Positions 1 to 64,000 of a DNA stretch of 64,000 nt are shown in pieces. The notes below the pieces were generated by a model that had not been told where the DNA came from, made no database searches, and saw nothing but the letters and a program-made list of their open reading frames with translations. Numbering within the stretch: the stretch's first letter is position 1; each line of letters starts with the position of its first letter. The DNA lies in sequence record OM386655.1; one strand, 5' to 3'. Origin of the DNA: Escherichia phage vB_EcoM_ESCO10. The translations under genes were made by a program, and so were the position numbers.

Positions 1-1
1 A

Positions 2-958
2 TTTAACGAAAAGTTTAAAGAGTGGGGACCTGTACTTGAAGGATTAATGACTTGGGCCAAGAATGCTGAAGCCATGTTTAGTGAAGGAAATTGGCTAGGC
101 CTAGCTGAAGCTATTATTCGTGGTATGGTTAATCTTACTAAAAATATGGCACAACTTTTAATGCTTGGTATTTCTAAGTTGATTTCATCTATTTTAAGTA
201 AAATACCTGGTATGGGTGATTTAGCTGAAAATGTAGAGGCGTCCGCTTTAATGTCGTATCAACAAAATACAGGAGCCACTTTAGATGACGAAGACCAAAC
301 TAAAGTAGCCAAGTACCATGATAGACGTTCAGCAGAGGCTTTAGAAACAGCCGAGAAAATGAATAAGAAGTATAAAGATAAACCTGAGCTTATAAACCAG
401 GCAGAGAAATACGGTAATCTTACCAAAGAACAAGCTGACCAGTTACGTGCAGGTGGAATTGACACAAGCTTCCGCGACCTCCCTGAAGAAGAACGTTTGG
501 ACTATTTCAAGAAACGTGATAAAGCCCAGGCTGATATTATTCGTTTAACCCAAACCGCTGATAATATAATGAAGCCTGATTCTAAAGATATCGAAAACGC
601 TAAGGCATTTAAAGCGGATATCGAGAAACAATTAGCCGACCCTATTATGGCTAAAGGTGGAGCACCCAAAGACCTTAATATTCAGCAATTACTTGATAAG
701 ATGGATAAATCTTTAGAGAAATTTAATGATGCTGAAAAGCCTAAACCAGCTTCTGTAGCTGAAGCCCCTGAAACAGCTCAAGCTAAAAAGGTTGACGAGC
801 AAATGAGAGCAAAGGAAAATGCTAAATATAGTCAGCAAGCTCCAACTCAAATAAATCAGCAAACGAATATCAAGAAAACGAGTAAGACTAGTTATAATTT
901 ACCACCACAGTCTTCTACTCCTGCCCCTGGTATGCGTCAAGCTACTAAAGTTAATTAG
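2..958 (+). CDS. 29: 3' portion of baseplate hub / tail-length determinator gene (gp29-like), truncated by window start
   Basis: Reading frame open from nt 2 with no stop before the track Met at 47; lies immediately upstream of gp48/gp54 as in T4 order 29-48-54; Lys/Glu/Ala-rich C-terminus. Confidence 0.45.
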   Translation, partial: FNEKFKEWGPVLEGLMTWAKNAEAMFSEGNWLGLAEAIIRGMVNLTKNMAQLLMLGISKLISSILSKIPGMGDLAENVEASALMSYQQNTGATLDDEDQTKVAKYHDRRSAEALETAEKMNKKYKDKPELINQAEKYGNLTKEQADQLRAGGIDTSFRDLPEEERLDYFKKRDKAQADIIRLTQTADNIMKPDSKDIENAKAFKADIEKQLADPIMAKGGAPKDLNIQQLLDKMDKSLEKFNDAEKPKPASVAEAPETAQAKKVDEQMRAKENAKYSQQAPTQINQQTNIKKTSKTSYNLPPQSSTPAPGMRQATKVN

Positions 959-966
959 GATTGATA

Positions 967-2055
967 ATGAAAGTAAAAGAACTCGACTTTGATGTAGCCT
1001 CCTTATTTAAAGGAGGTTCAAAAACCTCCGCAGGTCAATCTAAAGCTAAACCGGCCCAAACTACGGTAACAGCCCAGTATCCAGCAGAGAGGGCTTCCGG
1101 TAATGATACTTCTACAGATATGGTACTAAACGATTTATATAAAAATGGTTTACTTTTTACAGCATATAATTTTAGCTCTCGTGTATCGCCCGATTTGCGT
1201 AATGACCGTTCGAGCCAAATGACTAAAAAGTTTTCAAAAGCCGCTAATAAACTTACCGGTAATACTGGTGGGTTCAGTGCAGTTAAAAACCTGTTTAGTA
1301 GCAACTCTAAAGGAGTAAAATTTGATAGCCAGGCTTTAGCCAACATTTTACTCCCACGTTCCAAGTCTGATGTTGATTCAGTCACCCATAAATTTAATGA
1401 TGTAGGCGAATCATTAATTACTAAAGGCGGTGGTACTGCTACAGGTATTTTGAGTAACGTTGCTAGTACTGCGGTATTTGGTGCATTGGAATCTGTAACT
1501 AATGGGGTAATGGCTGATTCAGGAGAACAGATATATACCACCGCTCGTAGTATGTACGCAGGACCTGATAACCGTACTAAAGTATTTACTTGGGAAATGA
1601 CCCCTAGAAATGCTCAGGACCTTATCCAGATTATCAAAATATACGAAATCTTTAATTATTATTCTTATGGCGAAACAGGCAACTCTGCCTTCGCGGGTGA
1701 ATTAAAAGAGAAGATTGACACATGGTACAGGTCTACATTTAAAAAAGAAGCTATTGATAACTTTGATGGTAAGCTATTAGGAGAAGGTATTACAAGTTTC
1801 CTTTCCAATGTTATTGTAGTAAGTAACCCGACCATTTGGTATATTCGAAACTTTGGCGATACAAGTTCATATGACGGGCGCGAAGATATTTTTGGACCGT
1901 GTCAAATCCAGAGTATACGATTTGACAAAACTCCTGATGGGCATTTTAATGGTTTGGCTATTGCTCCTAACTTACCATCTACATTTAGTTTAGAAGTTAC
2001 TTTCCGTGAAATCATTACTTTGAACCGTGGCTCACTTTATACGGAAGGATTCTAA
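967..2055 (+). CDS. 48: baseplate tail-tube junction protein gp48
   Basis: Track ORF 961..2055 begins with TTG; ATG at 967 gives MKVKELDFD.. ; size and position match T4 gp48 (364 aa); followed by gp54 with TAATG overlap. Confidence 0.75.
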   Translation: MKVKELDFDVASLFKGGSKTSAGQSKAKPAQTTVTAQYPAERASGNDTSTDMVLNDLYKNGLLFTAYNFSSRVSPDLRNDRSSQMTKKFSKAANKLTGNTGGFSAVKNLFSSNSKGVKFDSQALANILLPRSKSDVDSVTHKFNDVGESLITKGGGTATGILSNVASTAVFGALESVTNGVMADSGEQIYTTARSMYAGPDNRTKVFTWEMTPRNAQDLIQIIKIYEIFNYYSYGETGNSAFAGELKEKIDTWYRSTFKKEAIDNFDGKLLGEGITSFLSNVIVVSNPTIWYIRNFGDTSSYDGREDIFGPCQIQSIRFDKTPDGHFNGLAIAPNLPSTFSLEVTFREIITLNRGSLYTEGF

Positions 2056-3008
2056 TGTATACTTTACAAGAATTTCAGAATCAGGCAATTAATATTGACC
2101 TACAAAGGAATAACCTGTTTAGCGTAGTATTTGCTACAGTTCCTTCTTCTAAATCCCAAGCGCTCCTCGACCAGTTCGGTGGAGCTTTATTTAACAACAT
2201 CCCTTTAAATACAGATTTGCTGGGTATTACACAAGGAGAGTTGACTCAAGGTGTTACGACATTAGTGACAGCGGGCACTCAGAAGTTGATTCGTAAGTCA
2301 GGCATAAGTAAATATCTGATTGGTGCTATGTCATCCAGGGTTGTGCAGAGTTTACTAGGTGAGTTTGAAGTCGGGACTTATCTTATGGATTTTTTCAATA
2401 TGGCTTATCCCACTGCGGGACTTTTAGTCCATGCAGTTAAAATCCCGGATAACACGTTGAATTATGAAATGGACCTTAACCATAACTCTCCTAATATAAA
2501 AATCACTGGAAGAGAATATTCCCCATTAGTATTAAGCTTCCGTATGGATTCTGAAGCTGCTAACTACCGTGCTTTTAATGATTGGGTCAATAGTGTCCAA
2601 GACCCTATTACGCAGCTAAGAGCATTACCTGAAGATGTTGAAGCTGACATCCAAGTCAACCTTCATTCTCGTAACGGATTGCCACATACGGTAGTAATGC
2701 TTAACGGTTGCGTTCCCGTTAGTGTTTCATCACCGGAATTATCCTACGACGGTGATAACCAAATTGCTTCGTTTGATGTTACATTTGCTTATAGAAGTAT
2801 ACAGACAGGTGCAGTTGGTAAACAAGCTGCTTACGAATGGTTGGAAGATAAAGTCCTTAAAGGTGTAGCGGGTCTAAGTGAGAGTAACTCATTAAGTTCT
2901 TCTGTAGCTAAATTGAGTAGACTTTCAGGAGCAGCAAGTGGATTGACTGGATTGGTTAATACGTTTGGTGGACGTGCTATTAATAATGGAATATCAAGGT
3001 TGTTATAA
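2055..3008 (+). CDS. 54: baseplate tail-tube initiator gp54
   Basis: 317 aa, start overlaps gp48 stop (TAATG); size and synteny with T4 gp54; terminator hairpin follows. Confidence 0.7.
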   Translation: MYTLQEFQNQAINIDLQRNNLFSVVFATVPSSKSQALLDQFGGALFNNIPLNTDLLGITQGELTQGVTTLVTAGTQKLIRKSGISKYLIGAMSSRVVQSLLGEFEVGTYLMDFFNMAYPTAGLLVHAVKIPDNTLNYEMDLNHNSPNIKITGREYSPLVLSFRMDSEAANYRAFNDWVNSVQDPITQLRALPEDVEADIQVNLHSRNGLPHTVVMLNGCVPVSVSSPELSYDGDNQIASFDVTFAYRSIQTGAVGKQAAYEWLEDKVLKGVAGLSESNSLSSSVAKLSRLSGAASGLTGLVNTFGGRAINNGISRLL

Positions 3009-3015
3009 TAAAAAA

Positions 3016-3033
3016 GGAGAGCCTTGGCTCTCC
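3016..3033. terminator. stem-loop GGAGAGC-cttg-GCTCTCC between convergent gp54 (+) and minus-strand early genes; likely bidirectional terminator
   Basis: 7-bp perfect stem with tetraloop, followed by TTTA; sits 8 nt after gp54 stop and 9 nt before the stop of minus ORF 3042..3332. Confidence 0.5.
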
Positions 3034-3041
3034 TTTAGGGG

Positions 3042-3332
3042 TTACTTACGGAACGAGATAAAACCTGCTGCAGTCATTAAGGGTTGCTTTTTAACAAATA
3101 CAGTAACTGAAATAGGAGCTTCAGATTCAAGCTGACCTGTCACTACACCATTAAAGATGTTTTCGGTTTGCTCAGGTTGTGAAAAATTTTCAACCGGGCG
3201 TAAGTCGAACTGCTTGTCTTCACCGAAAACGCGACGTAATTCATTACCTACTGCACTGTCGAACTCTTCAGAAGCTGGGATAACGTTTTCAACTACCAGT
3301 TCTTGACCATTAAAACGGAATGTAGATTTCAT
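3042..3332 (-). CDS. hypothetical protein (96 aa)
   Basis: Track ORF; RBS GAGG 9 nt upstream of ATG; own early promoter at 3361..3390. Confidence 0.5.
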   Translation of the reverse strand: MKSTFRFNGQELVVENVIPASEEFDSAVGNELRRVFGEDKQFDLRPVENFSQPEQTENIFNGVVTGQLESEAPISVTVFVKKQPLMTAAGFISFRK

Positions 3333-3360
3333 ATTGTTCTCCTCATGTTTGTGTAAGGTA

Positions 3361-3390
3361 ATAGTACCACATCCTTGTGGTGTTGTAAAC
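3361..3390 (-). promoter_or_regulatory. early promoter (sigma70-type, -35 GTTTAC / -10 TACTAT)
   Basis: minus strand GTTTAC-N18-TACTAT upstream of ORF 3042..3332; overlaps stop of alt paralog. Confidence 0.5.
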
Positions 3391-5513
3391 TACATTTTGA
3401 ATTTAGTTGGTAAAGCGGAGATGTTCAAAGATGCTGCAAGGATTTCCATAGCTTCGTTGCTTTCAGAAATAGATTCACTAATCAAGAATTGGCTGAATCC
3501 ATCCATCAGGCGAACTTCGCCGGTTTCCATCAAATGGTCACCATCGTAAACAGATTCGCTGAGCTCTGAAGGAGGTGTTACGGTAGCTTCCATAAGGTAT
3601 TTGTGAGACACTCTATCATTCATGGCAAAAGCCGCTACTTTATCAACCTTCAACAATAATCCGCGCGGAAGGATAATTTCTGCTTCTTCGGCATATTCTG
3701 TAAGGTCGCCGGGAGCGATAACTTTAACTGCTTCAGCACCTCGAATAACCATACCAATTTCAGCAATTCTATCCGCAGGGCCTTCAGGTGCAATTGGATT
3801 ACCAAACTCGTCTTCTTCCCATTCTACCTCTTCGTCATCGACTTCACCCACATCAGATGAACTACCACTAGCCAATTTAAACAACTCATCAGCGGAGGAT
3901 AAAGAACCTTCACCACCAACAAAAACGGCTTGGTTGTCGAGGGCCATATAATTTTTACCGAATTCACCAAAGATGTTAGGCTTTAATGAGGCTGACACAA
4001 AGTTCTTAAAGTAAAATGTTTTGTTATCGATATTATGGCGCAGAATTTTGTATGGCAAATCCTGACCACGATACAAAATAGTACCCTTAGGAAGTTTAAT
4101 ACCCTTAGTAAATGCTGAGTCTAAATCCTTAATCAATTTAATAGCCGTTGTATTGTTTTCGGATTCAGGTTTACCTAAAAGGAATAAGTTCATAGGAGCA
4201 TATTCAGCTGCGCAATATTCAATAATAGCGTTGCTTTCGTCTTTGGTTAGGTCCTTAGGTTTAATGAGCTCACCTGAATAAGCATATGCATCACTAATAG
4301 AATCGTTAATTAGTTTATAAACGGCTTCCATAGCGAAAGCAATTCGAGAGGCCTTTTCTGAAGGGGAGCCTTTAAAACGAGCGCTCAAGTTATTAACAAT
4401 TTTCTTAATAATATCCAGACTATTGGTGGTATTGATTTGCGAAAGGCCGCTTAAAAGTCTATCGACTTCTGTATTAAAAAATGCCATATTTTTAGAGTAA
4501 ATTTCAAACCCTTGTTTATCTCTATTAGCATAATTTAGTTTAAATTTACTATCAGTCATTAAAGCGTGCGTGAGAGCAATGGTGTATCTAAAGTTGGCAA
4601 GGTCCTCGCTCTTAGATTTAAACTGAGAAGCCTGGCGCATTTTGGTAATAGCACCTTTTTTAAAGTTCTGGCTAATCTGTTCAATACCTTCATTCTCAGG
4701 GCCTTCGGCAGTGTGAACCGGTACAGAAGCTTCAAATTCGTTATATACCTGCAATTCTTTAGGGGACAAAGTTTCAGGCTCAGCAGTAGAATACTGTGCG
4801 GCTGCTGCCATACGACGGGAAATCTTAGTACGGGTAATGACAGCCTTATCAGTACGTTTCTCTTCAACCTTAGCGATACTTGCCGCCATAGCTTCGACCT
4901 TACTTACGGCTTGACCTGTTTTCTTAGAAACATAAACTTCACCAACTTTAGACTCGACCTTAGTATAAAGATCGGCATCAATTTCAGGCATACCTTTGAT
5001 ATCTTCGATATTAGAACCACGACGTACTAAAAGAACGTAGGTATGTTTTCCACTGAATTGGAACATATCATCAACAACTTTAAACTTACCACCAGTACGA
5101 GCCATTACTAAACGAGCCAATACACGTTGTACAGTAGGGCCCTTACCTTTCATTTTCTTAGTAGGGAAACGGAACAGAACTGCGTCCATTTTAAGTTTGT
5201 TTACTTGTTCATATACTGTATCGAAAATAGTATTCAATGCACCAAGTGGGTCAGAACCAAGTCCACCTTTGAGTTCAGCCGGGGCTCCTTTGCTTGACAA
5301 ACTCATTAGAATAACATGAACATATTTGTCACCCGGCTTAACCATTTTAACTGCGTCTCCTTGAGACGCATAAGATACCATACGAGCAACAAGGTTATCA
5401 TTACCTGGAGCTTGAATAGAGAAAATCTGTGGGATACCGGAACCTGGTTTAAGATTTGTTACTGGATAGTTTTTAGCGGAATCACTATCAAAAACTTCGT
5501 TTAAATTTTCCAT
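3390..5513 (-). CDS. alt: Alt-like ADP-ribosyltransferase, paralog 1 (707 aa)
   Basis: Size and position match T4 alt (between 54 and 30); R-S-E ADP-ribosyltransferase motifs (LYRGQ ... FVSASL ... EAEIILPRG); N-terminal ~230 aa closely similar to the adjacent paralog. Confidence 0.7.
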   Translation of the reverse strand: MENLNEVFDSDSAKNYPVTNLKPGSGIPQIFSIQAPGNDNLVARMVSYASQGDAVKMVKPGDKYVHVILMSLSSKGAPAELKGGLGSDPLGALNTIFDTVYEQVNKLKMDAVLFRFPTKKMKGKGPTVQRVLARLVMARTGGKFKVVDDMFQFSGKHTYVLLVRRGSNIEDIKGMPEIDADLYTKVESKVGEVYVSKKTGQAVSKVEAMAASIAKVEEKRTDKAVITRTKISRRMAAAAQYSTAEPETLSPKELQVYNEFEASVPVHTAEGPENEGIEQISQNFKKGAITKMRQASQFKSKSEDLANFRYTIALTHALMTDSKFKLNYANRDKQGFEIYSKNMAFFNTEVDRLLSGLSQINTTNSLDIIKKIVNNLSARFKGSPSEKASRIAFAMEAVYKLINDSISDAYAYSGELIKPKDLTKDESNAIIEYCAAEYAPMNLFLLGKPESENNTTAIKLIKDLDSAFTKGIKLPKGTILYRGQDLPYKILRHNIDNKTFYFKNFVSASLKPNIFGEFGKNYMALDNQAVFVGGEGSLSSADELFKLASGSSSDVGEVDDEEVEWEEDEFGNPIAPEGPADRIAEIGMVIRGAEAVKVIAPGDLTEYAEEAEIILPRGLLLKVDKVAAFAMNDRVSHKYLMEATVTPPSELSESVYDGDHLMETGEVRLMDGFSQFLISESISESNEAMEILAASLNISALPTKFKM

Positions 5514-5516
5514 TAT

Positions 5517-7601
5517 TTACCCTTGGATGAATTTTTCTGGGATGTCGTCAAAATCAATACATGAAGCCAAAAGAGGCAACACATCAAAACGTGTGGATTT
5601 TACAAATGAGTCAAAGGACACAGGACTTTCGGAAGTATCAAAATCATCTTGGTATACAGCCAATTCACCGGTTTCCATTAATACGTCACCATCATACACT
5701 ACAGATTCTTGAAGCTCATCTGTTGTCATAACTTCAGCTTGAATGAGCTTTGTATTACTAGATGTTGTCCCGTCATTATTAGAAGCATCAGTTATTTTAT
5801 TAACTTTGACCATCAATCCGCGCGGTAGAATAACTTCAGCTTCTGTTGCTATACCTAATTGGCCTGGATAAACAACATTAACTTTATGAGCACCGTCAAT
5901 AGCCCATCCTATTTGAACTTTAACGTATTCAGGATTTTCTCTATATGCTCTTATTTCGCTTGGGTTAATAGTTATTCCTTCTTCATTTTTATCAACTGTT
6001 AGTTCATTGCGAGCTTCTGGTTCTAAAAGACCCACGCCAGCGTGAGTAACACCAAAACGACCAAAAATAATAGGAGTCAGTGAAGTAGATACAAAATTTC
6101 TAAAATAGAACACTTTATTTTTAACTAGTGCTTCGTATATAGGAGCAGTCATACTTTGGGCACGATAAACTGTAATGCCTTCTGGTATACGGTCTCCATT
6201 TTCAAAAGCTGAATCCAGATTATTAACGGCAGATTCGATATCTTTTTCGCCCATAACCTCATAGTTCTGAGGATTATAACGTCCTAAAAGAAGGTTATTG
6301 ATATCACCATATCCGGAACCACAATATTCACGAATACCACGTTTTTGAGAAGGGGTATATTTATCTGCACTATGACCCAAAGTAATATCAACCATAATAC
6401 CGCCGCCCACACCAGCAAAACTATACACACGTTTTTTAATGAACTTGGTCTTGGCTGCTTTCCACTTGGACTCAGTCAATTCATTCCAGAGGTCATCAGG
6501 TTGCCCTTTACGGGTTTTGTTGTGCGTGGCCACCCACTCGCCTTTATATTCTTCGAAGACACTGTTAATAACCGAAGCATATTTTTCCAGAGCTTTAACA
6601 GATGTTAAAGGTTCATTTTTGATAGCCGTAAGGATTCTCTCTTTAATTTTCTCTTGGATTTCACCAATAGCATGAAGTGGGAACATTTTATATTCGTAAT
6701 GCAACTCTTCAGCAGTACCTTCAGCCACTATATTAACAACCTTATTTTTAGCCGCTGGAGAATTATTATTCGTAACCATTTCCTGCGCGTCAGGGATTAA
6801 TGGAGCTGTAGCCGGTTTATTAAAATCTGCTGAAGTAGCTTCATACTTCTTAAACAGTTCGCTTTCATTACGATAAGATTCTAACGATTGGCTTGCTGCA
6901 ATCGCTCGCCGCGAAATCTTAGTTTTGGTTATAACCATTTTATCAGTGCGACGTTCTTCAACTTTAGCAATACTGCCGGCAATAGCAGTTTCTTTAGTAA
7001 CCTGCACGCCTTCTTTTTTAGAAATATAAACTTCACCAACATCAGAATCTACCTTAGTATACAGTTCAGCATTAATTCCTGGCATACCTTTGATATCTTC
7101 GATATCAGCTTGTTTACGAACTACTAGGATATACGTGTGTTTACCTGTAAATTGGTACATGGCCGGAACTACTTTGAAGCGTCCGCCTGTTTTTTGAGTT
7201 ACTAAACGTTGGATAATTCTCTGGACAACAGGACCTTGACCTTTCATTTTCTTGGTAGGAAAACGGAACATAACAGCATCCATACGAAGCTTTTTAACTT
7301 GTTCGAATACTACGTCGAAAATGGTATTAATAGCATCAATAGGAGTAGGGCCTAAGCCGCCTTTAAGTTCAGCTGGTGAACCTTTAGCTGAAAGGCTCAT
7401 AAGGATGATGTGGGCGTATTTATCACCTAATTTAACCTGTTTAATAGCATCGCCTTCAGAGGCATAAGATACCATACGAGCAACCAATTGGGATTCGGCA
7501 TTACCGATCTTCCAAATCTGGGGCACTTTAAGTTTTGGGTTTAAGTTTACAGTAGGCAGGGTGCCTTCAGACTCAAACACTTCATTTAATTGTTCGGTCA
7601 T
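5517..7601 (-). CDS. alt: Alt-like ADP-ribosyltransferase, paralog 2 (694 aa)
   Basis: Same architecture as paralog 1 (VYRAQ ... FVSTSL ... EAEVILPRG); RBS GAGGAA 6 nt upstream of ATG; only 3 nt separate it from paralog 1. Confidence 0.7.
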   Translation of the reverse strand: MTEQLNEVFESEGTLPTVNLNPKLKVPQIWKIGNAESQLVARMVSYASEGDAIKQVKLGDKYAHIILMSLSAKGSPAELKGGLGPTPIDAINTIFDVVFEQVKKLRMDAVMFRFPTKKMKGQGPVVQRIIQRLVTQKTGGRFKVVPAMYQFTGKHTYILVVRKQADIEDIKGMPGINAELYTKVDSDVGEVYISKKEGVQVTKETAIAGSIAKVEERRTDKMVITKTKISRRAIAASQSLESYRNESELFKKYEATSADFNKPATAPLIPDAQEMVTNNNSPAAKNKVVNIVAEGTAEELHYEYKMFPLHAIGEIQEKIKERILTAIKNEPLTSVKALEKYASVINSVFEEYKGEWVATHNKTRKGQPDDLWNELTESKWKAAKTKFIKKRVYSFAGVGGGIMVDITLGHSADKYTPSQKRGIREYCGSGYGDINNLLLGRYNPQNYEVMGEKDIESAVNNLDSAFENGDRIPEGITVYRAQSMTAPIYEALVKNKVFYFRNFVSTSLTPIIFGRFGVTHAGVGLLEPEARNELTVDKNEEGITINPSEIRAYRENPEYVKVQIGWAIDGAHKVNVVYPGQLGIATEAEVILPRGLMVKVNKITDASNNDGTTSSNTKLIQAEVMTTDELQESVVYDGDVLMETGELAVYQDDFDTSESPVSFDSFVKSTRFDVLPLLASCIDFDDIPEKFIQG

Positions 7602-7636
7602 AATAATTCCTCTTTAATAACCGTATTTATGCCATT

Positions 7637-7654
7637 AAAGGCCCGAAGGCCTTT
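7637..7654 (-). terminator. UUCG-tetraloop hairpin AAAGGCC-uucg-GGCCUUU (minus-strand transcript)
   Basis: Perfect 7-bp stem; located between stop of ORF 7656..7838 and alt paralog 2 start. Confidence 0.4.
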
Positions 7655-7655
7655 A

Positions 7656-7838
7656 TTAAAGTACTAATAGCGTACGGTATACTTCAAACTTAGGGCCCTT
7701 TTCATACCGGTCAAAAGTATCTTTGAAATCAGCAAAAGTGATTTCATTATCAAATTCAAGGATAATTTGTGAACATGAAGTAGAAACATCTCCACCTTCT
7801 TTATATCCAATAACCACGGTTTCTAAATAAGCTTTCAT
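7656..7838 (-). CDS. hypothetical small protein (60 aa)
   Basis: Track ORF 7656..7904 trimmed to internal Met (MKAYLETV..) whose ATG lies 1 nt after ligase stop (TAATATG coupling); longer version would overlap ligase by 65 nt. Confidence 0.35.
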   Translation of the reverse strand: MKAYLETVVIGYKEGGDVSTSCSQIILEFDNEITFADFKDTFDRYEKGPKFEVYRTLLVL

Positions 7839-7839
7839 A

Positions 7840-9363
7840 TTATAACCCTGTCTGAGACCAATCACCAAATACGTCTTCAAACGTATCAGCTTCTGTTTTA
7901 TCAAATCGCCAACCTTTAATAATTGGGAGGAAAATACCTACAGTATCAGTACGTCCTTTAGAATGAACCCAACCATTGCATTCACAATCAGCAATACGTC
8001 CAATCAACTTACCTTCACGTGCTTGTTTCATAAGAAGTTCACGGTCTAAATCAGGACGATCTTCCAATGGAATCGACACCTTTTTACCTGATTTATCTTT
8101 CTTATGGGTGGTATCTTTAAAGCCAGAACCGCAGTCACTTGTAATTCGACGACAACGTGATACTAACTCGACACCACCAAGTTTGTTAGGGTCTTTAGAG
8201 TGTTCATAATAACCTACTACTTCTAAAGCGATATCGATTACTTCTTTGAACTTGATAAGATTCTTAGAACGGCGGTTTTCCCAGTAGGAGTCCATGTTCT
8301 TAAGGATAATACCTTCCAGACCTTGGTCGACGTATTTTTTATAAACGACTTTAGCTTCAGCCAAATTGTTAACCCATTGGTTTTCAATAGCTTCAACACG
8401 TGTTGTACCATGCAATACGACATTATGAGCAACCATAAGTTCTAAGGCAGTAAAGCGTAAATCATACTTATCGCCTTTAATTTTACCTTCGGAATACACT
8501 ACATCTAACGGAACGTAATCCCACGCCTGTAATACCATGCCAGCAGCTTCAGTAGCAGAAATAGTTCCTTGAAGAGCTTTGTTAGCCAAGCCGTTTGATG
8601 TAGAACGATCGGCGACGGTTTGGAATTCCTTTGCCTTACTTAATTCAGGGACTTCTTCATCAAACATGCTAAACAGGTCATTGGATGTTTTGGGTTCAAC
8701 CTTAGGGGTATGGTAAACTAATTCACCGTCAATCATAACACCATTAGGATGACGTTTACGAGCTTCTTCAGTCATCACCATTAATTCGGCTGCCAAAAGA
8801 TTAAGTCCTTGGTATTCATTACCACCACGGGTAAGGAATGTAACACCCGAATCACGTACTTCAGCAAAGCAACGAGCCCCATCAGCTTTTAATTGAGCAA
8901 ATGCAGGCCATTTAATATTTTTCTTAATCAGAGCTTCATCATAAGAACTAGCCAACATCTGAGGTTGTTCAGGGATTAAACCTTTCCAAACCTTGTTGGC
9001 AATAGAAATAGATGCACCACATTCAAGGTCACGCATCATTACACGACGTAATACCTCAACATCTTGTCCTTTGGCATCGGCAATAATTTGGGCAAGTTCT
9101 TCAATGGCCGCATTACCTGTAATCTTACGGGTGGCTAATGTGAACTCAGCGAAATCAAGAAGGTCTTCAAGTGTAATCATACCAAAGGATTGAGACGTAA
9201 ATCCAGGTTCTGGCCACTTTTTAATACCGTAGTTTAATCGGCGCGTATAAGCCATACGATAAACACGTTTAAGAAGCTCGTTGTCCTTTTCACGAGCAAT
9301 AATAGCTTCTTTAGCTTTGGTAGAATCGATAGCAGCAATTTCGTTCAAGATATCTAAAATCAT
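7840..9363 (-). CDS. 30: ATP-dependent DNA ligase (gp30)
   Basis: Adenylation motif KADGARCF; strong end-to-end similarity to recalled T4 ligase starting at MILDILNEIA (track Met at 9402 is upstream of the middle-promoter -10); RBS GAGGTGATT-ATG. Confidence 0.85.
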   Translation of the reverse strand: MILDILNEIAAIDSTKAKEAIIAREKDNELLKRVYRMAYTRRLNYGIKKWPEPGFTSQSFGMITLEDLLDFAEFTLATRKITGNAAIEELAQIIADAKGQDVEVLRRVMMRDLECGASISIANKVWKGLIPEQPQMLASSYDEALIKKNIKWPAFAQLKADGARCFAEVRDSGVTFLTRGGNEYQGLNLLAAELMVMTEEARKRHPNGVMIDGELVYHTPKVEPKTSNDLFSMFDEEVPELSKAKEFQTVADRSTSNGLANKALQGTISATEAAGMVLQAWDYVPLDVVYSEGKIKGDKYDLRFTALELMVAHNVVLHGTTRVEAIENQWVNNLAEAKVVYKKYVDQGLEGIILKNMDSYWENRRSKNLIKFKEVIDIALEVVGYYEHSKDPNKLGGVELVSRCRRITSDCGSGFKDTTHKKDKSGKKVSIPLEDRPDLDRELLMKQAREGKLIGRIADCECNGWVHSKGRTDTVGIFLPIIKGWRFDKTEADTFEDVFGDWSQTGL

Positions 9364-9373
9364 AATCACCTCA

Positions 9374-9652
9374 TTAGTCATGGATTCTATTATAAGCCAC
9401 ATCAGCCAAAAGCAAGTCTAATCTCTTATGATAAGAGAACACAAATCTCATTTGACCGTTGGATTTCATTTTAGACATAAAGTGGACATAGATAAATCCT
9501 TGCTCAACGCATTCACGCCAGACCGGATGGTCTTTAGCAGGGTTTACATCAAAAGAATAATCATGATTCACATGTCGAATAAACTGGTTTACATGACCGT
9601 AATCCATTGTAGTGGTAGGGCCACGGTCTGAAATTGTATGAACTACAAACAT
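9374..9652 (-). CDS. hypothetical protein (~92 aa)
   Basis: Track ORF 9374..9676 trimmed to Met 9 (MFVVH..), which follows the upstream stop by 1 nt (TAATATG). Confidence 0.4.
   Translation of the reverse strand: MFVVHTISDRGPTTTMDYGHVNQFIRHVNHDYSFDVNPAKDHPVWRECVEQGFIYVHFMSKMKSNGQMRFVFSYHKRLDLLLADVAYNRIHD
9388..9417 (-). promoter_or_regulatory. MotA-dependent middle promoter for gene 30
   Basis: minus strand cTTGCTTTt - 12 nt - TTATAAT, about 20 nt upstream of ligase ATG at 9363. Confidence 0.5.
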
Positions 9653-9653
9653 A

Positions 9654-10292
9654 TTAACCTCGAGCAACCCATTCAACGGCTGTATTATTACGAAGAGATT
9701 CGATAGCTGCTATATCGTCCCACGAATTAACCTTTACTGCTAAATTAGGTTTAAAGTCACGTTCACCACGGGCCAACCAATAAACTTGGATATCCATGAG
9801 AACATTAGATGCAGCATCACAGTGGTGAGCCAAATCATCAACATAAAACTTAATACGCTTACCATAAGTATTTTTAGCTCTTACGAACAGGTCTTCTTTT
9901 GATTCTGAATGGCCACACATCAGAATCTCCTTGAATGCGCCAGGGAACAAAGCATTCAAATTGAATTGTCTATTCAGCAGGGCATCAATTGAGTCGCCTA
10001 GCGCAGTCACGGCTACAAAATCGAAGTCTTTTTTGAGCTTGTTGATATGTTTTAGTGCGTCCATATAAGGAGACAGATAACGAATGAAATCTGACTGATT
10101 GTATTTCTCGATTAAACGAGCGCCTAATTCGTTGTCACAATTAAACAACTCACCTGGAGATAAGAAACGTTCGTCCTGAATCATATTCAAAATATGTTCT
10201 AAAGGCAGATTATATTTCTGTGCAAAATAAGGCAAGCCAGACTGCCAACTTAAACATACTCCATCGATATCTGTTAAGATAACTGGTTTCAT
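9654..10292 (-). CDS. HAD-superfamily phosphatase-like protein (212 aa)
   Basis: N-terminal DxDGV motif (ILTDIDGVCL) typical of HAD motif I; 4-nt overlap with upstream gene. Confidence 0.5.
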   Translation of the reverse strand: MKPVILTDIDGVCLSWQSGLPYFAQKYNLPLEHILNMIQDERFLSPGELFNCDNELGARLIEKYNQSDFIRYLSPYMDALKHINKLKKDFDFVAVTALGDSIDALLNRQFNLNALFPGAFKEILMCGHSESKEDLFVRAKNTYGKRIKFYVDDLAHHCDAASNVLMDIQVYWLARGERDFKPNLAVKVNSWDDIAAIESLRNNTAVEWVARG

Positions 10293-10756
10293 AATAAATC
10301 TCTCAATTTGTTTAGGATGTCGATAAACTCTTTTTCAGTTAGTATTGTATCACATTCTGTAAGGTGGCTTGCCATCGAATGCTTTAAAACTTTGCCTTTT
10401 GTAGCTTGTAATGCGTCGCGGAATCCTTTGTTTTGGAGCGCCGCTTCAAAATACGCATTTTCATACAACTCTTTCCATGCTGCAGAGTATCTTGAAAACG
10501 GAACTCCAAGCCAGAACAACGTGCCACGGTCCGCAGCTCTTGCATAAGCTCTTCCAGTTTGTTGGGCTGCAAGCCCGGACATCCTAAATATACGTCTTTG
10601 TTGTTCAACATTTTTCACCTTACACCCTTGGAGGAATCCTTCGAGTCCACCAAATTGGATACCGTCCATAACAAAAGGCCACTTAGCAAAGTTACTTAAT
10701 GCACATGATGGCCATGGGAAATTACTTCTAATTTCTAACTCAGACATCTTTAACAC
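10289..10756 (-). CDS. NADAR / YbiA-like N-glycosidase family protein (155 aa)
   Basis: Motif LSNFAKWPFVMDGIQF resembles the YbiA/NADAR signature FSNFAAWP..DG; track start is GTG, alternative ATG (MSELEIR) 9 nt downstream. Confidence 0.5.
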   Translation of the reverse strand: MLKMSELEIRSNFPWPSCALSNFAKWPFVMDGIQFGGLEGFLQGCKVKNVEQQRRIFRMSGLAAQQTGRAYARAADRGTLFWLGVPFSRYSAAWKELYENAYFEAALQNKGFRDALQATKGKVLKHSMASHLTECDTILTEKEFIDILNKLRDLL

Positions 10757-10952
10757 TTATAATATCGATATCACACCAATGGCCATAACCCGGTAGACGG
10801 TCTTCAACAGATAAACCGCTGACATATTTGAGCATCGTTGTTTTCATTATAACAGGTTCAATATCTTGACCGCCTGGGCGAACGTCTGTTACGCGATAAG
10901 TCACTTCGACCATTTCAGTACCTAACAATTTCTGAATCAGTTTCTTAAACAT
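10740..10952 (-). CDS. hypothetical protein (70 aa)
   Basis: Track ORF in compact minus-strand early block. Confidence 0.45.
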   Translation of the reverse strand: MFKKLIQKLLGTEMVEVTYRVTDVRPGGQDIEPVIMKTTMLKYVSGLSVEDRLPGYGHWCDIDIISVKDV

Positions 10953-10953
10953 A

Positions 10954-11148
10954 TTATCCTCGCTTTAAACATTTGATTACAGACAATTCTTGTCCCATGC
11001 GTACGTCTTCAGTTCCGTCAACCCACAGGACTGAATAGGCTTCTTTAATTACTTTACCGTTAATTTTAAAAGCAGGTAAAACCTTTGAAATCATTCCAGG
11101 AATACCTATGCCTTTTAACTGGACTGTTTGTGATAAAAATAGTTGCAT
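10954..11148 (-). CDS. hypothetical protein (64 aa)
   Basis: Track ORF, 1-nt spacing to neighbours. Confidence 0.4.
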   Translation of the reverse strand: MQLFLSQTVQLKGIGIPGMISKVLPAFKINGKVIKEAYSVLWVDGTEDVRMGQELSVIKCLKRG

Positions 11149-11435
11149 TAGAACCTCATCTGAAATCCGTGTGATTTAACATTACCACCATAGACATCAG
11201 AGGTATTGACTTCACGTGCAGCGCTAGGGTCAATGTTAATATCATGGTTGAGCTTAGTGATTGCTAGGGTATCACGACCATTGACGGTACGGAATTCTAC
11301 AGGGCATACCACATCAGCATAGGCCTTAATAGATTCACGAGTAGGCTGTTTGTCAGCAGGAACACCTTTACCGGCTTTAGAGAAAACAACTTCACAGAAA
11401 TTTTTACGAGTATCGAAATAAGTGGTCATAAACAT
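11148..11435 (-). CDS. hypothetical protein (95 aa)
   Basis: Track ORF; RBS GAGGA 6 nt upstream; UUCG hairpin just upstream of the RBS. Confidence 0.5.
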   Translation of the reverse strand: MFMTTYFDTRKNFCEVVFSKAGKGVPADKQPTRESIKAYADVVCPVEFRTVNGRDTLAITKLNHDINIDPSAAREVNTSDVYGGNVKSHGFQMRF

Positions 11436-11449
11436 AATATTTTCCTCAA

Positions 11450-11465
11450 GGAGGCCGAAGCCTCC
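11450..11465 (-). promoter_or_regulatory. UUCG-tetraloop hairpin GGAGGC-uucg-GCCUCC directly 5' of the RBS
   Basis: Perfect 6-bp stem; the same 21-mer aggaggccgaagcctccattta recurs at 49376. Confidence 0.45.
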
Positions 11466-11473
11466 ATTTAAGA

Positions 11474-11839
11474 TTAGATATCAAACTCGTTAAGAACTAC
11501 ATCAAAGATTGCTTCAAGATGTTCAGGTTTAGCTCGGTTACTCAGAATATGACGAATCCAAGTTTTAACTAAGAGTTTACGATTATCACCGTTCCAACAA
11601 GGATGAGTGCCTAAATCGCGTTCACGGAAATCATCATCTAGAGCGATTTTAAAGTTGGAACCTTCCTTAGTTATTGAAAGAGTGATACCGTTTTCAAATC
11701 GCATATAAACGTAGTTAGGAGTCATGCACTGCTCGATTTCACATACTGAACCGTTTTCATGTTTCCACAGGCAAATAACTTCAGAAGAACCAGCGATACC
11801 GTTAGAAACATATTTACGTTCGAAGTTGATGTAGTTCAT
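11474..11839 (-). CDS. hypothetical protein (121 aa)
   Basis: Track ORF; RBS AGGA upstream; promoter-like element with inverted repeat at 11873..11913. Confidence 0.5.
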   Translation of the reverse strand: MNYINFERKYVSNGIAGSSEVICLWKHENGSVCEIEQCMTPNYVYMRFENGITLSITKEGSNFKIALDDDFRERDLGTHPCWNGDNRKLLVKTWIRHILSNRAKPEHLEAIFDVVLNEFDI

Positions 11840-11872
11840 TTTATTATCCTTTGGTTTGATTTCGTATTATTT

Positions 11873-11913
11873 GGTACAGGTCTATAATAACACAACCTGT
11901 ACCAAAGTAAAAC
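11873..11913 (-). promoter_or_regulatory. early-type promoter (TTTTAC-N16-TATTAT) with -10 inside a 9-bp inverted repeat
   Basis: GGTACAGGT ... ACCTGTACC flanks the -10 element; upstream of ORF 11474..11839. Confidence 0.35.
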
Positions 11914-11915
11914 AT

Positions 11916-12248
11916 TTATTTCACAACATTCCAATTTTTCATATCAAGTTTACCAACTTTTTTCATCTGAGCAATCAGACGTTCGGCACGCTCACGAGCA
12001 GTAACATAATAGAATTCACCGATTTTGTTTTCTTCAATACGACCTGTAATTACAGTTTTCAGTTCATAAATCCAACCTGTAAAGAAGTTGTGAAGCTCGA
12101 TAGTAAAGGTGAAATCAGTACCCATACCTTCAGTGGTTTCAACTTCAATAATATCACCTTCAACCGCTGTCAGGACCCACATGGTTTCTTGATATTCACC
12201 GTTGAAACATTTAGCTTTAACAGATGCATTCAGGTTTACAGTTTTCAT
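11916..12248 (-). CDS. hypothetical protein (110 aa)
   Basis: Track ORF; RBS GGAG upstream; early promoter at 12290..12318. Confidence 0.5.
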   Translation of the reverse strand: MKTVNLNASVKAKCFNGEYQETMWVLTAVEGDIIEVETTEGMGTDFTFTIELHNFFTGWIYELKTVITGRIEENKIGEFYYVTARERAERLIAQMKKVGKLDMKNWNVVK

Positions 12249-12289
12249 TTTATTCTCCAGTTTGTTTTCGTATTTGTTGGTACAAGTCT

Positions 12290-12318
12290 ATAGTATCATG
12301 CCTACTGGAGAAGTAAAC
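12290..12318 (-). promoter_or_regulatory. early promoter GTTTAC-N17-TACTAT
   Basis: Consensus match on minus strand upstream of ORF 11916..12248. Confidence 0.5.
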
Positions 12319-12369
12319 ACTTTTTTAAAGATACAGAAACAAAAATGGGACTCCGAAGAGTCCCATAAC

Positions 12370-12531
12370 TTATGCCCGAGGCTTACCAAAACGAGAAGCA
12401 TCGTCGCGGATAACAGCACGAGCCCGACGCATAATCTTCTCAACTGTCTGATTGATACGTGAGTTAGACGCACGCTTGTAACCAGCGCGTTTAGAGGTTC
12501 CGTCAACTACTTTAACTTCTTTCTTAGCCAT
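12370..12531 (-). CDS. small basic protein (53 aa), not in ORF track
   Basis: ATG..TAA ORF MAKKEVKVVDGTSKRAGYKRASNSRINQTVEKIMRRARAVIRDDASRFGKPRA; more protein-like than the overlapping TTG-initiated track ORF 12288..12506. Confidence 0.35.
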   Translation of the reverse strand: MAKKEVKVVDGTSKRAGYKRASNSRINQTVEKIMRRARAVIRDDASRFGKPRA

Positions 12532-12826
12532 TATAAAATCTCTTTAAATGAAAATGCAGGACTTATTGGCATTGCCTGCGCAAGCCCTCGAAGGGAACAT
12601 AGGTTTTGGATATTTAACGACAGGATAACCATAAACCTCGTCATCATACCAACCACGACTTAGACAGATAACCTTTTTCTGACGCGTGATAGTACAAAAT
12701 ACATTCAAGAGGTACACCGTAAAACTGTCGGGGTCTTAAAACTATAATGATTCGCAAATCATTAATAAGACAGTTCGACGGCTCCTCGATTTTCTAGCCG
12801 CACTAAGGTAGCGAATCACCTAAAAC

Positions 12827-13075
12827 TTATTTAAGGGTAATAACAAAATGACGTACTGCTTTACGAGCTGCCGAAGCCAAAGGCTTAGCATATTTCAGTT
12901 CATCTTTTGCTTCCAGTTCAGAAGCCAAAGCTGCCTGGACCGGGTTCAGATGTTTGAAATAACGCAGGATTTCCAGTGCTTCGGCTTCAACATCAATAGA
13001 TGCGCCATAGTTTTCGTGACCGTTGTTCCAAGCGTTGCGTTGCAGTTCAAGAGCGTGATTCAGATGTTTGTTCAT
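12827..13075 (-). CDS. hypothetical protein (82 aa)
   Basis: Track ORF; the overlapping plus-strand ORF 12848..13249 is low-complexity and judged spurious. Confidence 0.45.
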   Translation of the reverse strand: MNKHLNHALELQRNAWNNGHENYGASIDVEAEALEILRYFKHLNPVQAALASELEAKDELKYAKPLASAARKAVRHFVITLK

Positions 13076-13218
13076 TTTAGTTTCTCAATTCGAGATAAAG
13101 ATTGGTGGACACGTTCTTCTGAATTTCACTTCCTTTCAGCAAGTCTCTCAGTTGTAGTCCACTGCTTAGAAGGTTGGTCATGTCCCTTTGGAGGTAGTTC
13201 TCCAACTCTTCATATTAT

Positions 13219-13226
13219 TATTTATA
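13219..13226 (-). promoter_or_regulatory. late-promoter-like TATAAATA box (minus strand)
   Basis: Exact T4 late -10 consensus on minus strand just downstream of gene 31; about 140 nt upstream of ORF 12827..13075. Confidence 0.3.
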
Positions 13227-13550
13227 TCACTTATAAAGACACGGAATAGCTTTATAATGACAAGTAACGAATTTCTGTTTAATTTCTTTAGGCTGTTTAA
13301 TACCTAATGCAACTAACGGATGAGGCACGTTAGCAATCTTACCGACAGGAAGTGGGGTCAAATCACCTACTTCACAAAAATCTTCAGGGACATCAGGTCC
13401 TACAGAATAAACTTCACAGAGTTCAGGGATTTCACCTTGATGAAGTTTGCCAATAACGATACCTGATGCAGTAGTTTCTTCATCACCAGCTTGTTTTGGT
13501 TCGGAAACGAGAATAATATATTCTCCGACCGCTTTAATAGGAAGTTCCAT
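13227..13550 (-). CDS. 31: co-chaperonin GroES analogue gp31
   Basis: 107 aa; near-complete match to recalled T4 gp31 (..AVGEYxILVSEP.QAGDEE ... [23 protein letters not shown]). Confidence 0.85.
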
Positions 13551-13581
13551 ATTTAATCCATGTTGTTTTGTTGATAAGATA

Positions 13582-13610
13582 ATAGTACCACATTATTCTT
13601 AAAGCATATT
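13582..13610 (-). promoter_or_regulatory. MotA-dependent middle promoter for gene 31
   Basis: minus strand ataTGCTTTAag - 12 nt - TACTAT, about 30 nt upstream of gp31 ATG. Confidence 0.5.
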
Positions 13611-13908
13611 ACATGACAAGCAGAGTTTCAGTCTGGAGCCCATTAACAGAAACCAGTTTATCGAAACGGAACGAGCGCCATTCGTTGAGCTTGGTATCAA
13701 ATACCCTGATATAGCTAACAGGTTCTTTACTAGCTTCTGGCCTAGGGGCCTGGATTTCTTTATAAGGGAGCAGGTCCAGGTCGCGAGTACAAGTCATATG
13801 ACGGACACTGCCATCTGTTTTTTCAAACAGAACTTCATGAAAGCCGACAGACAAGATAGTCTTGACTTTTTCACGAAGACGGATAGTTTCTTGTTCAGTT
13901 AAAATCAT
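13609..13908 (-). CDS. hypothetical protein (99 aa)
   Basis: Track ORF downstream of cd operon. Confidence 0.45.
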   Translation of the reverse strand: MILTEQETIRLREKVKTILSVGFHEVLFEKTDGSVRHMTCTRDLDLLPYKEIQAPRPEASKEPVSYIRVFDTKLNEWRSFRFDKLVSVNGLQTETLLVM

Positions 13909-13910
13909 AA

Positions 13911-14144
13911 TTATTCCAAGACAGTTTTAATAGTGGTTGCATTACGCTCTTTTAGAGCACTTAATAGGTTATTACAATTCTCAAGAATAGGCGCCGTTTT
14001 GTATTTAGAATAAACATCAACCCAATCTGATTTGTAATATGACTTCCATCGAGAGAAAAAGTACTTTTTGTATTCTACTGAAAAGGCTACTAAGCTTTCA
14101 CCTTTTGAGTTCAGACCTGATATTTTAACAAGACGAAATTTCAT
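13911..14144 (-). CDS. hypothetical protein (77 aa)
   Basis: Track ORF; start abuts cd stop. Confidence 0.45.
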   Translation of the reverse strand: MKFRLVKISGLNSKGESLVAFSVEYKKYFFSRWKSYYKSDWVDVYSKYKTAPILENCNNLLSALKERNATTIKTVLE

Positions 14145-14689
14145 TATTCACCACAATAGTTTTGAATTGATTCCCAGTTCAGAGAACGGAGGCCTGTACG
14201 GTTATACTGGATAACTTCAATCCCTGATTCACGGAGGATATCGTCCCATCCTTCAGGATTTCGGTCATAGAGTTCAGCATAAACCAATGTTTTAATTCCG
14301 GACTGCGCAATAGACTTAGCACAATCTGCACACGGAGATAATGTCACGTACATAGTAGCTCCGTCAATAGAACTTCCGGTACGAGCCGCAAACAAAATGG
14401 CGTTCAGTTCGGCGTGGATTTCATTTTTAGATGACCATGCGGCATGAGCCATACGATGTTCTTTAAGAAGAATTGATTTATGCGACATTCGTGCAGTGTC
14501 ATACACAACCCGAGTCCAGTCTTGTTCAACTGCATGGTCACAACAGTTCACACCACCGGAAGGCGAACCATTATATCCTGTAGAAATAATGCGGCCATTC
14601 TTTTCGATAACTGCACCCACTTTCCATGAACAACATTTTGATTCTTGAGAAATCAGATATGCAATCTGAAGGTATGTGCTTGCTCTCAT
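14144..14689 (-). CDS. cd: dCMP deaminase
   Basis: Zinc-binding deaminase motifs HAELNAI and PCADCAK; strong similarity to recalled T4 Cd (SQESKCCSWKVGAVIEKNGRIISTGYNG). Confidence 0.85.
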   Translation of the reverse strand: MRASTYLQIAYLISQESKCCSWKVGAVIEKNGRIISTGYNGSPSGGVNCCDHAVEQDWTRVVYDTARMSHKSILLKEHRMAHAAWSSKNEIHAELNAILFAARTGSSIDGATMYVTLSPCADCAKSIAQSGIKTLVYAELYDRNPEGWDDILRESGIEVIQYNRTGLRSLNWESIQNYCGE

Positions 14690-15057
14690 TACATCACCAC
14701 TAGATAAGCTGTGTTATTGGTTTCGACACGATATAAATCGGTACGAAGTTTAGTGATAGATTTCACACGTGAGGTTAATATACCATAACCGTCTGGGAAG
14801 CGTTTTTGTTTATCGAAAAATACTGCCGCTGGTATTCTATCACCAATTTCAACAGGAAGAACGGTAGCCAGAACAGCATCGTAAGTCGAAATATGAATAC
14901 TTTGGAAATCTTCACTCAGCTTAAAAAGGTCTTTGATATACTGAGCAGCATTTTCAGAGAGACCTCGATGGTCTCCGTCTTCATCAGATTGTAAGGCGGC
15001 ATTAACCGCTGATTTCAAATTAAACATTATAAACTCGCTGCGCTTCGACCAAACCAT
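14689..15057 (-). CDS. hypothetical protein (122 aa)
   Basis: Track ORF, 1-nt overlap with cd. Confidence 0.45.
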   Translation of the reverse strand: MVWSKRSEFIMFNLKSAVNAALQSDEDGDHRGLSENAAQYIKDLFKLSEDFQSIHISTYDAVLATVLPVEIGDRIPAAVFFDKQKRFPDGYGILTSRVKSITKLRTDLYRVETNNTAYLVVM

Positions 15058-15253
15058 CAGAACCGAGTTTCAACTGGGTAATTTGGTCGCCATCTTTAGG
15101 ATTAACGATAACTAATACCGTACGTGGAGATTCCTGGATTACACGCAGAGTGGCATCAGGAAAACGTACGGAAACCTTATTAATCAGGGCCTGAGCAAAT
15201 TCTTTAACTTTAACATGGAACTGCTCTACAGTAATAGGTTGTTCGCTCAGCAT
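15020..15253 (-). CDS. hypothetical protein (77 aa)
   Basis: Track ORF; overlaps downstream ORF by 38 nt so true start may be internal. Confidence 0.35.
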   Translation of the reverse strand: MLSEQPITVEQFHVKVKEFAQALINKVSVRFPDATLRVIQESPRTVLVIVNPKDGDQITQLKLGSDGLVEAQRVYNV

Positions 15254-15807
15254 CAGATAGTCTCCAACTTAAGTTGTCTTGTAGTGGTAGCTTGGGTAAC
15301 GTCGCCTTTAACGATATAACACACTTGTTGGAATGAATTAATCAAAAGCTCCTCGGCTTGTCGATCAGCTTGTTCCTTTGTGTTATGGCGAGAATGGACT
15401 TCAATCTTACCATTTTTAACTACAAGCACTTTCCAGTCGGCAGTAGTTTTTACAGGTTTAGGCTCATCGTTTTCAGGAATACTTACTGATGCCAATGGAC
15501 GTACCACTTCAATAAAGCATTCGAATTCATGGCCAAAAAAGCCTTCTGAATTAAAAAGAACACTATTTGAATCATCAGGATTACCTGTGATTTTACTCAG
15601 GTCAACAAACATCATCTCGTCATATACACGAATTCGGCTTACACGTTCGCGCCCATTATGATAATCAATTTCAACTTCAAACGGATTCATACCTACATAC
15701 TTGGCAAAAGCAGTATTAAGCCTGTAAGCACCGTTATTAGTGAATTTATTTTTATAATGCTCGCTTATAAATTTGTAAAACTTACGCTCTTCAAAGAACT
15801 TACCCAT
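15253..15807 (-). CDS. hypothetical protein (184 aa)
   Basis: Track ORF; RBS GAGG upstream; early promoter at 15827..15865. Confidence 0.5.
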   Translation of the reverse strand: MGKFFEERKFYKFISEHYKNKFTNNGAYRLNTAFAKYVGMNPFEVEIDYHNGRERVSRIRVYDEMMFVDLSKITGNPDDSNSVLFNSEGFFGHEFECFIEVVRPLASVSIPENDEPKPVKTTADWKVLVVKNGKIEVHSRHNTKEQADRQAEELLINSFQQVCYIVKGDVTQATTTRQLKLETI

Positions 15808-15826
15808 TTCGATTTCCTCATGTGTT

Positions 15827-15865
15827 GGTAGGACTACTATACCACAGTCCTACCATGGTGTAAAC
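15827..15865 (-). promoter_or_regulatory. early promoter GTTTAC-N18-TATAGT with -10 inside a 9-bp inverted repeat
   Basis: GGTAGGACT ... AGTCCTACC flanks the -10; upstream of ORF 15253..15807. Confidence 0.45.
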
Positions 15866-15867
15866 AC

Positions 15868-16146
15868 TTAAATTGCTTCGACAACTACCGTTTGTTTCTG
15901 GAAGTCCATTTTGCATGAAATAGCCAAAATATGGTCATCAATTTTAAATGGAACAATTGCAAATGCTGCGCCTGGCGTGAGTTGAACAGTGATTGCATCA
16001 ACTGCATCCGGGAACATGATTTCCAGAATAGCAGACAAACGACCATGCACTTTTAGTTCAGTCGACACGTCGACGCTTTCGTATAGATAATCGGATACGA
16101 TCTGACTAAAAACTACTTTAACAATTTCAGAATAGGTAGGAAACAT
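15868..16146 (-). CDS. hypothetical protein (92 aa)
   Basis: Track ORF; middle promoter at 16193..16222. Confidence 0.45.
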   Translation of the reverse strand: MFPTYSEIVKVVFSQIVSDYLYESVDVSTELKVHGRLSAILEIMFPDAVDAITVQLTPGAAFAIVPFKIDDHILAISCKMDFQKQTVVVEAI

Positions 16147-16192
16147 TTCTTTTCTCGCTCAGTTATTGGGGTTATTCAAAGGACCTAGACCC

Positions 16193-16222
16193 ATTATAAC
16201 ATAAAATTTTTTAAAGCATTAA
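16193..16222 (-). promoter_or_regulatory. MotA-dependent middle promoter
   Basis: minus strand taaTGCTTTAa - 13 nt - TATAAT upstream of ORF 15868..16146. Confidence 0.45.
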
Positions 16223-16434
16223 TGAACGGTATGCACCTTGACATTAACGATAAATCGGTCGACGACTTCAGTCAGCGGAACGAACTCAACGTAGTACTCG
16301 CCTTTGTAACGTTCGTTCAAATCGTTACGCAGTGCGGCCAGGTTATTGATAAGAGCAGGAGACATATTCTGCCCTACCAGTTTCTGAAGCTCTTTATAAG
16401 CTTCTTCTTCGATTTCATGGTGTTTGTTATACAT
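16219..16434 (-). CDS. hypothetical protein (~71 aa)
   Basis: Track ORF 16219..16509 trimmed to Met 26 (MYNKHHEIEEE..) which overlaps the upstream stop (ATGTATAA). Confidence 0.4.
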   Translation of the reverse strand: MYNKHHEIEEEAYKELQKLVGQNMSPALINNLAALRNDLNERYKGEYYVEFVPLTEVVDRFIVNVKVHTVH

Positions 16435-16623
16435 AATGTTCTTCCAAGAAGGCAAGGAGTTCCGGTGCGGATTTAAAAATACCACCATCCACCTTGTCTT
16501 CATTATCATAGTCCATTACATCCAGGCCAATACGTCCATCAGTTAAAGGCCATACGCCGAAGTAAAAGCATTTACGTTTTTCAATCTCTTCGATTGTACG
16601 AAAAATCTTTTCGATGTTATTCA

Positions 16624-16624
<1 letters not shown>
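16427..16624 (-). CDS. hypothetical protein (~65 aa)
   Basis: Track ORF 16427..16654 trimmed to Met 11 (MNNIEKIF..) which overlaps pseT stop (TAATG). Confidence 0.4.
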
Positions 16625-17824
<1,200 letters not shown>

Positions 17825-17828
<4 letters not shown>

Positions 17829-18307
17829 ACACCAAGCTCCTTATAAAGTTCTTCGCGACAGGTTTTAAGGATTTTACCAGTTTCATAAGCTGTGCTTTCA
17901 GAAACATCACCAAGTGCAGCGGCAGCTTGCATTTGACCATGGCGTTTAGCAGCATATTCAAAACTTTTTACTAGCTCACGAATACGTTCTTTTTCATTGT
18001 ATTCTCCAATAAATTCTGGATATTCCCAAACCGGGCGCATCATACGATACCACTGTTGGATGGTAATATAATTACTTCCATTCAAATTAATAATCTGTGA
18101 AGGCTCAATAGACCCTGGAGCATAAAAAGTTACCTGTCTTACTACATCAATACCGTCTACAATAGCCCAAGCAAAATCGAAAGTTGCCTTCTTTTCAATC
18201 GGCGTGCTTGCACAGGACCCTAGTTTAAGGAGCTTTTGTAATACAGGAGATTTAATACTTGAAATGTATTCAGGCTTAGCCACAAAACTGTTATCACGTA
18301 ATGTCAT
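17825..18307 (-). CDS. hypothetical protein (160 aa)
   Basis: Track ORF; RBS GAGGA upstream; early promoter at 18335..18369. Confidence 0.5.
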
Positions 18308-18334
18308 AATAATTTCCTCAATTTATAATCCGTA

Positions 18335-18369
18335 GGAGCATTATACTCTGCTCCCAAGAGTTTGTAAAC
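18335..18369 (-). promoter_or_regulatory. early promoter GTTTAC-N18-TATAAT with -10 inside inverted repeat
   Basis: GGAGCA ... TGCTCC flanks the -10; upstream of ORF 17825..18307. Confidence 0.45.
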
Positions 18370-18476
18370 TACTTTCCAAAAAGACCATGCATACACATGC
18401 TGAACACAATCCCAAAACAAAAGAATGCAGCGCCAAATCTAACAGCATCCCAACCACAAACACATGTCTCGATCAT
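18369..18476 (-). CDS. small Cys-rich hydrophobic peptide (35 aa), not in ORF track
   Basis: MIETCVCGWDAVRFGAAFFCFGIVFSMCMHGLFGK; ATG overlaps the o-spanin stop (ATGA). Confidence 0.3.
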   Translation of the reverse strand: MIETCVCGWDAVRFGAAFFCFGIVFSMCMHGLFGK

Positions 18477-18763
18477 TTACACTTCTCCTCTTTTAACCCA
18501 GAACGATAATAACATAACATAGATTTCTGGTCTTGTACATATCTTTTTACATCGTTTAACCAAATACGATGTTCTTGGGAGTCTTCGAACGGCATTCCAA
18601 CCCAAGCCTTACCATCGATTACCTTGACCTGCCACTTAACATTATGTTCGGCAATAGGTTGTGGCCATGAAGGGTGCAGTTGTTGCTTAGGCGCCACAGG
18701 AACATCCTGAGCACACCCGACTAACAAGCCAATAGATAACATTACCACAGCTGATTTAATCAT
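18473..18763 (-). CDS. outer-membrane spanin lipoprotein (o-spanin, Rz1-like)
   Basis: Signal peptide with lipobox LLVGC; 4-nt overlap with upstream i-spanin; located next to pseT where T4 encodes its spanins. Confidence 0.6.
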   Translation of the reverse strand: MIKSAVVMLSIGLLVGCAQDVPVAPKQQLHPSWPQPIAEHNVKWQVKVIDGKAWVGMPFEDSQEHRIWLNDVKRYVQDQKSMLCYYRSGLKEEKCK

Positions 18764-19113
18764 TCTGTGGTGCTCCTGAAGTCTTTGGCAAAGGAATCGA
18801 AGGAGTTGTTGATTTGTTTTTCGACCAGTCCTGGCTTACTTGCCACCACGTGCGCCTTCTTCGAATCTTTACGGAGCTTTTCATTTTCTACCTTAATTTT
18901 ATCCATTCGGGCGTTCATTTCAGTAGTACGGAATTCAATATCAGCGTATTGGCCGTGAAGGTCTTCTAAAGCTTCAGCGTTCTGTTTAGCTGTTTGCTGG
19001 ATTGTTTTCAGTTCTTCAGTTAGCGTATCAATACGGCTTGATTGATACGAAATAAGACTGTAAGCACCTACTACAATGGCTCCAGCTAAAAGGTAAATAC
19101 TTAATTTAGACAT
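18760..19113 (-). CDS. inner-membrane spanin (i-spanin, Rz-like)
   Basis: N-terminal transmembrane helix (LSIYLLAGAIVVGAYSLISY) followed by a predicted coiled-coil; paired with the lipoprotein. Confidence 0.6.
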   Translation of the reverse strand: MSKLSIYLLAGAIVVGAYSLISYQSSRIDTLTEELKTIQQTAKQNAEALEDLHGQYADIEFRTTEMNARMDKIKVENEKLRKDSKKAHVVASKPGLVEKQINNSFDSFAKDFRSTTE

Positions 19114-19601
19114 TTGTTAATAATCTCAATGATGTCATCACGTGACAGGGAGTTAATAAGAACAGTTTTAGGATTTTCACACTGGATTTTGTATGTTTCA
19201 AACATCACACACAATTCTTCAGAGGTATGGTAAGGACTTGAAATACCGAGGCGATTAGTTTTATCACCTAGTGGGTCGCAAATCAAATAGAAAGTGATGC
19301 CAGCGATTTTAACATTAGGTTGACTGATATTAATGAACACGTGGGCATCATATTTGGAAAGGTTATTCTGAAGGAATTCGACCATTGCATTAACAGCTTC
19401 AGGCATGGCCTCACGTTTCTCTTCAGTATAACGAGTAGAATATTCTTTTTGTTTAATTTTCTTTTTAGCATTACGAGCCATCGTAACACGAAGGTCGGTG
19501 AGGTAACCAACTGCACGAGAACCTTTGAAAACTTGGATACCGTCAGTTGAGTCACCATAAGCCTTAACAATCATTTCGTTAGTGATAAGTTGCATGTTCA
19601 T
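19101..19601 (-). CDS. hypothetical protein (166 aa); possibly Alc by position and size
   Basis: Occupies the slot between rnlA and the spanins where T4 has alc (167 aa); sequence not independently recognised. Confidence 0.4.
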   Translation of the reverse strand: MNMQLITNEMIVKAYGDSTDGIQVFKGSRAVGYLTDLRVTMARNAKKKIKQKEYSTRYTEEKREAMPEAVNAMVEFLQNNLSKYDAHVFINISQPNVKIAGITFYLICDPLGDKTNRLGISSPYHTSEELCVMFETYKIQCENPKTVLINSLSRDDIIEIINKCLN

Positions 19602-19629
19602 TTTGTTTTCTCCTCATTAGTTGATAGGC

Positions 19630-19660
19630 TTATACTAACACATCATGAGGAGATGTAAAC
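19630..19660 (-). promoter_or_regulatory. early promoter GTTTAC-N17-TAGTAT
   Basis: Upstream of ORF 19101..19601; -35 overlaps rnlA stop. Confidence 0.4.
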
Positions 19661-20808
19661 TACTCTATCACAATTTCTTTCAAATATTTTTCAGGGATTT
19701 GGGCCTTATGATTTTTCAAGAACACAGAGTTAATCTGGTCTACGACAGTGTCATAATTAATACCGCCTGCGTACGCCTGCATAAGAATAGAGAACAAGCC
19801 AGGGAAGTCTTTGAGGATTAACTGTCCGGTAACGGCATAGTCCTTACGGTCACGCCCCTTGAGCTGAGAATATGCCGCTTCTAACAAGGCTAAAGATTGT
19901 TCTAAGTAGTCTAAATGGATACGTTCAAACGCATTGATTTTCTCGATGGCAAATGAATCCGTACTGAACAAACCTCGGAGGTCATCAGTTCCACCAGCCA
20001 CTACAACTTCAAACAACCGTTCGTTATTGTTAATGGAATCCTTAGTATGATGCAGTGCGCTATACCAAGCAGTTTTGAGTTTAAAGAACGTGCCATCTTT
20101 AAGTACAAAGATAAAGCCTTCAATACCCTCTTGTTTACGGATATCGCCAACAAAATCGCCTTCAGAGAGTTCGTAGCTTTTAACCAAATGCTTACGCAGA
20201 GCGCCATCTTTAAACAGTTCAGCGTAAGGGATATACTCGCCTGTTTCGTTATTACGAACGTTCAGTAAGATAAGGTTTGTTTCTTGGTAAGCCAACACAA
20301 TACGGTTAGTAGGGGCGACGTACTCAAGGTTGCATGTATATCCTGCTTTAGTAATTTCTTCTAAACGGGCAGCGAAGGCCTCGTTTTCAGGGAGACGAAG
20401 GAAACGTAAAGAATCATGCACCATTGATGAATGGATAGAGCCTTTAGATTTAACAGAAAGATACTGCCGGTCCATGAAGGTAGAAATCAAGGAACCATCT
20501 TCCTTAGCCATAACCAAGTCAATATTTTCCGGCGATAAATCCAGACCAATGGTCATAGGGTTTTCATCTAGATTAAAGAACTTTTGCATAGGACGAGCCG
20601 CAATACGTACGGGACCACTCTCGTCCATTTCAAACATAATGCCTCGGCACTCTAGTGCGCCGTCTTCCAACCAATCACTGTACGATGCATAGTTATAACT
20701 AAAGATGCGATAGTTGACTCCTAGCGCACTCTGGAAGTCTTTAAAGAAGAACTTAGATTTAGTCGAGTTTTTAACCAGGGCCATTAAGTTATCATATAAT
20801 TCAATCAT
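19660..20808 (-). CDS. rnlA: RNA ligase 1
   Basis: 382 aa; strong similarity to recalled T4 gp63 (RIFSYNYASYSDWL ... ALECRGIMFEMD ... FVAPTNRIVLAYQE). Confidence 0.8.
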   Translation of the reverse strand: MIELYDNLMALVKNSTKSKFFFKDFQSALGVNYRIFSYNYASYSDWLEDGALECRGIMFEMDESGPVRIAARPMQKFFNLDENPMTIGLDLSPENIDLVMAKEDGSLISTFMDRQYLSVKSKGSIHSSMVHDSLRFLRLPENEAFAARLEEITKAGYTCNLEYVAPTNRIVLAYQETNLILLNVRNNETGEYIPYAELFKDGALRKHLVKSYELSEGDFVGDIRKQEGIEGFIFVLKDGTFFKLKTAWYSALHHTKDSINNNERLFEVVVAGGTDDLRGLFSTDSFAIEKINAFERIHLDYLEQSLALLEAAYSQLKGRDRKDYAVTGQLILKDFPGLFSILMQAYAGGINYDTVVDQINSVFLKNHKAQIPEKYLKEIVIE

Positions 20809-21218
20809 TGCTTTATCCTATGTTGGGTATTCCAAGGTGGATTAAATTTCTTTATGAACATTGGCTCTTCAAGAGACATGGTCTCAACTGACATAGTTCC
20901 AAGTTCGTTAGTCATTGACAGATTAAAGCACTGCCGTGCATAGAACTCTACCTTTTTACCTGCCATTAATGCTTCATGAATCAGAATGGACTTAGTCGAA
21001 TCTGACGTTTGGTCCTTACGATTAATAGCGGTTCGGTAGTAGTTGATGCGCTTACGAAGATTTTTAGTCTTCCCGACGTAGACTAGTATATCATCAACCG
21101 CTATAGCATATATGACATTTTGTTTATTTGGTACTGTGAGTGGAGCTATGGTGGCGTCATCTTGGAGTTCTAGGGTGACGTACTTGATAAAGCTAAATTC
21201 GTCTGCGATTTCTTTCAT
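20805..21218 (-). CDS. denA: endonuclease II (GIY-YIG family)
   Basis: Internal Met MKEIADEFSFIKY.. matches recalled T4 DenA (VIYAIA..YVGKTKNLRKRINYYR); the track N-terminal extension reads through the hairpin at 21227..21240. Confidence 0.8.
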   Translation of the reverse strand: MKEIADEFSFIKYVTLELQDDATIAPLTVPNKQNVIYAIAVDDILVYVGKTKNLRKRINYYRTAINRKDQTSDSTKSILIHEALMAGKKVEFYARQCFNLSMTNELGTMSVETMSLEEPMFIKKFNPPWNTQHRIKQ

Positions 21219-21226
21219 AGCAATAA

Positions 21227-21240
21227 GGGGCCGAAGCCCC
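21227..21240 (-). promoter_or_regulatory. UUCG-tetraloop hairpin GGGGC-uucg-GCCCC between nrdB and denA
   Basis: Perfect 5-bp GC stem in the 27-nt intergenic gap. Confidence 0.4.
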
Positions 21241-21245
21241 ATTCC

Positions 21246-22424
21246 TTAAAAATATTTCTTGTATGATGCCATTACTTTTTCATCGACATCATTATCAATT
21301 TGTGCTACTAAGTAAGAACTGATTTCCACTTCCTGAGGAGCTGCCTGTACTGCATCAGAGTTCAGGTATTCGCGAATCCAAGGGTAAGGATGTCGAGTAG
21401 GGGCATCAGTAATTGGACACGGTAATCCACACTGCTTCATACGCGAAACAGTCAAGTAATCGACAAAAGCACCCATGTTCTGGGTATTTAATCCTGGGCA
21501 GGTACCATCTTTGAATAGGTGAGCGGCCCATTCTTTTTCTTGTCGGTTAACTTCCATGAAAATATCAACTGCTTCTTGTTCACATTCTTGAGCAATTTTA
21601 ACCCATTCATCGCCATCTGTACCAAGTTGAAGTTGACGAATAATGTACTGAGTACCTTTAAGGTGGAGCTGCTCATCGCGTGCAATGAACTTCATAATCT
21701 TGGCATTACCTTCCATGATTTCCATGTTCTTATGGAAGTTAAAGGTGCATGCGAAAGATACGTAAAAACGAATAGCTTCCAAGGCGTTGATTACGTGCAG
21801 GCAGAGGTAAAGAGAACGCATTAGTTCACGTTTCCAATACATCTCATGCTCTATGGCATCTTCATTATCATCTTCGTCTGCGTTAATTTCTTTTTGGTAC
21901 TCAATATCAGCTTTAGCATTCTGCCAATATCTAGTTTTCTTTAAAACATCGTCATAATAACGACCAATAGATTCAGCACGTTTCATGATGGCGTCATCTA
22001 ACAGAATTTCATCAAATACCTTAGATGGGTCTGTATAGAGGTTACGCATGATATGGGTATACGAACGGGAGTGAATAGTTTCACTAAAGGTCCATGTTGC
22101 CACCCAAGTATCAAGGCTAGGGTCTGAAATCAAGGCCTGAAGTGCTGCAGAAGGAGCACGTCCCTGGATACTATCCAGAAGTGATTGATACTTCAGGTTA
22201 TTGGTAAAAATATTTTGCTGGAATTGTGGAAGCTTATTAAATTGAGCAGCATCCATCATCAAGTTAACTTCTTCTGGGCGCCAGAAAAAACTCAACTGCT
22301 TTTCACAAAGCTCTTCGAATACTTTATGACGTTGGATATCATAACGAGCAATACCCAATCCTGAACCAAAGAACATCGGTTCGACTAAAACATCAACTGG
22401 GGTGGTATTAAAAACTGTAGACAT
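21246..22424 (-). CDS. nrdB: ribonucleotide reductase small subunit, uninterrupted
   Basis: Strong similarity to recalled T4 NrdB starting at MSTVFNT; track start at 22454 adds 10 residues; no intron. Confidence 0.85.
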   Translation of the reverse strand: MSTVFNTTPVDVLVEPMFFGSGLGIARYDIQRHKVFEELCEKQLSFFWRPEEVNLMMDAAQFNKLPQFQQNIFTNNLKYQSLLDSIQGRAPSAALQALISDPSLDTWVATWTFSETIHSRSYTHIMRNLYTDPSKVFDEILLDDAIMKRAESIGRYYDDVLKKTRYWQNAKADIEYQKEINADEDDNEDAIEHEMYWKRELMRSLYLCLHVINALEAIRFYVSFACTFNFHKNMEIMEGNAKIMKFIARDEQLHLKGTQYIIRQLQLGTDGDEWVKIAQECEQEAVDIFMEVNRQEKEWAAHLFKDGTCPGLNTQNMGAFVDYLTVSRMKQCGLPCPITDAPTRHPYPWIREYLNSDAVQAAPQEVEISSYLVAQIDNDVDEKVMASYKKYF

Positions 22425-22461
22425 ATTATTCTCATTTGTTGGTGACTCATCCATGAGTCAA

Positions 22462-22487
22462 TTATAATCAGATTTTCTTAAAGCTTA
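22462..22487 (-). promoter_or_regulatory. possible middle promoter for nrdB (TATAAT with degenerate MotA box AGCTTTA)
   Basis: TATAAT about 35 nt upstream of nrdB ATG; MotA-box-like element 12 nt further upstream inside the nrdA 3' end. Confidence 0.3.
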
Positions 22488-24733
22488 CAAGCTGCACAAT
22501 CATCGGCTTTAGGAGTTTCGATTTCGTAATCGTCAGTACCAGAGCCATCACGGGTATTATGATAATAGAGATTTTTTCCGCCATAATACCAGAAGTACAT
22601 CAAGTCGTCAAGCATTACTGACATAGGAACTTTTCCTTTTGGAAAAATCTGTGGGTCGTAATATGTATTAGCTGACGCAGATTGGCATACCCATTTCAAC
22701 ATAATCGCTACCTGAGTCAGATAAGGTTTATTACCTTTCTTAGCCAGGGTCCAAGCGTAATCATACAATCCTTGGTTATGTTCTACATTAGGAACTACCT
22801 GACGGAAGTTACCTTCTTTAGATTCTTTAATACTTACTGGGCCGCGCGGAGGTTCGATACCGTTGGTAGAGTTTGAAACCTGGCTGCTTGACTCACATGG
22901 CATGAGTGCTGATAATGTGCTATTACGGATGCCATGTGCAGATAAGTCTTCCCGCAACTGCGACCAGTCACAAACGTATTTTGGAGCTGCGATTTGGTCA
23001 ATCTTTTTATTGTACCAGTCGATAGGAAGCTCGCCTCGAGACCATTTAGTGTCTGAATAATACTCGCAAGGTCCTTTTTCTTTGGCGAGCTTGATTGATG
23101 CTCGGATAAGGCCATACTGTAATCTCTCAAATAATTCATGGGTTAAATCATTAGCATCTTCATAAGAAGCAAAGTTGCTTGCCAACCAAGCGGCATAGTT
23201 CGTAACACCGACACCCAGGTTACGGCGCTTCTTAGCCTTCAGAGCTTCAGGAACAGGATAGCTTTGATAATCTAATAGGTTATCCAGCGCTCGCACTTGT
23301 ACTTCAGCGAGTTCGTTAATCTTGTCTTGGTCTTGCCACTCAAAGTTATCCAATACGAATGCAGACAGAGTACATAACCCAATTTCAGCTTCAGGGCTAT
23401 TTACGTCATTAGTCGGGATCGCAATTTCACAACACAAGTTGCTCTGACGGATAGGAGCACGTTCACGAATAAATGGGGTGAAGTTGTTAGTGTTATCTAC
23501 GAACTGAGGATAAATTCGAGCTGTGCCTGAACGTTCAGTCATGAACAATTCGAAGAGGTCGCGTGCTTTAATACGTTTCTTACGAATACTAGGGTCTTTT
23601 TCAGCCGCTTCATACAATTCGCGGAAACGGTCTTGGTCTTCAAAATAAGAATAATAAAGCTCACCACTCATTTCGTGAGGACTAAACAGTGTGATGTAAT
23701 CATTTTTACCGAAACGTTCCATCATAAGGTCGTTCAACTGGATTCCGTAGTCCATATGACGAATACGGTTCTCATCAACGCCTTTGTTGTTTTTCAGAAC
23801 GAGCAGATTTTCAACTTCCAAATGCCAAATAGGATAATAAGCAGTAGCAGCGCCGCCACGGATTCCACCTTGTGAACATGATTTAACTGCAGTCTGGAAA
23901 TGCTTCCAGAATGGAATAACACCGGTATGTTTGACTTCACCCATACCAATACGAGAACCTTCAGCACGAATCATACCAACGTTGATACCAATACCTGCAC
24001 GTTTAGAAATATATTCGATTATTGAGTTAGCAGTTTTATTAATTGATTTCAGCGAGTCACCGGCTTCAATAACAACGCAAGAACTAAACTGTCGGGTCGG
24101 AGTACGAGCACCTGCCATAATAGGAGTAGGCAATGAAATCTGACGGGTGCTAACAGCATCATAAAAACGAATAATATGCGCTAAACGATTACCCGGTTCT
24201 TCTTGGTGAAGAGCCATACCAATACACATGATAGCGAACTGAGGAGTTTCGTAGATTTTACCTGTGGTCTTATCTTTAACCAAGTATTTCTCTTTCAGCT
24301 GCATCGCTCCAGCATAGGTCAATTCGAAATCACGCTCATGCTTAATATGCGATTCTAAAAAAGTAATCTCTTCTGCAGAATATCGAGACAACAATTCAGG
24401 GTCATATTTGCCTTCGTTAACACAGTAGGAAATATGGTCAATAAAACTACGAGGTTCAAACTGACCGTAAACTTCTTTACGCAGAGCAAACATCAATTCC
24501 TTTGCAGCTACATACTGGTAATCAGGTTCTTCAACCGAAATAAGGTTGGCTGCAACTTTAACAGTCAGATTCTGTATATCTTTGGTGGTCATACCATCAC
24601 GAAGATGTAGTTTAATTTCTTCGTATAATTCGTAGGGATCGATTTGGGTTCCTTCACAACCCCAAGTCAAAACTTTAATAATTTTTTGTGAGTCAAAATC
24701 TTGGGATACACCACTACTCTTTTGTACTTGCAT
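22478..24733 (-). CDS. nrdA: ribonucleotide reductase large subunit
   Basis: 751 aa; N-terminal ATP-cone region and class I RNR active-site segments; T4 NrdA is 754 aa. Confidence 0.85.
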   Translation of the reverse strand: MQVQKSSGVSQDFDSQKIIKVLTWGCEGTQIDPYELYEEIKLHLRDGMTTKDIQNLTVKVAANLISVEEPDYQYVAAKELMFALRKEVYGQFEPRSFIDHISYCVNEGKYDPELLSRYSAEEITFLESHIKHERDFELTYAGAMQLKEKYLVKDKTTGKIYETPQFAIMCIGMALHQEEPGNRLAHIIRFYDAVSTRQISLPTPIMAGARTPTRQFSSCVVIEAGDSLKSINKTANSIIEYISKRAGIGINVGMIRAEGSRIGMGEVKHTGVIPFWKHFQTAVKSCSQGGIRGGAATAYYPIWHLEVENLLVLKNNKGVDENRIRHMDYGIQLNDLMMERFGKNDYITLFSPHEMSGELYYSYFEDQDRFRELYEAAEKDPSIRKKRIKARDLFELFMTERSGTARIYPQFVDNTNNFTPFIRERAPIRQSNLCCEIAIPTNDVNSPEAEIGLCTLSAFVLDNFEWQDQDKINELAEVQVRALDNLLDYQSYPVPEALKAKKRRNLGVGVTNYAAWLASNFASYEDANDLTHELFERLQYGLIRASIKLAKEKGPCEYYSDTKWSRGELPIDWYNKKIDQIAAPKYVCDWSQLREDLSAHGIRNSTLSALMPCESSSQVSNSTNGIEPPRGPVSIKESKEGNFRQVVPNVEHNQGLYDYAWTLAKKGNKPYLTQVAIMLKWVCQSASANTYYDPQIFPKGKVPMSVMLDDLMYFWYYGGKNLYYHNTRDGSGTDDYEIETPKADDCAACKL

Positions 24734-24751
24734 AATTTCCTCAATATGTTA

Positions 24752-24792
24752 GGTTCTATATCTATAATAACATAGAACCTGTTAAGCATGGA
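24752..24792 (-). promoter_or_regulatory. MotA-dependent middle promoter for nrdA, -10 inside 8-bp inverted repeat
   Basis: minus strand caTGCTTAAc - 12 nt - TATTAT; GGTTCTAT ... ATAGAACC flanks the -10. Confidence 0.45.
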
Positions 24793-25154
24793 CTGATATT
24801 TATAGGTCTTCTAATGAGAACGTATCTTTGAAAAGTTTGTTAACAACCAAGGCTATCACATCACCGTGGCAATCCTTAGGTTTGCAGGTACATGCTATTC
24901 GCATACCTCTAAGGGTTTCGAGGTGTTCTCTTTTAATTTCACCTGATTTTATTTTAGCAATAAAGTATTCTTTAAAATTTCTGATGTTTTCCTCGCGGGT
25001 ACCATCTTTAAATGGATTACCCCACATGGTTCCACGCTGGATGTTGACATCAAAATCTTCTTTATACTTGTTAACAACTCTACAGACTCTCATTATAGCA
25101 CCAAATTCAGTCCAACCATAATAATCAAAAATAAGATACCTACGATTTGAATTT

Positions 25155-26832
<1,678 letters not shown>

Positions 26833-26841
26833 TATATTTCC

Positions 26842-27084
26842 TCAAACAGACTTTTTCACAATTTTCCAATCGGCTTTGAACTGGTCAACATCAGAGTGGT
26901 GAATCCAGAAACCAGATGAGCTACCATCTTCATAAAGAGGACAACCATCACACTCATCTTTCCAACCCATTGCACACAAAGTTTCTTCTGCTTTTTCCAG
27001 AGCTTCTGGATTATTACCTTGGATTGTGAAGTACCATTTGCCTTTAACTTCTGAATCTTTGATTGATTCACGTTTTAATTTCAT
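26842..27084 (-). CDS. hypothetical protein (80 aa)
   Basis: Track ORF; RBS GAGGAG upstream; promoter at 27107..27140. Confidence 0.5.
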   Translation of the reverse strand: MKLKRESIKDSEVKGKWYFTIQGNNPEALEKAEETLCAMGWKDECDGCPLYEDGSSSGFWIHHSDVDQFKADWKIVKKSV

Positions 27085-27106
27085 TTTATTCTCCTCAAGT
27101 TGATAA

Positions 27107-27140
27107 GGCTATAGTATCACTACCATAGCCTGTTGTAAAC
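27107..27140 (-). promoter_or_regulatory. early promoter GTTTAC-N18-TACTAT, -10 inside inverted repeat
   Basis: AGGCTAT ... ATAGCCT flanks the -10; upstream of ORF 26842..27084. Confidence 0.45.
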
Positions 27141-27142
27141 AT

Positions 27143-27370
27143 TTATTTTTGAATTAAGCCCATATAAAATTCAGCATCTTCAGCATGCATACCATCACAA
27201 TACTCGTCAGCCATAAAACGAGTCAGGTCTTCAAGAGGACCTTGGATTTCAATTTGGATACTAAAGAATTGAGTATCTTTGATGTAAGCCATACTCAAAG
27301 AAGGATAACGATTACGGATAACTTCGTAAGTGTATTCAAAATCGACGATATCAATATTAACTTTAGCCAT
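27143..27370 (-). CDS. hypothetical protein (75 aa)
   Basis: Track ORF 27143..27460 trimmed to MAKVNIDIV.. with RBS GAGGAAAA; the N-terminal 30 residues of the track ORF are translation of the promoter. Confidence 0.5.
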
Positions 27371-27398
27371 TTTATTTTCCTCATGTTTTGATATGTCT

Positions 27399-27427
27399 AT
27401 AGTATCATGTTTAAAGGGGTTGTAAAC
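27399..27427 (-). promoter_or_regulatory. early promoter GTTTAC-N17-TACTAT
   Basis: Upstream of ORF 27143..27370. Confidence 0.5.
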
Positions 27428-27431
27428 TACT

Positions 27432-27701
27432 TTATGAAATTTTATCAAGCCATTTGCCAAGTTTAATCATTTCTTTGGTGGCCTTTTCCATACTTCTGAA
27501 CTTAACTAATAAAGGATAAGTATCTACACCCATAACTAAAGTGGTTACAAGACTATGCTCACCTACAAGCCATAGAGAATACGTTTGAATATCAAGTCCG
27601 TAATTTCGGTCTTTATGGACACGTACACCCATCACTTCAAACTGTTCGCTGGCTTTTTCTACTGCATCCAGGAAATCATCTTTAGTCATATTAAATTCCA
27701 A
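27432..27701 (-). CDS. hypothetical protein (89 aa)
   Basis: Track ORF. Confidence 0.45.
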
Positions 27702-28056
27702 AGGTAGCTTTAATCAGGGCAATGACTTCAGCAGCATTTTTGTGATTAACCTGCACATGAATGGTTTGGGTGTCAACAACAGGAGCATCTTCATCAACTT
27801 CTAGGAAGTGTCGGAATTCACCTTCAGCGAGTTCAAAGTACTCATCAGCATCATCCATACTATCCAAGATGGTACCATCTTTCATTTCAACTTTTTCGAC
27901 AAAATAATTGCCATCAATAAAGCACATATCCAGGACTTTGAAGGAACTGCCATGCTGTTCCATCAGCTTGACCATGCGCGAATTATCATCCGGACAGTCG
28001 GCGATGAAACGTTTTTTAGCAGCAGGGTCTAATACGTAAGTTTTACCAGTTTCCAT
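27691..28056 (-). CDS. hypothetical protein (121 aa)
   Basis: Track ORF; RBS GAGGAAAT upstream; promoter at 28085..28113. Confidence 0.5.
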   Translation of the reverse strand: METGKTYVLDPAAKKRFIADCPDDNSRMVKLMEQHGSSFKVLDMCFIDGNYFVEKVEMKDGTILDSMDDADEYFELAEGEFRHFLEVDEDAPVVDTQTIHVQVNHKNAAEVIALIKATFGI

Positions 28057-28084
28057 TTTTATTTCCTCATGTTTTGATATGTCT

Positions 28085-28113
28085 ATAGTATCATGTTCCT
28101 AGAGGATGTAAAC
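28085..28113 (-). promoter_or_regulatory. early promoter GTTTAC-N17-TACTAT
   Basis: Upstream of ORF 27691..28056. Confidence 0.5.
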
Positions 28114-28165
28114 CATTAAATGCCAAAAAGGGAAGACCGAAGTCTTCCCATTATAAATCAATAAC

Positions 28166-29077
28166 TTATAGACCAGCTAACAGGTCGTCCAGACCATCGT
28201 CATCAGAAGGACTTACTGACGGCTCAGGAGTAGTGGAACGAGTTGGTGTAGATGGTTTGGAGTCATATGCATCAAGGTCTGCACTGAATGCGTCCAGGTC
28301 ATCACCAATCTTATCAGCGGCTGCAGAAGCTTTAGCGGCAGCACCACCAAGAGCAGCTGTACCAACAACTTTCTTAAACTTGGCTTCGTTAGTTTCAAAG
28401 GATTTGAATTCGAGCAGTTTAGAAAGGTCGTGCATTTCTTCCATCAATTTAGCTTGATAAGCTTCGTCATTGATGTTAGGAATTTCGGACTGGTTCATGA
28501 ACTTGGAATCGTCATAGTTCTTGAAGTCGCCAACTTTCTTAGATTTCAGTACGAAGTTCGCACCATCAAACGGACAAGTGGCATCAATTGGTGTTTCACC
28601 AATATCAGTGTCAACTTCAACCATCTGGTTGATTTTATCCATGATTTTCTGACCGAAACGGAATTTAAACACTTTACCTTCATTAGCAGGCACTGCACTA
28701 TCCTTAATAACAAGGATGTTAGCCCAGAAGGAAGTTTTACGTTTCATCAGTTTGTATTCAGCGTTATTAGTATTAAAGCTGTCGTTCTGGTTCATGTATT
28801 TACATACAGGACATGAATCGAAATCACCGTGAGTAGACGTACAGTTCTCAATGTACCATTGACCATTTTTCTTGAAGCCGTGGTTAACGAGCTTAACGAA
28901 TGGAGATGGGTTTTCTTCGTTTTTCGAAGGAAGGAAACGAATTACCGCAGTACCAACGCCGTTGTCATCTTTCAATTTCCATTCAGCTTTATCGTCGGAA
29001 GAGAAAGAAGAGCCACCTTTCATAGCGGACAGTTGAGCAGCCAGTTGGGCAGGGTCTTTACGTTTAAACATTGACAT
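28166..29077 (-). CDS. 32: single-stranded DNA-binding protein gp32
   Basis: Strong similarity to recalled T4 gp32 from MFKRK onward (Zn-binding CPVCKY, acidic C-terminus); two in-frame ATGs at 29077 and 29071; track start 29119 lies in the untranslated leader. Confidence 0.85.
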
Positions 29078-29135
29078 ATTATTTACCTTAGCAGATTTTA
29101 GCAGTTGTATTTTATACACAGTTTTTAACAGATTG
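29078..29135 (-). promoter_or_regulatory. gene 32 mRNA leader (candidate autoregulatory translational operator)
   Basis: AU-rich unstructured leader with repeated CTGCTAA(A) elements upstream of SD AAGG; T4 gp32 represses its own translation via its leader. Confidence 0.4.
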
Positions 29136-29139
29136 AGTT

Positions 29140-29171
29140 AGTATATTAACACATTTAATATGAAGCATTAA
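29140..29171 (-). promoter_or_regulatory. MotA-dependent middle promoter for gene 32
   Basis: minus strand taaTGCTTCAt - 12 nt - TAATAT; overlaps gp59 stop. Confidence 0.45.
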
Positions 29172-29821
29172 AACTTACAGGATTTGATAGTTTCAATGAA
29201 CAATTTACGAGCTTCTAAATTATCGATTATAAGAATTTTCTTATAAGCATTTAATTTAGTTGAATACTTAGACCAAACCAGGTCGTTGGTCTGTTCATCA
29301 TGTTTATTTATTATGTCCATAAATGAATCAAGCAAAATAAACGTTTCGAACGAAATAACATTCGATTGAAGGAGCTTAAAAATATAGCTCGAGTTAACTT
29401 TTTTATTATAATCAAAAATTTCAGAAAGCGCTTGAACTTCCACTTTCTTACTGAAATAATAGATGTTTTTGATATCATCCTCAAAAACTTGTTTTATTCT
29501 TTTAAGCCTACCGATATATTCTCGGTAAAAGACTAAGGCGTCAGCATCACTGATGTCACCAATCCATGCGTCTTGGTTAGCCACCAAGTTACTCATGAAG
29601 ATAAGAGCAAGCTCTTTCAAAGTGTATTTATCACTCAATTTCTCAAAGAAATATTTGTCACGACGTTTTTGGTAAGCCGTATCAGAGATTCGCATGACCC
29701 AGTTATATTTTATAACGTCGTATTTGGCATTGAAGTGATGTTTGAGCATTAAGTATAATGAATATACGCTCTTACCATTCACCATACGATTATTGTTTGG
29801 TGGCATGCGAATCTTAATCAT
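29168..29821 (-). CDS. 59: helicase loader gp59
   Basis: 217 aa; strong similarity to recalled T4 gp59 (GKSVY.LYLM.K ... YDVIKYNW.MR.SD.AYQKRRDKYFF). Confidence 0.85.
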   Translation of the reverse strand: MIKIRMPPNNNRMVNGKSVYSLYLMLKHHFNAKYDVIKYNWVMRISDTAYQKRRDKYFFEKLSDKYTLKELALIFMSNLVANQDAWIGDISDADALVFYREYIGRLKRIKQVFEDDIKNIYYFSKKVEVQALSEIFDYNKKVNSSYIFKLLQSNVISFETFILLDSFMDIINKHDEQTNDLVWSKYSTKLNAYKKILIIDNLEARKLFIETIKSCKF

Positions 29822-30120
29822 AACAAGAAATCCAGGGTATTAGTTTTTTGCGTTCGGGCCATTGAAGGACGAAGCAAGTTATCATCAATGGCTTCGTTCA
29901 TAATTTTATCAATAATTCCTGCAGGCAAATATCGAGCAAAGTTACCTTCAGGGATGCTGTTCTCTTCCAACCATGCAGTAGCCGCTTCGAGATAGCTACA
30001 TCCTTCAGCCTCAACAAAGGCCTCAATATCGAGACCATTTTGTTGCTTGTTCACCAATACATGGACTGGTTCGGAAGCGGTATTAACCGCTCCATCAAAA
30101 TCATTCAAAGATTGTGTCAT
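29818..30120 (-). CDS. 33: late-transcription co-activator gp33
   Basis: 100 aa; C-terminus ..NLLRPS...TLDFLL resembles T4 gp33; position between 59 and dsbA. Confidence 0.65.
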   Translation of the reverse strand: MTQSLNDFDGAVNTASEPVHVLVNKQQNGLDIEAFVEAEGCSYLEAATAWLEENSIPEGNFARYLPAGIIDKIMNEAIDDNLLRPSMARTQKTNTLDFLL

Positions 30121-30370
30121 ACAGTTCTACCACTTCAGTTTTCTCATCTTCGAAACGTTCACGAGTACCTTTATGATACAGGGAGAACAGTTGATTAAAC
30201 ATTTTACCGTCGACACCAAGTTCGGTCTTAGCACGGTCTTTGATATCTTTAATTTCGTCACCGTATGCTTCCATTTTTAATTTAGTATCGGAAGCAGTTT
30301 TAATCAACTGGGCCAGGGTATTACCATGTTCTTCTTGATTGAATTCAACTTTCACTTTTTCTTTAGCCAT
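30101..30370 (-). CDS. dsbA: dsDNA-binding protein DsbA (89 aa)
   Basis: Track ORF starts with GTG; ATG at 30370 (MAKEKVKVEF..) gives 89 aa equal to T4 DsbA; SD GGTGA upstream; position between rnh and 33. Confidence 0.6.
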   Translation of the reverse strand: MAKEKVKVEFNQEEHGNTLAQLIKTASDTKLKMEAYGDEIKDIKDRAKTELGVDGKMFNQLFSLYHKGTRERFEDEKTEVVELYDTIFE

Positions 30371-30380
30371 TATATTCACC

Positions 30381-31328
30381 TTAATAGAAATCAGCTACTG
30401 TAGCGGTTAGTTTAGACAAACCTGATTTAACGAAATAAGGATAAACTTTAGATTTCGAAGGTTTGATGTAGTTATTATATCTTTCAGTAATTAAAGCAAC
30501 AATATCATCTGGGATAAAGTCCATATCAATTAAGATTTGGTTTTCACAGAAACGTTCATATTGTTCTTCAGTAAGAAGTGTTTTAATTATATCATGGTCG
30601 TAATAATTCAGAGCAATTGCTTCAAGTTCTTTAGCACGAGTACTTGGAGTACGTTCGCCTTCAACCATGGTCAACCAATAATCACCGCGAACTTTAATAC
30701 TTGCGACGTTATCCTTGCGGTCGCCTTTAACAACTTTAGTTACACAATCAAGCAACGAGTCACCGGATTTTGTTTTGACGAATTTTTTCTGCATTGGGGA
30801 CCATTGTTTTACCCCAGGGAATTTATGAAGTTGGGTAAAGTCACCGTCAGAAGAACCAATCATTATAGGGTGGCCTAAAGCAGTGAGGATTCGAGTCAAA
30901 ACAGCAATATGGTCATCAGCCTCGATTGTATCGATATTCATAACAATATAAGGCATGTTTTGTTCTAGTTCATCCACAATAATATGCATTGCAGTAAATA
31001 GACCTTCCCAATCAAATGGCGATTCATCACGTGCCTTAGCACGGTTTTTCTTATAATAAGAAGAATAACGACGTCGCCAATACCCTGATTTAGAGTTATC
31101 AACGCAAACGATTAATTGGTTGTAACCTTGTTTTTTAAAGTCTTTAATATTTTTCTTAATTGAGTTCAGCACGAGGTGCCGAAGCATTGCTGTGGTTACT
31201 TTAGGAAATCCAGCGTTTTCACCGAATTCTTGGAAGGCCGCAGCCATAATGATTTGGCTAAAGTCTAACAATAAAAATCCGTCTTTTTGTCGTTCTTCTT
31301 CAGGAAGTAAAAAATCTAAATCGTTCAT
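30381..31328 (-). CDS. rnh: RNase H / 5'-3' exonuclease (FEN-1 family)
   Basis: Strong similarity to recalled T4 RNase H (GYWRR.YS.YYKKNR.KAR ... EADDHIAVL ... SSDGDFTQLHK); start taken as MNDLDF.. since the track first ATG lies inside the promoter -10. Confidence 0.85.
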   Translation of the reverse strand: MNDLDFLLPEEERQKDGFLLLDFSQIIMAAAFQEFGENAGFPKVTTAMLRHLVLNSIKKNIKDFKKQGYNQLIVCVDNSKSGYWRRRYSSYYKKNRAKARDESPFDWEGLFTAMHIIVDELEQNMPYIVMNIDTIEADDHIAVLTRILTALGHPIMIGSSDGDFTQLHKFPGVKQWSPMQKKFVKTKSGDSLLDCVTKVVKGDRKDNVASIKVRGDYWLTMVEGERTPSTRAKELEAIALNYYDHDIIKTLLTEEQYERFCENQILIDMDFIPDDIVALITERYNNYIKPSKSKVYPYFVKSGLSKLTATVADFY

Positions 31329-31358
31329 ATGAACCTCTGTCCAATTAGTGTAGGAGTT

Positions 31359-31388
31359 CATTATATCATGGCCCTAGAAGAAGTAAAC
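31359..31388 (-). promoter_or_regulatory. early promoter GTTTAC-N18-TATAAT for rnh
   Basis: Consensus elements on minus strand immediately upstream of rnh; back-to-back with the gp34 late promoter. Confidence 0.5.
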
Positions 31389-31395
31389 ACTTTGC

Positions 31396-31403
31396 TATAA
31401 ATA
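31396..31403 (+). promoter_or_regulatory. late promoter TATAAATA for gene 34
   Basis: Exact T4 late -10 consensus 33 nt upstream of gp34 ATG. Confidence 0.6.
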
Positions 31404-31435
31404 GTTCTATACCCTGAAAACGAAAAGGAAATAAA

Positions 31436-34400
31436 ATGGCTGATATTTTAAAACCTGCATTCCGTGCTACATCCGGACTCGATGCTGCGGGCGAGAAAGT
31501 TATCAATGTTGCCAAAGCCGATTACAATGTACTAGATGATGGCGTCAACGTTGAATTCTTTATAGATGAGAACACCATCCAAGCGTACGACGAGACGCGC
31601 GGATATAAGAAAGGGTTTGCAGTAATCCATGACCAACGTATTTGGGTTGCTCAACGTGATATTGATGCCCCTGCTGGAACTTTTGTACCTGGTTATTGGA
31701 CTGCCACTCGTACCGACCCTAAATGGATTACTGTGGCATCTCCTACACGCCAGTTGGCTTCCGGTGAATATATTGCAGTAGATTCAGCTGCAAGCTTTAC
31801 TACATTTACGTTACCTCCGAATCCTACAGACGGGGATACCGTTGTAATTAAGGATATCGGCGGGCGAGTAGGTTATAATGAAATAAAGGTCCAATCTAGT
31901 TCTGCTCCGGGCGGTGGTAATCAGAAAATTGTACGTTTCGGTAACCAGTTCACTGAAACTCTGATTACTAAACCTTTTTCTTATAACATGATTATCTTTG
32001 CCAACCGTTTATGGCATTTCTGGGAAGCCGGTAACGAAGAACGCGGTGTTCGTGTAGAACCTAACACGGCCCAGTTCCAGGCCCAAGCAGGTGATAATGT
32101 TTTACGTCGTTATACTTCAGGCGCAGTAATTAAATTTACTCTTCCTAAGTATGCTAACCAAGGTGATATGATTAAAACCGTTGATATCGATGGCCTTGGA
32201 AGTAAGTTCCATTTAATCGTTGAAACATTCGATGCTTCGTCTGCTTTAGGTAAACAAGGTCAGCATAGTATGGAATTCCGTACCTCTGGTGATGGATTCT
32301 TCGTTTATAACTCTACAGAAAAATTATGGTATGTTTGGGATGGTGACCGTCAAACTCGACTGCGTGTTATTCGTGATGACGTAGAACTATTGGCTAACGA
32401 AAGTATTATTGTTTTTGGTCCTAATAACACGACTCCTCAGACAATTAATATTACATTACCTACCGGTGTTGCCCAAGGTGATACGGTTAAAATTGCTCTG
32501 AACTATCTTCGTAAAGCGCAGACGGTAAATATTAAAGCTGCTGTAGGAGATAAGATTGCTTCTTCTGTTCAATTGCTTCAGTTCCCTAAACGTTCAGAAT
32601 ATCCGCCTGATACTGAATGGGTGTTAAATGATGTACTAACCTTCAATGGTAATTTGAGCTATACCCCGGTTATTGAACTGAGTTATATAGAAGACAACAC
32701 TACAGGTGGAAAATATTGGGTTGTTGCTCAGAACGTTCCTACTGTAGAGCGTGTAGATTCTAAGGACGATTTAACTCGTGCTCGTCTTGGTGTTATTGCT
32801 CTGGCAAGCCAGACTCAAGCTAACGTTGACCATGAAAATAACCCTGAAAAAGAATTGGCTATTACTCCGCAGACTTTGGCTAACCGTGTAGCGACTGAAT
32901 CACGTCGTGGTATTGCTCGTATTGCTACAACTGCTCAAGTAAATCAGAACACCGGATTTGCATTCCAGGATGATTTGATTATTTCTCCTAAGAAATTAAA
33001 CGAACGTACTGCTACTGAAACTCGTCGTGGTGTCGCTGAAATTGCTACGCAACAGGAAACTGATGCTGGTGTTGATGATACAACCATTATCACTCCTAAG
33101 AAGCTACAGACGCGCCAGGGAACTGAAGACCTCTCAGGTATAGTAAAATATGTATCTACTGTAGGAACCACTCCTGCCGATACTAGAGAAAACGTAGGTA
33201 CTAACGTTTATAATAAGAACACAACTACGTTGGTTATTTCTCCTAAAGCTTTAGACCAATATAAAGCTGACCAAAATAACCAAGGTGCCGTATATCTTGC
33301 TACGCAAGCGGAAACCGATGCAGGTGCTACTAATCCGGGATTTAGTAACTCAGTTGTTACTCCTGAAACATTAGGTGCTCGTCGTTCTACTGATACTAAT
33401 CATGGTTTGATTGAAATTGCTACGCAAGTTGAAGTCAACGCCGGAACTGATTATACACGTGCGGTAACGCCTAAGACGTTAAATGATAGGAAAGCTACTG
33501 AAGCTTTAAGTGGTATAGCAGAGATTGCTACTCAGGTAGAATTTGATGCTGGTACTGATGATACTCGTATTTCAACTCCGTTGAAAATTAAAACAAGATT
33601 TAATAATACTGCTAGAACTTCTGTCTCAGCAGCCAGTGGTTTGATTGAATCAGGAACCTTATGGAACCATTATACACTAGATATCAGTGAAGCAAGTAAT
33701 ACCCAACGTGGTACAGCTCGTCTGGCTACACAAACCGAAGTTAACGTTGGTACTGATGACAAAACCATCATTACTCCTCTTAAACTTCAAGCTAAAAAGG
33801 CTACTGAATCCTCTGAAGGTATCGTTAAAATCGCTACGCGAGCAGAGACTATTACCGGAACGAGTATTATTACTGCTGTATCTCCAGGTAGTTTAAAATG
33901 GATTGTACAGTCTGAGCCGACTTGGGCAGCAACCACGACGACCCGCGGCTTTGCTAAGATGTCTGAAGGCGCAATTACTTTTGTTGGTAATGCAACTGCA
34001 GGTTCTACTCAGGCTCTTGACTTGTACGAGAAAAATAGCTATGCTATCTCTCCGTATGAGTTAAACAAAACCCTTGGTAACTTCCTGCCACGTCTGGCTA
34101 AAGCGGTAGACTCTGATAAACTGGACAACCTGGATAGCACGCAGTTTATTCGTCGTGACGTAGCCCAGGATATTAACGCTGCTATGACATTTAAACAGCC
34201 TGTAAGAATTGAAAGTACTTTAACCGTTACAGGTGTGGTTAATTTGAGTGGTTCTATTACTTCAAATAATACTACATTAACCGGTTCTACTACAATCAAT
34301 AGCAATTCTACAGTAGGTGCTCTGAATTACATTGAGTTTACTTCAGAATCTCAAGGTTCCGGTACTTGGAACTCCCAACATGATAGTAATGTTAAAGCTC

Positions 34401-35311
34401 CTGTATTTTTAAATATAACTACTCCGGCAGGCTCATCTAGATATGTTCCTTTAATTAAGCAACGTTATAAAGATGGGACATTTACCTTTGGTACATTGAT
34501 AAATGAACCCACCTCAAATGATGAAGGTGCTTTTATTCTTCACTATATAGATGCGATAAAAACCCAGCGCAAATGGACCTTTAGACGGAATGGTGATTTA
34601 GAAATAACTACAGGTAATTTCGTTCTTGGTGATGGGTCTGCTATAATTAACGGCGGTCTTAGTGTTACTAAAGCTTCAGGTATCACAACCACTGGGCTAG
34701 TTGCTAATAGTGAATCCAGATTCGAAGGCGCTGTTACTATTAACAACTTCCTTACGGTAAGCAACAAAACCACACTTAACAACGGCTTAGCTGTTCAGAA
34801 ATATGCAAGGGTTGCAGGAGATAAGACTTCTGATATCTATAGTAGAAAACCTACAATGGATACCGCAGGTTTTTGGTCTGTTGACATTAATGATTCAACC
34901 ACATATAACCAATTCCCAGGTTATTTCAAAATGGTTGAAAAGACCAACGAAGTAACAGGTTTGCCTTATCTGGTTCGTGGTGAAGAAGTTAAGTCTCCAG
35001 GTACTTTGACTCAGTTTGGTAACACTCTGAACTCACTTTACCAGGATTGGATTACCTATCCAAACACTGCAGACGGAAGCACCACTCGTTGGACCCGTAC
35101 CTGGCAGCAAAATAAAAATGCTTGGTCTGGATTTGTTCAGGTATTTGATGGCGGTAACCCACCTCAACCATCTGATATCGGTGCATTGCCTTCTGATAAC
35201 GCATCGATGAGTAACTTGACTATTCGTGACTGGTTAAGAATCGGAAACGTTCGTATAGTTCCAGACCCAGTAACTCGTTCAGTTAAATTTGAATGGATCG
35301 ATACACCATAA
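31436..35311 (+). CDS. 34: long tail fibre proximal subunit gp34
   Basis: 1291 aa (T4 gp34 is 1289 aa); repetitive Thr/Gly/Asn/Val-rich beta-structure; first gene of the 34-35-36-37-38 block. Confidence 0.8.
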   Translation: MADILKPAFRATSGLDAAGEKVINVAKADYNVLDDGVNVEFFIDENTIQAYDETRGYKKGFAVIHDQRIWVAQRDIDAPAGTFVPGYWTATRTDPKWITVASPTRQLASGEYIAVDSAASFTTFTLPPNPTDGDTVVIKDIGGRVGYNEIKVQSSSAPGGGNQKIVRFGNQFTETLITKPFSYNMIIFANRLWHFWEAGNEERGVRVEPNTAQFQAQAGDNVLRRYTSGAVIKFTLPKYANQGDMIKTVDIDGLGSKFHLIVETFDASSALGKQGQHSMEFRTSGDGFFVYNSTEKLWYVWDGDRQTRLRVIRDDVELLANESIIVFGPNNTTPQTINITLPTGVAQGDTVKIALNYLRKAQTVNIKAAVGDKIASSVQLLQFPKRSEYPPDTEWVLNDVLTFNGNLSYTPVIELSYIEDNTTGGKYWVVAQNVPTVERVDSKDDLTRARLGVIALASQTQANVDHENNPEKELAITPQTLANRVATESRRGIARIATTAQVNQNTGFAFQDDLIISPKKLNERTATETRRGVAEIATQQETDAGVDDTTIITPKKLQTRQGTEDLSGIVKYVSTVGTTPADTRENVGTNVYNKNTTTLVISPKALDQYKADQNNQGAVYLATQAETDAGATNPGFSNSVVTPETLGARRSTDTNHGLIEIATQVEVNAGTDYTRAVTPKTLNDRKATEALSGIAEIATQVEFDAGTDDTRISTPLKIKTRFNNTARTSVSAASGLIESGTLWNHYTLDISEASNTQRGTARLATQTEVNVGTDDKTIITPLKLQAKKATESSEGIVKIATRAETITGTSIITAVSPGSLKWIVQSEPTWAATTTTRGFAKMSEGAITFVGNATAGSTQALDLYEKNSYAISPYELNKTLGNFLPRLAKAVDSDKLDNLDSTQFIRRDVAQDINAAMTFKQPVRIESTLTVTGVVNLSGSITSNNTTLTGSTTINSNSTVGALNYIEFTSESQGSGTWNSQHDSNVKAPVFLNITTPAGSSRYVPLIKQRYKDGTFTFGTLINEPTSNDEGAFILHYIDAIKTQRKWTFRRNGDLEITTGNFVLGDGSAIINGGLSVTKASGITTTGLVANSESRFEGAVTINNFLTVSNKTTLNNGLAVQKYARVAGDKTSDIYSRKPTMDTAGFWSVDINDSTTYNQFPGYFKMVEKTNEVTGLPYLVRGEEVKSPGTLTQFGNTLNSLYQDWITYPNTADGSTTRWTRTWQQNKNAWSGFVQVFDGGNPPQPSDIGALPSDNASMSNLTIRDWLRIGNVRIVPDPVTRSVKFEWIDTP

Positions 35312-35319
35312 GAGGTAAT

Positions 35320-36447
35320 ATGGAAAGATTTATGGCTGAATTTGGACAAAACTATGTTCAAATTCCTGTATTATCTGAAAATAACGCCGTTCGATATAAA
35401 CTTAGTATAGCAGGGAGCTGTACTAAGTCTACCGTAAAGGCTTATGTTAAATTTCAAGATGAGGTCTTCGGACCTCAAAACTTTTTACCAGGGCTTAATC
35501 TTGTTGAAATAGACCCTGTAACTAACACAATAACGGCCTCTAAGAATTACCAGCTTACAAGTTCCCATGATACTATATCTCAAGCCTTTATAACATATGT
35601 GAACTCTATTCCGGCCAACAGAATAGTTTGCTTAATTTCCTCCGGAAGGCTATTTGCTTCACAGACATTAATAGATTGGTTTAAGGCTGCTGGAAGTACG
35701 GTATTTCCGGATAAATGGCTTATTGATAAAGTAGAACCAAGTTATTCGGCTTTTTATGTTTCGGGTCGAAATGCTATAGTAAAAGAGCATGTGCTTTATA
35801 ACGATGGCATTTTGGTTGAAGATGTATCAACCCCTTTAGAAATGGTTTATGACACTATTAATGATGTAGGAGCCACAGGATTCCCACTTCGTATTATAGA
35901 AGATGAAACCGAATACTTTAGTAGCGGAAGCCAAGAAATTAAACGTTTCCCTACTTCAGAGACCATAACTCCTATGGCAAATTATAATATGAAACCTGGT
36001 GATTGGTTTTATATTAAATTCCAAAGTAATTATGATGCTGCATTGAAGGCTGAAGGAACAACCCAAGTTTCAGTTAGGTTCTTTAATGGGCTTTCATTAA
36101 TCCAGTCCACTGATATGGATATTCCTGTGGGCGCCGGTTCTCCTCCAGCAGGAGCATGGATGAGTTTTGAGCGTTATATTCAAGCCCCAGCAAATTCTGA
36201 CGGATTCACAGTTTATGCTCGTAAAACGGTAAATGTGGGTATTGGCGGTCTTAGAAATATATCATTCGGTGAAATATCCTCGCAAGAACCTCAACCTAAA
36301 GATGCTGAAATCGGTGTGAATGGTATGCGTATGAACTTTGGTACAGAAACACTTAACTTGGCTCCTGATTTGATTTCTCAGTTGAATGATAAAGCTAGTG
36401 GTTATGCAGGCAAGGTATTTGCTGCAGAGTTTAAAGAAAAATATTAG
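35320..36447 (+). CDS. 35: long tail fibre hinge protein gp35
   Basis: Track ORF 35293..36447 overlaps gp34 3' end; ATG at 35320 follows RBS AAGAGG and gives MERFMAEF.. (375 aa; T4 gp35 is 372 aa). Confidence 0.65.
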   Translation: MERFMAEFGQNYVQIPVLSENNAVRYKLSIAGSCTKSTVKAYVKFQDEVFGPQNFLPGLNLVEIDPVTNTITASKNYQLTSSHDTISQAFITYVNSIPANRIVCLISSGRLFASQTLIDWFKAAGSTVFPDKWLIDKVEPSYSAFYVSGRNAIVKEHVLYNDGILVEDVSTPLEMVYDTINDVGATGFPLRIIEDETEYFSSGSQEIKRFPTSETITPMANYNMKPGDWFYIKFQSNYDAALKAEGTTQVSVRFFNGLSLIQSTDMDIPVGAGSPPAGAWMSFERYIQAPANSDGFTVYARKTVNVGIGGLRNISFGEISSQEPQPKDAEIGVNGMRMNFGTETLNLAPDLISQLNDKASGYAGKVFAAEFKEKY

Positions 36448-36462
36448 GAACCTTCGGGTTCC
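36447..36462 (+). terminator. intrinsic terminator GGAACC-ttcg-GGTTCC plus T-run after gene 35
   Basis: Perfect 6-bp stem, UUCG loop, followed by TTTTTCGTTTC; overlaps gp35 stop. Confidence 0.6.
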
Positions 36463-36474
36463 TTTTTCGTTTCT

Positions 36475-36482
36475 ATAAATAC
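36475..36482 (+). promoter_or_regulatory. late promoter TATAAATA for genes 36-37-38
   Basis: Exact late consensus 23 nt upstream of gp36 ATG; no separate late box found before 37 or 38. Confidence 0.6.
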
Positions 36483-36504
36483 TCTTATTAATAAGGGGAA
36501 CACT

Positions 36505-37164
36505 ATGGCTGATTTAAAATTAGGCTCTACAGCAGGTGGTTCAGTTCTTTGGCACCAAGGTAACTTTCCATTAACTCCTGTAAGCAACGACGTTTATTAT
36601 AAAACGTATAAGATTTATTCTGAATTCAATAAACCTAAAGCCGCGGATAATGATTTCGTTTCTAAAGCTAGCGGTGGTAATTATTTAAGCGTTGTTGGAT
36701 TTGATAAAGATTTACAGTTTAAAGACACCGATGGGTATTGGGTTAAATTAGGACGTAAAGTAAACAACTCTCCGATGTCGGCTGCATATTCTTTCTCTTT
36801 TAGAATGAGTAAAGGAATGGGTCTTGAGACATCTGATGGTACTCCATTTGTTATTTTCGACCCCAGTACAGTGGTCGGCGCAAACCGTCTTACTGTTATG
36901 GGCGATATTTTAGGTCGTCATCTTAAAGATGAATCTGGGAGAGTATTTTCACCGGGTAATACCCCTACTAAAGCTCAGGTAGGTTTAAGTGACGTAGACA
37001 ACGCAAAACAGGTTCAAATAAATAATACTAGCTTACAGACAATGGCTGGTGTTTTGTCTGCACCAAATTTTATATCTAGGAACCCAGGTACATTGAACGA
37101 ACACGTTCCTCGTATTGACCAGGTTGTTCTTAGAGGCACATACGAAGATTTTGGATATTATTAA
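36505..37164 (+). CDS. 36: long tail fibre distal connector gp36
   Basis: 219 aa (T4 gp36 is 221 aa); synteny. Confidence 0.7.
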   Translation: MADLKLGSTAGGSVLWHQGNFPLTPVSNDVYYKTYKIYSEFNKPKAADNDFVSKASGGNYLSVVGFDKDLQFKDTDGYWVKLGRKVNNSPMSAAYSFSFRMSKGMGLETSDGTPFVIFDPSTVVGANRLTVMGDILGRHLKDESGRVFSPGNTPTKAQVGLSDVDNAKQVQINNTSLQTMAGVLSAPNFISRNPGTLNEHVPRIDQVVLRGTYEDFGYY

Positions 37165-37172
37165 GAGGCAAT

Positions 37173-40100
37173 ATGGCTACTTTAAAAGCGATACAATTTA
37201 AAAGAAGTAAGACAGCTGGTGCCAAGCCTACTGTAGACCAGTTGGTTGAAGGTGAACTGGCTATTAACTTACGCGACCGTACGATTTATACAAAAACCGA
37301 CCAGAATCAGATTATTGACCTTGGCTTTGCTAAAGGTGGACAGGTTGATGGTGATATTCTCCAGAACGGCACATTTAACCTCAATGGTAATATGTTCGTT
37401 TACGCTGGTAAGTATATTGAATTCCTGCCTAAAACTGCGGGTAATGGCGCCTGGGCAAACCAACATTTAACTAAAGCTCCTATCTTTGCAGATTTAAGTT
37501 CAACTGCCTCAGTATCAGAATATCATCCTCTGATTAAGCAACGTTATAAAGACGGTACTTTTTCTGCTGGTACATTAGTAAGCGAAGGCTCATTTAGAGT
37601 TCATTATATTGATTCTACAGCTCCAGACAATTCTAAACACTGGGTCTTTAATCGAAATGGTAATTTCATCGTAGATTCTGGTAGTATTGAAGTTCGTACC
37701 GGTAATATTTCTGCTTCAGGCAATATTAACTCTGCTAATGGTATTATCACTGGTCCTGAAATTGTTACTAAAAATATTAATTTCAGTACAAAACCATTTA
37801 TAGCTAATGCCAACATTGGATATGATTGGGTTTCTTTACCTACTTGGGTTTATAACCCACCGGCTGATGGTTCTGATAATACTACTAACGGTTTAAACTA
37901 TTTGCGTAAATTGCGTGCATCAAGTGCATCAAGTATTTTCCATGAAATTGCTGATTGTCGAAAAGGCAAGCCACAAGAAATTTCCTGGTGGACCGGTGTA
38001 GGTCCGGCATCTTTCCAATGGGCGTTTGATACCTCTGGGCGTATTACCGCAGGTAAATCTATTTCAGTAGGTCTTCCTGATAACGGGGCAAATGGGCGTT
38101 ATCCTTTAGATTCAGCTATTTCTATTGGTATTGCCATCGGTGATAACGATACAGGTATTAAATGGGTCCGTGACGGTGTTTACGACCTGATGGCCAATGG
38201 TATTTCATCTGCTACTATTTTGAATAACGGTATTAATAGTACTAAAAAATTGATGGTTGGTTATAGCCGAGATTCAGGTTCTACTTGGGATTTCCCGAAT
38301 AATAACCAAGCAATGTTTACTGCGCGTACTGATGTTGATGGCAATAATAACGGCGATGGTCAGACTCATATCGGTTATAGCAGCAATGCTAAAATGTATC
38401 ACTATTTCCGTGGCGCGGGTCGTATGTCCGTTAGTATGGCCGAAGGGCTTATTGTTGAACCAGGAATTTTAGATATTAAAACCGGTTCCAATAGCGTTGC
38501 TATTAGAGCGGACGGAACAATTAACTCCACCCAGCGTATTTCTATGCGTACGGGCTTGTTTTTAAATGGTGATGATAATACTAATGCTTTATCGTTTAAA
38601 GCGCCTTCTGGTGTTGATGGTACTAAAACTATCAATTGGGACGCGGGTATTCGTAACGGTCAAAACAAAAACACTGTAACACTTAAAGCTTGGGGTAATT
38701 CATTTAATGCAGGCGGCGGTAACAGAGAAACTGTATTTGAAGTATCGGATTCACAAGGTTATTATTTTTATGCCCAGCGTACCAATCCGGCCGTTGCCGG
38801 AGGTATAGGACCTGTCAACTTTAAGTTTAACGGAACTATTGAAACAGGTCATATCATAGGCCTTGGTGATATTACTGCTTCCGGTACAGGTTCTTTTGGT
38901 GGCAATGTTACCATGACTAATGGCCTGTTTGTCCAAGGTGGTTCTTCTATTACCGGCCAAGTTAAAATCGGTGGAACAGCTGATGCATTAAGAATTTGGA
39001 ATGCTGAATATGGCGCTATTTTCCGTCGTTCCGAAGATAAGCTTTATATTATTCCAACTCCGCAGAATGCTGGAGAATCAGGTGGTATTTCTAATTTACG
39101 TCCGTTCTACATTACATTAAGTACTGGTCAAGTTTCTATGGACCATGTAGTAGATATCGGCGGTGGTAGATTTAAAGTAGATACAACTGGTACTACGGCT
39201 GGCCAACGTATTACAGTTAATGCAGCAAGCGATGCTGTTGTATTAAATGCCCCTAATCAAGAATCATCCAACTTTATCCAGGGTCGTAAAGCCAATGTTA
39301 CTAAATGGTATCTTGGTATTGGCGATGGTGGTAACGTTGTTCGTATGCACAACTATACATATGCGCACGGTATTGCGTTGAATGCTGATACTGTTGATAT
39401 AACCAAGGCGCTTAAAATTGGTTCCGATATTCGTATTGGTCTTGATGGCAATATTACAGGCAGCACTGCATTAGAAAACTTTAAAAACCTGAACACCACT
39501 TTAAACCGTAAAGTTAATGTCGGAACTTGGTCGGGTGGTGCGGCTGCGGGTTGGTATAAATTTGCTACTGTAACTATGCCTCAAAGTGTGGCTACTGCCC
39601 AATTTAAAATTACTGGCGGTAACGGATATAATGTCAATTCATCGGAACAAGCCACAATTACTGAAATAGTTCTTAGAACTGGTAATAACAACCCTAAGGG
39701 TATTAATGCCACCTTATGGGCGCGCACAGGTAATGGATTTACTAATATAGCAACAATTAATACCTCCGGCGATGACTATGATGTTTACCTATACGTTGGA
39801 ACTTACGCGGACAAACTTATAGTCGAATATGATTATACAGCAAACACCCGTTATATTTCGGTAGTCGGTCTTAATGATGTGAATCAAACCCCAGTCGCGG
39901 AATTACCTACTGGTCACCAGCGCGGACAAGTGTATATGATGTATTCTGATGCTCAGATACCTTATCCGGTGGGTGCTCCGATTCCATGGCCGAGCGATTC
40001 AGTTCCAGCCGGATTTGCTTTAATGGAAGGTCAAACCTTTGATACCGGAGCTTATCCTAAACTAGCTGCAGCTTATCCGTCGGGTACTATTCCGGATATG

Positions 40101-40721
40101 CGTGGACAGACTATTAAAGGTAAACCAAGTGGTCGTGCAGTGTTGAGTGCAGAAGCTGATGGTATTAAGTCTCACAACCATGGCGGCTCTGTTGCGAGTA
40201 CTGATTTAGGTACTAAAAACACCTCATCATTTGATTATGGTACTAAAAACACCTCATCATTTGATTATGGTACTAAAACCAGCAACACAACAGGTAACCA
40301 TAACCATAGCGTTAGTGGCAATACTGGCGCAGCAGGTAATCATCAGCACTCACAGACAGGTCCAAGAGGTCCTAATAATCAACCAACAGGAATATTTCCT
40401 AATGGAGCTACTCAAATTAGTGGAACCCAGGTTGTTTCTTTTGGCATAAGCAACGGTGTTGTGCCTGGTGTAAACCAATATATTGCAAAGTCATCGACAG
40501 AAGGTAACCATACACACTCTTGGTCTGGAACTACAAATACCACCGGTAACCATGCCCACACCGTTGGTATCGGTGCTCATAGTCATTCGGTCGGTATTGG
40601 TGCTCATAGTCATTCGGTTGCAATCGGGTCCCACGGTCATGGTCTTACCATAAATAGTACAGGTAATACAGAAAACACGGTTAAAAACATTGCTTTTAAC
40701 TATATCGTTCGCTTAGCATAA
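37173..40721 (+). CDS. 37: long tail fibre distal subunit gp37 (receptor-binding tip)
   Basis: 1182 aa; Gly/Thr/Asn-rich beta-structure; C-terminal His-x-His repeats (GNHNHS, GNHQHS, GAHSHS) as in the T4 gp37 needle domain; RBS AGAGG. Confidence 0.8.
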   Translation: MATLKAIQFKRSKTAGAKPTVDQLVEGELAINLRDRTIYTKTDQNQIIDLGFAKGGQVDGDILQNGTFNLNGNMFVYAGKYIEFLPKTAGNGAWANQHLTKAPIFADLSSTASVSEYHPLIKQRYKDGTFSAGTLVSEGSFRVHYIDSTAPDNSKHWVFNRNGNFIVDSGSIEVRTGNISASGNINSANGIITGPEIVTKNINFSTKPFIANANIGYDWVSLPTWVYNPPADGSDNTTNGLNYLRKLRASSASSIFHEIADCRKGKPQEISWWTGVGPASFQWAFDTSGRITAGKSISVGLPDNGANGRYPLDSAISIGIAIGDNDTGIKWVRDGVYDLMANGISSATILNNGINSTKKLMVGYSRDSGSTWDFPNNNQAMFTARTDVDGNNNGDGQTHIGYSSNAKMYHYFRGAGRMSVSMAEGLIVEPGILDIKTGSNSVAIRADGTINSTQRISMRTGLFLNGDDNTNALSFKAPSGVDGTKTINWDAGIRNGQNKNTVTLKAWGNSFNAGGGNRETVFEVSDSQGYYFYAQRTNPAVAGGIGPVNFKFNGTIETGHIIGLGDITASGTGSFGGNVTMTNGLFVQGGSSITGQVKIGGTADALRIWNAEYGAIFRRSEDKLYIIPTPQNAGESGGISNLRPFYITLSTGQVSMDHVVDIGGGRFKVDTTGTTAGQRITVNAASDAVVLNAPNQESSNFIQGRKANVTKWYLGIGDGGNVVRMHNYTYAHGIALNADTVDITKALKIGSDIRIGLDGNITGSTALENFKNLNTTLNRKVNVGTWSGGAAAGWYKFATVTMPQSVATAQFKITGGNGYNVNSSEQATITEIVLRTGNNNPKGINATLWARTGNGFTNIATINTSGDDYDVYLYVGTYADKLIVEYDYTANTRYISVVGLNDVNQTPVAELPTGHQRGQVYMMYSDAQIPYPVGAPIPWPSDSVPAGFALMEGQTFDTGAYPKLAAAYPSGTIPDMRGQTIKGKPSGRAVLSAEADGIKSHNHGGSVASTDLGTKNTSSFDYGTKNTSSFDYGTKTSNTTGNHNHSVSGNTGAAGNHQHSQTGPRGPNNQPTGIFPNGATQISGTQVVSFGISNGVVPGVNQYIAKSSTEGNHTHSWSGTTNTTGNHAHTVGIGAHSHSVGIGAHSHSVAIGSHGHGLTINSTGNTENTVKNIAFNYIVRLA
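40209..40279 (+). repeat. 30-nt perfect tandem direct repeat (2.4 copies) inside gp37 C-terminal region
   Basis: ggtactaaaaacacctcatcatttgattat x2 then a partial copy; encodes GTKNTSSFDY GTKNTSSFDY GTK. Confidence 0.8.
40553..40633 (+). repeat. three degenerate 27-nt tandem repeats encoding V/AGIGxHxHx units in gp37 tip
   Basis: gttggtatcggtgctcatagtcattcg / gtcggtattggtgctcatagtcattcg / gttgcaatcgggtcccacggtcatggt. Confidence 0.75.
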
Positions 40722-40751
40722 GGAGAGGGGCTTCGGCCCCTTCTAAATATG
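40722..40751 (+). promoter_or_regulatory. gene 38 translation-initiation region: SD GGAG separated from AUG by a UUCG hairpin (split RBS)
   Basis: GGAG at 40722, hairpin GGGGC-ttcg-GCCCC at 40727..40740, ATG at 40749; linear SD-AUG spacing about 23 nt. Confidence 0.55.
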
Positions 40752-41291
40752 AAAATCTATCATTTTTATTTCGATACAAAAGAATTTTACAAAGAAGAAA
40801 ATTACAAACCGGTTAAAGGTCTTGGTCTTCCTGCTCATTCAACAATTAAAAAACCTTTAGAACCTAAAGAAGGATACGCAGTTGTATTTGATGAACGTAC
40901 CCAAGACTGGATTTATGAAGAAGACCATCGAGGCAAACGTGCATGGACTTTTAATAAAGAAGAAATTTTTATAAGTGACATTGGAAGTCCGGTTGGTATA
41001 ACTTTTGATGAGCCGGGCGAATTTGATATATGGACAGATGATGGCTGGAAAGAAGATGAAACATATAAACGAGTAATGATTCGCAATCAAAAAATCGAGG
41101 GGTTTTATAAAGAATTCCAGGTATTAAGTAATATGGTTGAAGCCTCAGTCGCCGATAAGAAAGAAAAATTCTATCACCAGAATCTTAAACGTTTCTTTGC
41201 TCTTTTAGAAAAACATGAACACTTGGGTGGTGAATTCCCGGCTTGGCCAGAAAAAGATAAAAAGCCTTGGTATAAGTGCTTTTTCAAATAA
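40749..41291 (+). CDS. 38: tail-fibre assembly chaperone gp38 (T4-type)
   Basis: 180 aa; very high similarity to recalled T4 gp38 (MKIYH.YFDTKEFYKEENYKPVKGLGLPAHSTIKKPLEPKEGYAVVFDERTQDWIYEEDHRGKRAWTFNKEEIF...). Confidence 0.9.
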   Translation: MKIYHFYFDTKEFYKEENYKPVKGLGLPAHSTIKKPLEPKEGYAVVFDERTQDWIYEEDHRGKRAWTFNKEEIFISDIGSPVGITFDEPGEFDIWTDDGWKEDETYKRVMIRNQKIEGFYKEFQVLSNMVEASVADKKEKFYHQNLKRFFALLEKHEHLGGEFPAWPEKDKKPWYKCFFK

Positions 41292-41303
41292 TACTTCTAT
41301 ATT

Positions 41304-41311
41304 ATAAATAT
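41304..41311 (+). promoter_or_regulatory. late promoter TATAAATA for holin gene t
   Basis: Exact late consensus 18 nt upstream of t ATG. Confidence 0.6.
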
Positions 41312-41328
41312 CTTTAAAGGAGAAAAGT

Positions 41329-41982
41329 ATGGAACCAAAAGTAGGATTTTCATTAACAGACCTACTTTTTGGACTTCTTGATAGAATTTTTAAAGATACT
41401 ACTTCCGGGAAAGTAGTTTTTTCCCGGGTCCTAGTCGTAATATTATTGTTCTTTATGACATTGATTTGGTATAAAGGCGAGTATATTCTAAACTTTTACA
41501 AAGAGACAACTTATGCCTCTTATACTGAAATGATTAGACAAGACCAGGACAATAGATTTAAAATTGCGGCTATCGAGCAGCTCCGAATAGTGCATTCTTC
41601 TTCAGGCGCAGACTTCACAGCAATATATTCTTTTAGGCCGACCAACATGAATTATTTTGTGGATATGGTAGCTTATGAGGGTAAATTACCAGAAACGGTA
41701 GACGCAAAAAATACGGGAGGGTTTCCGATTGACAAAACGTCAGTAGAGTATATGGCGGGAGTTAACGGGAACTATTTTGAATCATCTACTGAATCAGTGT
41801 TTCTCCCTACAAAAGAGAAAACTTATTTCACTTATATGTTTTCGTGCCCGTTTTTTAATTTGGATAACATCTATGCCGGTTCGATATCATTATACTGGTA
41901 TGACATCAAACCGGATTTAGGATTTCCTAGACTTTCGTCTATGTGTGGTCAGGCCGGGAGGACATTAGGTCGAACTCGTTAA
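41329..41982 (+). CDS. t: holin T
   Basis: 217 aa; similarity to recalled T4 holin (..DLLFG.LDR.FKD...GKV..SRV.VVILLF.M...WY ... YSCP.FNLDNIYAG); single N-terminal TM segment. Confidence 0.85.
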   Translation: MEPKVGFSLTDLLFGLLDRIFKDTTSGKVVFSRVLVVILLFFMTLIWYKGEYILNFYKETTYASYTEMIRQDQDNRFKIAAIEQLRIVHSSSGADFTAIYSFRPTNMNYFVDMVAYEGKLPETVDAKNTGGFPIDKTSVEYMAGVNGNYFESSTESVFLPTKEKTYFTYMFSCPFFNLDNIYAGSISLYWYDIKPDLGFPRLSSMCGQAGRTLGRTR

Positions 41983-42254
41983 AAATTGGAGGTATACATC
42001 ATTAGATAACGGTGTATATCTTCATACCCTTCATTAAATTGCTCAATAAGAGTATCACGTTCATCTTCAGTTAAAGACTTAAAGAGTTTATTAAAAGATA
42101 GACCATTAAGTTCCTTTCCTTGTTCATTACGAATACCTAGCTCGTTCAAAAAGGCAATAAACTCATCACGACGTTGCATGATGTCTTCACAATCCGTTTT
42201 AATTAAAATAGAAACAATAGTAGCAATTTCAGAAACGATTTCAATTTTAGTCAT
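41979..42254 (-). CDS. asiA: anti-sigma70 factor AsiA
   Basis: 91 aa; similarity to recalled T4 AsiA (..IVSEIATIVSILIK...FIAFLNE ... EQFNEGYE..HRYLMMYT); converges on t. Confidence 0.8.
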   Translation of the reverse strand: MTKIEIVSEIATIVSILIKTDCEDIMQRRDEFIAFLNELGIRNEQGKELNGLSFNKLFKSLTEDERDTLIEQFNEGYEDIHRYLMMYTSNF

Positions 42255-42312
42255 TTTAATTTACTCAAGTATTCAATAGGACGTTCATTTATTCAGTAAG
42301 AATATTGTAACA

Positions 42313-42477
42313 CTATTCTTCTAGGTTGTACACATGATTTTTCATCCGTACAACATATTCCTGATATATCTCTTCTACTGGTTCCTGGAACTTAAAATCA
42401 GCTCCCAGGAATTCCTCAAAGCACTCCTGCTCACGTGTACGTTGACCTGATACAGTGTTCTCTAAGTTATGACTCAT
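42313..42477 (-). CDS. small acidic protein (54 aa)
   Basis: Track ORF 42313..42564 trimmed to internal Met MSHNLENTVSGQ..; upstream part is better explained by the overlapping basic-peptide ORF. Confidence 0.3.
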   Translation of the reverse strand: MSHNLENTVSGQRTREQECFEEFLGADFKFQEPVEEIYQEYVVRMKNHVYNLEE

Positions 42478-42586
42478 AGCCTTTACCCTTATGTTTCTGT
42501 TTACGAGTTGACTCTTTAAAGTTTTTCTTCTTGTCCTTATGGACAGAAGCCTTATTGAAATCATGCTTAGCTACTAGATTATTCAT
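42467..42586 (-). CDS. small Lys-rich basic peptide (39 aa), not in ORF track
   Basis: MNNLVAKHDFNKASVHKDKKKNFKESTRKQKHKGKGYES; ATG 2 nt after upstream stop; stop overlaps next start. Confidence 0.25.
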   Translation of the reverse strand: MNNLVAKHDFNKASVHKDKKKNFKESTRKQKHKGKGYES

Positions 42587-42776
42587 AATGTGCAATTACC
42601 TCTCTTAAACATCCACCTGTAAGACTGAAACGCTTGGCTACCCCACACTCAATGATATGTTCTGAAAGCATATTCACATCAGTATAACCCAGCTCGACGA
42701 TGAAGTATTTTATAGTTTCCTTATCACGAGAATTTAAACTACTGAAATACTCTGATTTTGAATTAAGAGTCTTCAT
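42579..42776 (-). CDS. hypothetical protein (65 aa)
   Basis: Track ORF in asiA-motA interval (T4 has arn and motA.1 here). Confidence 0.4.
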   Translation of the reverse strand: MKTLNSKSEYFSSLNSRDKETIKYFIVELGYTDVNMLSEHIIECGVAKRFSLTGGCLREVIAHYE

Positions 42777-43038
42777 GTAATTTCCTTAATTGATATTCTA
42801 AAGAGCTAATAATTTCTTTATTAGTTGCGATATACATATCACGTAGGAATGGCTTAAGGCCTTCCATATTCCCATGAATGGTCTTAGAACTAATATTCTT
42901 TATATATTCATGGTCTAAAGCGTCCCATGCCGGTTGGTTGACATAAGTACCCCAGTTATCTTCCATCATAGCATTCAGACGCTTGATATGATTAATGTGG
43001 GCTTCAATAGCATCAATCTGGATTTGTTTAAGGTTCAT
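42763..43038 (-). CDS. hypothetical protein (91 aa)
   Basis: Track ORF. Confidence 0.4.
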   Translation of the reverse strand: MNLKQIQIDAIEAHINHIKRLNAMMEDNWGTYVNQPAWDALDHEYIKNISSKTIHGNMEGLKPFLRDMYIATNKEIISSLEYQLRKLHEDS

Positions 43039-43508
43039 TAGTAAAGGTCCTCTGAATAAAGTTCGTCTTCGCGCCCGCCACGTTCAATACGTACCTGGCC
43101 TGCATAAGTAGCAATAATCATGGCTTCTTTACGGGTCCAATAATTGCTGTATTGGTCGATAAATCCTTGGTCATCACCACATACCTGACATGAAACAACT
43201 CTGTCTTCAACTGCATCTAATACAGCAGCCATGTCTTTAGAATAATGACGAGCACCCGGAATAATGAGTGTTCCACCTTCCTTTAATTTAAAACGGTTCG
43301 CTGCTGAAACAATACGTCGTTGGAATTTCTGGTCATTACACCAGTACCCAAGTTCCCAACAGATTTCAGGAACTTCATCCAGGACATCTTGTTCTGTATA
43401 TTCACCACCATAAGAAGCTAATTTAGCAGCCAGACTTTCAGGAGTCTCGCGTGACAGAGCTTTATCTAACAGAGCCAAACGTTCTTCAAATGTTTTCATT
43501 TGAACCAT
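43038..43508 (-). CDS. hypothetical protein (156 aa)
   Basis: Track ORF; 1-nt overlap with downstream gene. Confidence 0.45.
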
Positions 43509-43825
43509 CCTTTAACACGTTGCCAGAGGCTTTTCTGTTGAGCTTTATTAGCACCAATTGAGCGGATAACCGGTTGTGATTCCTGGTATTCTTTGTAGTC
43601 TGCCTGATACACTTCATAAGCAATAGGAACAAAGGAGCTGATGGCAGCCATAAAGTTCTTACGAATTCCCATAGAAGCTTCAGAACCACCACGGATGATT
43701 AAGTATTTACCCGCTTTAATCTTAACAATAGTGCCGAGATAAGCGCCATGGTACCAAATGTCCCAACCTTCTTGAGTAGGTTCTGCACAACGACGAAGTT
43801 CATTAACAATATTCAGCTTGTTCAT
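43496..43825 (-). CDS. hypothetical protein (109 aa)
   Basis: Track ORF. Confidence 0.45.
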
Positions 43826-43843
43826 AATAATTTCCTCAGTCAG

Positions 43844-44476
43844 TTAAATTGCATTAGTTACGGTTTTGATAACTTCAGATGATACGTTTTGGAAGTCAAT
43901 ATAAGTATTCTTACCACCAGTCTTAATCTTAACATCAAGGTTCAAGGAAGTAAACACTTGTTTTTCTTTATCAGACATATTATAACCGAAGATGCGCATC
44001 ATTCCATCACGACGAACTTCGATTTGACGAATACCTGCAGTACGTTTTGCGAATCGAACTTCAAGATTACTACGGTTTTCAGCGATTTCACGAATCTCAA
44101 TACGTTCTTCTAACAAAGCTTTGACTTCATCAGCCAGAGTAATCATTTCTGGAGTAACACCACGTGAACTACGTGTTTTACGTTTTTCCAGCATCTCTGG
44201 AGCATTTTCAGAAGCGAACAAATCGGCAGCTTTTTGAACTAGGTCCATTGCTTCACCTGTAGCCACTAAACCGTCACCAGATTTTTCGATAAAACCTTTC
44301 TTAATCAATACACCAATGTTAGAGTTAACTACCGCGGCACTAAATTGCTCACTCAGGGCTTCACGGACTTCGCCTGAAGTGATGAAGTTGTGCTTGATGA
44401 TATGTACTAAGATCGAAGCAGTTTTTTCATTCAGGACGTCTTCAGAAGCTTTGATGATATAAGTAATTTTAGACAT
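43844..44476 (-). CDS. motA: middle-transcription activator MotA
   Basis: Internal Met MSKITYIIKASEDVLNEKTA.. matches recalled T4 MotA (211 aa); RBS GGAG; the track N-terminal 32 residues are promoter read-through. Confidence 0.85.
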   Translation of the reverse strand: MSKITYIIKASEDVLNEKTASILVHIIKHNFITSGEVREALSEQFSAAVVNSNIGVLIKKGFIEKSGDGLVATGEAMDLVQKAADLFASENAPEMLEKRKTRSSRGVTPEMITLADEVKALLEERIEIREIAENRSNLEVRFAKRTAGIRQIEVRRDGMMRIFGYNMSDKEKQVFTSLNLDVKIKTGGKNTYIDFQNVSSEVIKTVTNAI

Positions 44477-44510
44477 TTTAATCTCCGATAACCATTTATT
44501 TGATAGGTCT

Positions 44511-44539
44511 ATAGTATCATGTTTAAAGCATAAGTAAAC
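44511..44539 (-). promoter_or_regulatory. early promoter GTTTAC-N17-TACTAT for motA with an embedded MotA box (TGCTTTA) in the spacer
   Basis: minus strand GTTTACttaTGCTTTAaacatgaTACTAT. Confidence 0.5.
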
Positions 44540-44562
44540 ACTTTTTTGCACTAAACCCAAAA

Positions 44563-44580
44563 AGGAACCCAAAGGTTCCT
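44563..44580 (-). terminator. intrinsic terminator AGGAACC-uuug-GGUUCCU plus U-run
   Basis: Perfect 7-bp stem followed on minus strand by TTTTTGGGTTT; directly after the stop of small ORF 44580..44684. Confidence 0.55.
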
Positions 44581-44684
44581 TAGTTTTTGAAGTGGGCTGC
44601 TATTAAACCTATAGCTAGACCTGTCGCTAGGCCTAGAATAACGGCAAAGATGCAGAGTAACAAGAACTCTACTCCGAAGCTCAT
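44580..44684 (-). CDS. small membrane peptide (34 aa), not in ORF track
   Basis: MSFGVEFLLLCIFAVILGLATGLAIGLIAAHFKN; ATG overlaps gp52 stop (ATGA); followed by terminator. Confidence 0.4.
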   Translation of the reverse strand: MSFGVEFLLLCIFAVILGLATGLAIGLIAAHFKN

Positions 44685-46060
44685 AGAGCCTCCAAATCTT
44701 TAACGTACTCGGTCACTACATCAGTAGTTTTCCAGTATTGGTGCTCTTCTTTCTTAGCCTTGGCTTCCAAAGCCAGTTTCTTAGCTTCGTCAGATGTGAT
44801 GTGGAAAATATTCATTGCTACGAGTTTATCAGCGTATTCACCGTAGACTTTATTACTAGCCAATTCCTCAGTTAAAACTTTGCGAGTTTTACCTTGGATA
44901 ACTACTACACCATCAATAACATCTTTAATGAATGTGGCTTTAGCCAGTGCCAGTTTAAATGCTTGTTCGGTTTCGACGATTTTACCGTCAATACGTTTTT
45001 GAACAAAGGTCTTACGGACCTCAACGAAATCACGAATCAGTTCAACAGCATCTTCGTAAACCTTGAGCTTACCTTTCTCATTAATAACTGTCAAGTTTTG
45101 TGAACGACGTTCGATTAACCCGAAGTCCTTCATAATTTTTTCGTGCTTCTTATTTTCTTCAGTAGGTAATTCATATTCTTTACGAATTTTTACCTTGAAG
45201 CCGAAACCATTCTCATCGCAGTCGTCATCATACGTGATATACCCTTTGTCTTCCAGAGGGTCCAGTACTTTGGCCACGTATGTTTCACGGTCGTATTTGT
45301 ATGGGATTTCTGTGATATGCATTTGGGTTCGGGATGTGAACTTATACGTACCACGTAGTTCATAACTTCCAGGTTCAATCTCAATCACGTCTCCGCGGAA
45401 TTCCGGGTAAGCCACTTTAGGCTTAGTTACTCGTTTTTCTTGGAGAACCTGCAATACAGCTTTCTTAACAGAATCAAAACTATGAGGAAGAATATTAGTT
45501 GCATAACCAGTTGCAATACCGGAAATACCATTAAGAAGAACAGTAGGAATAATAGGCAGATAAAAAGCCGGTGGCTTATGTTCGACGTCCGCATGAACCG
45601 GTGCATATTCTGTATCCTTATAAACCTTTGCGAAATTAGTTCCAATACGAGCAAAAATATAACGAGAGGCAGCCGCTTTTTGAACTAAACGAGAGCCGAA
45701 GTTACCTTGTCCATCTAACAAAGGGAAGTTATTGTTCCACGTGTTGGCCATCAAAGCCCCGGCTTCCTGGGCAGAGCCTTCACCGTGGTGGTATCCAAGA
45801 TCAGCTACACCACCCGCAATAGAAGCAAGTTTGTGGAATTTTTCTTTATTACCACGAGCCATATCAAGACAACGAGCAACTACAAATCGTTGTACAGGTT
45901 TAAAGCCGTCAATCATATTTGGAATGGCCCGGTTTTCGACAGTATACATTGCATAAGCCAACGCTTCATTGTCGATAATGCTTTTTAAGTCACGTCGAGT
46001 AAAAGCATCGTCGTAAACATCTAAAGCTTGTTTAAAAAGAGTATCAATTACATCAGCCAT
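44681..46060 (-). CDS. 52: DNA topoisomerase II medium subunit gp52
   Basis: 459 aa; type IIA topoisomerase A-subunit-like N-terminal region with catalytic-Tyr neighbourhood; T4 gp52 is 442 aa. Confidence 0.8.
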   Translation of the reverse strand: MADVIDTLFKQALDVYDDAFTRRDLKSIIDNEALAYAMYTVENRAIPNMIDGFKPVQRFVVARCLDMARGNKEKFHKLASIAGGVADLGYHHGEGSAQEAGALMANTWNNNFPLLDGQGNFGSRLVQKAAASRYIFARIGTNFAKVYKDTEYAPVHADVEHKPPAFYLPIIPTVLLNGISGIATGYATNILPHSFDSVKKAVLQVLQEKRVTKPKVAYPEFRGDVIEIEPGSYELRGTYKFTSRTQMHITEIPYKYDRETYVAKVLDPLEDKGYITYDDDCDENGFGFKVKIRKEYELPTEENKKHEKIMKDFGLIERRSQNLTVINEKGKLKVYEDAVELIRDFVEVRKTFVQKRIDGKIVETEQAFKLALAKATFIKDVIDGVVVIQGKTRKVLTEELASNKVYGEYADKLVAMNIFHITSDEAKKLALEAKAKKEEHQYWKTTDVVTEYVKDLEAL

Positions 46061-46064
46061 AATT

Positions 46065-46205
46065 TTACCATACTAGTGAATGAATAGCCATAATAACATC
46101 GGAAATAAAAAGCACAACTTGGATAAGTCCGAACATTACTCCATAATACAGTGCTACTAACAAAGCAGCAAGGGCTAACGAGTAGCCCAAGATTTGTTTA
46201 ATCAT
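46065..46205 (-). CDS. small hydrophobic membrane peptide (46 aa), not in ORF track
   Basis: MIKQILGYSLALAALLVALYYGVMFGLIQVVLFISDVIMAIHSLVW; ends 5 nt before gp52 ATG; ATGA overlap with upstream peptide gene. Confidence 0.4.
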   Translation of the reverse strand: MIKQILGYSLALAALLVALYYGVMFGLIQVVLFISDVIMAIHSLVW

Positions 46206-46366
46206 TTATTAACCACTGATTCTAGAAATTTGACTAAGGCATCCAGTACAAACCATGTGCAAATAAATCCTGTAAAAAAATCACCCGGGACCCATACACC
46301 TGTAGCAAAAAGAGTCACAGCAACGATAACAGCTACGAGCCAGATAAAAGTAAAAACTGTTTGCAT
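46202..46366 (-). CDS. small hydrophobic membrane peptide (54 aa), not in ORF track
   Basis: MQTVFTFIWLVAVIVAVTLFATGVWVPGDFFTGFICTWFVLDALVKFLESVVNK; RBS GAGGA upstream. Confidence 0.4.
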   Translation of the reverse strand: MQTVFTFIWLVAVIVAVTLFATGVWVPGDFFTGFICTWFVLDALVKFLESVVNK

Positions 46367-46378
46367 ATTTTCCTCACA

Positions 46379-46394
46379 GGCGTCCGAAGACGCC
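46379..46394 (-). promoter_or_regulatory. UUCG-tetraloop hairpin GGCGUC-uucg-GACGCC just 5' of an RBS
   Basis: Perfect 6-bp stem upstream of RBS of ORF 46202..46366. Confidence 0.4.
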
Positions 46395-46446
46395 GGTAAT
46401 TTTAAGATTATTACGATGCCATTGCATCACATGTTCGTTATAGAAA

Positions 46447-46620
46447 TTACTCATATATACCACACATTTTGCATAAACGTTCAAAACATATATATCCGCC
46501 ACCAAAACACATCGCGACAGCGACTTTATCATTAAATGGCGCACCAAAGGCCATAAAGGCTCCAGCCATTGTGAATAAAGCTAAAACAAATATATAACCT
46601 GTTACAAGTAGATGTTTCAT
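46447..46620 (-). CDS. small membrane protein with Cys-rich C-terminus (57 aa), not in ORF track
   Basis: [57 protein letters not shown]; ATG overlaps ndd stop (TAATG). Confidence 0.4.
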
Positions 46621-47069
46621 TAGTATGCCTGCAGAATGAATTTAAAGTTATCAGCCAGGATTCGGTTCATTTCTTCCAGGGTCTGGAGGTCTGAACTATG
46701 ATTACGAGTGAAAGCCATTGCAATTTGGCCTTTACCAAAACCTGTAGTCAGAGGTTTCATTTTAGAAGCAGGTACATAAAGAACTTCATACAGGACACTG
46801 TTAGTTTTCATGGTACGGTTGGCTTGAGAACGAGCTGAACGAATATTCTTAAGAACACCATCCAGACCTTGTCCTGAGCGCTGGTTACCTACATAGAAGC
46901 GAGCAGCTACGATACGGTTTTCACCAACACCTTTAACAAAGAAATAGAAGCCTGGTTGGGCTGCTGTTTCTTTAGAAGGCCTGCCAATTTTGTATTCGCC
47001 GTTCATAACGTAAGCAACGGTAGTAGCACCAGCAGTCAGAACATTTTTGCGAGTCATATAAGTAGTCAT
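46620..47069 (-). CDS. ndd: nucleoid disruption protein Ndd
   Basis: 149 aa; strong similarity to recalled T4 Ndd ([10 protein letters not shown] ... [24 protein letters not shown] ... [19 protein letters not shown]). Confidence 0.85.
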
Positions 47070-47113
47070 ATCAATTTCCTCAGTAAATGATTTATTATCC
47101 AGTCAACGAGAAC

Positions 47114-47143
47114 CATTATAACATGATTCTCGAGGTTGTAAAC
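47114..47143 (-). promoter_or_regulatory. early promoter GTTTAC-N16-TATAAT for ndd
   Basis: Upstream of ndd RBS GAGGA. Confidence 0.5.
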
Positions 47144-47484
47144 TATTTTTGTAGCTGTTCTAAAATAAATCCAGACGTATAAAATGAAGCATTATAAACC
47201 TTATTAAGAGGGTTCAAAGCACGTCCGTAGGTATCACGCAATTCTTTGATAACATTTTCATAGCTTACATAGTAAGCATTGCGATAGTCTGGGTCCAGGC
47301 TCATACGGAATTTAATGAATCGATAGAAGCCTGTTTCAGGGTCTTGAATGAAAACAAAATCAGAACTCATCACAGGTTTTAGTTGTAACCCTGGAATCTG
47401 CCCTTGATTACATAACGATGCGTCTTGAAGGCTGAGTTGTTTAAAGAACATCACCTTAGAGTTACCAAAAAAGACTTTAGACAT
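47143..47484 (-). CDS. hypothetical protein (113 aa)
   Basis: Track ORF. Confidence 0.45.
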   Translation of the reverse strand: MSKVFFGNSKVMFFKQLSLQDASLCNQGQIPGLQLKPVMSSDFVFIQDPETGFYRFIKFRMSLDPDYRNAYYVSYENVIKELRDTYGRALNPLNKVYNASFYTSGFILEQLQK

Positions 47485-47498
47485 GATATTTTCCTCAA

Positions 47499-47744
47499 TT
47501 ATTCAGGGTCTACAGCGCCATCCCATGGGTCAACTTCTTCAGATGATTCCATAAGTTCATCGACTGTAAAGCACTCGGTATTATTTTCAATAGCAAAACG
47601 TTTTTGATAAAAAGGATAATCCAAACAATTTTCAGTACGTACAGGACGTTCACTAGAATCCATCAGAGGAGAAATACGAATCAGCTGCTGACCGTTACTA
47701 AGAACAAATTTCTCACCAACTTCAACGTCTTTAAAAAGTTTCAT
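47499..47744 (-). CDS. hypothetical protein (81 aa)
   Basis: Track ORF 47499..47792 trimmed to MKLFKDVEVGEK.. with RBS GAGG; the longer form would overlap the upstream peptide gene. Confidence 0.45.
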   Translation of the reverse strand: MKLFKDVEVGEKFVLSNGQQLIRISPLMDSSERPVRTENCLDYPFYQKRFAIENNTECFTVDELMESSEEVDPWDGAVDPE

Positions 47745-47754
47745 AATGTTATCC

Positions 47755-47871
47755 TCAGAAGAAATAGTTAAAATATACACGTACATGGTCAATCATAAAA
47801 GCGATTGGGAAAATGCATAATACCATAAACAGAATAAACATGTTCCAAATTGCTTTAAGTAACTTTTTCAT
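47755..47871 (-). CDS. small membrane peptide (38 aa), not in ORF track
   Basis: MKKLLKAIWNMFILFMVLCIFPIAFMIDHVRVYFNYFF; RBS GGAG 7 nt upstream; promoter at 47898..47926. Confidence 0.4.
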   Translation of the reverse strand: MKKLLKAIWNMFILFMVLCIFPIAFMIDHVRVYFNYFF

Positions 47872-47897
47872 AATCATCTCCATTAGTTGATAGGTCT

Positions 47898-47926
47898 ATA
47901 GTATCATGTCTAATAGAGATGTAAAC
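47898..47926 (-). promoter_or_regulatory. early promoter GTTTAC-N17-TACTAT
   Basis: Upstream of ORF 47755..47871. Confidence 0.5.
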
Positions 47927-48016
47927 TATTTTATGCAAGTTTTAACAACAATAAACTGAAGCATACACAAATAATTGGAATACACAACATCCAGATAAGG
48001 CACCACATTTTGCTAC

Positions 48017-48283
48017 TCAAAATATCACCTCTTTGATTTCAATCAATCCATCAGACAATGCAGTGCGGAGGTCATAAAGAATATCTATACCATCAATATT
48101 GTCCAGCTTACCATCAATAAGCTTTTTTAAATCACGCTTTGAGGCAACTAGTGGGCGAAGAAATTTACAATCAGAAAGAGATAACTCTGTAGTAACATCA
48201 TCACCATCACCTGACGCATCATACATAGCGGCAACAACCATACCTGTAACTTTGTGTTTGGCGTAGTATAATTTAATATCCAT
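48017..48283 (-). CDS. hypothetical protein (88 aa)
   Basis: Track ORF 48017..48322 trimmed to MDIKLYYAKHKV.. with RBS GAGGA; the track N-terminus is promoter read-through. Confidence 0.45.
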   Translation of the reverse strand: MDIKLYYAKHKVTGMVVAAMYDASGDGDDVTTELSLSDCKFLRPLVASKRDLKKLIDGKLDNIDGIDILYDLRTALSDGLIEIKEVIF

Positions 48284-48312
48284 TTTGTTTTCCTCTCGTA
48301 GTTGATAGGAAG

Positions 48313-48342
48313 ATAGTAACACCGTCCTTGGTGTATGTAAAC
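48313..48342 (-). promoter_or_regulatory. early promoter GTTTAC-N18-TACTAT
   Basis: Upstream of ORF 48017..48283. Confidence 0.45.
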
Positions 48343-48357
48343 TGATTTATGAAAAAA

Positions 48358-48978
48358 TTATAAGGCGAGATACCAGCCATTGTAATTGCTCTTACGGACT
48401 AGCTTTTTGATGGATTCTCTGTCACCAGAGAACTTAGGAGTGAACAGGACATCGCCTGTCTCATTTACTGAAGTGTCGAATATGATTATACAATCCGCAA
48501 CTTTATGATTCAAGAGCGGTCCCAGGTTAATCCCTGTTCCATAAGGGAAGTCACCGGAGTATCCTGTAGTACAGGAAATCCACTTAGAATCAGATTGGTG
48601 GGTCTTAACCTCTACACGTAGTCCACAATACATAGGATGGGCTAAAACATCCCAGGCATAGGTGTAAGGGTCATCATGGTCTTCCAGGCCACTGTTGACG
48701 TATCCATTCAACCAATCAGCAACCATGTACTCGGCGTACGTTGCGATGACACACCGAGTCAATACCTCTTTCTTATCTTGGGACGGGTCTTGACTTAAGG
48801 AATACAATACTGTATCCTTAATCTTAACCTTCATTTCGCCTGTCAAATCAGATGTCTTCAGGGTAAATGTCGGCATCTTCGACAGTCGAACTAGTCCCGG
48901 ATTTGACGGATTCATAATCACCACCAATATACAATTCTTCGACGTGAACATTACCAAAATAGATACGAGAGTTTTCAC
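48358..48978 (-). CDS. hypothetical protein (track 206 aa; true start probably internal, about 158-172 aa); possible denB by position
   Basis: Track ORF overlaps upstream ORF by 131 nt; internal Mets at 48876 or 48834 remove most of the overlap; lies in the ndd-rIIB interval where T4 has denB. Confidence 0.35.
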   Translation of the reverse strand: MKTLVSILVMFTSKNCILVVIMNPSNPGLVRLSKMPTFTLKTSDLTGEMKVKIKDTVLYSLSQDPSQDKKEVLTRCVIATYAEYMVADWLNGYVNSGLEDHDDPYTYAWDVLAHPMYCGLRVEVKTHQSDSKWISCTTGYSGDFPYGTGINLGPLLNHKVADCIIIFDTSVNETGDVLFTPKFSGDRESIKKLVRKSNYNGWYLAL

Positions 48979-49165
48979 TCAATTTACTGTGGTCTAATTT
49001 TTTAAGGTTTTCAACTGAATCGAAAATCACATCTGTTGCAAAAAGATGGCCTGTAGCTTTATCAGATGTGATTACATCTACGCAATAAACCTTATCGACC
49101 ACATGATTACCTTGGAGATAACTATCTTTGATATCTTCGTCGCCGACGTTCATGTAATTAATCAT
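48848..49165 (-). CDS. hypothetical protein (105 aa)
   Basis: Track ORF 48848..49177 starts at GTG; ATG at 49165 (MINYMNVGDED..) has SD GGTGAG and follows the upstream stop by 1 nt. Confidence 0.4.
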   Translation of the reverse strand: MINYMNVGDEDIKDSYLQGNHVVDKVYCVDVITSDKATGHLFATDVIFDSVENLKKLDHSKLSENSRIYFGNVHVEELYIGGDYESVKSGTSSTVEDADIYPEDI

Positions 49166-49166
49166 T

Positions 49167-49364
49167 TTACTCACCAAAATAAGAAATACGAACCTCTAAA
49201 CAATGAGCGTATGCACCCATCGCATCCAGTTGTGCAATCAGTAACCCTTGTTGACGGATATCAAGAGTTTCAAAAACACCACCTTTAATAAACTCTTCAA
49301 GAGCATTAATTTTCAGGGCCAATTGGTCATATTCTTCGATTACACGTGCTTGAAAACCTAACAT
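49167..49364 (-). CDS. hypothetical protein (65 aa)
   Basis: Track ORF; RBS GAGGAA; UUCG hairpin just upstream. Confidence 0.45.
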   Translation of the reverse strand: MLGFQARVIEEYDQLALKINALEEFIKGGVFETLDIRQQGLLIAQLDAMGAYAHCLEVRISYFGE

Positions 49365-49376
49365 AATTCCTCATTA

Positions 49377-49392
49377 GGAGGCCGAAGCCTCC
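49377..49392 (-). promoter_or_regulatory. UUCG-tetraloop hairpin GGAGGC-uucg-GCCUCC directly 5' of the RBS (second copy)
   Basis: Identical 21-mer to the element at 11449; sits between rIIB stop and ORF 49167..49364. Confidence 0.45.
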
Positions 49393-49402
49393 ATTTATTG
49401 AT

Positions 49403-50437
49403 TTAGTATTTGTATTCGTTTGCGAACTGTTCAGTGACGTCTTCCAGAACTTCATAATAACATACACGCATTTTAGCATCACCGTAATCAACTGGGATAC
49501 TAACGACATCACGTGGGTTAACTTTACACGAAACTACTTTACAGCTTGAGCTACCAAAGTGGCCGATATAACTACGAGAGCAAACGTGTAGACCACTTGA
49601 ACAAGTTACTTCGTCGTCATCATTAACACGCGAACGAGGCATTTTAACTGGCTTACCTGGTGAGTTATCAAACGTACCAGTGCGACAGTCGGTGTAATCA
49701 GCGTTAACAACTTTCCATGTGATAAATTGGCCGTCTTCAGTGATTTTGATATCGTTCGCTACAAGGAAGTCGAACAGACGTTGCACAGCTTTTTCACTCG
49801 GGTTTTCTAACAGGTTCTCAAGGAACGGCAGGTAGAATTCGAAGTCTTCGCCGTTTTCCATTGAAGCAATAATACGGTCAATAAGACCGGAACGGAGTTC
49901 GATACCTTGATAGACTAGGCGACCGCCTTCAATACGAACGTTACCTTTAACGAAAGCCTTAACAGCTTCTTTAATAGAAATCAGTTTAATCGCATCATCG
50001 AAACGGGATTCTTTAAGAGCCTGTACAATGGTATCAAAATGTTTGTTCTTATTAGTGGTATTCCATACTGTACGTCCTTCAGTGATGGATACGAATTTAG
50101 TGCTTGCATTCCAAATAATTTCAGGACGCGAGCCACCAATGGTAACTTCAACCGGAACTACACGAGGCTCATTAGGAACTGTTACGGTAATATTTCCGGT
50201 AATAACCACTTTTGATGGTTCATTTAAAGGTACAGTAGGCGCTTTTTTAAGAGACTCTGCCATAGAATTAGCTACTTTAGAAAGATTAAATTCTTTATCG
50301 TTTTTAATGACCCTACGAATGGTATCAACCGAAACACTATACCACTCAGCCAGTTCTTGTTGAGTATAATTACCTGAAGCATACAGAGAAACAATTTGTT
50401 TTTGTTCGTATTCAGAGACACATTTAATATTATACAT
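49403..50437 (-). CDS. rIIB: rIIB membrane-associated rapid-lysis protein
   Basis: 344 aa immediately downstream of rIIA as in T4; T4 rIIB is 312 aa. Confidence 0.7.
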   Translation of the reverse strand: MYNIKCVSEYEQKQIVSLYASGNYTQQELAEWYSVSVDTIRRVIKNDKEFNLSKVANSMAESLKKAPTVPLNEPSKVVITGNITVTVPNEPRVVPVEVTIGGSRPEIIWNASTKFVSITEGRTVWNTTNKNKHFDTIVQALKESRFDDAIKLISIKEAVKAFVKGNVRIEGGRLVYQGIELRSGLIDRIIASMENGEDFEFYLPFLENLLENPSEKAVQRLFDFLVANDIKITEDGQFITWKVVNADYTDCRTGTFDNSPGKPVKMPRSRVNDDDEVTCSSGLHVCSRSYIGHFGSSSCKVVSCKVNPRDVVSIPVDYGDAKMRVCYYEVLEDVTEQFANEYKY

Positions 50438-50450
50438 AATATTTCCTAAG

Positions 50451-52661
50451 TTAAGCCGCTTCCACGGCTTTCATGAATTTAACGATTTGAGCTACAGAAG
50501 CCTCGGTAATGGATGTTCCACGACGATACATATAGTCTGAAACTAAATGGTAATCAGATTCAAACTGTACAGTCATTTTATCATTGTTGTTTGAAGCATT
50601 ATTGGTTAACGTATTGAACGTATTGTTACAGATTCTTTTGATAATAGAAAGTTTGTCATCAGTGATATACCCATGGAAATTCATATAACGGAATATATCA
50701 TAGAAATTACTCAGACGAGTATACGCTTCAGACACCGGCTTATCGCTGAAATACTTAGTCATAAACCCAAGCTCAGGGAACTTAGCAATTATTTCAAGAT
50801 AATACCGGGCGCGGGTATTGCTACCGATATAATCATCAATATCTACAGCATCTAATGCTTCAGCATAAGCTTCTAATGTGGCTTCCATTAGGCATTCGCA
50901 CTGGCCTAACTTTTTAATCTTTTTGGCAATCTGAGGACGAATGATATGGAATTCGGTAATACCTAACAAATTAGCCATACGAGTCATTGTAGTGGTGTTG
51001 ATATCAAAGTTACCATAAGCTTCATCCATTCCTAGGATATCAGAACGTCTACCGAACAACACATAACCTGAAATCTCTTCAGCTTCAGCCGCAGTCAAAT
51101 ACATTGTTTCTTGTTGCCAGCGACCGTCTTTAATGAACCAACGATATGCACTTGGTGTTTTAGGACGAGGTTCAGATGAACGAACTGTAACCGGAATCCA
51201 CGGCTTAACAATCTTATTCAGTTCCGAGACTTTATAAAAATGAATTGTGTCACCCTTAAAAAGAGCTTTAACTTTTTCAAGTTGCTGCATTTGCAGCATT
51301 GAATTCGGGTCAACAAAAATAAGGTCCGTTCCGTATTTAGGAATATTGTGCTCTTTAACAATTTTCTTGGCTTTGACAGAATTATCCATTGCTAGCGCCC
51401 ATAGACCTCGAACCAGAGGCACACGTCCCTTTTCGTCATCATAAACAACATGGATTTCTTTATTATTAATGCCTAATAAGCCGCTAAGTCCTGCCACGGA
51501 AGAAGTATTACCACTCGACTTAATTCGTTTCAAACGAGGGTCCGAAATAACTTCGTAAACTACACCTAAATTAACAAGGTCGTTTTGAAGCGTATAACGT
51601 TGGTACAATTTCTCGTATGTTAATTTTTCAGTTGTGAACTGTTTAGTAACACCTCTTTTAGAAAGGTATTCACGAGCACTATAACCGAGGTTAGCAAGGT
51701 CGCGATAAACATGACGCGGATTATCAGATTCCACCCATTCTTTTGTATCATTTTTAAAGACTACTGCATCTAGGGCTTCAATGCGGGTTGCAATATTTTC
51801 CATAGTACGCTTATCAAGCGACAACGCTTCACGAGATGGAGCAATATCTAATGAACCCATAGGGAACTTAATATAAACTACATCATGACGGGTACGCATC
51901 CATGTGCCTTTAATATAGGCAGAATCTAATGGATAAACAATACCGCCATAAACAGCATAAAGTCCTGAACGTTCAAAATCACCGTAGCCTGTATCAGTTA
52001 CTGAATGGTAGTCTTCGAACTCAGGGAAATAATTAACTTCGACACCATCGACATCACCTAGTCCAATGAAAGGACGCATGATATAACGAATTTCAGTTTC
52101 AAACTTACGGAAATCTTCTTCGTCAACAGGAACAGTGATTTCAATACCTGTTTTATCGCCAGGTTGCATCGGTTCGACAAAAGTAGGTTTAATCTGTGGG
52201 CCATCACCATCCATATAAGCTACATAACCACGAACTTCACCATTATGCCATGATGTAATGTTAAACGTTTCTGTATAACTAAATGGAGATTTCGAACCAA
52301 GTCCAAAGCCGCCAATAAAATCGTTAGAAGCCGTTTTGGATGAAGCGAAATAAGAGTTATACAAACCTGTTTCATTTTCATCACCACGAATCTGGAAATC
52401 ACTCATGCCTGGGCCGAAGTCTCGACATACGAAACGTGGGTCAAGCTTACCAGGAACCTGTACTTTCCAACGTTCTTTATTACCATTCAGAATATGGGCA
52501 TCAATCATGTTGGTGATTAGTTCACGAACTACAGCACGTACCTTATTACTATAAAGGTCTGATGACAAAATTTTAAAGACCTTAGGAGAAGCCTGGATAG
52601 TAAAGCCTGTAGACTTAGAGCCGTTACCGATGATTTGTTCTTTTTCAGTTTCAATAATCAT
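50451..52661 (-). CDS. rIIA: rIIA protein
   Basis: 736 aa; N-terminus closely matches recalled T4 rIIA (MII.TEKE.I.GNGSKS..F.I.ASPKVFKILSSDLY.NK.RAVVRELITNMIDAH). Confidence 0.85.
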   Translation of the reverse strand: MIIETEKEQIIGNGSKSTGFTIQASPKVFKILSSDLYSNKVRAVVRELITNMIDAHILNGNKERWKVQVPGKLDPRFVCRDFGPGMSDFQIRGDENETGLYNSYFASSKTASNDFIGGFGLGSKSPFSYTETFNITSWHNGEVRGYVAYMDGDGPQIKPTFVEPMQPGDKTGIEITVPVDEEDFRKFETEIRYIMRPFIGLGDVDGVEVNYFPEFEDYHSVTDTGYGDFERSGLYAVYGGIVYPLDSAYIKGTWMRTRHDVVYIKFPMGSLDIAPSREALSLDKRTMENIATRIEALDAVVFKNDTKEWVESDNPRHVYRDLANLGYSAREYLSKRGVTKQFTTEKLTYEKLYQRYTLQNDLVNLGVVYEVISDPRLKRIKSSGNTSSVAGLSGLLGINNKEIHVVYDDEKGRVPLVRGLWALAMDNSVKAKKIVKEHNIPKYGTDLIFVDPNSMLQMQQLEKVKALFKGDTIHFYKVSELNKIVKPWIPVTVRSSEPRPKTPSAYRWFIKDGRWQQETMYLTAAEAEEISGYVLFGRRSDILGMDEAYGNFDINTTTMTRMANLLGITEFHIIRPQIAKKIKKLGQCECLMEATLEAYAEALDAVDIDDYIGSNTRARYYLEIIAKFPELGFMTKYFSDKPVSEAYTRLSNFYDIFRYMNFHGYITDDKLSIIKRICNNTFNTLTNNASNNNDKMTVQFESDYHLVSDYMYRRGTSITEASVAQIVKFMKAVEAA

Positions 52662-52668
52662 ATTTTTC

Positions 52669-52872
52669 TCAATTCAGGTTACGTTTAAAAATATCTGCTA
52701 CTTCAAGGAGCTCATCCTTAGTAGCGATGTCGTTGAGTATTTTATACCGTATTTCCTTAAAGCGTTCTTTAAAATCTTCAGCCGCATTGATATCAAAAAA
52801 TCTCTGAATTAGCCGGAATTCTTTGTGGACCGCTTTATCAAACAAATCAATATTGACTTTAAAGTTTGTCAT
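52669..52872 (-). CDS. hypothetical protein (67 aa)
   Basis: Track ORF directly upstream of rIIA. Confidence 0.45.
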   Translation of the reverse strand: MTNFKVNIDLFDKAVHKEFRLIQRFFDINAAEDFKERFKEIRYKILNDIATKDELLEVADIFKRNLN

Positions 52873-53182
52873 TTTTAACTACCTCATGTTGAACATATTC
52901 TCTGGTAGAACCTAGTTCAGCCAGAATTCTTCTCATAGAACCCATTGTGCTTTTGTGCTCTCTATGGCGATACATTATCTCTAAAACCTTTTCCTGGACA
53001 ACACGAGAGAGCGCCTGGTTATCTTTAATCTTTAAGGCAATAGATTTTACAGCCTTGAGATATTCGAGTCCCTTGCCGCTTGTAATCACTATTCCTTCAT
53101 CTCTACAATTGCTAATTGCAGTCTCCATAAAAGACAAGGCCAAGTTGTCGGTATTCACTATACTATTATCTTGCATAATCAT
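52859..53182 (-). CDS. hypothetical protein (107 aa)
   Basis: Track ORF; RBS GAGG; promoter at 53201..53230. Confidence 0.45.
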   Translation of the reverse strand: MIMQDNSIVNTDNLALSFMETAISNCRDEGIVITSGKGLEYLKAVKSIALKIKDNQALSRVVQEKVLEIMYRHREHKSTMGSMRRILAELGSTREYVQHEVVKNDKL

Positions 53183-53200
53183 ATTATCACCTCTTAGAGA

Positions 53201-53230
53201 ATCATATCACACTTTTAATCTGGTGTAAAC
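53201..53230 (-). promoter_or_regulatory. early promoter GTTTAC-N18-TATGAT
   Basis: Upstream of ORF 52859..53182; -35 overlaps the U-run of the preceding terminator. Confidence 0.4.
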
Positions 53231-53237
53231 CCTAAAA

Positions 53238-53253
53238 AGGGCCTTGCGGCCCT
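53238..53253 (-). terminator. GNRA-tetraloop terminator AGGGCC-gcaa-GGCCCU plus U-run
   Basis: Perfect 6-bp stem followed on minus strand by TTTTTAGGGTTT; directly after stop of ORF 53257..53409. Confidence 0.5.
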
Positions 53254-53256
53254 TGC

Positions 53257-53409
53257 TTATTCGATTTTGTAGACTTGTCCGTAAACTTGATAAAATTCGC
53301 CTTCCCAGGTTTCTACCATAATGGTCACATACTCTGCGAACAAAGGTCTCTTCTCGGCCCAGAGGTATCCAAATTCACCGGTGGCTAATGTTATCCAGTA
53401 CTTTCTCAT
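53257..53409 (-). CDS. small protein (50 aa), not in ORF track
   Basis: MRKYWITLATGEFGYLWAEKRPLFAEYVTIMVETWEGEFYQVYGQVYKIE; strong SD AGGAG 5 nt upstream; downstream of gp39. Confidence 0.45.
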   Translation of the reverse strand: MRKYWITLATGEFGYLWAEKRPLFAEYVTIMVETWEGEFYQVYGQVYKIE

Positions 53410-53451
53410 AAAGTCTCCTTTTATACGGTACTCATGTACCGTACGTATTTA

Positions 53452-55269
53452 TTACGACATCCAAGCCTTACGAAGCTGTGGGTCATTTCCAAGGAGCATT
53501 TCGAACTGGTCTTTCCAATCTTCAGGTAATTGGACCACATCAAATTTAGGGTCTTGAATCATTCGGCGGTATTCAGCCTTCTCAAGAGAACCGAGACCTT
53601 TGATATAACGAATAGAATGTTTAGGCAACTTATCCTTAGCTTCATTATAAGACGGAACATCATAGAACCATTCCTGTTCTTTACCAACCTGTGCAATAAT
53701 TACCGGAGTTTTACAGAAACGAATTCGTCCCTGTTCAAACAATTCAGGCCATTGACTAAAGAAGGCTAATAACGAAGGATAAATCGAACCTGTACCATCC
53801 ACATCGGCGTCAGTCATGATAGCGATATTACGATAGTTGGTTTTATTTGCAGGTTCGCCAATAATTAATCCTGTGATTGCACAGATATCAAATAGTTCCT
53901 TGTTCTTCATGATATCAGCAGCAGTCATACCCCAGGTATTCATAACCTTACCGCGTAACGGATAACCGCCTTGGAGGTCTTTATTACGAACCTCAATGAA
54001 AGGGCCCATTGCAGAATCACCTTCGGTTAAGAACAGAGTCGTATCAGCATCTTTGCTGTACATATTGGCTTTAATATGCTTATGGACCTTAGCTTTCGAA
54101 GCTTTCTTAGCAGCTTTAGTTTCGGCTGCCTTTTCAGCTGCTAATTTACGTGCTAAAGCAGCTTCGATAATAGGCATAATCAGCCCATCAACTTTAAGAA
54201 TAGCTTGAGCAATTTTCTTAGCATCAATTTGGATATGATTACGAATCTCTCCAAATGGAGAGGTCAAACGTTCTTTAGTCTGTGAATCAAAACGCATATT
54301 GCTCATATCACGAATGAACATAACCATAGTAAGGCATTCTTTAACACGGGCCTTGGTTACTTCGATTCCACGATATTTCTTTTTAATACCTGGCAGAAGG
54401 TGCTCACAAATATCATCGAATACACATTCAACATGGTGGCCGCCATTCTTGGTATGAATATTGTTTACATACGTCAATTGACGGAACCCGTCCGGAGAAG
54501 GAGTAAATGCCATCGAAACATTATCAGTTTCCTGGATTACAAAGTCTTCACCAAATTGCTTAGCATACTTTTTAAAGTTACCATCTACTTTTTTACCGTT
54601 AAAAGTAAATTGGATATCCGGATAAATTACGGCCAGTGTTTGAAGTCGGTCTAATGTAATATCCAGATAAATTTGGGACAGACTATTTTCTTCAAAATGA
54701 TTAAAGTCTGGGGTGAATATAACTGAAGTACCTTTACCTTTAGATTTCTTGGTAGACCAACCTTTGTTTTCCATTCCATTGGAACAGTTAACTGTAATCT
54801 CATTCTCGCCATCAGAGGTGATGCCTGTGAACAAAACAGAGAAGATATTAGTTAAACTACTACCGACGCCATTCATGCCACCTGTCTTACGCTCTGCGTC
54901 ATCTCCAAAGTTACCACCTGCCTTTGGAATAGTCCATGCAGCTACAGGGCCCGGAATTTGTTCACCGTTTTGATCGGTAACCATTGCTTGCGGAATACCA
55001 CGGCCATTATCAGAAACTGAAACCTGGTTATTCTTAATTTGGACATCAATTTTATTTGCGAATTTAAAATTGGTACGAATAGCTTCATCCACAGAGTTAT
55101 CGATGATTTCGTCAATCAGTTTTACCAGGCCAGGAACATAGTTCACCTGCGTAAAATTACCGAACAGGAATCGCCCATGAGCTTCATTAGCACTTGAACC
55201 GATATACATCCCACTACGTTTTTTGATATGTTCAATGTCGGACAGTACTTTAATTTCATTCTTAATCAT
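53452..55269 (-). CDS. 39: DNA topoisomerase II large (ATPase) subunit, intact gp39 (605 aa, no gene 60 split)
   Basis: GHKL ATPase and TOPRIM-like segments in one continuous ORF; RBS GAGGAAATAAC-ATG. Confidence 0.8.
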   Translation of the reverse strand: MIKNEIKVLSDIEHIKKRSGMYIGSSANEAHGRFLFGNFTQVNYVPGLVKLIDEIIDNSVDEAIRTNFKFANKIDVQIKNNQVSVSDNGRGIPQAMVTDQNGEQIPGPVAAWTIPKAGGNFGDDAERKTGGMNGVGSSLTNIFSVLFTGITSDGENEITVNCSNGMENKGWSTKKSKGKGTSVIFTPDFNHFEENSLSQIYLDITLDRLQTLAVIYPDIQFTFNGKKVDGNFKKYAKQFGEDFVIQETDNVSMAFTPSPDGFRQLTYVNNIHTKNGGHHVECVFDDICEHLLPGIKKKYRGIEVTKARVKECLTMVMFIRDMSNMRFDSQTKERLTSPFGEIRNHIQIDAKKIAQAILKVDGLIMPIIEAALARKLAAEKAAETKAAKKASKAKVHKHIKANMYSKDADTTLFLTEGDSAMGPFIEVRNKDLQGGYPLRGKVMNTWGMTAADIMKNKELFDICAITGLIIGEPANKTNYRNIAIMTDADVDGTGSIYPSLLAFFSQWPELFEQGRIRFCKTPVIIAQVGKEQEWFYDVPSYNEAKDKLPKHSIRYIKGLGSLEKAEYRRMIQDPKFDVVQLPEDWKDQFEMLLGNDPQLRKAWMS

Positions 55270-55293
55270 GTTATTTCCTCATGTAGTAGGAGA

Positions 55294-55322
55294 ATATTAT
55301 CCCATTTAAATTAAAGCATAAA
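55294..55322 (-). promoter_or_regulatory. MotA-dependent middle promoter for gene 39
   Basis: minus strand taTGCTTTAa - 12 nt - TAATAT about 25 nt upstream of gp39 ATG. Confidence 0.45.
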
Positions 55323-55337
55323 AGGGCCGAAGCCCTT
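55322..55337 (-). promoter_or_regulatory. UUCG-tetraloop hairpin AAGGGC-uucg-GCCCUU
   Basis: Perfect 6-bp stem at the stop of the lipoprotein gene, upstream of the gp39 promoter. Confidence 0.4.
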
Positions 55338-55596
55338 ATTCAAATCGAATGGTGGAGTTTTTGAACAGCAAACCAGAACAAACAGTACCTTTAACAGTTT
55401 TACCGGTAGGTCCGACAGCTTTAAAGCCTGTACGTTGGAAATCATCTTCAGAACATCCAAACAAGCTATAACCAGTGATTTGAACTTGTTCAAAACCATT
55501 GGCATTCAAAACCTTAGTAGCATTATCGGCGTCAGTGCACCCGACCAGCGAAACAGCAAGAACCAGTGCAGCAATAGTACGATTTACGTATTTCAT
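55336..55596 (-). CDS. predicted lipoprotein (86 aa)
   Basis: Signal peptide with lipobox LVGC (MKYVNRTIAALVLAVSLVGCTD); two further Cys in the mature part. Confidence 0.55.
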   Translation of the reverse strand: MKYVNRTIAALVLAVSLVGCTDADNATKVLNANGFEQVQITGYSLFGCSEDDFQRTGFKAVGPTGKTVKGTVCSGLLFKNSTIRFE

Positions 55597-55602
55597 ATTT
55601 TC

Positions 55603-55776
55603 TCACTTAAGCAGGTCATAGAACCCGCCGTTAACATGTTTAGGAGCCGAGACTAACCGAACAGCCAGCCGATGGCAATCAGGACAAACATCAGTATCTC
55701 TTTCAGAGATTTTCTTGATTTTCTCGTATTCTTTCGCACAGTCTTCAGATTGGCATTTGTAATCATAAAGTGGCAT
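55603..55776 (-). CDS. zinc-ribbon protein, FmdB-like (57 aa), not in ORF track
   Basis: MPLYDYKCQSEDCAKEYEKIKKISERDTDVCPDCHRLAV.. with CxxxC ... CxxC spacing; SD AAGGA upstream; stop 6 nt before lipoprotein ATG. Confidence 0.45.
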   Translation of the reverse strand: MPLYDYKCQSEDCAKEYEKIKKISERDTDVCPDCHRLAVRLVSAPKHVNGGFYDLLK

Positions 55777-55782
55777 TCTAAA

Positions 55783-56172
55783 TTATTCCTTAAAGTGAGC
55801 TTTCAACATCTGGAAAACTGACCAGGCTTCTTCATTATTACTAATGGTGATTTTAGTCAACGGGAATGCAGTGATTTCTGGAGCTTCAGTTTCTTCATCG
55901 TCAGGTACACCGTCTTCATCAATAGCATATTCGGTAAAGAATTTTCTCTCTGTTGGATGAATGAACAAATCTCTAGTTTCGCAGTCCCATAATAAGGCTT
56001 GGCAGACTATGCCTTTATTAATAGATGCAGCTCTAAAAGCCCCAGCCTCATCAATCCATTTAGCCACCATAGCATAATAAACGGGTTTCATAGAAGAAAA
56101 TTCATTCATAGAAGCCTGGTCTTTAAACTGGTACCATTTACCAAATTCAAATTTAGATTCTTTATTAAGCAT
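55783..56172 (-). CDS. hypothetical protein (129 aa)
   Basis: Track ORF 55783..56265 trimmed to MLNKESKFEF.. with perfect SD GGAGG; overlaps upstream stop (ATGCTTAA). Confidence 0.45.
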   Translation of the reverse strand: MLNKESKFEFGKWYQFKDQASMNEFSSMKPVYYAMVAKWIDEAGAFRAASINKGIVCQALLWDCETRDLFIHPTERKFFTEYAIDEDGVPDDEETEAPEITAFPLTKITISNNEEAWSVFQMLKAHFKE

Positions 56173-56383
56173 TATAGGTCTCCTTCCAGAAGTCGGTGCC
56201 TTCAGCAGTGATTTCACGGAACACACCGTAAATAGGATTTTTATCATCTTGATTTTCGTATACATAAATCGATGATAAGTGAGAAAAAGTATCAGAGTGT
56301 TCCTTTTGGACCACGATTAAATCAGGGTTGAACAGAACGTCTTCAAATTCTTCACGGGTCAAGTTCACGGTAACTTTAGCCAT
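56165..56383 (-). CDS. hypothetical protein (72 aa)
   Basis: Track ORF 56165..56431 trimmed to MAKVTVNLTREEF.. with RBS GAGGA; track N-terminus is promoter read-through. Confidence 0.45.
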   Translation of the reverse strand: MAKVTVNLTREEFEDVLFNPDLIVVQKEHSDTFSHLSSIYVYENQDDKNPIYGVFREITAEGTDFWKETYNA

Positions 56384-56412
56384 TTTATTTTCCTCATCTA
56401 CACTTGTTTTTT

Positions 56413-56451
56413 GATAGGGTAATCTTATCACTACCCTATATTGTTGTACAC
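56413..56451 (-). promoter_or_regulatory. early-type promoter (GTGTAC-N18-TAAGAT) with -10 inside inverted repeat
   Basis: AGGGTA ... TACCCT flanks the -10; upstream of ORF 56165..56383. Confidence 0.3.
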
Positions 56452-56464
56452 TACTTTTTAAACT

Positions 56465-57031
56465 TTATGCACGATGAATATTGGCATACTCGACGATAAA
56501 GCTTTCAGGAACCACCTTAAAGGTTCCTATGAATACGATGTTATAGAGCTTAACACCTTCTTCAACCCACTGGTCAGTGATGTACCCAGACATGCTAGTG
56601 GTTTCATAAGTACCAAACTCTTCATCAATATATTCAAATGGTTTAGGTGAAACGAAAAAGACGCCTTGACCTAATTTCCATTTAAAATCAACACCAACAT
56701 GAGACTGGTCAATGGTTTCAACTTCTTGAGCCGGCACGCCACGGATATCATTGCTTTCGCACACATATCCATCATGAGATTCAACTTCTTCAACTACAGG
56801 AGCGACATATCCGGTAAATTCAGTTGATTCCAGGAATTTAGCACGCACATAAGCGAATTGGGTTTCCGTCTGGCCATTTTTAGGAATGATGCGTACTTTT
56901 ACTTCAGAGTTTTCAGGGCAGACACCTTCTTTAAGTTGAATACTAACAACTTCAACTAAACGGCCTGCAGCTTTTGAACGAGATTGTTTGGATACGCGAA
57001 CGATACCACCGATATTGGAAATAGAAATCAT
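56465..57031 (-). CDS. hypothetical protein (188 aa), paralog family member
   Basis: C-terminal block GYITDQWVEEGVKLYNIVFIGTFKVVPESFIV shared with the adjacent 247-aa protein. Confidence 0.5.
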   Translation of the reverse strand: MISISNIGGIVRVSKQSRSKAAGRLVEVVSIQLKEGVCPENSEVKVRIIPKNGQTETQFAYVRAKFLESTEFTGYVAPVVEEVESHDGYVCESNDIRGVPAQEVETIDQSHVGVDFKWKLGQGVFFVSPKPFEYIDEEFGTYETTSMSGYITDQWVEEGVKLYNIVFIGTFKVVPESFIVEYANIHRA

Positions 57032-57067
57032 AATTTTTCTCTCTTGGTTAAAGGTTTATTCTCCATG

Positions 57068-57102
57068 AGAGCCATTATAACATGGCTCTCGATAAAGTAA
57101 AC
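57068..57102 (-). promoter_or_regulatory. early promoter GTTTAC-N17-TATAAT, -10 inside inverted repeat
   Basis: GAGCCAT ... ATGGCTC flanks the -10; upstream of ORF 56465..57031. Confidence 0.5.
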
Positions 57103-57104
57103 TA

Positions 57105-57848
57105 TTAGTTCAAAACATTCACAACTGCACTACGAGGTACTACACTAAAATCACCAGCATGGACAACATTCAGAAGCTCAACGCCATCTTCAATCCATTG
57201 GTCTGTTACCCACCCACAGATAGGATTATCAAAAGGACGACGGACGCTTACTGGCTTACACAACAAATCGGACGGGTCTTGTTCGACTTCGACTTCACGG
57301 AAAAGGCCGAATTCAGCTTCATAGATAACAATTTTCTCTACTTTGTTATTATCTAACCGGCGACCGTAGATGACGTAAGATTTAGCAAACCAGTCGCTTT
57401 TGGTAAATTTTTCAACAACAAATGCACCTTCGCCGAAAACCTCGGACAAGGTTTTATAGCCAGAAACCAAGGCCTTAGTTTTAACTGCAGGTTCGACTAA
57501 TTGATAGGTTTTGTTAGTTTCGATAGTCATAATAGGTTCCTTAATTTCCAGTGGTTTAACAGGGCCTACATAAGTGCTTACAACATCAAAATCGATAAGC
57601 TGATTAGGAACTAAACGAATAAAGGCAGCCATTTCTCGTTGCGACAATCGAATAGTATGGATTTCGGGTCCGCCACATTCTTGAACTGTTACAGATTTAA
57701 TATTATCAAGCTCATCAGGCCCAATAGAAAGAATACGAAATTCATTGCCTTTAGTCATCTTTTTAAGGATATCATAAGCTTGGTTGTAGAGCTTAAGTTC
57801 AGCGTACGGGGTAACGATGTATTTGGCATTCGGATCGAAAGTGTTCAT
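57105..57848 (-). CDS. hypothetical protein (247 aa), paralog family member
   Basis: C-terminal block CGWVTDQWIEDGVELLNVVHAGDFSVVPRSAVV shared with the adjacent 188-aa protein. Confidence 0.5.
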   Translation of the reverse strand: MNTFDPNAKYIVTPYAELKLYNQAYDILKKMTKGNEFRILSIGPDELDNIKSVTVQECGGPEIHTIRLSQREMAAFIRLVPNQLIDFDVVSTYVGPVKPLEIKEPIMTIETNKTYQLVEPAVKTKALVSGYKTLSEVFGEGAFVVEKFTKSDWFAKSYVIYGRRLDNNKVEKIVIYEAEFGLFREVEVEQDPSDLLCKPVSVRRPFDNPICGWVTDQWIEDGVELLNVVHAGDFSVVPRSAVVNVLN

Positions 57849-58354
57849 AATTTTCTCATTTCAATAAAATCTACGAGTTCAGCATGGGATTTGCGGAACA
57901 TTACTTGGTGGTCACCAATGACAACCTCATCTTCAGGAATTTCGTAAACAGCAAGATAGAATCCTTTAGAAGATAATTCTTCGCGTTCTTCACGAGTGAA
58001 CCACCGCATCATATCATACTCGCTGGCAAAAGCAAAATGGTAGAGGTTAACAAACCAGCTAGGGATATAGTTATCTACATCTTTATAATCTTCATGTTTG
58101 AATTTGGTTTTAATTACTGCGTTAGAATTTCTAACCAACAGCTCGTCTTGACTAGGTAGCGGAATGTTTTTATTATTAGTATGATGGTGTCTAAAATTAG
58201 GTCTGTCGAACCCCACTTCTAATAACCATCCTTCACTCCATTCATCAAATGAGCCTCTATACGGTGTTAATTGGCGACATTGTTGGCGGGTGATTGCGAT
58301 AACATCGCCGTTATCTAAGATACTGAACGATGACTCGACTCGATAAATTTTCAT
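57845..58354 (-). CDS. hypothetical protein (169 aa)
   Basis: Track ORF; ATGA overlap with downstream gene; RBS GAGGAG; promoter at 58381..58409. Confidence 0.5.
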   Translation of the reverse strand: MKIYRVESSFSILDNGDVIAITRQQCRQLTPYRGSFDEWSEGWLLEVGFDRPNFRHHHTNNKNIPLPSQDELLVRNSNAVIKTKFKHEDYKDVDNYIPSWFVNLYHFAFASEYDMMRWFTREEREELSSKGFYLAVYEIPEDEVVIGDHQVMFRKSHAELVDFIEMRKL

Positions 58355-58380
58355 TTTGTTCTCCTCATGTTGATAGGGCT

Positions 58381-58409
58381 ATAGTATCATATCATGAGGA
58401 GAAGTAAAC
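58381..58409 (-). promoter_or_regulatory. early promoter GTTTAC-N17-TACTAT
   Basis: Upstream of ORF 57845..58354. Confidence 0.5.
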
Positions 58410-58413
58410 ACTT

Positions 58414-59088
58414 TTATCGATTTTTTACACTCAAAGGGTCTGGATTCTCAGGGACATCTTCCAGGCTTAAAGCGTATCGTTGGGCGTATTTAAGCATCAA
58501 GATATCCTTAGCACAGTCATGGATAGAGTCGTGAGCTACGAATCCTTTCAATGTCCCAAACGGCAGCGGACACATGCTTAATCCACGAGTCAACGAATAC
58601 GCTTCAATAGCAGTACGGATATCGCGTTGGTTCCAGAATTTAACAGGTTCTAACTTAGAGGTATCGATTTCATTCTCAGGAACACCTTCAGAACGGTATG
58701 CATCACGGATTAAGTCGACCAAGATTGGAAAATCAAAGGACATTCCACGACACCACATCTGGGATTTCCATTGGTCTACTTCGTTTTTGCGACAGTATTC
58801 TAAGAAGTTACCAAGCCCAATAGAAGTAGACACATCAATTTCAGACGGGGCTAGGTTTTTACGTGCTTCAGGCCCTTGCTCTTTCCACCATTGGAGGGTG
58901 CTTTTAGAGAACAGACGTTTATCGCGCTGAGAAGCAAGGTCAAATTTAATACGAAGGCCACGTTGAGTAAGCTCTTCAAATGATTCTACTATTTCCGGAT
59001 TAGGGTCATAAGCAATTACAGCTAGGTCAATAACAGCTGCATTCTGGGTAGTGGCAAAGGTTTCAAAGTCAATAATTATATCTTTCAT
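58414..59088 (-). CDS. dexA: exonuclease A (DnaQ-like 3'-5' exonuclease)
   Basis: 224 aa; N-terminal IIIDFETF exo-I-like motif; position between dda and gene 39 as in T4. Confidence 0.6.
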   Translation of the reverse strand: MKDIIIDFETFATTQNAAVIDLAVIAYDPNPEIVESFEELTQRGLRIKFDLASQRDKRLFSKSTLQWWKEQGPEARKNLAPSEIDVSTSIGLGNFLEYCRKNEVDQWKSQMWCRGMSFDFPILVDLIRDAYRSEGVPENEIDTSKLEPVKFWNQRDIRTAIEAYSLTRGLSMCPLPFGTLKGFVAHDSIHDCAKDILMLKYAQRYALSLEDVPENPDPLSVKNR

Positions 59089-59324
59089 TTAATGTACCTC
59101 ATAAGGTCCCGGATTTGGCCAACGGTGTAGTCTTCAATATAAACCGAAGAGATATTGTCGTCCATCAGATTTTGCACTGCAATAAAATCACTTTCAATCT
59201 CTTTAAGTGAATGCAAGACCTTATGAGCCTTACCACGGATATTTGTATCGTCCGGGTTGACCTTAATGATATATTCTGTTTCAAATTTCAACTTATAAAA
59301 CTGGTCTTTAGTTACTTTAATCAT
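59085..59324 (-). CDS. hypothetical protein (~79 aa)
   Basis: Track ORF 59085..59375 trimmed to MIKVTKDQ.. just after dda stop; ATGA overlap with dexA. Confidence 0.4.
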   Translation of the reverse strand: MIKVTKDQFYKLKFETEYIIKVNPDDTNIRGKAHKVLHSLKEIESDFIAVQNLMDDNISSVYIEDYTVGQIRDLMRYIK

Positions 59325-59331
59325 ATTTTCC

Positions 59332-60663
59332 TCAAACGTAATAGGCATCAGTACGAGCACGAGTAATACTAACATAAGCTAGCTGTGAAGCTAAATTAGC
59401 ATCAGCCATGTGCATACATGGGGTATAGATGAAACTATTCTGGACTGTGAGCCCCTGTGATTTATGAACAGTGCTCACCGGAAGAGCTCGAACCTTAGTA
59501 AACATTCTCTTGGCTTTCCAGAAATCAGCCCACTTAGGTTTCTTACCGGACCCACGCATAGCCTTATACTCAGTAGCAACCTTGGCCAAGAAATAATGGA
59601 ACTTCTCAACTGAAGCCTCATCAATAACCTTGATATGCTCTACGTAATACTCGTCATCTTCATCAATAGATTCAACCTGGAGGTCCCAGTAATTAACCAT
59701 TTGGCGAGTGCCTACATCCTTAGCAGACAAGAACATTGAGGTATGGTTCACATCTAGAATACGAACCAACTGCCCGTTATTAAAAATGGTTTCAGAGAAT
59801 TTCTTACCATCGTATTCAAGTTCCTTCATAAAAGGCTCTTGCATCACAAGGATTTCGCCCTTGATATAAGGGTCTTCGGTTTCGTAAAGCTTTTTACGGA
59901 TAATGCTATTAAGCTTTTCAACCGATTTATTTGTATAAGCAAACATCCTGTTCTCAAACAGTGCATCTGCATCTTTTACGATGGAAAAATAATTCATCAT
60001 AAAATCTTTTAAAGCGGTTTGGGATTTAAAACCATGAACACCATGGCCTTCGAATATGCAATCTCTAAACCAGCCGCCATTACGGATTTCAGTAGCAACC
60101 TCAATGATAGGAGCATTACTACGCATCACTTCAGTCAGATGTAGCTGTTTAATTTTAGGATGTGTAAAGAATGGAGACAACTGAGGGCTTCCATCACTTC
60201 CGGGTTCTACAGGTTGTAACTGTGCTCGGTCACCAATTCCCAGTACAGTGCACCATGGTGGAACCGAAGCTTCAATAATCTTAAACAACTTACCGTCAAT
60301 CATTGAGCCTTCATCAACAACTAGCACATTACATTTGCTCATGTCCGGAGCTTCGCGTTGTTCGAAGATATCCTGGTCTTCGTATGTAGTCGGGTTAATC
60401 TTTAAGATTCGATGAATTGTCGATGCTTCTTGGCCTGCAAGTTTAGACAATACCTTTTTGGCTGCGTGTGTAGGTGCAGTCAAAATAACTCCGAGTTCAC
60501 CATTCTTGACCAAGTGGTCAAGAATAAATTTAGTAAGGGTTGTTTTACCTGTACCGGCAGGGCCATTCAATGTAATCCATTCGCCCTTACGTCGTTTAAT
60601 AGCTTCAATGATTTCTTTAAAGGCAGTCCGTTGTCCGATATTCAAGTCTTCAAATGTAATCAT
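59332..60663 (-). CDS. dda: Dda DNA helicase (SF1B)
   Basis: 443 aa; Walker A GPAGTGKTT; strong similarity to recalled T4 Dda across the whole length. Confidence 0.85.
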   Translation of the reverse strand: MITFEDLNIGQRTAFKEIIEAIKRRKGEWITLNGPAGTGKTTLTKFILDHLVKNGELGVILTAPTHAAKKVLSKLAGQEASTIHRILKINPTTYEDQDIFEQREAPDMSKCNVLVVDEGSMIDGKLFKIIEASVPPWCTVLGIGDRAQLQPVEPGSDGSPQLSPFFTHPKIKQLHLTEVMRSNAPIIEVATEIRNGGWFRDCIFEGHGVHGFKSQTALKDFMMNYFSIVKDADALFENRMFAYTNKSVEKLNSIIRKKLYETEDPYIKGEILVMQEPFMKELEYDGKKFSETIFNNGQLVRILDVNHTSMFLSAKDVGTRQMVNYWDLQVESIDEDDEYYVEHIKVIDEASVEKFHYFLAKVATEYKAMRGSGKKPKWADFWKAKRMFTKVRALPVSTVHKSQGLTVQNSFIYTPCMHMADANLASQLAYVSITRARTDAYYV

Positions 60664-60959
60664 GCCAATTTTACTCGCTTAACATATAAAGTGTCTAAAA
60701 TCAATTTTAATTCTCTGGCTCGTTCTTTGGTAGGAAAAACTGTTTTAGTTTCCCACTTGTCGAACCACCATTTTCTAGGCGTGCACACTGTTTCAAGGCG
60801 TCCAAGCCGAAGATATCTTTTTGTTGTGATTCCGTAAGCCTCTAGAGCGGTGTCGGCTCCTATCTTTGTTGAATACAAAGTCACTTCACCGGCTTCTTCT
60901 AATGGAATTTCATACCCGTCCTTATCTTTATGGACCAATACGTATGCATAGTACATCAC
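60660..60959 (-). CDS. hypothetical protein (99 aa)
   Basis: Track ORF; ATGA overlap with dda. Confidence 0.45.
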   Translation of the reverse strand: MMYYAYVLVHKDKDGYEIPLEEAGEVTLYSTKIGADTALEAYGITTKRYLRLGRLETVCTPRKWWFDKWETKTVFPTKERARELKLILDTLYVKRVKLA

Positions 60960-60960
60960 G

Positions 60961-61704
60961 TTAACCTCTAATCAATGAGAAAATTGAAGCATTCAATGGA
61001 AGACCTTTTTTCAACTTCAATTTGTCAATAAAAGAAAGGTGTTCTAAACGCTCCAGACCTTGAATAATTTTATCATACATATCGTAACGCGTTTCTGCTT
61101 CAGACAATTTAAACTTGGCACGCCAATCAGGCCCACCAATTAAAGATTTAAGCCCTTTTTCCATTATACCAATCGAAGCGTTAGAACCATGGATACGAGC
61201 TTTAACTGCGATAACAGAAGGAGTTTTATCGGTAGCTCCTGATTTAATAAGTTCCTTAAGACGATTTTCACGTTTCTTAAGACCTTTTTGGGTAGCTTTG
61301 ATATTTTTAATGATTTTACGAATTTTATAATAATTATCAGGAGTAACTTTAAAACTATTTGGCATTTTAGAACCGCCTGAAATACGACCTGCTAAACGGG
61401 TCTGAGCACGTTTCAATTCATCAAGAGATAAATCAGCCCGTAAGCCGTTATACTTAACTTTAACCGGGATTACATTACCCTCGACATATCCTAGGCCGTT
61501 ATTGAATCGTTCGAATGATACTTTATCCTGGGTTGAGTCCTCATCAAATCTCTCGCCGGAATAGGCACAGAATTCCTGTCTCAAAAGATTAGCGATATAC
61601 TTGCTAGTCAGATTGAAATCCTTACCTCGGCGCTTAGCAGAAGTTTTAGTGTGCTCACGGCGTTTGTAAACTTTTAACGCAAACTCTTCTTTTGATAAGT
61701 TCAT
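60961..61704 (-). CDS. hypothetical protein (247 aa); Srd-like by position
   Basis: Track ORF between the Mod genes and dda where T4 has srd; basic, Lys/Arg-rich. Confidence 0.45.
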   Translation of the reverse strand: MNLSKEEFALKVYKRREHTKTSAKRRGKDFNLTSKYIANLLRQEFCAYSGERFDEDSTQDKVSFERFNNGLGYVEGNVIPVKVKYNGLRADLSLDELKRAQTRLAGRISGGSKMPNSFKVTPDNYYKIRKIIKNIKATQKGLKKRENRLKELIKSGATDKTPSVIAVKARIHGSNASIGIMEKGLKSLIGGPDWRAKFKLSEAETRYDMYDKIIQGLERLEHLSFIDKLKLKKGLPLNASIFSLIRG

Positions 61705-61744
61705 GATATTTTTCTCATCTTACGGACGATTAGCTAATAGGTCT

Positions 61745-61773
61745 ATAGTATCACGTTACTCTATAAAGTAAAT
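61745..61773 (-). promoter_or_regulatory. early promoter ATTTAC-N17-TACTAT
   Basis: Upstream of ORF 60961..61704. Confidence 0.45.
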
Positions 61774-61780
61774 ACTTTTT

Positions 61781-61805
61781 TGCTTTAAATTTTCAATGGT
61801 ATAAT
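61781..61805 (+). promoter_or_regulatory. plus-strand MotA-box middle-promoter consensus (TGCTTTA-N12-TATAAT), antisense to the Mod gene
   Basis: Exact MotA box and exact TATAAT at canonical spacing, but on the strand opposite to all neighbouring genes; no plus-strand ORF downstream. Confidence 0.3.
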
Positions 61806-61842
61806 GAATCAAGGACTTTGCCTTTCAATTAAACCGGGTAGT

Positions 61843-62457
61843 TCAGTAAGAAAGAACGGAAAGATTCCAGATGGTGTAATTATTCCATTTAGGATTTCTC
61901 TCAATAGAGTCTACGCGCAGCGTAGTTCCCGCAGGGAACATCATCTCATCTTCATCATTTATTAATTGCAAGTTTGCTACACGGGTAGATTCAGGAAATG
62001 CGCCTGGGAACTCTTCAGGGGGCGCAGCACATAACATTTTAAAGATTTCTTCCTGATAATTGTACACAAATGGTGCATCATTAATACAAAAGATGTTAAA
62101 TGTTCCATAGAAGTTATAAGATGCAAAATTCCTTGCCACGTTGAAGTCTTTAGAGAAGCTCATCACGCGGTCGAATTCAATTACCGCACCTACACACATT
62201 GTGGACTCTAGATACTTCATAGTCTTTTTAGATATGCCGCGATAGAGCTTATCGGGCACTACAGAAGACAGGTTCTTACGAATAATTTTGTTCAGAGTTT
62301 CCTGGATACAATCCGGTTTATTTTCCATGCACTGCCAGAGTGTGCTCTGTTCTAAATCAGAATACACCTCATCAATTTCTATCTGAGTATTCTCACGGAA
62401 ATCATCGCATTTGACATTGTTGATAAATTCTGCTAATTTATGGCTTGGGTATAACAT
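61843..62457 (-). CDS. Mod-type ADP-ribosyltransferase (ModA-like by position, 204 aa)
   Basis: R-S-E ART motifs (LYRGIS ... SFSKD ... DEDEMMF); paralogous to the upstream gene; T4 ModA is 200 aa. Confidence 0.6.
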   Translation of the reverse strand: MLYPSHKLAEFINNVKCDDFRENTQIEIDEVYSDLEQSTLWQCMENKPDCIQETLNKIIRKNLSSVVPDKLYRGISKKTMKYLESTMCVGAVIEFDRVMSFSKDFNVARNFASYNFYGTFNIFCINDAPFVYNYQEEIFKMLCAAPPEEFPGAFPESTRVANLQLINDEDEMMFPAGTTLRVDSIERNPKWNNYTIWNLSVLSY

Positions 62458-62482
62458 ATTATTCTCCTCAGTTGATAGAAAG

Positions 62483-62512
62483 ATAGTAACATAAGCTTCC
62501 TTGCTTGTAAAC
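62483..62512 (-). promoter_or_regulatory. early promoter GTTTAC-N18-TACTAT
   Basis: Upstream of ORF 61843..62457; -35 overlaps upstream gene stop. Confidence 0.45.
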
Positions 62513-63084
62513 TAAAAATCTAACATTTTTAAATGGATTGTTTTGTATTCTATTTCAAGTGGGTCTCTTTTGATAGTTTCTATTTCAACAATCTCGAATC
62601 GTGATAGGCTAGAGACCATGAACTCACATTCAGTTTCGACCATATCATAGAGGTCCACACGAGTTTCGTTGATTCCATTGTCTTCTACGTTCCCTGCAAG
62701 AACCAAGTCAATAGCATGGTTGTAGTAGTCAAAAATGAATGGCGCGTTCCTGAGACTTAAAATGGTCTTGGTTCCATATTCCCAAGCGCCTGCGAACTGA
62801 CGAGCTTGCGAGTATTGTGTACTAAAAGAAGTAACACGACCAGGAGACCATTGGCACCCTACTGTAAGAAATCTTAACTGTCTGAGCTCTTCTGGGGTAA
62901 TCCCACGATACAACTCTACAGGAACAGCAGAAGTCATATGCTTACGAACCAGCTTGTCTAGGTCATAATGGAAATTAGGGTCTTCTTTAGAATTCAGACA
63001 TTTCTCTAAAAGGGCTTGTTCAGGTTTTGAGAATTTAGAATTGATTCGGTCTTGATAAAGGCACATTTCTTGTTCGATGTTCAT
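62512..63084 (-). CDS. Mod-type ADP-ribosyltransferase (ModB-like by position, 190 aa)
   Basis: R-S-E ART motifs (LYRGIT ... SFSTQ ... ECEFMV); SD GGAGG upstream. Confidence 0.6.
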   Translation of the reverse strand: MNIEQEMCLYQDRINSKFSKPEQALLEKCLNSKEDPNFHYDLDKLVRKHMTSAVPVELYRGITPEELRQLRFLTVGCQWSPGRVTSFSTQYSQARQFAGAWEYGTKTILSLRNAPFIFDYYNHAIDLVLAGNVEDNGINETRVDLYDMVETECEFMVSSLSRFEIVEIETIKRDPLEIEYKTIHLKMLDF

Positions 63085-63108
63085 ATGACCTCCAGTGATT
63101 TAGAGGTC

Positions 63109-63137
63109 ATTATAACATGAAGGGAGGAGGTGTAAAC
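63109..63137 (-). promoter_or_regulatory. early promoter GTTTAC-N17-TATAAT
   Basis: Upstream of ORF 62512..63084. Confidence 0.5.
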
Positions 63138-63382
63138 TACTTAAACACCCCAAGTGGGACGCCAAACACTGCAATGTCAGCAGCTTGGCCTATTAAGGAT
63201 TGGGTATATGAAGTATAAGAGCTTTTTGTTTGATGAGAGCTTTTTATTTCAGGCATCTTGGTCCCAATCTTAGGAGCTTTTGCCTGAATATTTTTTTGCT
63301 CGATTTCCTTACGAGCTTGTTTACGGTCGATATCCAACGCTGATGTAGGTATATTCGTTAGCCAATTCATTATTTTACCCAA
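63137..63382 (-). CDS. hypothetical protein (81 aa)
   Basis: Track ORF. Confidence 0.4.
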   Translation of the reverse strand: MGKIMNWLTNIPTSALDIDRKQARKEIEQKNIQAKAPKIGTKMPEIKSSHQTKSSYTSYTQSLIGQAADIAVFGVPLGVFK

Positions 63383-63558
63383 GGTGCCCAGGGTGGAGGG
63401 TCTTGATAGTAAGAAGCTAGGTCGCTCAGGACCTCTTTAGGCAACTTAAAGCCGTGCTTCTGTATAATCATATCAAGTTCATTAACAAGGTCAATAGGCG
63501 GCTCCTGAGTTGTTTCGGGCTCAGGGTCCGGGATGACAAACATATCAAATAAATCCAT
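63370..63558 (-). CDS. hypothetical protein (62 aa)
   Basis: Track ORF; Pro/Glu/Asp-rich; 1-nt overlap with upstream gene. Confidence 0.4.
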   Translation of the reverse strand: MDLFDMFVIPDPEPETTQEPPIDLVNELDMIIQKHGFKLPKEVLSDLASYYQDPPPWAPWVK

Positions 63559-63953
63559 TAGTAACCACCGATAGGACCATAGCCATACATACGAGCCCGT
63601 AGCTTAGCATCATGAATAGCTTCTTCAGTAGGGGTAAAGCGTAAACCTATATCAAAGTGTTTCCAAATCTGACATTCTACTTCCGTAAGGTCTTCGATGG
63701 TAGAAATTAAATACGTACGGCCTTTAAGTCGTTCATTGGACATTCTATCAGTATCTTTATAGAAAATATCCATTGTTCCTTCGGCATACGGGTCCGCCGG
63801 ATAACGATATCCTTTGATATGCAACGCTTGAGACACACTAAAAGGACACCCATCAGCAACATCAACGTTTTGGTTATGTCGCGTTTTCATCATAACATTT
63901 TCAGGAAGCTTAATATCTTTTAAGCGCGTTTCTAACTGGGTGATAGAATTCAT
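63558..63953 (-). CDS. hypothetical protein (131 aa)
   Basis: Track ORF. Confidence 0.45.
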   Translation of the reverse strand: MNSITQLETRLKDIKLPENVMMKTRHNQNVDVADGCPFSVSQALHIKGYRYPADPYAEGTMDIFYKDTDRMSNERLKGRTYLISTIEDLTEVECQIWKHFDIGLRFTPTEEAIHDAKLRARMYGYGPIGGY

Positions 63954-64000
63954 ACCGCTGTCAACAAAGATAAGACTGGCCGTAGCATCATAACGGCGTG
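63950..64000 (-). CDS. 3' end of an upstream minus-strand gene, truncated by window end
   Basis: Open frame from window end to a TGA that overlaps the next ATG (ATGA). Confidence 0.25.
   Translation of the reverse strand, partial: HAVMMLRPVLSLLTAV

Follow-up and report, generated by a model that had tools for sequence, protein, structure and literature searches.

Two unusually long intergenic gaps that flank rIII, a lysis-inhibition gene, in the window, the 64,000-nt stretch of Escherichia phage vB_EcoM_ESCO10 DNA analysed here, carry conserved RNA structure on the minus strand. We interpret both gaps, with a probability of roughly 0.55, as untranslated and folded parts of an mRNA that would span genes 31, rIII and 30.9 as far as a terminator, acting in cis and, in the longer gap A, assembled from modules. 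The conservation of the gap sequences, the covariation of their base pairs, their occurrence as one copy per locus and the strand concerned are established here. The sequence-only reading of this DNA had offered two possibilities, a non-coding RNA with structure and a long leader subject to regulation, and comparison among relatives supports conserved minus-strand RNA structure in both gaps.

The locus belongs to a T-even, Dhakavirus-like phage with the minus-strand gene order gp31, rIII, 30.9 (Table 1). The gp31 protein is identical (100%) to that of phage VR5, the rIII protein is 89% identical to T4 rIII, and 30.9 is without a relative in Pfam, NCBIfam or the PDB. In a promoter and terminator scan, this unit is closed by a terminator only downstream of 30.9; a terminator is annotated at the matching place in the records of ATK48, e11/2, SV76 and NRG-P0074. 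The promoter scan found no sigma-70-like promoter on the minus strand of 12532-12826 and 13076-13226. For T4, early, middle and late promoters are all stated to drive rIII (PMC9409239); inspection of the gaps by eye gave no convincing match to a MotA box, and no entry for this place appears among the published T4 middle promoters. The T4 reference records annotate neither gap, and many other genome records fill the region with spurious "hypothetical proteins", some of them with a "glycogen branching enzyme".

Table 1. Features of the gene 31-rIII-30.9 interval, in positions of the window.
Feature	Position	Strand	Description
Intrinsic terminator	12345-12366	-	9-bp stem and T run; closes the 31-rIII-30.9 unit
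Gene 30.9	12370-12531	-	53-aa basic protein; PHROG 1427, E=8e-28
Gap A	12532-12826		295 nt, between rIII and 30.9
Hairpin B	12556-12579	-	GCAGG-caaugccaauaagu-CCUGC, then AUUUUCAUUU, then the 30.9 ribosome-binding site
Hairpin A	12585-12595	-	CCCU-ucg-AGGG, then conserved GCUUGCG
M4a	12602-12649	-	H-type pseudoknot (predicted)
M3a	12646-12695	-	Hairpin GUACUAUCACG...CGUGGUUGGUAU, G-U-rich
M2	12709-12787	-	Rod of ~80 nt, four stacked helices; RNAalifold consensus, 10 relatives
M1	12799-12813	-	Small predicted hairpin, CGC-U-AC cuua GU-GCG, past the rIII stop
rIII	12827-13075	-	Lysis-inhibition accessory protein; PHROG 1457, E=6.6e-43
Gap B	13076-13226		151 nt, between gp31 and rIII
HP3	13083-13095	-	Small hairpin TCTC-gaatt-GAGA; 3' arm is the rIII Shine-Dalgarno
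HP2	13105-13162	-	Long hairpin, closing helix GTGGAC/GTCCAC, inner hairpins
HP1	13169-13211	-	Hairpin GAAG.GTTGG ... CCAAC.CTTC at the 5' end of the predicted late rIII transcript; minimum-energy fold
Late promoter box	13219-13226	-	TATAAATA, exact T4-type match directly after the gp31 stop codon
Gene 31	13227-13550	-	GroES-like head-assembly co-chaperonin; PHROG 931, E=5e-50; Pfam Cpn10

The two stretches without credible ORFs, of about 295 bp and 150 bp, had been delimited correctly to the nucleotide (12532-12826 and 13076-13226). The accompanying statement that gaps in this genome typically measure 0-40 nt was roughly right, with a median of 14 nt in a window-wide greedy ORF tiling, but several other gaps in the window reach 100-240 nt; the same tiling contains 0 gaps of at least 250 nt, having itself filled gaps A and B with spurious ORFs. 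Gaps A and B have no coding capacity. ORFs were listed across 39 variants of gap A and 18 of gap B and compared with Pfam and PHROGs: those of the gaps here (57, 41, 37 and 42 aa) match no family in either collection and are disrupted or shifted in relatives by 1-nt indels, which fall within the most conserved segments and leave no frame common to the relatives. Frame conservation, which the earlier reading had named as evidence that would speak against an RNA, is absent. It is therefore highly improbable that a micro-protein is made from the 57-aa ORF at 12544-12717 or the 42-aa ORF at 13077-13205. Such ORFs do exist, several database records annotate "hypothetical proteins" over the interval, and a 63-residue frame stays open in several Dhakavirus genomes; however, despite high conservation of the DNA, the frames are broken by 1-nt indels in phages that include T4 and the ATK48/NRG-P0074 group, the 42-aa ORF has only 21 aa in the closest relatives and is missing in T4, and the candidates have neither an ATG start nor a convincing ribosome-binding site.

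The shorter gap B opens, as had been claimed, with an exact late-promoter box on the minus strand. The box occurs 5 times in the window against 7.4 expected and is thus by count alone not above chance, but its position is invariant in 18/18 aligned relatives (alignment columns 1-8), and most of the remoter T4-like phages that were examined also have it ahead of rIII. Going by what is established for late promoters in T4, we infer that the box at 13219-13226 is used as a promoter. Behind it, the gap folds as the same three-hairpin leader in 23/23 distinct relatives. The first hairpin, HP1, varies in sequence and length among phages and is retained as a hairpin; here it is unlike that of the closest relative VR5 (80% identity over 13101-13200). 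Its 7 counted pairs are standard in 86% of the cells of alignment A2, with two-sided changes in 6/7, and the 6 counted pairs of HP2 are standard in 95%, with two-sided changes in 5/6. The HP2 stem reads GGTAGTC/GACTACC in T4, GATAGA/TCTATC in PM2 and GGAGA/TCTCC in a further relative (L024). Taken together, in counts that cover only these two helices and 18 aligned phages, 90.9% of cells are paired as opposed to 74.8% in shuffles, compensatory two-sided changes occur in 11/13 pairs, and slid controls reach at most 59%. The third hairpin, HP3, places its Shine-Dalgarno arm 8-11 nt upstream of the rIII ATG (13073-13075) and is present in 18/18 relatives as UCUC/GAGA or CCUC/GAGG, with -3 to -6 kcal/mol for the hairpin alone; it is kept even in the distant phages L215 and L218. 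The fold z-score of gap B is -2.41 on the minus strand versus -0.50 on the plus strand, and G-U exceeds A-C modestly (7 vs 5).

These comparisons support reading gap B as the leader of a late rIII mRNA, with three conserved hairpins behind a late promoter. In such a leader, a polymerase carrying the T4-type late sigma factor would initiate a few bases past TATAAATA, and HP1 at the start of the transcript probably shields the 5' end against RNase E-type decay. HP2 would follow, and HP3, by occupying the rIII Shine-Dalgarno sequence, may damp or gate translation.

Gap A is organised differently, as a series of separate modules. Folded as a whole it is not more stable than its shuffles on the minus strand (z = -0.56) and scores better on the plus strand (z = -1.95); the case for structure therefore rests on covariation. 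M1 pairs CGC with GCG here, CAC with GTG in T4 and TGC with GCA in one relative (L016), and in other genera the hairpin is located between the pseudoknot and a further element, E150. The rod M2 comprises the helices GAGG / CCGU / CUGUC / UAAUGAUU-ugcg-AAUCAUUA / GACAG / ACGG / CCUC. Two-sided changes turn CCGU/ACGG into CCAU/AUGG (e11/2) and CUGUC/GACAG into UUGUC/GACAA, another affects the apical stem in L025, and STML-198 has lost the apex and kept the basal helices. The apex contains an AT-rich palindrome that the sequence-only reading had reported and that is indeed present (TAATGATT-cgca-AATCATTA, 12745-12764). M3a shows three invariant G-U pairs, which would be impossible on the opposite strand, and a two-sided change in LF82-3 (CUAUCAUG/CAUGGUAG); its slot, which T4 leaves empty, is filled in many relatives by the 135-nt E150.

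Closer to 30.9 lie two further hairpins. Hairpin A occurs in relatives as CCCC..GGG, CCCU..GGGG or CCUCU..AGAGG, and in some genera it stands upstream of the pseudoknot instead. Hairpin B is the GC hairpin of the earlier reading, GCAGG..CCTGC, found at 12556-12560 and 12575-12579. Its stems were extracted via their conserved flanks rather than by pairing, the MAFFT alignment A3 having left them out of register; true copies pair at 5/5 positions, with the one exception of KAW1E185 (4/5), and shifted controls at about 2/5. Six stems are represented: GCAGG/CCUGC, GAACUGG/CCAGUUC, GGGAGC/GCUCCC, GGGAAC/GUUCCC, GGUGGAG/CUCCACU and GCGGG/CCUGC. Since their arms change compensatorily in relatives, both palindromes, the M2 apex and hairpin B, go beyond chance. 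As a terminator, hairpin B would offer a 5-bp stem and a 14-nt loop with AUUUUCAUUU after it; the terminator scan did not call it, and in other genera the U run is displaced.

The most distinctive module of gap A is M4a. Its helix P1 pairs GAC(G)AGG (12636-12642) with CCUGUC (12619-12624), and P2 pairs the loop GGUU (12627-12630) with AACC (12602-12605), with just 4 bp in the window; P1 is preceded on its 5' side by GUAUGAUG, conserved and unpaired, and CGUUAAAU...AAAA forms the linker. In alignment A1 (19 phages), 76% of cells are paired compared with 65% in shuffles, and 0/500 shuffles reach the observed value. The corresponding figures in alignment A7 (30 distinct phages), which was built with a model lacking P2, are 79.7% and 67.2% (0/500), with a covariation score of 0.362 vs 0.167 and slid controls at no more than 50%; P1 and P2 both covary in these 30 phages. 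The G-U to A-C comparison is 19 vs 9. A covariance model gives exactly one match per locus (74.4 bits, E=8e-12 in the window), T4 carries one M4a (reference 130604-130666), and no second copy was found in the 64 kb by BLAST or in 317 kb of T4-like DNA by the covariance model. Nucleotide identity within M4a equals or exceeds that of the flanking genes. Among phage loci, 33/53 pass a test for the P1+P2 structure; a pattern scan of bacteria gave 95 matches vs about 66 by chance, a rough estimate, and 0 of them pass. On these alignments M4a is a predicted pseudoknot family that is undescribed and that T4 shares. The string GTATGAT, conserved before M4a, was considered as a -10 box and rejected, as a start there would delete the covarying P1 strand.

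Two general points govern how these figures are read. Shuffle controls can be beaten by related sequences that have no structure, and it is the slid controls and the variety of stems that carry the argument. The minus strand is taken as the RNA strand because M2, M3a and M4a contain invariant G-U pairs and because all genes lie on it.

Searches against known families added no counterpart. The sequence-only reading had proposed Rfam, RNA folding and a comparison with T4 and its relatives; Rfam returned no known family, while folding and comparison revealed the conserved minus-strand structure described above. With Rfam 15, the best scores for the window and 11 related loci were 10-21 bits against thresholds of 40-66, which is noise, and an S15-leader match in one relative (L041; 20.5 bits, threshold 39.5) was treated as chance. 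ARAGORN found no tRNA or tmRNA in the window or 6 related loci, and in E. coli genomes a search for host mimicry returned only a 45-nt, 85% match in two plasmids. The literature searched, with the T4 genome review (PMC150520) outside that search, contained no account of structured RNA in either gap.

The order of modules in gap A varies between genera. Gap lengths are 120 to 398 nt in the initial alignment of 16 phages, a range that widens to 8-437 nt when all T4-like loci examined are included. GenBank contains roughly 775 homologues of gap A and 407 of E150. The latter, a 135-nt element present in more than 400 sequenced relatives, combines a tetraloop hairpin (GAAA in most copies) with a multi-helix junction and shows two-sided changes in 18 pairs. 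A tRNA-like nature was considered for it on account of a T-arm-like string (TCGAACCCGGAACC) and dropped, ARAGORN being negative; an "ori type 2 repeat", a 10-nt string labelled in the ATK48 record, likewise found no support elsewhere.

This variability bears directly on the question of whether gap A acts on its neighbours or simply houses RNAs with functions of their own. The modules of gap A, M4a foremost (and E150 in relatives), might be autonomous functional RNAs, cut out or within the transcript, whose target is a small molecule or a factor of host or phage, with the rIII-30.9 junction merely the place where RNA cassettes accumulate; we regard this as the main rival reading, though clearly less probable than control in cis. 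It fits with the retention of internal structure while order and neighbours change, with the single copy per genome of M4a and E150 and their constant location between rIII and 30.9, and with a pattern typical of ligand- or protein-binding RNAs, namely covarying stems and invariant unpaired bases, to which E150 adds its tetraloop hairpin, junction and 18 covarying pairs. Moreover, rIII and 30.9 are merely 8-9 nt apart in L215 and L218, so that distant phages without the spacer still have the two genes side by side; expression of 30.9 does not, therefore, need the spacer, and a purely cis-regulatory reading is weakened. On the other hand, the scan found no promoter or terminator belonging to such RNAs, they resemble neither Rfam families nor host sequences that they might mimic, and in the window M4a is followed immediately by hairpins A and B and the start of 30.9, an arrangement that would suit a cis-regulator just as well. 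More tentatively still, the junction may be an "RNA cassette site" that gathers exchangeable RNA genes folding on their own. M4a and E150 would then represent two new classes of phage-specific functional RNA, more than punctuation of an mRNA, with a dedicated partner; candidates for it are an RNA-binding protein of the host (S1, for instance), a decoyed defence nuclease or a metabolite.

The same mosaicism could be read at the level of DNA, with the gaps as recombination joints of the PeSL type, or as neutral mobile relics, and the hairpins incidental. PeSL cassettes mediate such shuffling in T4-type phages (PMC2839356), and gap lengths do vary widely among T4-like loci. Between the window and VR5, identity is at least 94% over most of the region, and the small-scale exchanges centre on the gaps: HP1, the M3a/E150 slot and 30.9 are swapped. 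We consider this reading very unlikely nonetheless, as the sigma-70 promoter that defines one half of a PeSL is missing from the coding strand of both gaps, the gap sequences are single-copy and unrepeated, conservation of M4a matches or surpasses that of the genes beside it, and both the compensatory substitutions and the G-U pairs indicate that pairing in the RNA is under selection.

A more specific proposal makes M4a a riboswitch aptamer with hairpins A and B as the expression platform for 30.9. The H-type fold with its A-rich linker resembles small pseudoknot riboswitches, in both the window and T4 the sequence that comes straight after M4a comprises two hairpins, a U-rich tract and the ribosome-binding site of 30.9, and hairpins A and B have a competitor in an alternative pairing between AGGGCUUG and UAAGUCCU. 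Yet no riboswitch family in Rfam, preQ1-I and the other pseudoknot types included, gave a match even with E values allowed up to 10 over a search space of 291 nt, M1 and E150 (~190 nt) intervene between M4a and hairpins A/B in several genera, 30.9 offers no clue to a ligand, and within the reach of the pattern scan bacterial genomes lack the motif. The proposal is thus an unlikely one.

Control in cis remains our preferred reading, and the likeliest role of the gaps would be to govern mRNA stability and translation. Gap A would then be an intercistronic spacer of independently folding modules (M1, M2, M3a, M4a and hairpins A and B) that are gained, lost and permuted via recombination among T-even phages. 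Acting in cis, these modules most likely guard the 3' end of the rIII message, hold the untranslated stretch in a folded state that would withstand Rho and nucleases, and adjust the output of 30.9. With its covarying stems around invariant single-stranded bases, M4a is of all the modules the likeliest candidate to bind a specific partner, be it a protein or a small molecule.

Few viruses have been studied as thoroughly as T4 and its relatives, yet both gaps are unannotated in the T4 reference records. New here are a covariation-backed structure for the late rIII leader and a predicted, undescribed pseudoknot family present in T4, while E150 points to a larger structured RNA in hundreds of phages that are therapeutic candidates. 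Post-transcriptional control of 30.9 and of rIII, which sets lysis timing, becomes testable, and targets for mutagenesis in T4 are offered. The annotation of T-even genomes would improve as well.

Several known systems resemble parts of this arrangement. PeSL elements (PMC2839356, PMC4122927) are, like the gaps, intergenic, hairpin-bearing and situated at points of insertion, deletion or replacement between close T4-type relatives; however, they occur as many repeats per genome with a consensus sigma-70 promoter, whereas the gaps are single-copy and without such a promoter. With the preQ1-I, SAM-II, fluoride and guanidine-III riboswitches, M4a shares a size of about 50 nt, a two-helix pseudoknot, an A-rich third loop and invariant unpaired bases. 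The likeness is one of architecture only: no covariance model matches, M4a was not found in bacteria, and it does not always stand beside a ribosome-binding site or terminator.

Closer to home, the pseudoknot in the leader of T4 gene 32 mRNA is the translational operator of gp32; after it comes an unstructured A/U-rich tract that extends to the ribosome-binding site and on which gp32 spreads. Like M4a, it is an H-type pseudoknot in untranslated T-even mRNA, conserved in T-even phages and with covarying stems. The two have no sequence similarity, and M4a lies between rIII and 30.9 rather than before gene 32 and is followed by hairpins A and B instead of such a tract. HP3 recalls the hairpins of T4 e, soc and I-TevI, which also sequester the Shine-Dalgarno sequence near a late promoter; its partner for the Shine-Dalgarno is the upstream CUC/CCUC. 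The hairpins of these three genes contain the late promoter, and late transcripts are therefore made without the inhibitory arm. In rIII, by contrast, the hairpin is weak (-3 to -6 kcal/mol) and the late promoter is located about 135 nt upstream, so that early and late rIII transcripts would both carry HP3. Finally, HP1 resembles the stabilising stem-loops at the 5' end of bacterial mRNAs, as in the ompA 5' UTR, being placed about 3 nt from the predicted 5' end and kept as a hairpin whatever its sequence.

Gap B, between gp31 and rIII, and gap A, between rIII and 30.9, interrupt a run of genes that all lie on the minus strand, and our analysis shows both to be non-coding, conserved, single-copy and selected for base pairing on the transcribed strand. 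The surrounding 1.3 kb matches 798 phage records, nearly all from T-even phages of enterobacteria, with Dhakavirus VR5 the closest (94% identity). Inter-ORF spacing in the window has a median of 14 nt, and gap A is its longest untranslated stretch, given true gene calls; neither gap carries an annotated feature in the two T4 reference records. The sequence-only reading had described both gaps, an AT-rich palindrome, a GCAGG..CCTGC hairpin and a late-promoter box, all of which were found where it had placed them. Its proposal of a structured non-coding RNA or a long regulated leader gains support in both gaps from base-pair covariation on the transcribed strand.

Genes and RNA elements from gp31 to 30.7 (window positions)
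Feature	Position	Strand	Description
gp31	13227-13550	minus	gene
Gap B	13076-13226		151 nt, between gp31 and rIII
rIII	12827-13075	minus	gene
Gap A	12532-12826		295 nt, between rIII and 30.9
M1	12799-12813	minus	small hairpin past rIII stop
M2	12709-12787	minus	rod of four stacked helices; holds AT-rich palindrome
M3a	12646-12695	minus	G-U-rich hairpin
M4a	12602-12649	minus	pseudoknot
M4a, model hit	12593-12655		74.4 bits, E = 8e-12
Hairpin A	12585-12595	minus
Hairpin B	12556-12579	minus	GCAGG..CCTGC
30.9	12370-12531	minus	gene
Terminator	12345-12366	minus	intrinsic
30.8	11916-12248	minus	gene
Perfect hairpin	11857-11923		GGUACAGG...CCUGUACC
30.7	11474-11839		gene

The absence of credible ORFs held up, and protein coding was rejected: small ORFs within the gaps match no protein family, 1-nt insertions and deletions occur inside the most conserved segments of transcribed-strand alignments of 16, later 39, relatives, and these share no reading frame. 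The 42-aa ORF of gap B is cut down to 21 aa in the phages closest to the window, and T4 lacks it. A conserved short ORF, the contrary case named by the sequence-only reading, was looked for in the relatives' alignments and not found; a micro-protein is scarcely credible. Many GenBank records have spurious CDSs on homologues of 12532-12826 (L002, L005, L007, L009, L010 and L015, L-numbers being related phage loci; GRNsp7, KMB26), as 'hypothetical proteins' of 33-102 aa and even as a '1,4-alpha-glucan branching enzyme'. The N-terminal extension with which 30.9 is annotated in a T4 clone and fPS-2 (72 aa) does not stay in frame in the window, which marks the short start at ATG 12529-12531 as conserved.

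In gap B, the box TATAAATA directly adjoins the gp31 stop codon, a position invariant in 18 of 18 aligned relatives; across the window, the octamer shows no enrichment (5 copies, 7.4 expected). T4 rIII is transcribed from early, middle and late promoters (paper on RIII, PMC9409239), and this already known late promoter is consistent with one at the gap B site, where late transcription would begin just 3' of TATAAATA. Folded individually, 23 of 23 distinct relatives adopt one architecture: hairpin HP1, starting about 3 nt past the expected transcription start, a 5-nt spacer, the long hairpin HP2, a U/A-rich spacer and the small hairpin HP3, whose 3' arm is the Shine-Dalgarno sequence of rIII. 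In alignment A2, HP1 and HP2 contribute 13 counted pairs, which are standard in 90.9% of cells (shuffles 74.8 ± 1.6%, none of 500 reaching the observed level); 11 pairs change on both sides, and sliding the partner by 1-3 columns lowers pairing to 35-59%. HP3 is UCUC/GAGA or CCUC/GAGG in all 18 aligned relatives. The distant T4-like loci L215 and L218, with rIII only about 66% identical, hold a minimal version of the three-hairpin plan. When both strands were folded, as had been suggested, only the minus strand of the window leader gave a fold better than its shuffles (z = -2.41, compared with -0.50 for the plus strand). We infer that HP1, at the transcript 5' end, shields the message and that HP3 restricts ribosome access to rIII. 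No description of a leader structure of rIII was found in the searchable literature. At its apex, HP1 is similar to the corresponding hairpin of Pectobacterium phage PM2, and the stems covary.

Homologues of the gap A interval occur in 775 phage records, and its length varies from 120 to 398 nt in the 16 phages first aligned and from 8 to 437 nt over all T4-like loci examined. On the transcribed strand, gap A consists of RNA modules in series, six in the window, and hairpin B leads to the 30.9 ribosome-binding site and ATG. From ten relatives of the same layout, RNAalifold recovers M2, M3a and helix P1 of M4a, with changes on both sides at nine pairs (among them CCGU/ACGG to CCAU/AUGG, CUGUC/GACAG to UUGUC/GACAA, and two pairs within the AT-rich palindrome of L025). 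Many G-U pairs, impossible on the opposite strand, are invariant in these relatives, and a role at the DNA level only appears very unlikely. Hairpin B stems, extracted from conserved flanks alone, pair 5/5 in every true copy except KAW1E185 (4/5), through six distinct stem sequences, with about 2/5 paired in shifted registers.

Within 12556-12595 of window-type sequences, hairpins A and B face a competing pairing of AGGGCUUG (5' arm approximate, perhaps 12585-12592) to UAAGUCCU around GGC-aau-GCC. STML-198 retains part of this pairing and L016-type phages lack it; it could reflect either a two-state switch or a prediction artefact. Just 5' of the 30.9 start, a 10-nt string is labelled 'ori type 2 repeat' in the ATK48 record (L004 1511-1520; about 12542-12551 in the window), with no further support found for an origin at the site. 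Further along, the strong perfect hairpin between 30.7 and 30.8, which gave weak microRNA-model hits on both strands, is probably the conserved T4 stem-loop in the regulatory region that precedes gene 30.

M4a is an H-type pseudoknot in which P1 is a 6-bp stem with one bulge and P2 joins GGUU of the 11-nt loop to AACC about 20 nt downstream, with an A-rich linker (CGUUAAAUAUCCAAA) and an invariant GUAUGAUG on the 5' side. Across the T4-like group, P1 appears as GAC.AGG/CCU.GUC, GUC.UAG/CUA.GAC, GGC.AGG/CCU.GCC, GAC.UGG/CCA.GUC, GUG.AAG/CUU.CAC or GUGGA/UCCAC, and P2 as GGUU/AACC, UGGUU/AACCA, AGGUU/AACCU, AGUU/AACU, UUAGUAGUU/AACUACUAA, UUGUGAG/CUCACAA, GGUAG/CUACC or GAUGG/CCAUC. The 1-nt indels that break frames are compensatory for the helix, the bulge being lost in ATK48 and on the other strand in T4. 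In alignment A1 (19 phages) 76.2% of cells are paired (shuffles 64.8 ± 1.8%, 0/500; slid controls at most 47%), and in A7 (30 distinct phages), aligned to a covariance model holding P1 only, 79.7% (67.2 ± 1.3%, 0/500; at most 50%), with a covariation score of 0.362 vs 0.167. P2, absent from that model, is paired in 74% of A7 cells with two-sided changes at four pairs. A search of 317 kb with the M4a model gives exactly one hit for each T4-like locus, and the T4 reference genome also has one (130604-130666). At the nucleotide level M4a is conserved as well as or better than the adjacent genes (69-92% vs 59-83%). A degenerate M4a pattern gave 95 hits in 596 Gb of bacterial genomes, close to our rough chance estimate of about 66; none of these has both helices, against 33 of the 53 phage-locus hits. 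M4a could serve as a specific binding site.

Module order varies between phages. The window runs M1, M2, M3a, M4a, A, B; in VR5, E150 (an element of about 135 nt) replaces M3a, and in T4 that slot is empty. L016-type phages have M4a, M1, E150, A, B; L034 has E150, M4a, A, B; L194 and L199 have A, M4a, then further modules. In the distant T4-like IMG/VR contigs, a 44-aa 30.9 homologue lies only 8-9 nt after rIII (L215, L218), another gene follows rIII (L210, L216), or a terminator and a GTTTAC...TATAAT early promoter do (L211), which confines the long spacer to one part of Tevenvirinae. Over most of 11900-13600, identity between the window and VR5 is 94-100%, but it falls to 80% in HP1 (13101-13200), to 72% in the M3a/E150 slot and to 78-83% in 30.9 (12301-12500); HP1 and 30.9 derive from another source, a case of fine-scale mosaicism. 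The order changes, the losses and this patchwork mark the spacer as an add-on that recombination has assembled and reassembled while each module retains its own fold. Permutation and the phages devoid of any spacer are also the main reasons to consider that gap A modules are autonomous RNAs merely residing at the rIII-30.9 junction, a serious but less likely account.

E150 itself (CGGCAAGUGCAUGC...GCUAACGGUGUGCAACAGAUAAGAG) lies outside the window; 407 phage records carry it between rIII and 30.9, at the equivalent of 12646-12695 (L001, VR5, KP007359.1 131683-131819; L016, about 1235-1370). Its carriers include Klebsiella, Escherichia, Enterobacter, Yersinia, Citrobacter, Serratia and Aeromonas phages, each genome having a single copy that never bears an RNA annotation. 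From 12 copies, RNAalifold predicts 41 pairs, of which 18 vary in both partners, together with a multi-helix junction and a tetraloop hairpin (GAAA in most copies); with no Rfam match, E150 is a candidate new structured RNA class.

We favor a cis-acting role for both gaps, as leader, folded spacer and M4a binding site, at a probability of about 0.55. Gap A would keep a long untranslated stretch folded, protecting the rIII 3' end and avoiding Rho and nucleases, and may set 30.9 translation. A riboswitch, like the DNA-level and micro-protein readings, ranks below the cis-acting and autonomous-RNA readings and is improbable. The suggested Rfam search returned no matching family in the window or related loci, nor were tRNA, tmRNA, a sigma-70 promoter on the coding strand of either gap, or second copies of gap sequences within the window found. 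Similarity to E. coli genomes was limited to 45 nt (12784-12828, rIII stop and M1; 85%, E = 5e-3) in two plasmids (NZ_CP068036.1, NZ_JBXSET010000004.1), which may be chance or a phage-derived fragment.

A consensus early promoter and presence in many copies per genome are the defining traits of PeSL cassettes, which are known to mediate shuffling in T4-type phages (PMC2839356). Gaps A and B lack both features, being single-copy and without that promoter, and this identity was rejected. Neither Rfam, the T4 records nor the searchable literature was found to contain the leader with its covariation support, the modular spacer or the M4a pseudoknot. Altogether, the gap elements are ordinary in kind, structured untranslated phage RNA, while the family is new and is located in the genome of a model organism.

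Follow-up and report, generated by a model that had tools for sequence, protein, structure and literature searches.

Gene 38 of bacteriophage T4 has a Shine-Dalgarno sequence (SD) and an AUG start codon that are parted by a stable hairpin, which brings the two elements to a functional distance (PMC3014915; PMC7297116). This arrangement has been called a 'split' ribosome-binding site (RBS) and is attributed to Gold 1988 and Nivinskas et al. 1999 (as cited in PMC3014915 and PMC7297116). Structure is reported to cut the spacing from 22 to 5 nt for gene 38 and from 27 to 11 nt for gene 25 (PMC3014915). Gene 25, at the 26-25 junction, likewise features an intercistronic hairpin between SD and AUG, and its split RBS lies at a different locus and has a different sequence from that at the 37/38 junction (Nivinskas 1999; Malys & Nivinskas 2009). 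Gene 25 is backed by mutational, reporter and DMS evidence, whereas the enhancing role of the gene 38 hairpin is termed 'suggested' (PMC7297116). As for destabilizing mutations, the attributable evidence concerns gene 25, and the sentence that reports it in PMC3014915 names no gene. A stable stem-loop is also tolerated by the 30S subunit in the TIRs of Escherichia coli rpmE, thrS and fis, where it helps to arrange the recognition elements (PMC7297116), but in those cases the hairpin lies between an enhancer and the normally spaced SD downstream of it rather than between an SD and its AUG.

Here we describe the junction between genes 37 and 38 within a 64,000-nt stretch of DNA from Escherichia phage vB_EcoM_ESCO10 (OM386655.1), which we refer to as the window. 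Judged by its sequence, this junction is an orthologue of the T4 gene 38 split (noncontiguous) initiation region and hence an element that is already known. The window and resequenced T4 (MT984581) have identical 27-nt spacers, and the two loci share the same genes, the same position and an AAGGAG that overlaps the stop codon, with a C(UUCG)G hairpin, A/U linker and AUG after it. A reading of the window from its letters alone (the sequence-only reading) had invoked T4 gene 38 as a precedent, which is confirmed by both PMC3014915 and PMC7297116 and by the identical spacer. While the element itself is no different from that of T4, the genome that hosts it is Dhakavirus-like rather than T4, with approximately 90% identity to IME281, IME08, JS10 and C6. 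The published change from 22 to 5 nt traces to the old reference NC_000866, which lacks one C of the 3' arm of the hairpin.

Results

Gene 37 (37173..40721, + strand) encodes the distal long tail fiber subunit of 1182 aa, an assignment based on its open reading frame, Pfam and DNA matches. The C-terminal 273 aa of gp37 match the Pfam family Collar (PF07484), and the DNA of the gene matches annotated gp37 of VR7, T4 and C6. Gene 38 (40749..41291, + strand) encodes a T4-type tail fiber assembly chaperone of 180 aa. No Pfam family matched gp38 at E <= 0.001, and its identification is based on 91.7% identity to annotated T4 gp38 (residues 1-180) together with tblastn matches to Tfa proteins, including 26-28% identity to those of the lambda type. 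The flanking genes are homologous to lambda stf-tfa, with approximately 80% DNA identity across the gp37 C-terminus up to the stop codon. However, the lambda junction is a stop/start overlap (TAATG) without a spacer, a hairpin or a separate SD, so the spacer is specific to the T-even phages.

The nearest late-promoter motif upstream of gene 38, TATAAATA, is located before gene 36 (36474..36481, + strand). No other TATAAATA motif was found between 36481 and 40749, and the next one lies at 41303-41310, before gene t. Because gene 38 is without a promoter motif of its own, it would be read from a late polycistronic 36-37-38 mRNA. The sequence TCTAAATA at 40742-40749, which has one mismatch to the motif, was rejected as a late promoter for gene 38, since the resulting transcript would start inside the gene.

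The junction begins with the gp37 stop codon UAA (40719-40721), which forms the 5' border of the element, shares its frame with gene 38 and lies 30 nt upstream of the gene 38 start. The SD, AAGGAG (40720-40725, with GGAG at 40722-40725), overlaps this stop codon as UAAGGAG and is the sole anti-SD match in 40700-40760. Next is the hairpin (40726..40741), which consists of a 5' arm (AGGGGC, 40726-40731), a UUCG loop (40732-40735) and a 3' arm (GCCCCU, 40736-40741). Its core is five G-C pairs formed by 40727-31 with 40736-40 (GGGGC-TTCG-GCCCC, 40727-40740), preceded by A at 40726. The segment TTCTAAAT (40741-40748) separates GCCCC from the gene 38 ATG (40749-40751), and the A/U-rich linker UCUAAAU (40742..40748), which is without an SD, connects the base of the helix to the AUG. 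All of these features are on the + strand. The linear spacing from the last G of GGAG to the A of ATG is 23 nt, which leaves a residual spacing of 9 nt when the 14-nt hairpin is subtracted or 7 nt when the 6-bp helix A40726-U40741 is subtracted. The sequence-only reading had proposed the order GGAG, hairpin GGGGC-ttcg-GCCCC and ATG, with a linear spacing of about 23 nt reduced to about 9 nt by folding; each element is present where that reading placed it, and both counts are correct, with 7-9 nt remaining once the helix is discounted.

We also examined the signals that could initiate gene 38. The anti-SD duplex at 40718-40726, for which AUAAGGAGA is the only SD match, has a predicted energy of -9.3 kcal/mol, and from 40728 to the AUG nothing pairs with the anti-SD at -3.5 kcal/mol or lower. 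The gp37 TAA closes the upstream frame and is followed by no in-frame start ahead of the gene 38 ATG, and the next in-frame ATG, GTG or TTG within gene 38 is codon 110. Consequently, an alternative start codon or an upstream extension of gene 38 was rejected, as none exists. The start coincides with that of annotated T4 gp38, with identity from residue 1. A conventionally spaced in-frame start, which the sequence-only reading had named as an observation that would refute it, was not found, and the anatomy it described stands. As in a split RBS, the SD lies more than ~15 nt from the AUG, neither a conventional SD nor another start is available, and the hairpin lies wholly between SD and AUG with a residual spacing that falls within ~5-11 nt. 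In a crude census of the window, 25 of 80 ORFs were without a strong proximal SD, which indicates that SD-poor initiation is not rare in this phage genome; the census is too noisy to make gene 38 an outlier by the absence of an SD alone. A RegB site was considered for the GGAG and rejected, since it is followed by the AGGGGC stem rather than by an A-rich tract (consensus GGAGRAYARAA) and the gene belongs to a late unit; late transcripts are reported to be RegB-resistant (PMC3014915).

RNA folding, the check proposed in the sequence-only reading, predicted the hairpin in every context folded, in both MFE and centroid structures, with core pair probabilities of 0.99-1.0 in contexts of 100-300 nt. 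The predicted energy was -9.6 kcal/mol for the core alone and -11.2 kcal/mol with the A-U pair included, and the outer pairs showed probabilities of 0.8 (A-U) and 0.45 (the G40725-U40742 extension). Single-sequence z-scores were modest (-1.8 to -2.3), with 4-11 of 200 shuffles folding equally well. Perfect all-G/C 5-bp stems with 4-nt loops occurred four times in the window against 0.22 expected, and a strict scan for SD, hairpin and ATG over the 64 kb on both strands returned only the 37/38 site at a gene start, its two other matches preceding ATGs that were read as internal to longer ORFs. In the MFE folds, the stem is lengthened by weak G-U and A-U pairs that GGAG forms with the pyrimidine tract downstream, and the predicted unpaired probability in naked RNA is 0.2-0.3 for GGAG and 0.05-0.2 for the AUG. 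With GGAG unpaired only ~20-30% of the time, the structure could also damp initiation. An outer helix that pairs the gp37 stop with the start (CAUA/UAUG) was dropped, as PhiZZ30 and ESCO47 do not conserve it. A search of 40500-41000 against Rfam returned no match at E <= 1.

For comparison with relatives, we examined 26 related junctions of the T4 type, which were drawn from four genera plus metagenomes. The sequence TAAGGAGA, which includes GGAG, is invariant in 26/26 junctions, and the search patterns did not demand it. The hairpin is kept in all 26, with stems of GGGGC/GCCCC, GGGAC/GUCCC or GGGCC/GGCCC and loops of UUCG, UUCU, UUAU, UUAG or GUUA. Across these variants the linear spacing ranges from 22 to 27 nt, and the residual spacing, which corresponds to the linker, is constant at 6-9 nt. 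In the junction alignment, 96.9% of stem cells are paired; pair counts were taken from a fixed-register 20-nt alignment, and MAFFT put the stem off by one column. One stem pair covaries, appearing as G-C (4 rows), A-U (3) and C-G (1), and this support is modest, as it consists of one pair among eight distinct rows and 25-41 of 500 shuffles reach the observed values. An exact 30-nt search of IMG/VR returned no match, and a looser anchor at the gp37 end recovered only two viral and five metagenome loci, so the covariation sample stays small. Taken together, the stem enrichment, the conservation, the covariation and the unique match in the strict scan led us to reject a chance origin of the hairpin.

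A similar hairpin is also present at junctions of another type. In the T2-type phages JS10, RB51, PhAPEC2, CGG4-1 and Matisse, which encode an adhesin gp38 unrelated to the T4-type gp38 of the window, a hairpin of GGGGC-UUNG-GCCCC or GGGCC-UUCG-GGCCC is kept directly after the gp37 stop. However, the SD of these junctions (GGAGG or AGGAG) follows the hairpin and lies 5-8 nt before the AUG, which makes the RBS contiguous. A function besides bridging must therefore account for the retention of the hairpin, and its conservation alone is no proof of folding-dependent translation. The sequence-only reading had taken conservation of the arrangement to imply that translation depends on mRNA folding; the conservation was borne out in the 26 relatives, but the implication does not follow, because T2-type junctions retain the hairpin as well. 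Variants of the loop and stem are common to the cassette types within genera. This gene 37-terminal hairpin may predate the split site and travel independently of the gp38 type.

T4 reportedly carries C(UUCG)G hairpins between its cistrons, and the 37/38 hairpin is likewise a C-G closed UUCG on a G/C stem in an intercistronic position. Counting stems of at least 5 bp with G-U pairs allowed, we identified 11 UUCG hairpins in the whole window, nine of them between genes; the 37/38 hairpin is one of these and belongs to the class of intercistronic UUCG hairpins that is common in T-even genomes. Among the others, a recognizable SD follows the hairpin in three cases and a U-run in four. Only 37-38 and nrdB-denA have an SD in front of the hairpin. 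The nrdB-denA junction (21248-21216, minus strand) displays the same stop-SD-hairpin-AUG layout, and its hairpin is GGGGC-UUCG-GCCCC in the window, GGGCC-GCAA-GGCCC in T4 and GGGAC-UUCG-GUCCC in RB69. We found no description of the nrdB-denA case in the searchable literature. Among Tevenvirinae genomes, the T4-type 37/38 junction matched about 260 records, the T2-type junction about 240 and the denA junction about 980.

Discussion

We consider it probable that this split initiation region serves gene 38, with its SD and AUG bridged by the hairpin as in the T4 orthologue. At 23 nt from the AUG, AAGGAG would be too distant to function if the RNA were linear. The C(UUCG)G hairpin, which spans 14-16 nt, is predicted to form essentially always and would loop out of the path from SD to AUG. 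In the folded RNA, the SD would adjoin one side of the helix base, with the AUG 7 nt beyond the opposite side, such that the AUG could enter the P site of a 30S subunit paired with the SD. Ribosomes that end gp37 must melt the hairpin, since the SD directly adjoins the gp37 stop, and their release takes place over the SD itself, which makes some coupling to gp37 translation likely. We infer that the fold is required, and not merely tolerated, for gp38 translation, and that gp38 translation is coupled to that of gp37. The junction would offer a natural example of a 30S subunit that can accommodate a stable helix between SD and AUG. The hairpin itself is probably older and more general than the split site: it lies at the end of gene 37 in T-even phages regardless of the gene downstream, and the T4-type cassette exploits it, with mRNA 3'-end or terminator-like functions as candidate roles of its own. 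That the hairpin is kept even with a contiguous RBS is a caution that conservation of a structure is not evidence of structure-dependent translation.

A different explanation, which we regard as possible but doubtful, is that the hairpin is mainly a 3'-end element of gene 37 that serves as a barrier to 3' exonucleases, as a partial terminator that sets the ratio of gp37 to gp38, or as both. The ribosome would then tolerate the hairpin, and the split RBS would be a by-product of joining a Tfa-type gene 38 to a pre-existing junction. Consistent with this explanation, a hairpin of the same sequence lies 2-7 nt past the gp37 stop in both cassette types across five genera, and the 18 nt GAGGGGCTTCGGCCCCTT are common to T4-type junctions and the T2-type phage RB51. 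Within the window, the intergenic majority of UUCG hairpins (9/11) mostly lie within ~16 nt of the preceding stop, and several are followed by U-runs or a normal SD. In addition, Mosigvirus variants carry UUUUUAUAAU after the stem, which contains the at least 5 U in 8 of an intrinsic terminator, and in G2469 and G2285 they carry a terminator annotation. However, the tail in the window, UUCUAAAU, has 4 U in 8 and receives no call in a terminator scan, and the U-tract is not conserved across variants. A role at the 3' end also leaves the invariant GGAG and the constant residual of 6-9 nt (22-27 nt linear) unexplained, and it is compatible with bridging, so the two need not exclude each other.

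Alternatively, gp38 could arise mainly by termination-reinitiation, which seems to us unlikely as the principal route. A ribosome that ends at the UAA at 40719, with the hairpin already unwound, would be held by AAGGAG and restart at the AUG 27 nt downstream, and de novo binding of 30S subunits to the folded site would be minor. The SD overlaps the stop as UAAGGAG in 26/26 relatives, and the hairpin starts 5 nt past the stop, which is inside the span that a terminating ribosome covers. The homologous lambda junction, with its TAATG overlap, is a classic coupling arrangement, and nrdB-denA shares the order of stop, SD, hairpin and AUG. Salmonella phage Lv5cm has a duplicate mini-ORF of 18 codons and a hairpin copy without a preceding GGAG ahead of its full-length gene 38, which would fit reinitiation, but this duplication is a single record and a possible assembly artefact. 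Furthermore, PMC3014915 and PMC7297116 credit the proximity of SD and AUG and make no mention of coupling. Finally, that an extended helix pairs GGAG with the UUCU/UUUU tract as a brake, hiding the SD and keeping the catalytic chaperone low relative to gp37, is improbable: the MFE structures of nearly all variants do reach into GGAG, and the low unpaired probabilities of GGAG and the AUG fit such a role, but the extension consists of weak G-U and A-U pairs with a probability of at most 0.45 that the SD/anti-SD duplex would outcompete, and destabilizing mutations at the analogous gene 25 site lower translation (PMC3014915).

Returning to the split initiation region, the layout of nrdB-denA matches that of 37-38 and provides a lead; together with 26-25, this gives three junctions. 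It is conceivable, and at present quite unlikely in our estimation, that a stop, an SD, a hairpin, 6-9 nt and an AUG constitute a recurrent, portable junction design of T-even phages rather than a single case. If true, a common mechanism could operate at all three: the hairpin would be melted by the terminating ribosome and, on refolding, would hand the 30S subunit to the downstream AUG.

For annotation, these results fix the start of gene 38 at 40749 and explain the absence of an adjoining SD. In at least one public record, that of O157 typing phage 6, the gene 38 start is put at an ATG within the hairpin loop.

Structure and start-site context of the 37-38 junction

On the plus strand, the end of gene 37 and the start of gene 38 read GCA TAA GGAG A GGGGC TTCG GCCCC TTCTAAAT ATG AAA. 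The stop codon TAA (40719-40721) ends a 1182-aa ORF (37173-40721) and is followed directly by GGAG (40722-40725), the 5-nt arms of the hairpin (40727-40731 and 40736-40740) flank a TTCG loop (40732-40735), and the ATG (40749-40751) begins a 180-aa ORF that ends at 41291. The sequence-only reading had counted 23 nt between GGAG and ATG in linear sequence and 9 nt without the 14-nt hairpin, and its coordinates and counts are all correct; a sixth pair, A40726-U40741, leaves a residual gap of 7 nt. Genes 37 and 38 are in frame in the window, with UAA and nine sense codons between them (40719-40751), such that readthrough of the UAA at 40719 would yield a gp37-gp38 fusion. This shared frame is probably incidental, because the spacer varies from 26 to 31 nt among relatives.

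The upstream ORF encodes gp37, the distal subunit of the long tail fibre, with a Pfam tail Collar domain in its C-terminal part, and at the DNA level it matches gene 37 as annotated in VR7, T4 and C6. Over residues 1-180 the downstream product shares 91.7% identity with the tail-fibre assembly chaperone gp38 annotated in T4, and its identity to lambda-type Tfa proteins is 26-28%. The remainder of the window is ~90% identical to the Dhakavirus phages IME281, IME08, JS10 and C6, which together with the T4-like gp37 and gp38 indicates a Dhakavirus-like T-even phage that carries a T4-type gp37-C-terminus/gp38 cassette.

An in-frame start with conventional spacing, which the earlier reading had named as an alternative, is absent: the frame is closed on the 5' side by the gp37 TAA 30 nt upstream of the ATG, none of the nine codons between them is a start codon, and the next in-frame ATG, GTG or TTG of gene 38 is codon 110. 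Scanning 40700-40760 for pairing with the 16S 3' end revealed a single stretch, AUAAGGAGA (-9.3 kcal/mol), and none between the hairpin and the AUG. The late-promoter motif TATAAATA does not occur between its copy before gene 36 (36474-36481) and gene 38, which suggests that gene 38 is most likely transcribed as part of a late polycistronic 36-37-38 mRNA; the next copy downstream lies at 41303, ahead of gene t. The copy at 36474-36481, the late-promoter motif of gene 36, comes directly after a UUCG hairpin and its U-run (AGGAACC-UUCG-GGUUCCU-UUUUCG; 36446-36463, plus strand) that overlap the gene 35 stop, and hairpin and motif look like a terminator/promoter pair. We also scanned both strands of the window for an SD followed within 0-3 nt by a closed hairpin, each at -7 kcal/mol or lower, with an ATG 4-11 nt past the hairpin as the start of an ORF of 50 codons or more. 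Gene 38 was the only match at a gene start, and we read two further matches as ATGs inside longer ORFs.

RNA folding, proposed earlier as a check, bore out the hairpin, which ViennaRNA returned in 46-, 81-, 100-, 200- and 300-nt contexts. Pair probabilities were 0.99-1.0 for the five G-C pairs, ~0.8 for the A-U pair and ~0.45 for a G40725-U40742 extension, and the core energy was -9.6 kcal/mol, or -11.2 kcal/mol counting the A-U pair. Single-sequence folding z-scores were modest (-1.8 to -2.3). Perfect 5-bp/4-loop hairpins with at least four G/C pairs number 12 in the window against 2.45 +/- 1.5 expected, and those with all-G/C stems number 4 against 0.22 expected.

Comparison with T4 and related phages

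The same arrangement has been described for T4 (PMC3014915; PMC7297116), in agreement with the sequence-only reading. With reference to Nivinskas et al. 1999, one paper states that the distance shortens from 22 to 5 nt at gene 38 and from 27 to 11 nt at gene 25 (PMC3014915), and the other credits the gene 38 site to Gold 1988, names such sites 'noncontiguous or split' and states that a positive effect of the structure 'was suggested' (PMC7297116). The 27-nt spacer of resequenced T4 (MT984581) is identical to that of the window, whereas the T4 reference NC_000866.4 (junction locus L001, 372-397) reads GGGGCTTCGGCCC, with one C fewer in the 3' arm. Resequenced T4 (L027, 94-120) and nearly all relatives have GCCCC at this place. 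The missing C, probably due to a compression when the G/C stem was first sequenced, moves the predicted stem into another register and thereby accounts for the published values of 22 and 5 nt. Based on the spacer identity and the two descriptions, the 37-38 element is a rediscovery of an already known T4 element. We conclude that it is real and was correctly read, and that a modest lead lies in the nrdB-denA junction and the portability of the hairpin.

We compared 26 junctions from Tequatrovirus, Mosigvirus, Gaprivervirus and Dhakavirus genomes, two IMG/VR contigs and five metagenome contigs; contigs were retrieved with a pattern ending at the gp37 stop, so the spacer was not presupposed. TAAGGAGA is invariant across all 26. 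The stem occurs as GGGGC/GCCCC, GGGAC/GUCCC or GGGCC/GGCCC, in which one G-C pair is replaced on both sides by A-U or C-G, and the loop varies (UUCG; UUCU in ST0; UUAU in O157 typing phage 6; UUAG in C6; GUUA in OQVL01003930). In a fixed-register alignment 96.9% of cells are paired, compared with 70-80% when the partner is shifted by one column; a shuffle control for covariation was only moderately convincing (25-41/500), because the alignment has just 8 distinct rows. Linear SD-AUG spacing among the relatives is 22-27 nt, but discounting the full helix leaves a residual of 6-9 nt in every case. At the sequence level, the strongest case for use of the SD across the helix comes from this constant residual combined with the invariant SD.

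Two relatives have unusual junctions. In O157 typing phage 6 (L012, 385), the loop UUAU-G creates an ATG within the hairpin at which the record starts gene 38, likely a mis-annotation because the conserved ATGAAA start sits 18 nt downstream. In Salmonella phage Lv5cm (L016, 297-400), 77 nt comprising the hairpin and the opening 18 codons of gene 38 are duplicated in tandem. The SD stands in the first copy, which terminates at TAG, whereas the second hairpin copy lacks a preceding GGAG and leads into full-length gene 38. Unless this duplication is an artefact of assembly, it would be a natural example of gp38 that has to be made by reinitiation.

The hairpin also occurs where the ribosome-binding site is contiguous. 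In the Dhakavirus phage JS10, whose gp38 is the T2-type adhesin, a protein unrelated to T4-type gp38 (L028, 3785-3821), the junction reads TAATAA GA GGGGC TTAG GCCCC TT GGAGG TTTAT ATG, and RB51 (L029), PhAPEC2 (L030), CGG4-1 (L031) and Klebsiella phage Matisse (L032), also with T2-type gp38, share the order of stop, hairpin and conventional SD. In these five, GGAGG or AGGAG lies 3' of the hairpin, 5-8 nt before the AUG, and the RB51 hairpin region is identical over 18 nt (GAGGGGCTTCGGCCCCTT) to T4-type junctions. The hairpin is therefore conserved as a feature of the gene 37 end, with or without splitting of the ribosome-binding site. Thus, the conservation noted in the sequence-only reading holds, but its corollary, that conservation implies folding-dependent translation, is too strong.

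Possible roles of the hairpin in gene 38 expression

We consider it fairly probable that the hairpin brings SD and AUG together: the 30S subunit would pair with AAGGAG at the 5' foot of the helix and find the AUG 7 nt from its 3' foot. Other readings overlap with this one rather than excluding it. Since stop and SD are fused in UAAGGAG and the stem starts 5 nt past the stop, ribosomes ending gp37 would have to open the stem and would be released on the SD, so coupling to gp37 translation likely contributes. It is also plausible that the hairpin protects an mRNA 3' end or acts as a partial terminator, given that UUUUUAUAAU follows the stem in Mosigvirus variants, which are annotated as terminators; the tail in the window, however, is UUCUAAAU, and a terminator scan does not call the 37-38 hairpin. 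Lastly, the structure may also limit initiation of gene 38, because GGAG is largely paired in predicted folds (unpaired probability 0.2-0.3), with minimum-free-energy structures reaching weakly into it.

Related hairpins and junctions

The nrdB-denA junction (21248..21216, minus strand) has the same stop-SD-hairpin-AUG design. The nrdB stop (21248-21246) is followed by GGA AU GGGGCUUCGGCCCC UUAUUGCU AUG, in full UAAGGAAU[GGGGCUUCGGCCCC]UUAUUGCU-AUG, in which the 14-nt hairpin (21240-21227) is identical to that at 37-38 and the AUG (21218-21216) is the denA start. The ORF 3' of nrdB encodes a GIY-YIG protein, annotated as endonuclease II in relatives. T4 has UAAGGAGU-GGGCC GCAA GGCCC-AUUUUAUU-AUG and RB69 has UAAGGAC-GGGAC UUCG GUCCC-ACUUUAUU-AUG, such that the layout is retained while stem and loop differ among the three phages. 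ORF calling starts denA at an ATG within the 5' arm (21242); the annotated RB69 start points to the ATG after the hairpin. We found no published description of this layout at nrdB-denA in the searchable literature.

Nine of the 11 UUCG hairpins in the window lie between genes, mostly just past a stop codon; a normal GAGGA SD comes after three, and U-runs come after four. In lambda, the stf/tfa genes share homology with the T4-type cassette as far as the stop codon, and the junction itself is a bare TAATG overlap. Most simply, a pre-existing junction hairpin would have been retained when a Tfa-type gene arrived, leaving the far-side SD as the functional one. Hairpin variants follow genus rather than cassette type, a hint that the hairpin serves as a joint for recombination between modules: loop UUAG is common to the Dhakavirus phages C6 (L019, T4-type) and JS10 (T2-type), and stem GGGCC/GGCCC to Mosigvirus ESCO47 (L014, T4-type) and PhAPEC2 (T2-type). 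This rule is not universal, as the window and phage 04086 (Dhakavirus) carry UUCG. Two identical intercistronic hairpins, GGAGGC-UUCG-GCCUCC, lie on the minus strand at 49392-49377 and 11465-11450; their 5' arm is SD-like and their 3' arm anti-SD-like, and downstream of each come a GAGGA SD and, 12-14 nt past the stem, an ATG.

Follow-up and report, generated by a model that had tools for sequence, protein, structure and literature searches.

Conserved small genes, including an stp orthologue, in a shuffled accessory interval between ndd and gene 52 of phage vB_EcoM_ESCO10

The window analysed here is a 64-kb stretch of the genome of Escherichia phage vB_EcoM_ESCO10, a Dhakavirus-like T4-type phage. 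Its ndd-52 interval carries four small minus-strand genes in the order ORF57, stp, ORF54 and 52.1, the last of these being ORF46. The genes and signals of the interval and its flanks are as follows.

47115..47143, minus strand: candidate early-type sigma-70 promoter upstream of ndd (GTTTACA-N16-TGtTATAAT)
46620..47069, minus strand: ndd, nucleoid disruption protein, 149 aa (Pfam PF06591 Phage_T4_Ndd, 1.9e-65; phrog_1102, 2e-55)
46447..46620, minus strand: ORF57, predicted small membrane protein of 57 aa, 'A' family (phrog_5941, 4.6e-22, full-length over residues 1-57)
46374..46454, minus strand: stp orthologue encoding a 26-aa peptide (Pfam PF08133 Nuclease_act, 4.4e-15; phrog_6763, 3.7e-17)
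46379..46394, minus strand: C(UUCG)G tetraloop hairpin GGCGUCUUCGGACGCC in the last stp codons (G-V-F-G-R), from the sequence and comparison among relatives
46364..46376, minus strand: junction TGAGGAAAATATG, comprising the stp stop, a Shine-Dalgarno (SD) sequence and the start codon of the slot gene, identical in relatives
46202..46366, minus strand: ORF54, predicted membrane hairpin of 54 aa, 'B' family (phrog_9347, 2.3e-25, full-length over residues 2-54)
46065..46205, minus strand: gene 52.1 (ORF46), hydrophobic protein of 46 aa, DUF7396 (PF24129, 9.3e-23; phrog_3595, 6e-25)
46090..46114, minus strand: predicted MotA-box middle promoter TGCTTTT-N12-TATTAT in 52.1 codons 31-39, from its motif and as the orthologue of T4 P52
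44681..46060, minus strand: gene 52, topoisomerase II medium subunit, 459 aa, the downstream anchor (ORF; annotated orthologues)

The stop of ndd and the start of ORF57 overlap as TAATG, the 3' end of ORF57 overlaps stp by 8 nt (ATGAGTAA), and ORF54 and ORF46 share an ATGA. A strong SD sequence precedes ORF54 (GAGGAAAAT-ATG). The flanking products are 59.9% (Ndd) and 77.2% (gp52) identical to their T4 counterparts. The initial annotation had described three ORFs of 46, 54 and 57 aa here; they lie on the minus strand at exactly the positions listed above, and the ATGA and TAATG overlaps and a ribosome-binding site, GAGGAAAAT, are all present, in support of its reading of the genes as translationally coupled. 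It had also called the ORFs back-to-back and unannotated, and neither term holds. The 80-nt gap that separates ORF57 from ORF54 is filled by a fourth gene, stp, which that reading overlooked, and the exact proteins are in GenBank under the name of this phage, with wrong product names: UPW37980.1 (ORF46), UPW37981.1 (ORF54) and UPW37982.1 (ORF57). Annotated homologues also exist in dhaeg, VR5, JS98 and T4. The value of the present description is in part corrective, in that stp is missing from the source record and the product names of three ORFs there are wrong.

The product of the overlooked gene matches PF08133 at 55.3 bits (cutoff 25) over a length of 26 residues. Twenty of the 26 residues are identical to T4 Stp, including 15 of 18 in the functional N-terminal part, and by this resemblance the gene is an stp orthologue. 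T4 Stp is a 26-residue inhibitor of type Ic restriction (EcoprrI) that thereby triggers the PrrC anticodon nuclease, an activity residing in its N-proximal 18 residues (PMC3014915); its target range is type Ic restriction by EcoprrI/EcoR124I, and its family is that of an anticodon nuclease activator (PF08133). The changes relative to T4 are H5Y, F12W and Y13H, together with a different C-terminus; F12W and Y13H are common to JS98, VR20 and VR7, and H5Y is found in NC-G. Like its T4 counterpart, the gene lies downstream of ndd and has the hairpin at its 3' end followed by the SD junction, whereas T4 stp begins at the ndd stop and that of ESCO10 lies beyond ORF57. It is the only one of the four that the source record leaves unannotated, several relatives likewise carry it unannotated, and the exact 26-aa peptide is absent from a 15-billion protein collection. 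Of the genes in the interval, it alone has an established role related to defence. The initial annotation had placed its ORFs in the interval where T4 has ac and stp, which is right; ac itself is absent from ESCO10, and the membrane or host-defence phenotypes to which it alluded are conjecture.

The hairpin in the last stp codons, which marks the left junction of the variable slot, is kept in T4, ime09, JS98, NC-G, dhaeg, VR20 and VR7, where its changes are wobble-compatible or in the loop and the codons GTC, GGA and CGC are fixed. The junction that follows, TGAGGAAAATATG, is identical before ac in T4, before an ac-like gene in JS98 and NC-G, and before ORF54 in the window, dhaeg, VR20 and VR7. 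A search of the region for structured RNA, this hairpin included, returned no Rfam match at E<=1.

At the other end of the interval, ORF46 is a known gene, 52.1 of T4, which the initial annotation did not recognise. It aligns with PF24129 over residues 1-46 of 46 at 80.6 bits (cutoff 27) and shares 44 of 46 residues (95.7%) with T4 gp52.1, the two substitutions, K4Q and L41I, both being conservative. Judged by this identity, ORF46 is the orthologue of T4 gp52.1 ('Uncharacterized 5.1 kDa protein in Gp52-ac intergenic region'), which has the same 46 aa, the same 4-nt spacing before gene 52 and the same P52 motif. The gene is present in 729 phage records, and gp52.1 is a near-universal 46-aa hydrophobic protein among T-even-type phages. 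In all loci compared, it occupies the same position, 4 nt from the gene 52 ATG. It is the most constrained protein of the locus, at 95.7% identity to T4 versus 77% for gp52 and 60% for Ndd, and the window and T4 copies differ by 14 synonymous and 3 non-synonymous changes.

Part of this constraint appears to lie in the DNA. We took as the criterion for a MotA middle promoter a TGCTT(t/c)a box followed after 12+/-1 bp by a good -10 (TAtaaT), together with orthology to a mapped T4 start. The element at 46090-46114 (TGCTTTT-N12-TATTAT) has both properties. The start of the middle promoter P52 has been mapped in T4 to 165227 (PMC2988021), which is 7 nt after the -10 of the T4 copy of the element, and the corresponding start in the window is predicted at about 46083, leaving 23 nt to the ATG of gene 52. 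By motif and position the element is the orthologue of T4 P52 and a predicted promoter in this phage. The motif is kept at the DNA level in 16 of 16 distinct 52.1 copies, and third codon positions are invariant in five of the nine codons 31-39 versus three of 37 elsewhere (p=0.004). The presence of the gene 52 middle promoter within codons 31-39 therefore accounts for part of the extreme conservation of gp52.1, and any mutagenesis of 52.1 must allow for it. T4 survives the loss of 52.1-ac-stp-ndd-denB in the deletion saDelta9 (PMC6071114). A determinant of phosphatidylglycerol stimulation mapped with the same deletion (PMC6071114) was considered as a function of 52.1 or ac, an assignment made impossible by the partly overlapping rII-DD2 deletion, which also abolishes the stimulation.

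ORF54 occupies the slot that ac holds in T4, between the stp hairpin and SD sequence on one side and the overlapping 52.1 start on the other. Its AF2 model (pLDDT 80.7) consists of a helix over residues 2-22, a GVWVPG turn and a second helix over residues 29-52, so that ORF54 models as a two-helix membrane hairpin. Homologues occur in 49 phage records (tblastn), the family has 16 clusters at 90% identity, and when homologues outside T4-like phages were sought in a word-indexed profile search, the named matches were all T4-like. T4 Ac (51 aa, two predicted helices) resembles ORF54 in slot, size class and predicted two-helix hairpin; it differs in belonging to another PHROG, with homology undetected. 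The idea that ORF54 is a divergent Ac, of the T4 or the JS98 type, was rejected: hhalign gave a probability of 2.1% over 12 columns, with shallow profiles, and local and tblastn classification places the two in separate families. Kinship among ORF57, ORF54, Ac and 52.1 was likewise rejected, at hhalign probabilities of 0.15-2% and again with shallow profiles. In JS98 and NC-G an ac-like gene coexists with an ORF54-like one, which argues against simple functional redundancy of the two.

ORF57, by comparison, has no counterpart in T4. Its homologues are found in 61 phage records (tblastn), and an exhaustive profile search of 1.84e9 representatives delimits a family of about 10 clusters at 50% identity, with members of 57-61 aa; two long proteins that surfaced as possible remote homologues (E 1e-4 to 1e-3) matched only over 18-19 hydrophobic residues and were treated as spurious. 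In all loci, those of the most divergent members included, ORF57 starts at the ndd stop. The AF2 model is of low confidence (pLDDT 63), with a helix over residues 2-24 and a broken second helix, and would fit either a hairpin or a single anchor with a periplasmic tail. The residues G8, G20, P28, I44, F46-E47-R48 and G54 are invariant. The membrane character that the initial annotation had predicted for the three ORFs is supported by GRAVY values of 1.0-1.75 (hydropathy; all three start with ATG) and by the models, two helices for ORF54 and a long helix with a broken second for ORF57.

We conclude from their conservation that ORF46, ORF54, ORF57 and stp are conserved coding genes. Family HMM E-values for the three ORFs range from 1e-22 to 1e-25 (Pfam/PHROG), and dN/dS is 0.17-0.57 for ORF57, 0.18-0.32 for ORF54 and 0.05-0.08 for 52.1 against T4-type copies, where ndd, as a yardstick, gives 0.13-0.22. 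The reality of the ORFs had been made to hang on their conservation in related phages, and homologue searches, dN/dS and synteny in about 30 phages all bear it out. Hydrophobicity by itself is a weak argument, since a GRAVY above 1 is reached by 10 of the 124 ATG ORFs in the 64-kb window that are 40-70 aa long; the decisive evidence is conservation. The small genes are also already known, having been catalogued as T4 52.1/DUF7396, stp and two PHROG families. Many T4-like genomes list homologues of them as hypothetical proteins, those of phrog_9347 and phrog_5941 including dhaeg_270/dhaeg_269, VR5 gp146/gp145, VR7 gp281 and Marfa_279/280. The families of ORF54 and ORF57 are both small and confined to phages, with membrane proteins of 50-60 aa as their members.

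What varies among phages is the membership of the interval. Across about 30 T4-like phages we find 10 architectures that all observe the fixed order ndd-[ORF57]-[stp]-[ac]-[ORF54]-52.1-52. The interval is a combinatorial cassette array in which recombination at conserved junctions adds, removes and exchanges members, and these junctions appear to be the ndd stop, the stp hairpin with its SD sequence, and the 52.1 start. A scar of such recombination is visible in JS98 and NC-G, where 52.1' is joined to stp' at a 7-nt microhomology. The window copy is, to judge by its nearest relatives, itself a mosaic, nearest Dhakavirus in ndd and 52.1, Tequatrovirus in ORF57 and Gaprivervirus in ORF54 (ndd is 95% identical to that of VR5, ORF57 93% to that of JK23 and ORF54 95% to that of VR20). 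ORF57 and ORF54 are adjacent in Klebsiella phages; they are not an obligate pair, as all four combinations of presence and absence occur in coliphages. Scans of viral contigs added few loci (6 and 22). In sum, the cluster is one more shuffled stretch of accessory genes, ordinary and already catalogued, and it serves as a compact illustration of how cassettes are exchanged combinatorially, in fixed order and at defined junctions, with a scar still to be seen in JS98 and NC-G.

Modular shuffling in the hyperplastic regions of T4-like phages has been described for promoter-early stem-loop (PeSL) elements, with ndd.4/ndd.5 as nearby cases (Arbiol 2010; Comeau 2014; PMC4122927). The present interval is similar in that short conserved sequences with a stem-loop and an SD flank the variable small genes and appear to be the sites of exchange. 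It differs in that the stp hairpin-SD junction lies partly in coding sequence with no promoter in between, and in that the junction on the right falls in the region of the 52.1 start codon. The stp junction was rejected as a PeSL cassette, in which a stem-loop, an early promoter and an SD sequence occupy an intergenic spacer: there is no -35/-10 between stem and SD sequence, the stem-loop is inside the stp coding sequence, and only 12 nt separate the stem from the ATG.

A consensus scan upstream of ndd found an 11/12 match with an extended TG, and a T4-early-type promoter at this site likely drives ndd-ORF57-stp-ORF54-52.1-52. Taken as a whole, the explanation that we consider best, and moderately probable, is a four-gene early/middle unit built of shuffled cassettes and encoding putative membrane proteins of host takeover. 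The likeliest reading of ORF54 and ORF57 is that they are early inner-membrane host-takeover proteins. We propose that ORF54, ORF57 and gp52.1 would be made early after infection from the ndd-upstream promoter, with their translation coupled, and would insert in the host inner membrane as helical hairpins, there binding host inner-membrane complexes by helix-helix contacts. All three would be dispensable accessory functions of host takeover rather than essential genes. ORF54 may then be a non-homologous functional alternative to Ac. Ac has been proposed to be a membrane protein that impairs AcrAB-TolC (bioRxiv 10.1101/2025.06.30.662393; PMC13250531), a model put forward in a preprint as a hypothesis from expression phenotypes and a predicted structure (bioRxiv 10.1101/2025.06.30.662393), and ORF54 could similarly impair AcrAB-TolC efflux or envelope permeability. 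Taken jointly, the steps of this specific mechanism, with early inner-membrane proteins acting on host complexes, are put forward tentatively, as less likely than not. A broader version, which we regard as rather doubtful, would make ORF54, ORF57, Ac and gp52.1 interchangeable membrane effectors, each docking on a different host inner-membrane machine (AcrB, or an abortive-infection/exclusion system) and swapped between genera according to the diversity of host envelopes and defences. If the membrane-effector reading is true, ORF54 would be a new non-homologous modulator of efflux or permeability or an anti-defence peptide, and if either ORF54 or ORF57 targets host efflux pumps or membrane defence, it would add to the few phage micro-membrane proteins that have been characterised.

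It is also conceivable, though on balance unlikely, that ORF54 and ORF57 resemble stp in being accessory genes that counter defence or trigger it, for example as inhibitors or triggers of membrane-embedded abortive-infection/exclusion systems, an account that overlaps with the best explanation. Their rapid swapping would then be due to an arms race. The variable accessory region does include the known anti-restriction gene stp, the distribution of ORF54 and ORF57 is patchy with transfer across genera, and the region is dispensable in T4 (PMC6071114); accessory regions that hold one counter-defence gene are, moreover, enriched for others (bioRxiv 10.1101/2023.04.06.535777). Set against this, the small ORFs show no PADLOC or other family link (membership of defence families in PADLOC and of NCBIfam families was sought, and none was found), and their dN/dS of 0.2-0.5 indicates purifying, not diversifying, selection. 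Both genes also occur in Klebsiella phages without stp, which speaks against a functional tie to it.

The preferred reading, in which ORF57 and gp52.1 act on host complexes in the inner membrane, competes as well with one in which their partners are phage proteins: Ndd, which moves host DNA to the envelope, would have ORF57 as its partner or anchor in the membrane, and the topoisomerase subunit gp52 would have gp52.1 as its partner there. We hold this to be distinctly improbable. ORF57 always begins exactly at the ndd stop, 52.1 always directly precedes gene 52 and encodes the most constrained protein here, and the T4 record annotates Ndd as binding host DNA to the membrane. Operon packing alone, however, predicts such tight adjacency, and the embedded gene-52 promoter/leader explains part of both the linkage and the conservation of 52.1. 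T4, VR20 and VR7 have Ndd without ORF57. Topoisomerase mutants show a DNA-delay phenotype. T4 saDelta9, by contrast, is viable without 52.1 (PMC6071114).

The Cys-rich tail of ORF57, to which the initial annotation had drawn attention, is present, with four cysteines (C38, C45, C50 and C53); it is a feature of the lineage, and the cysteines vary across the family. In VR5, Marfa and P0023-P0030 these positions are replaced by S, V, A, I, T or G, and the family keeps its G-[LA]-P turn and [FI]-[ED]-R motif despite this loss. A conserved metal-binding or disulfide motif was rejected on these grounds, and the tail, not being conserved, is unlikely to be the functional core. It is accordingly very improbable that ORF57 works through the tail by metal or disulfide chemistry, or as a secreted Cys-rich peptide cleaved at AFG|AP; its N-terminus does resemble a signal sequence, cleaved or uncleaved, with a putative small -3/-1 motif, but its hydrophobic stretch, at about 22 residues, is longer than one would expect if the signal peptide were cleaved.

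The notion that these frames stand open by chance in AT-rich DNA and go untranslated is effectively refuted: small hydrophobic ORFs do arise often by chance, as the GRAVY count indicates, and an antisense ORF covers the same region, but the family matches are strong, dN/dS is well below 1 with change mostly synonymous, frames, lengths and order persist in Klebsiella and uncultured T4-like phages at identities as low as about 35-45%, and the antisense ORF itself is not conserved. This antisense ORF, of 113 aa, spans the region on the plus strand at 46194-46535, and it was rejected as a real gene on finding its frame closed in phages that share the same architecture.

The minus strand carries all genes of the ndd–52 part of the window, and the cluster of three small genes recognised there by the initial annotation is real but incomplete, a fourth gene, stp, having been overlooked.

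Features of the ndd–52 interval
47143..47115, minus strand: T4-early-type promoter GTTTACA-N16-TGtTATAAT, 11/12 consensus match, directly upstream of ndd
47069..46620, minus strand: ndd, 149 aa; Pfam Phage_T4_Ndd, 1.9e-65
46620..46447, minus strand: ORF57, 57 aa; phrog_5941, 5e-22
46454..46374, minus strand: stp, 26 aa, absent from the initial list; Pfam Nuclease_act, PF08133 'anticodon nuclease activator' / phrog_6763, 4e-15, 55.3 bits (cutoff 25)
46394..46379, minus strand: C(UUCG)G hairpin GGCGTCTTCGGACGCC, 3' end of stp
46366..46202, minus strand: ORF54, 54 aa; phrog_9347, 2e-25
46205..46065, minus strand: ORF46 (52.1), 46 aa; PF24129 (DUF7396) / phrog_3595, 9e-23, 80.6 bits (cutoff 27)
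46114..46090, minus strand: MotA-box middle promoter motif TGCTTTT-N12-TATTAT, 52.1 codons 31-39
46060..44681, minus strand: gene 52, 459 aa; annotated orthologues

The small ORFs are coupled to the early transcription unit. Both junctions claimed from the sequence, TAATG at the ndd stop and ORF57 start and ATGA between ORF54 and ORF46, are present, as is the claimed ribosome-binding site, a strong Shine-Dalgarno sequence TGAGGAAAATATG ahead of ORF54; ORF57 and stp additionally share an 8-nt overlap, ATGAGTAA. The hydrophobicity ascribed to the three ORFs is strong, with GRAVY values of 1.0, 1.4 and 1.75, but these alone are weak evidence because the window is AT-rich and 10 of its 124 small ATG ORFs lie above 1.0. 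All four small frames have full-length matches to existing Pfam and PHROG families, and Nei-Gojobori dN/dS estimates for the window against eight to nine relatives are 0.17-0.57 for ORF57, 0.18-0.32 for ORF54 and 0.05-0.08 for 52.1 against T4-type copies (14 synonymous and 3 non-synonymous changes), with ndd as yardstick at 0.13-0.22. The small ORFs are identifiable coding genes of hydrophobic hairpin character. A 113-aa opposite-strand ORF was rejected because its frame is interrupted in phages that share this architecture. Searches of NCBIfam, PADLOC and Rfam gave no match.

Although described as unannotated, the exact three proteins are deposited in GenBank as UPW37980.1, UPW37981.1 and UPW37982.1 of vB_EcoM_ESCO10, under product names that are obviously wrong: 'recombination endonuclease subunit' for 52.1, 'RNA polymerase binding protein' for ORF54 and 'sliding clamp' for ORF57, possibly reflecting a shifted product list. 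Homologues in dhaeg, VR5, JS98, VR7, Marfa and T4 carry hypothetical or membrane protein labels. The truly unannotated gene is stp, because the UPW accessions are consecutive and the exact 26-aa Stp sequence does not occur in a collection of 15 billion proteins. The stp ORF is likewise present without annotation in the dhaeg, NC-G, VR20, VR7 and JK23 records, and in the JS98 RefSeq entry the ORF57-like and ORF54-like genes also lack annotation. ORF57, ORF54, stp and 52.1 all belong to catalogued families, and their novelty is low; the initial interpretation was right in part.

All small ORFs of the ndd–52 interval were classified for about 40 loci from about 30 distinct phages (Dhakavirus, Tequatrovirus, Gaprivervirus, Klebsiella Marfavirus-type and uncultured T4-like contigs), which shows that the interval is an ordered array of cassettes that occur in varying combinations. 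Gene order is constant, ndd-[ORF57]-[stp]-[ac]-[ORF54]-52.1-52, in ten architectures.

Architectures by phage
T4: stp-ac-52.1
JK23, ime09: ORF57-stp-ac-52.1
VR20, VR7: stp-ORF54-52.1
VR5, Marfa: ORF57-ORF54-52.1
Window, dhaeg, IME341: ORF57-stp-ORF54-52.1
JS98, NC-G: ORF57-stp-ac-stp'-ORF54-52.1
Other contigs: ORF57-ac-52.1; ac-52.1; ORF57-52.1

52.1 was found in all loci whose sequence reaches that far, and the ORF57 start, wherever the gene is present, coincides with the ndd stop, the most divergent members included. The small ORFs are accessory, mobile and confined to T4-like phages of Enterobacteriaceae; among 50,697 phage records, tblastn matched ORF57 in 61, ORF54 in 49 and 52.1 in 729. 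Kinship among ORF57, ORF54, Ac and 52.1 was considered and rejected, profile-profile probabilities being just 0.15-2%. An extra 42-aa membrane ORF, MKVLLICLWTAIAVSFATGALIPNTITSIIMSIIILYYALVR, lies between the ORF54-like and 52.1-like genes of one uncultured T4-like contig (L017, 3332-3460) and is possibly a sixth cassette family.

The nearest relatives differ between segments of the window. Dhakavirus VR5 shares 95-96% nucleotide identity in ndd and 52.1, its homology being interrupted exactly between 46629 and 46377; Tequatrovirus JK23 is 93% identical in ORF57 but only 65% in ndd, and Gaprivervirus VR20 is 95% identical in ORF54 and 70% in ndd. The slot that holds ac in T4 and ORF54 here is bordered on the left by the stp 3' end with its hairpin, followed by conserved nnTGAGGAAAATATG, and on the right by the conserved 52.1 start, ATGATTAA. 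In JS98 (L001, 1585-1740) and NC-G (L003, 1585-1710), a fused remnant separates the ac-like gene from the ORF54-like one: a 5' fragment of 52.1 joined at the microhomology GAGTAAT to a second, degenerate copy of stp. This remnant is a recombination scar of cassette insertion. Cassette exchange in this interval resembles in behaviour the PeSL-mediated modular shuffling described for the neighbouring ndd.x genes (PMC4122927), but the promoter that defines PeSLs is missing from the stp/slot junction.

ORF46 is gp52.1, identical to T4 at 44 of 46 residues, with invariant YYG (20-22), VLF-I-S-D (31-36) and W46. The MotA-box motif, a predicted middle promoter for gene 52, is kept at the DNA level in 16/16 distinct 52.1 copies examined, and persists in Marfa and uncultured phages despite divergence of the remaining gene. 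Within the motif, codon choice is fixed for Val (GTG), Leu (CTT) and Asp (GAT), and the third position does not vary in 5/9 motif codons versus 3/37 codons elsewhere (Fisher p=0.004). The orthologous -10 element in T4 ends 7 nt upstream of 165227, which is given as the start of P52, a middle promoter mapped by experiment (PMC2988021, where Table 1 prints '65227' between entries 153011 and 166702). P52 and the invariant peptide core VLFISDVI therefore fall on the same stretch. Upstream of this peptide core, differences between the window and T4 are nearly all synonymous, which together with this overlap makes 52.1 a protein gene with additional DNA-level constraint. A second Mot-like site (46143-46167) occurs in Dhakavirus-type copies only.

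The interval is, as suggested, the one in which T4 carries ac and stp; an stp orthologue is present here and ac is absent. The 26-aa peptide matches T4 Stp at 20/26 residues, and at 15/18 in the N-proximal part, where both EcoprrI inhibition and PrrC activation reside; by inhibiting type Ic restriction, Stp unleashes PrrC (PMC3014915). The C-terminal 8 residues are reported dispensable, consistent with JK23 stp (L007, 1367-1453), whose 28-aa product has a replaced C-terminus, ...NLKNFGILGFKNS, and which lacks the UUCG hairpin. In that hairpin the Val, Gly and Arg codons are fixed, changes being wobble-compatible or loop-only; the hairpin may serve to stabilise mRNA, as a barrier to processing or as a junction for recombination. 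It lies 12 nt ahead of the ORF54 start codon, and the window holds eleven perfect C(UUCG)G tetraloop hairpins with stems of at least 4 bp, 8/11 on the minus strand, that of the genes examined.

From a 16-sequence alignment ORF54 is modelled, with a mean pLDDT of 80.7, as a hairpin of two helices (H2-22 and H29-52) joined by the turn G-V-W-V-P-G; F7, F20, G23 and P27 are invariant in the family. The weaker ORF57 model (pLDDT 63) predicts helix 2-24 and a loop, followed by a second hydrophobic helix, short and interrupted at GGGY, and by a final short helix at the C-terminus. When 1.84 billion representatives were searched exhaustively with a profile, only about ten clusters of ORF57 relatives emerged, all 57-61 aa. 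They share a G-[LA]-P turn, an [F/I]-[E/D]-R motif that follows the second hydrophobic segment, and a C-terminal Gly.

T4 deletion saDelta9, which lacks 52.1, ac, stp, ndd and denB, is still viable (PMC6071114), and T4 Ac is proposed to insert into the inner membrane and impair AcrAB-TolC (bioRxiv 10.1101/2025.06.30.662393). We tentatively propose, as the likeliest reading, that ORF57, ORF54 and gp52.1 may be early, dispensable inner-membrane proteins whose small size would leave them only binding to other membrane components, and that ORF54 could be the positional, non-homologous alternative to Ac, perhaps modulating a similar target. Counter-defence or defence-trigger functions, suggested by the association with stp, seem rather unlikely, and would overlap with such membrane binding without excluding it. 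That the small proteins serve as partners of the adjacent phage proteins Ndd and gp52 is less probable again. A cysteine-based function for ORF57 is highly improbable: its Cys-rich tail exists, but the cysteines are freely replaced across the roughly ten clusters, and the tail is therefore a feature of the lineage and not of the family.

Micro-membrane genes are abundant across the entire rIIB-to-52 region. A 34-aa hydrophobic ORF, MSFGVEFLLLCIFAVILGLATGLAIGLIAAHFKN (44580-44684, minus strand), overlaps the gene 52 stop at ATGA, in the position of motA.1 in T4, and a 42-aa hydrophobic ORF, MEMIMKKLLKAIWNMFILFMVLCIFPIAFMIDHVRVYFNYFF (47755-47883, minus strand), is similar to small membrane ORFs of the Ndd.4 type in JK23 and ime09, MKKIVKAIWNVVIILVVLSIFPIVLMIDVLNAYFGFM.
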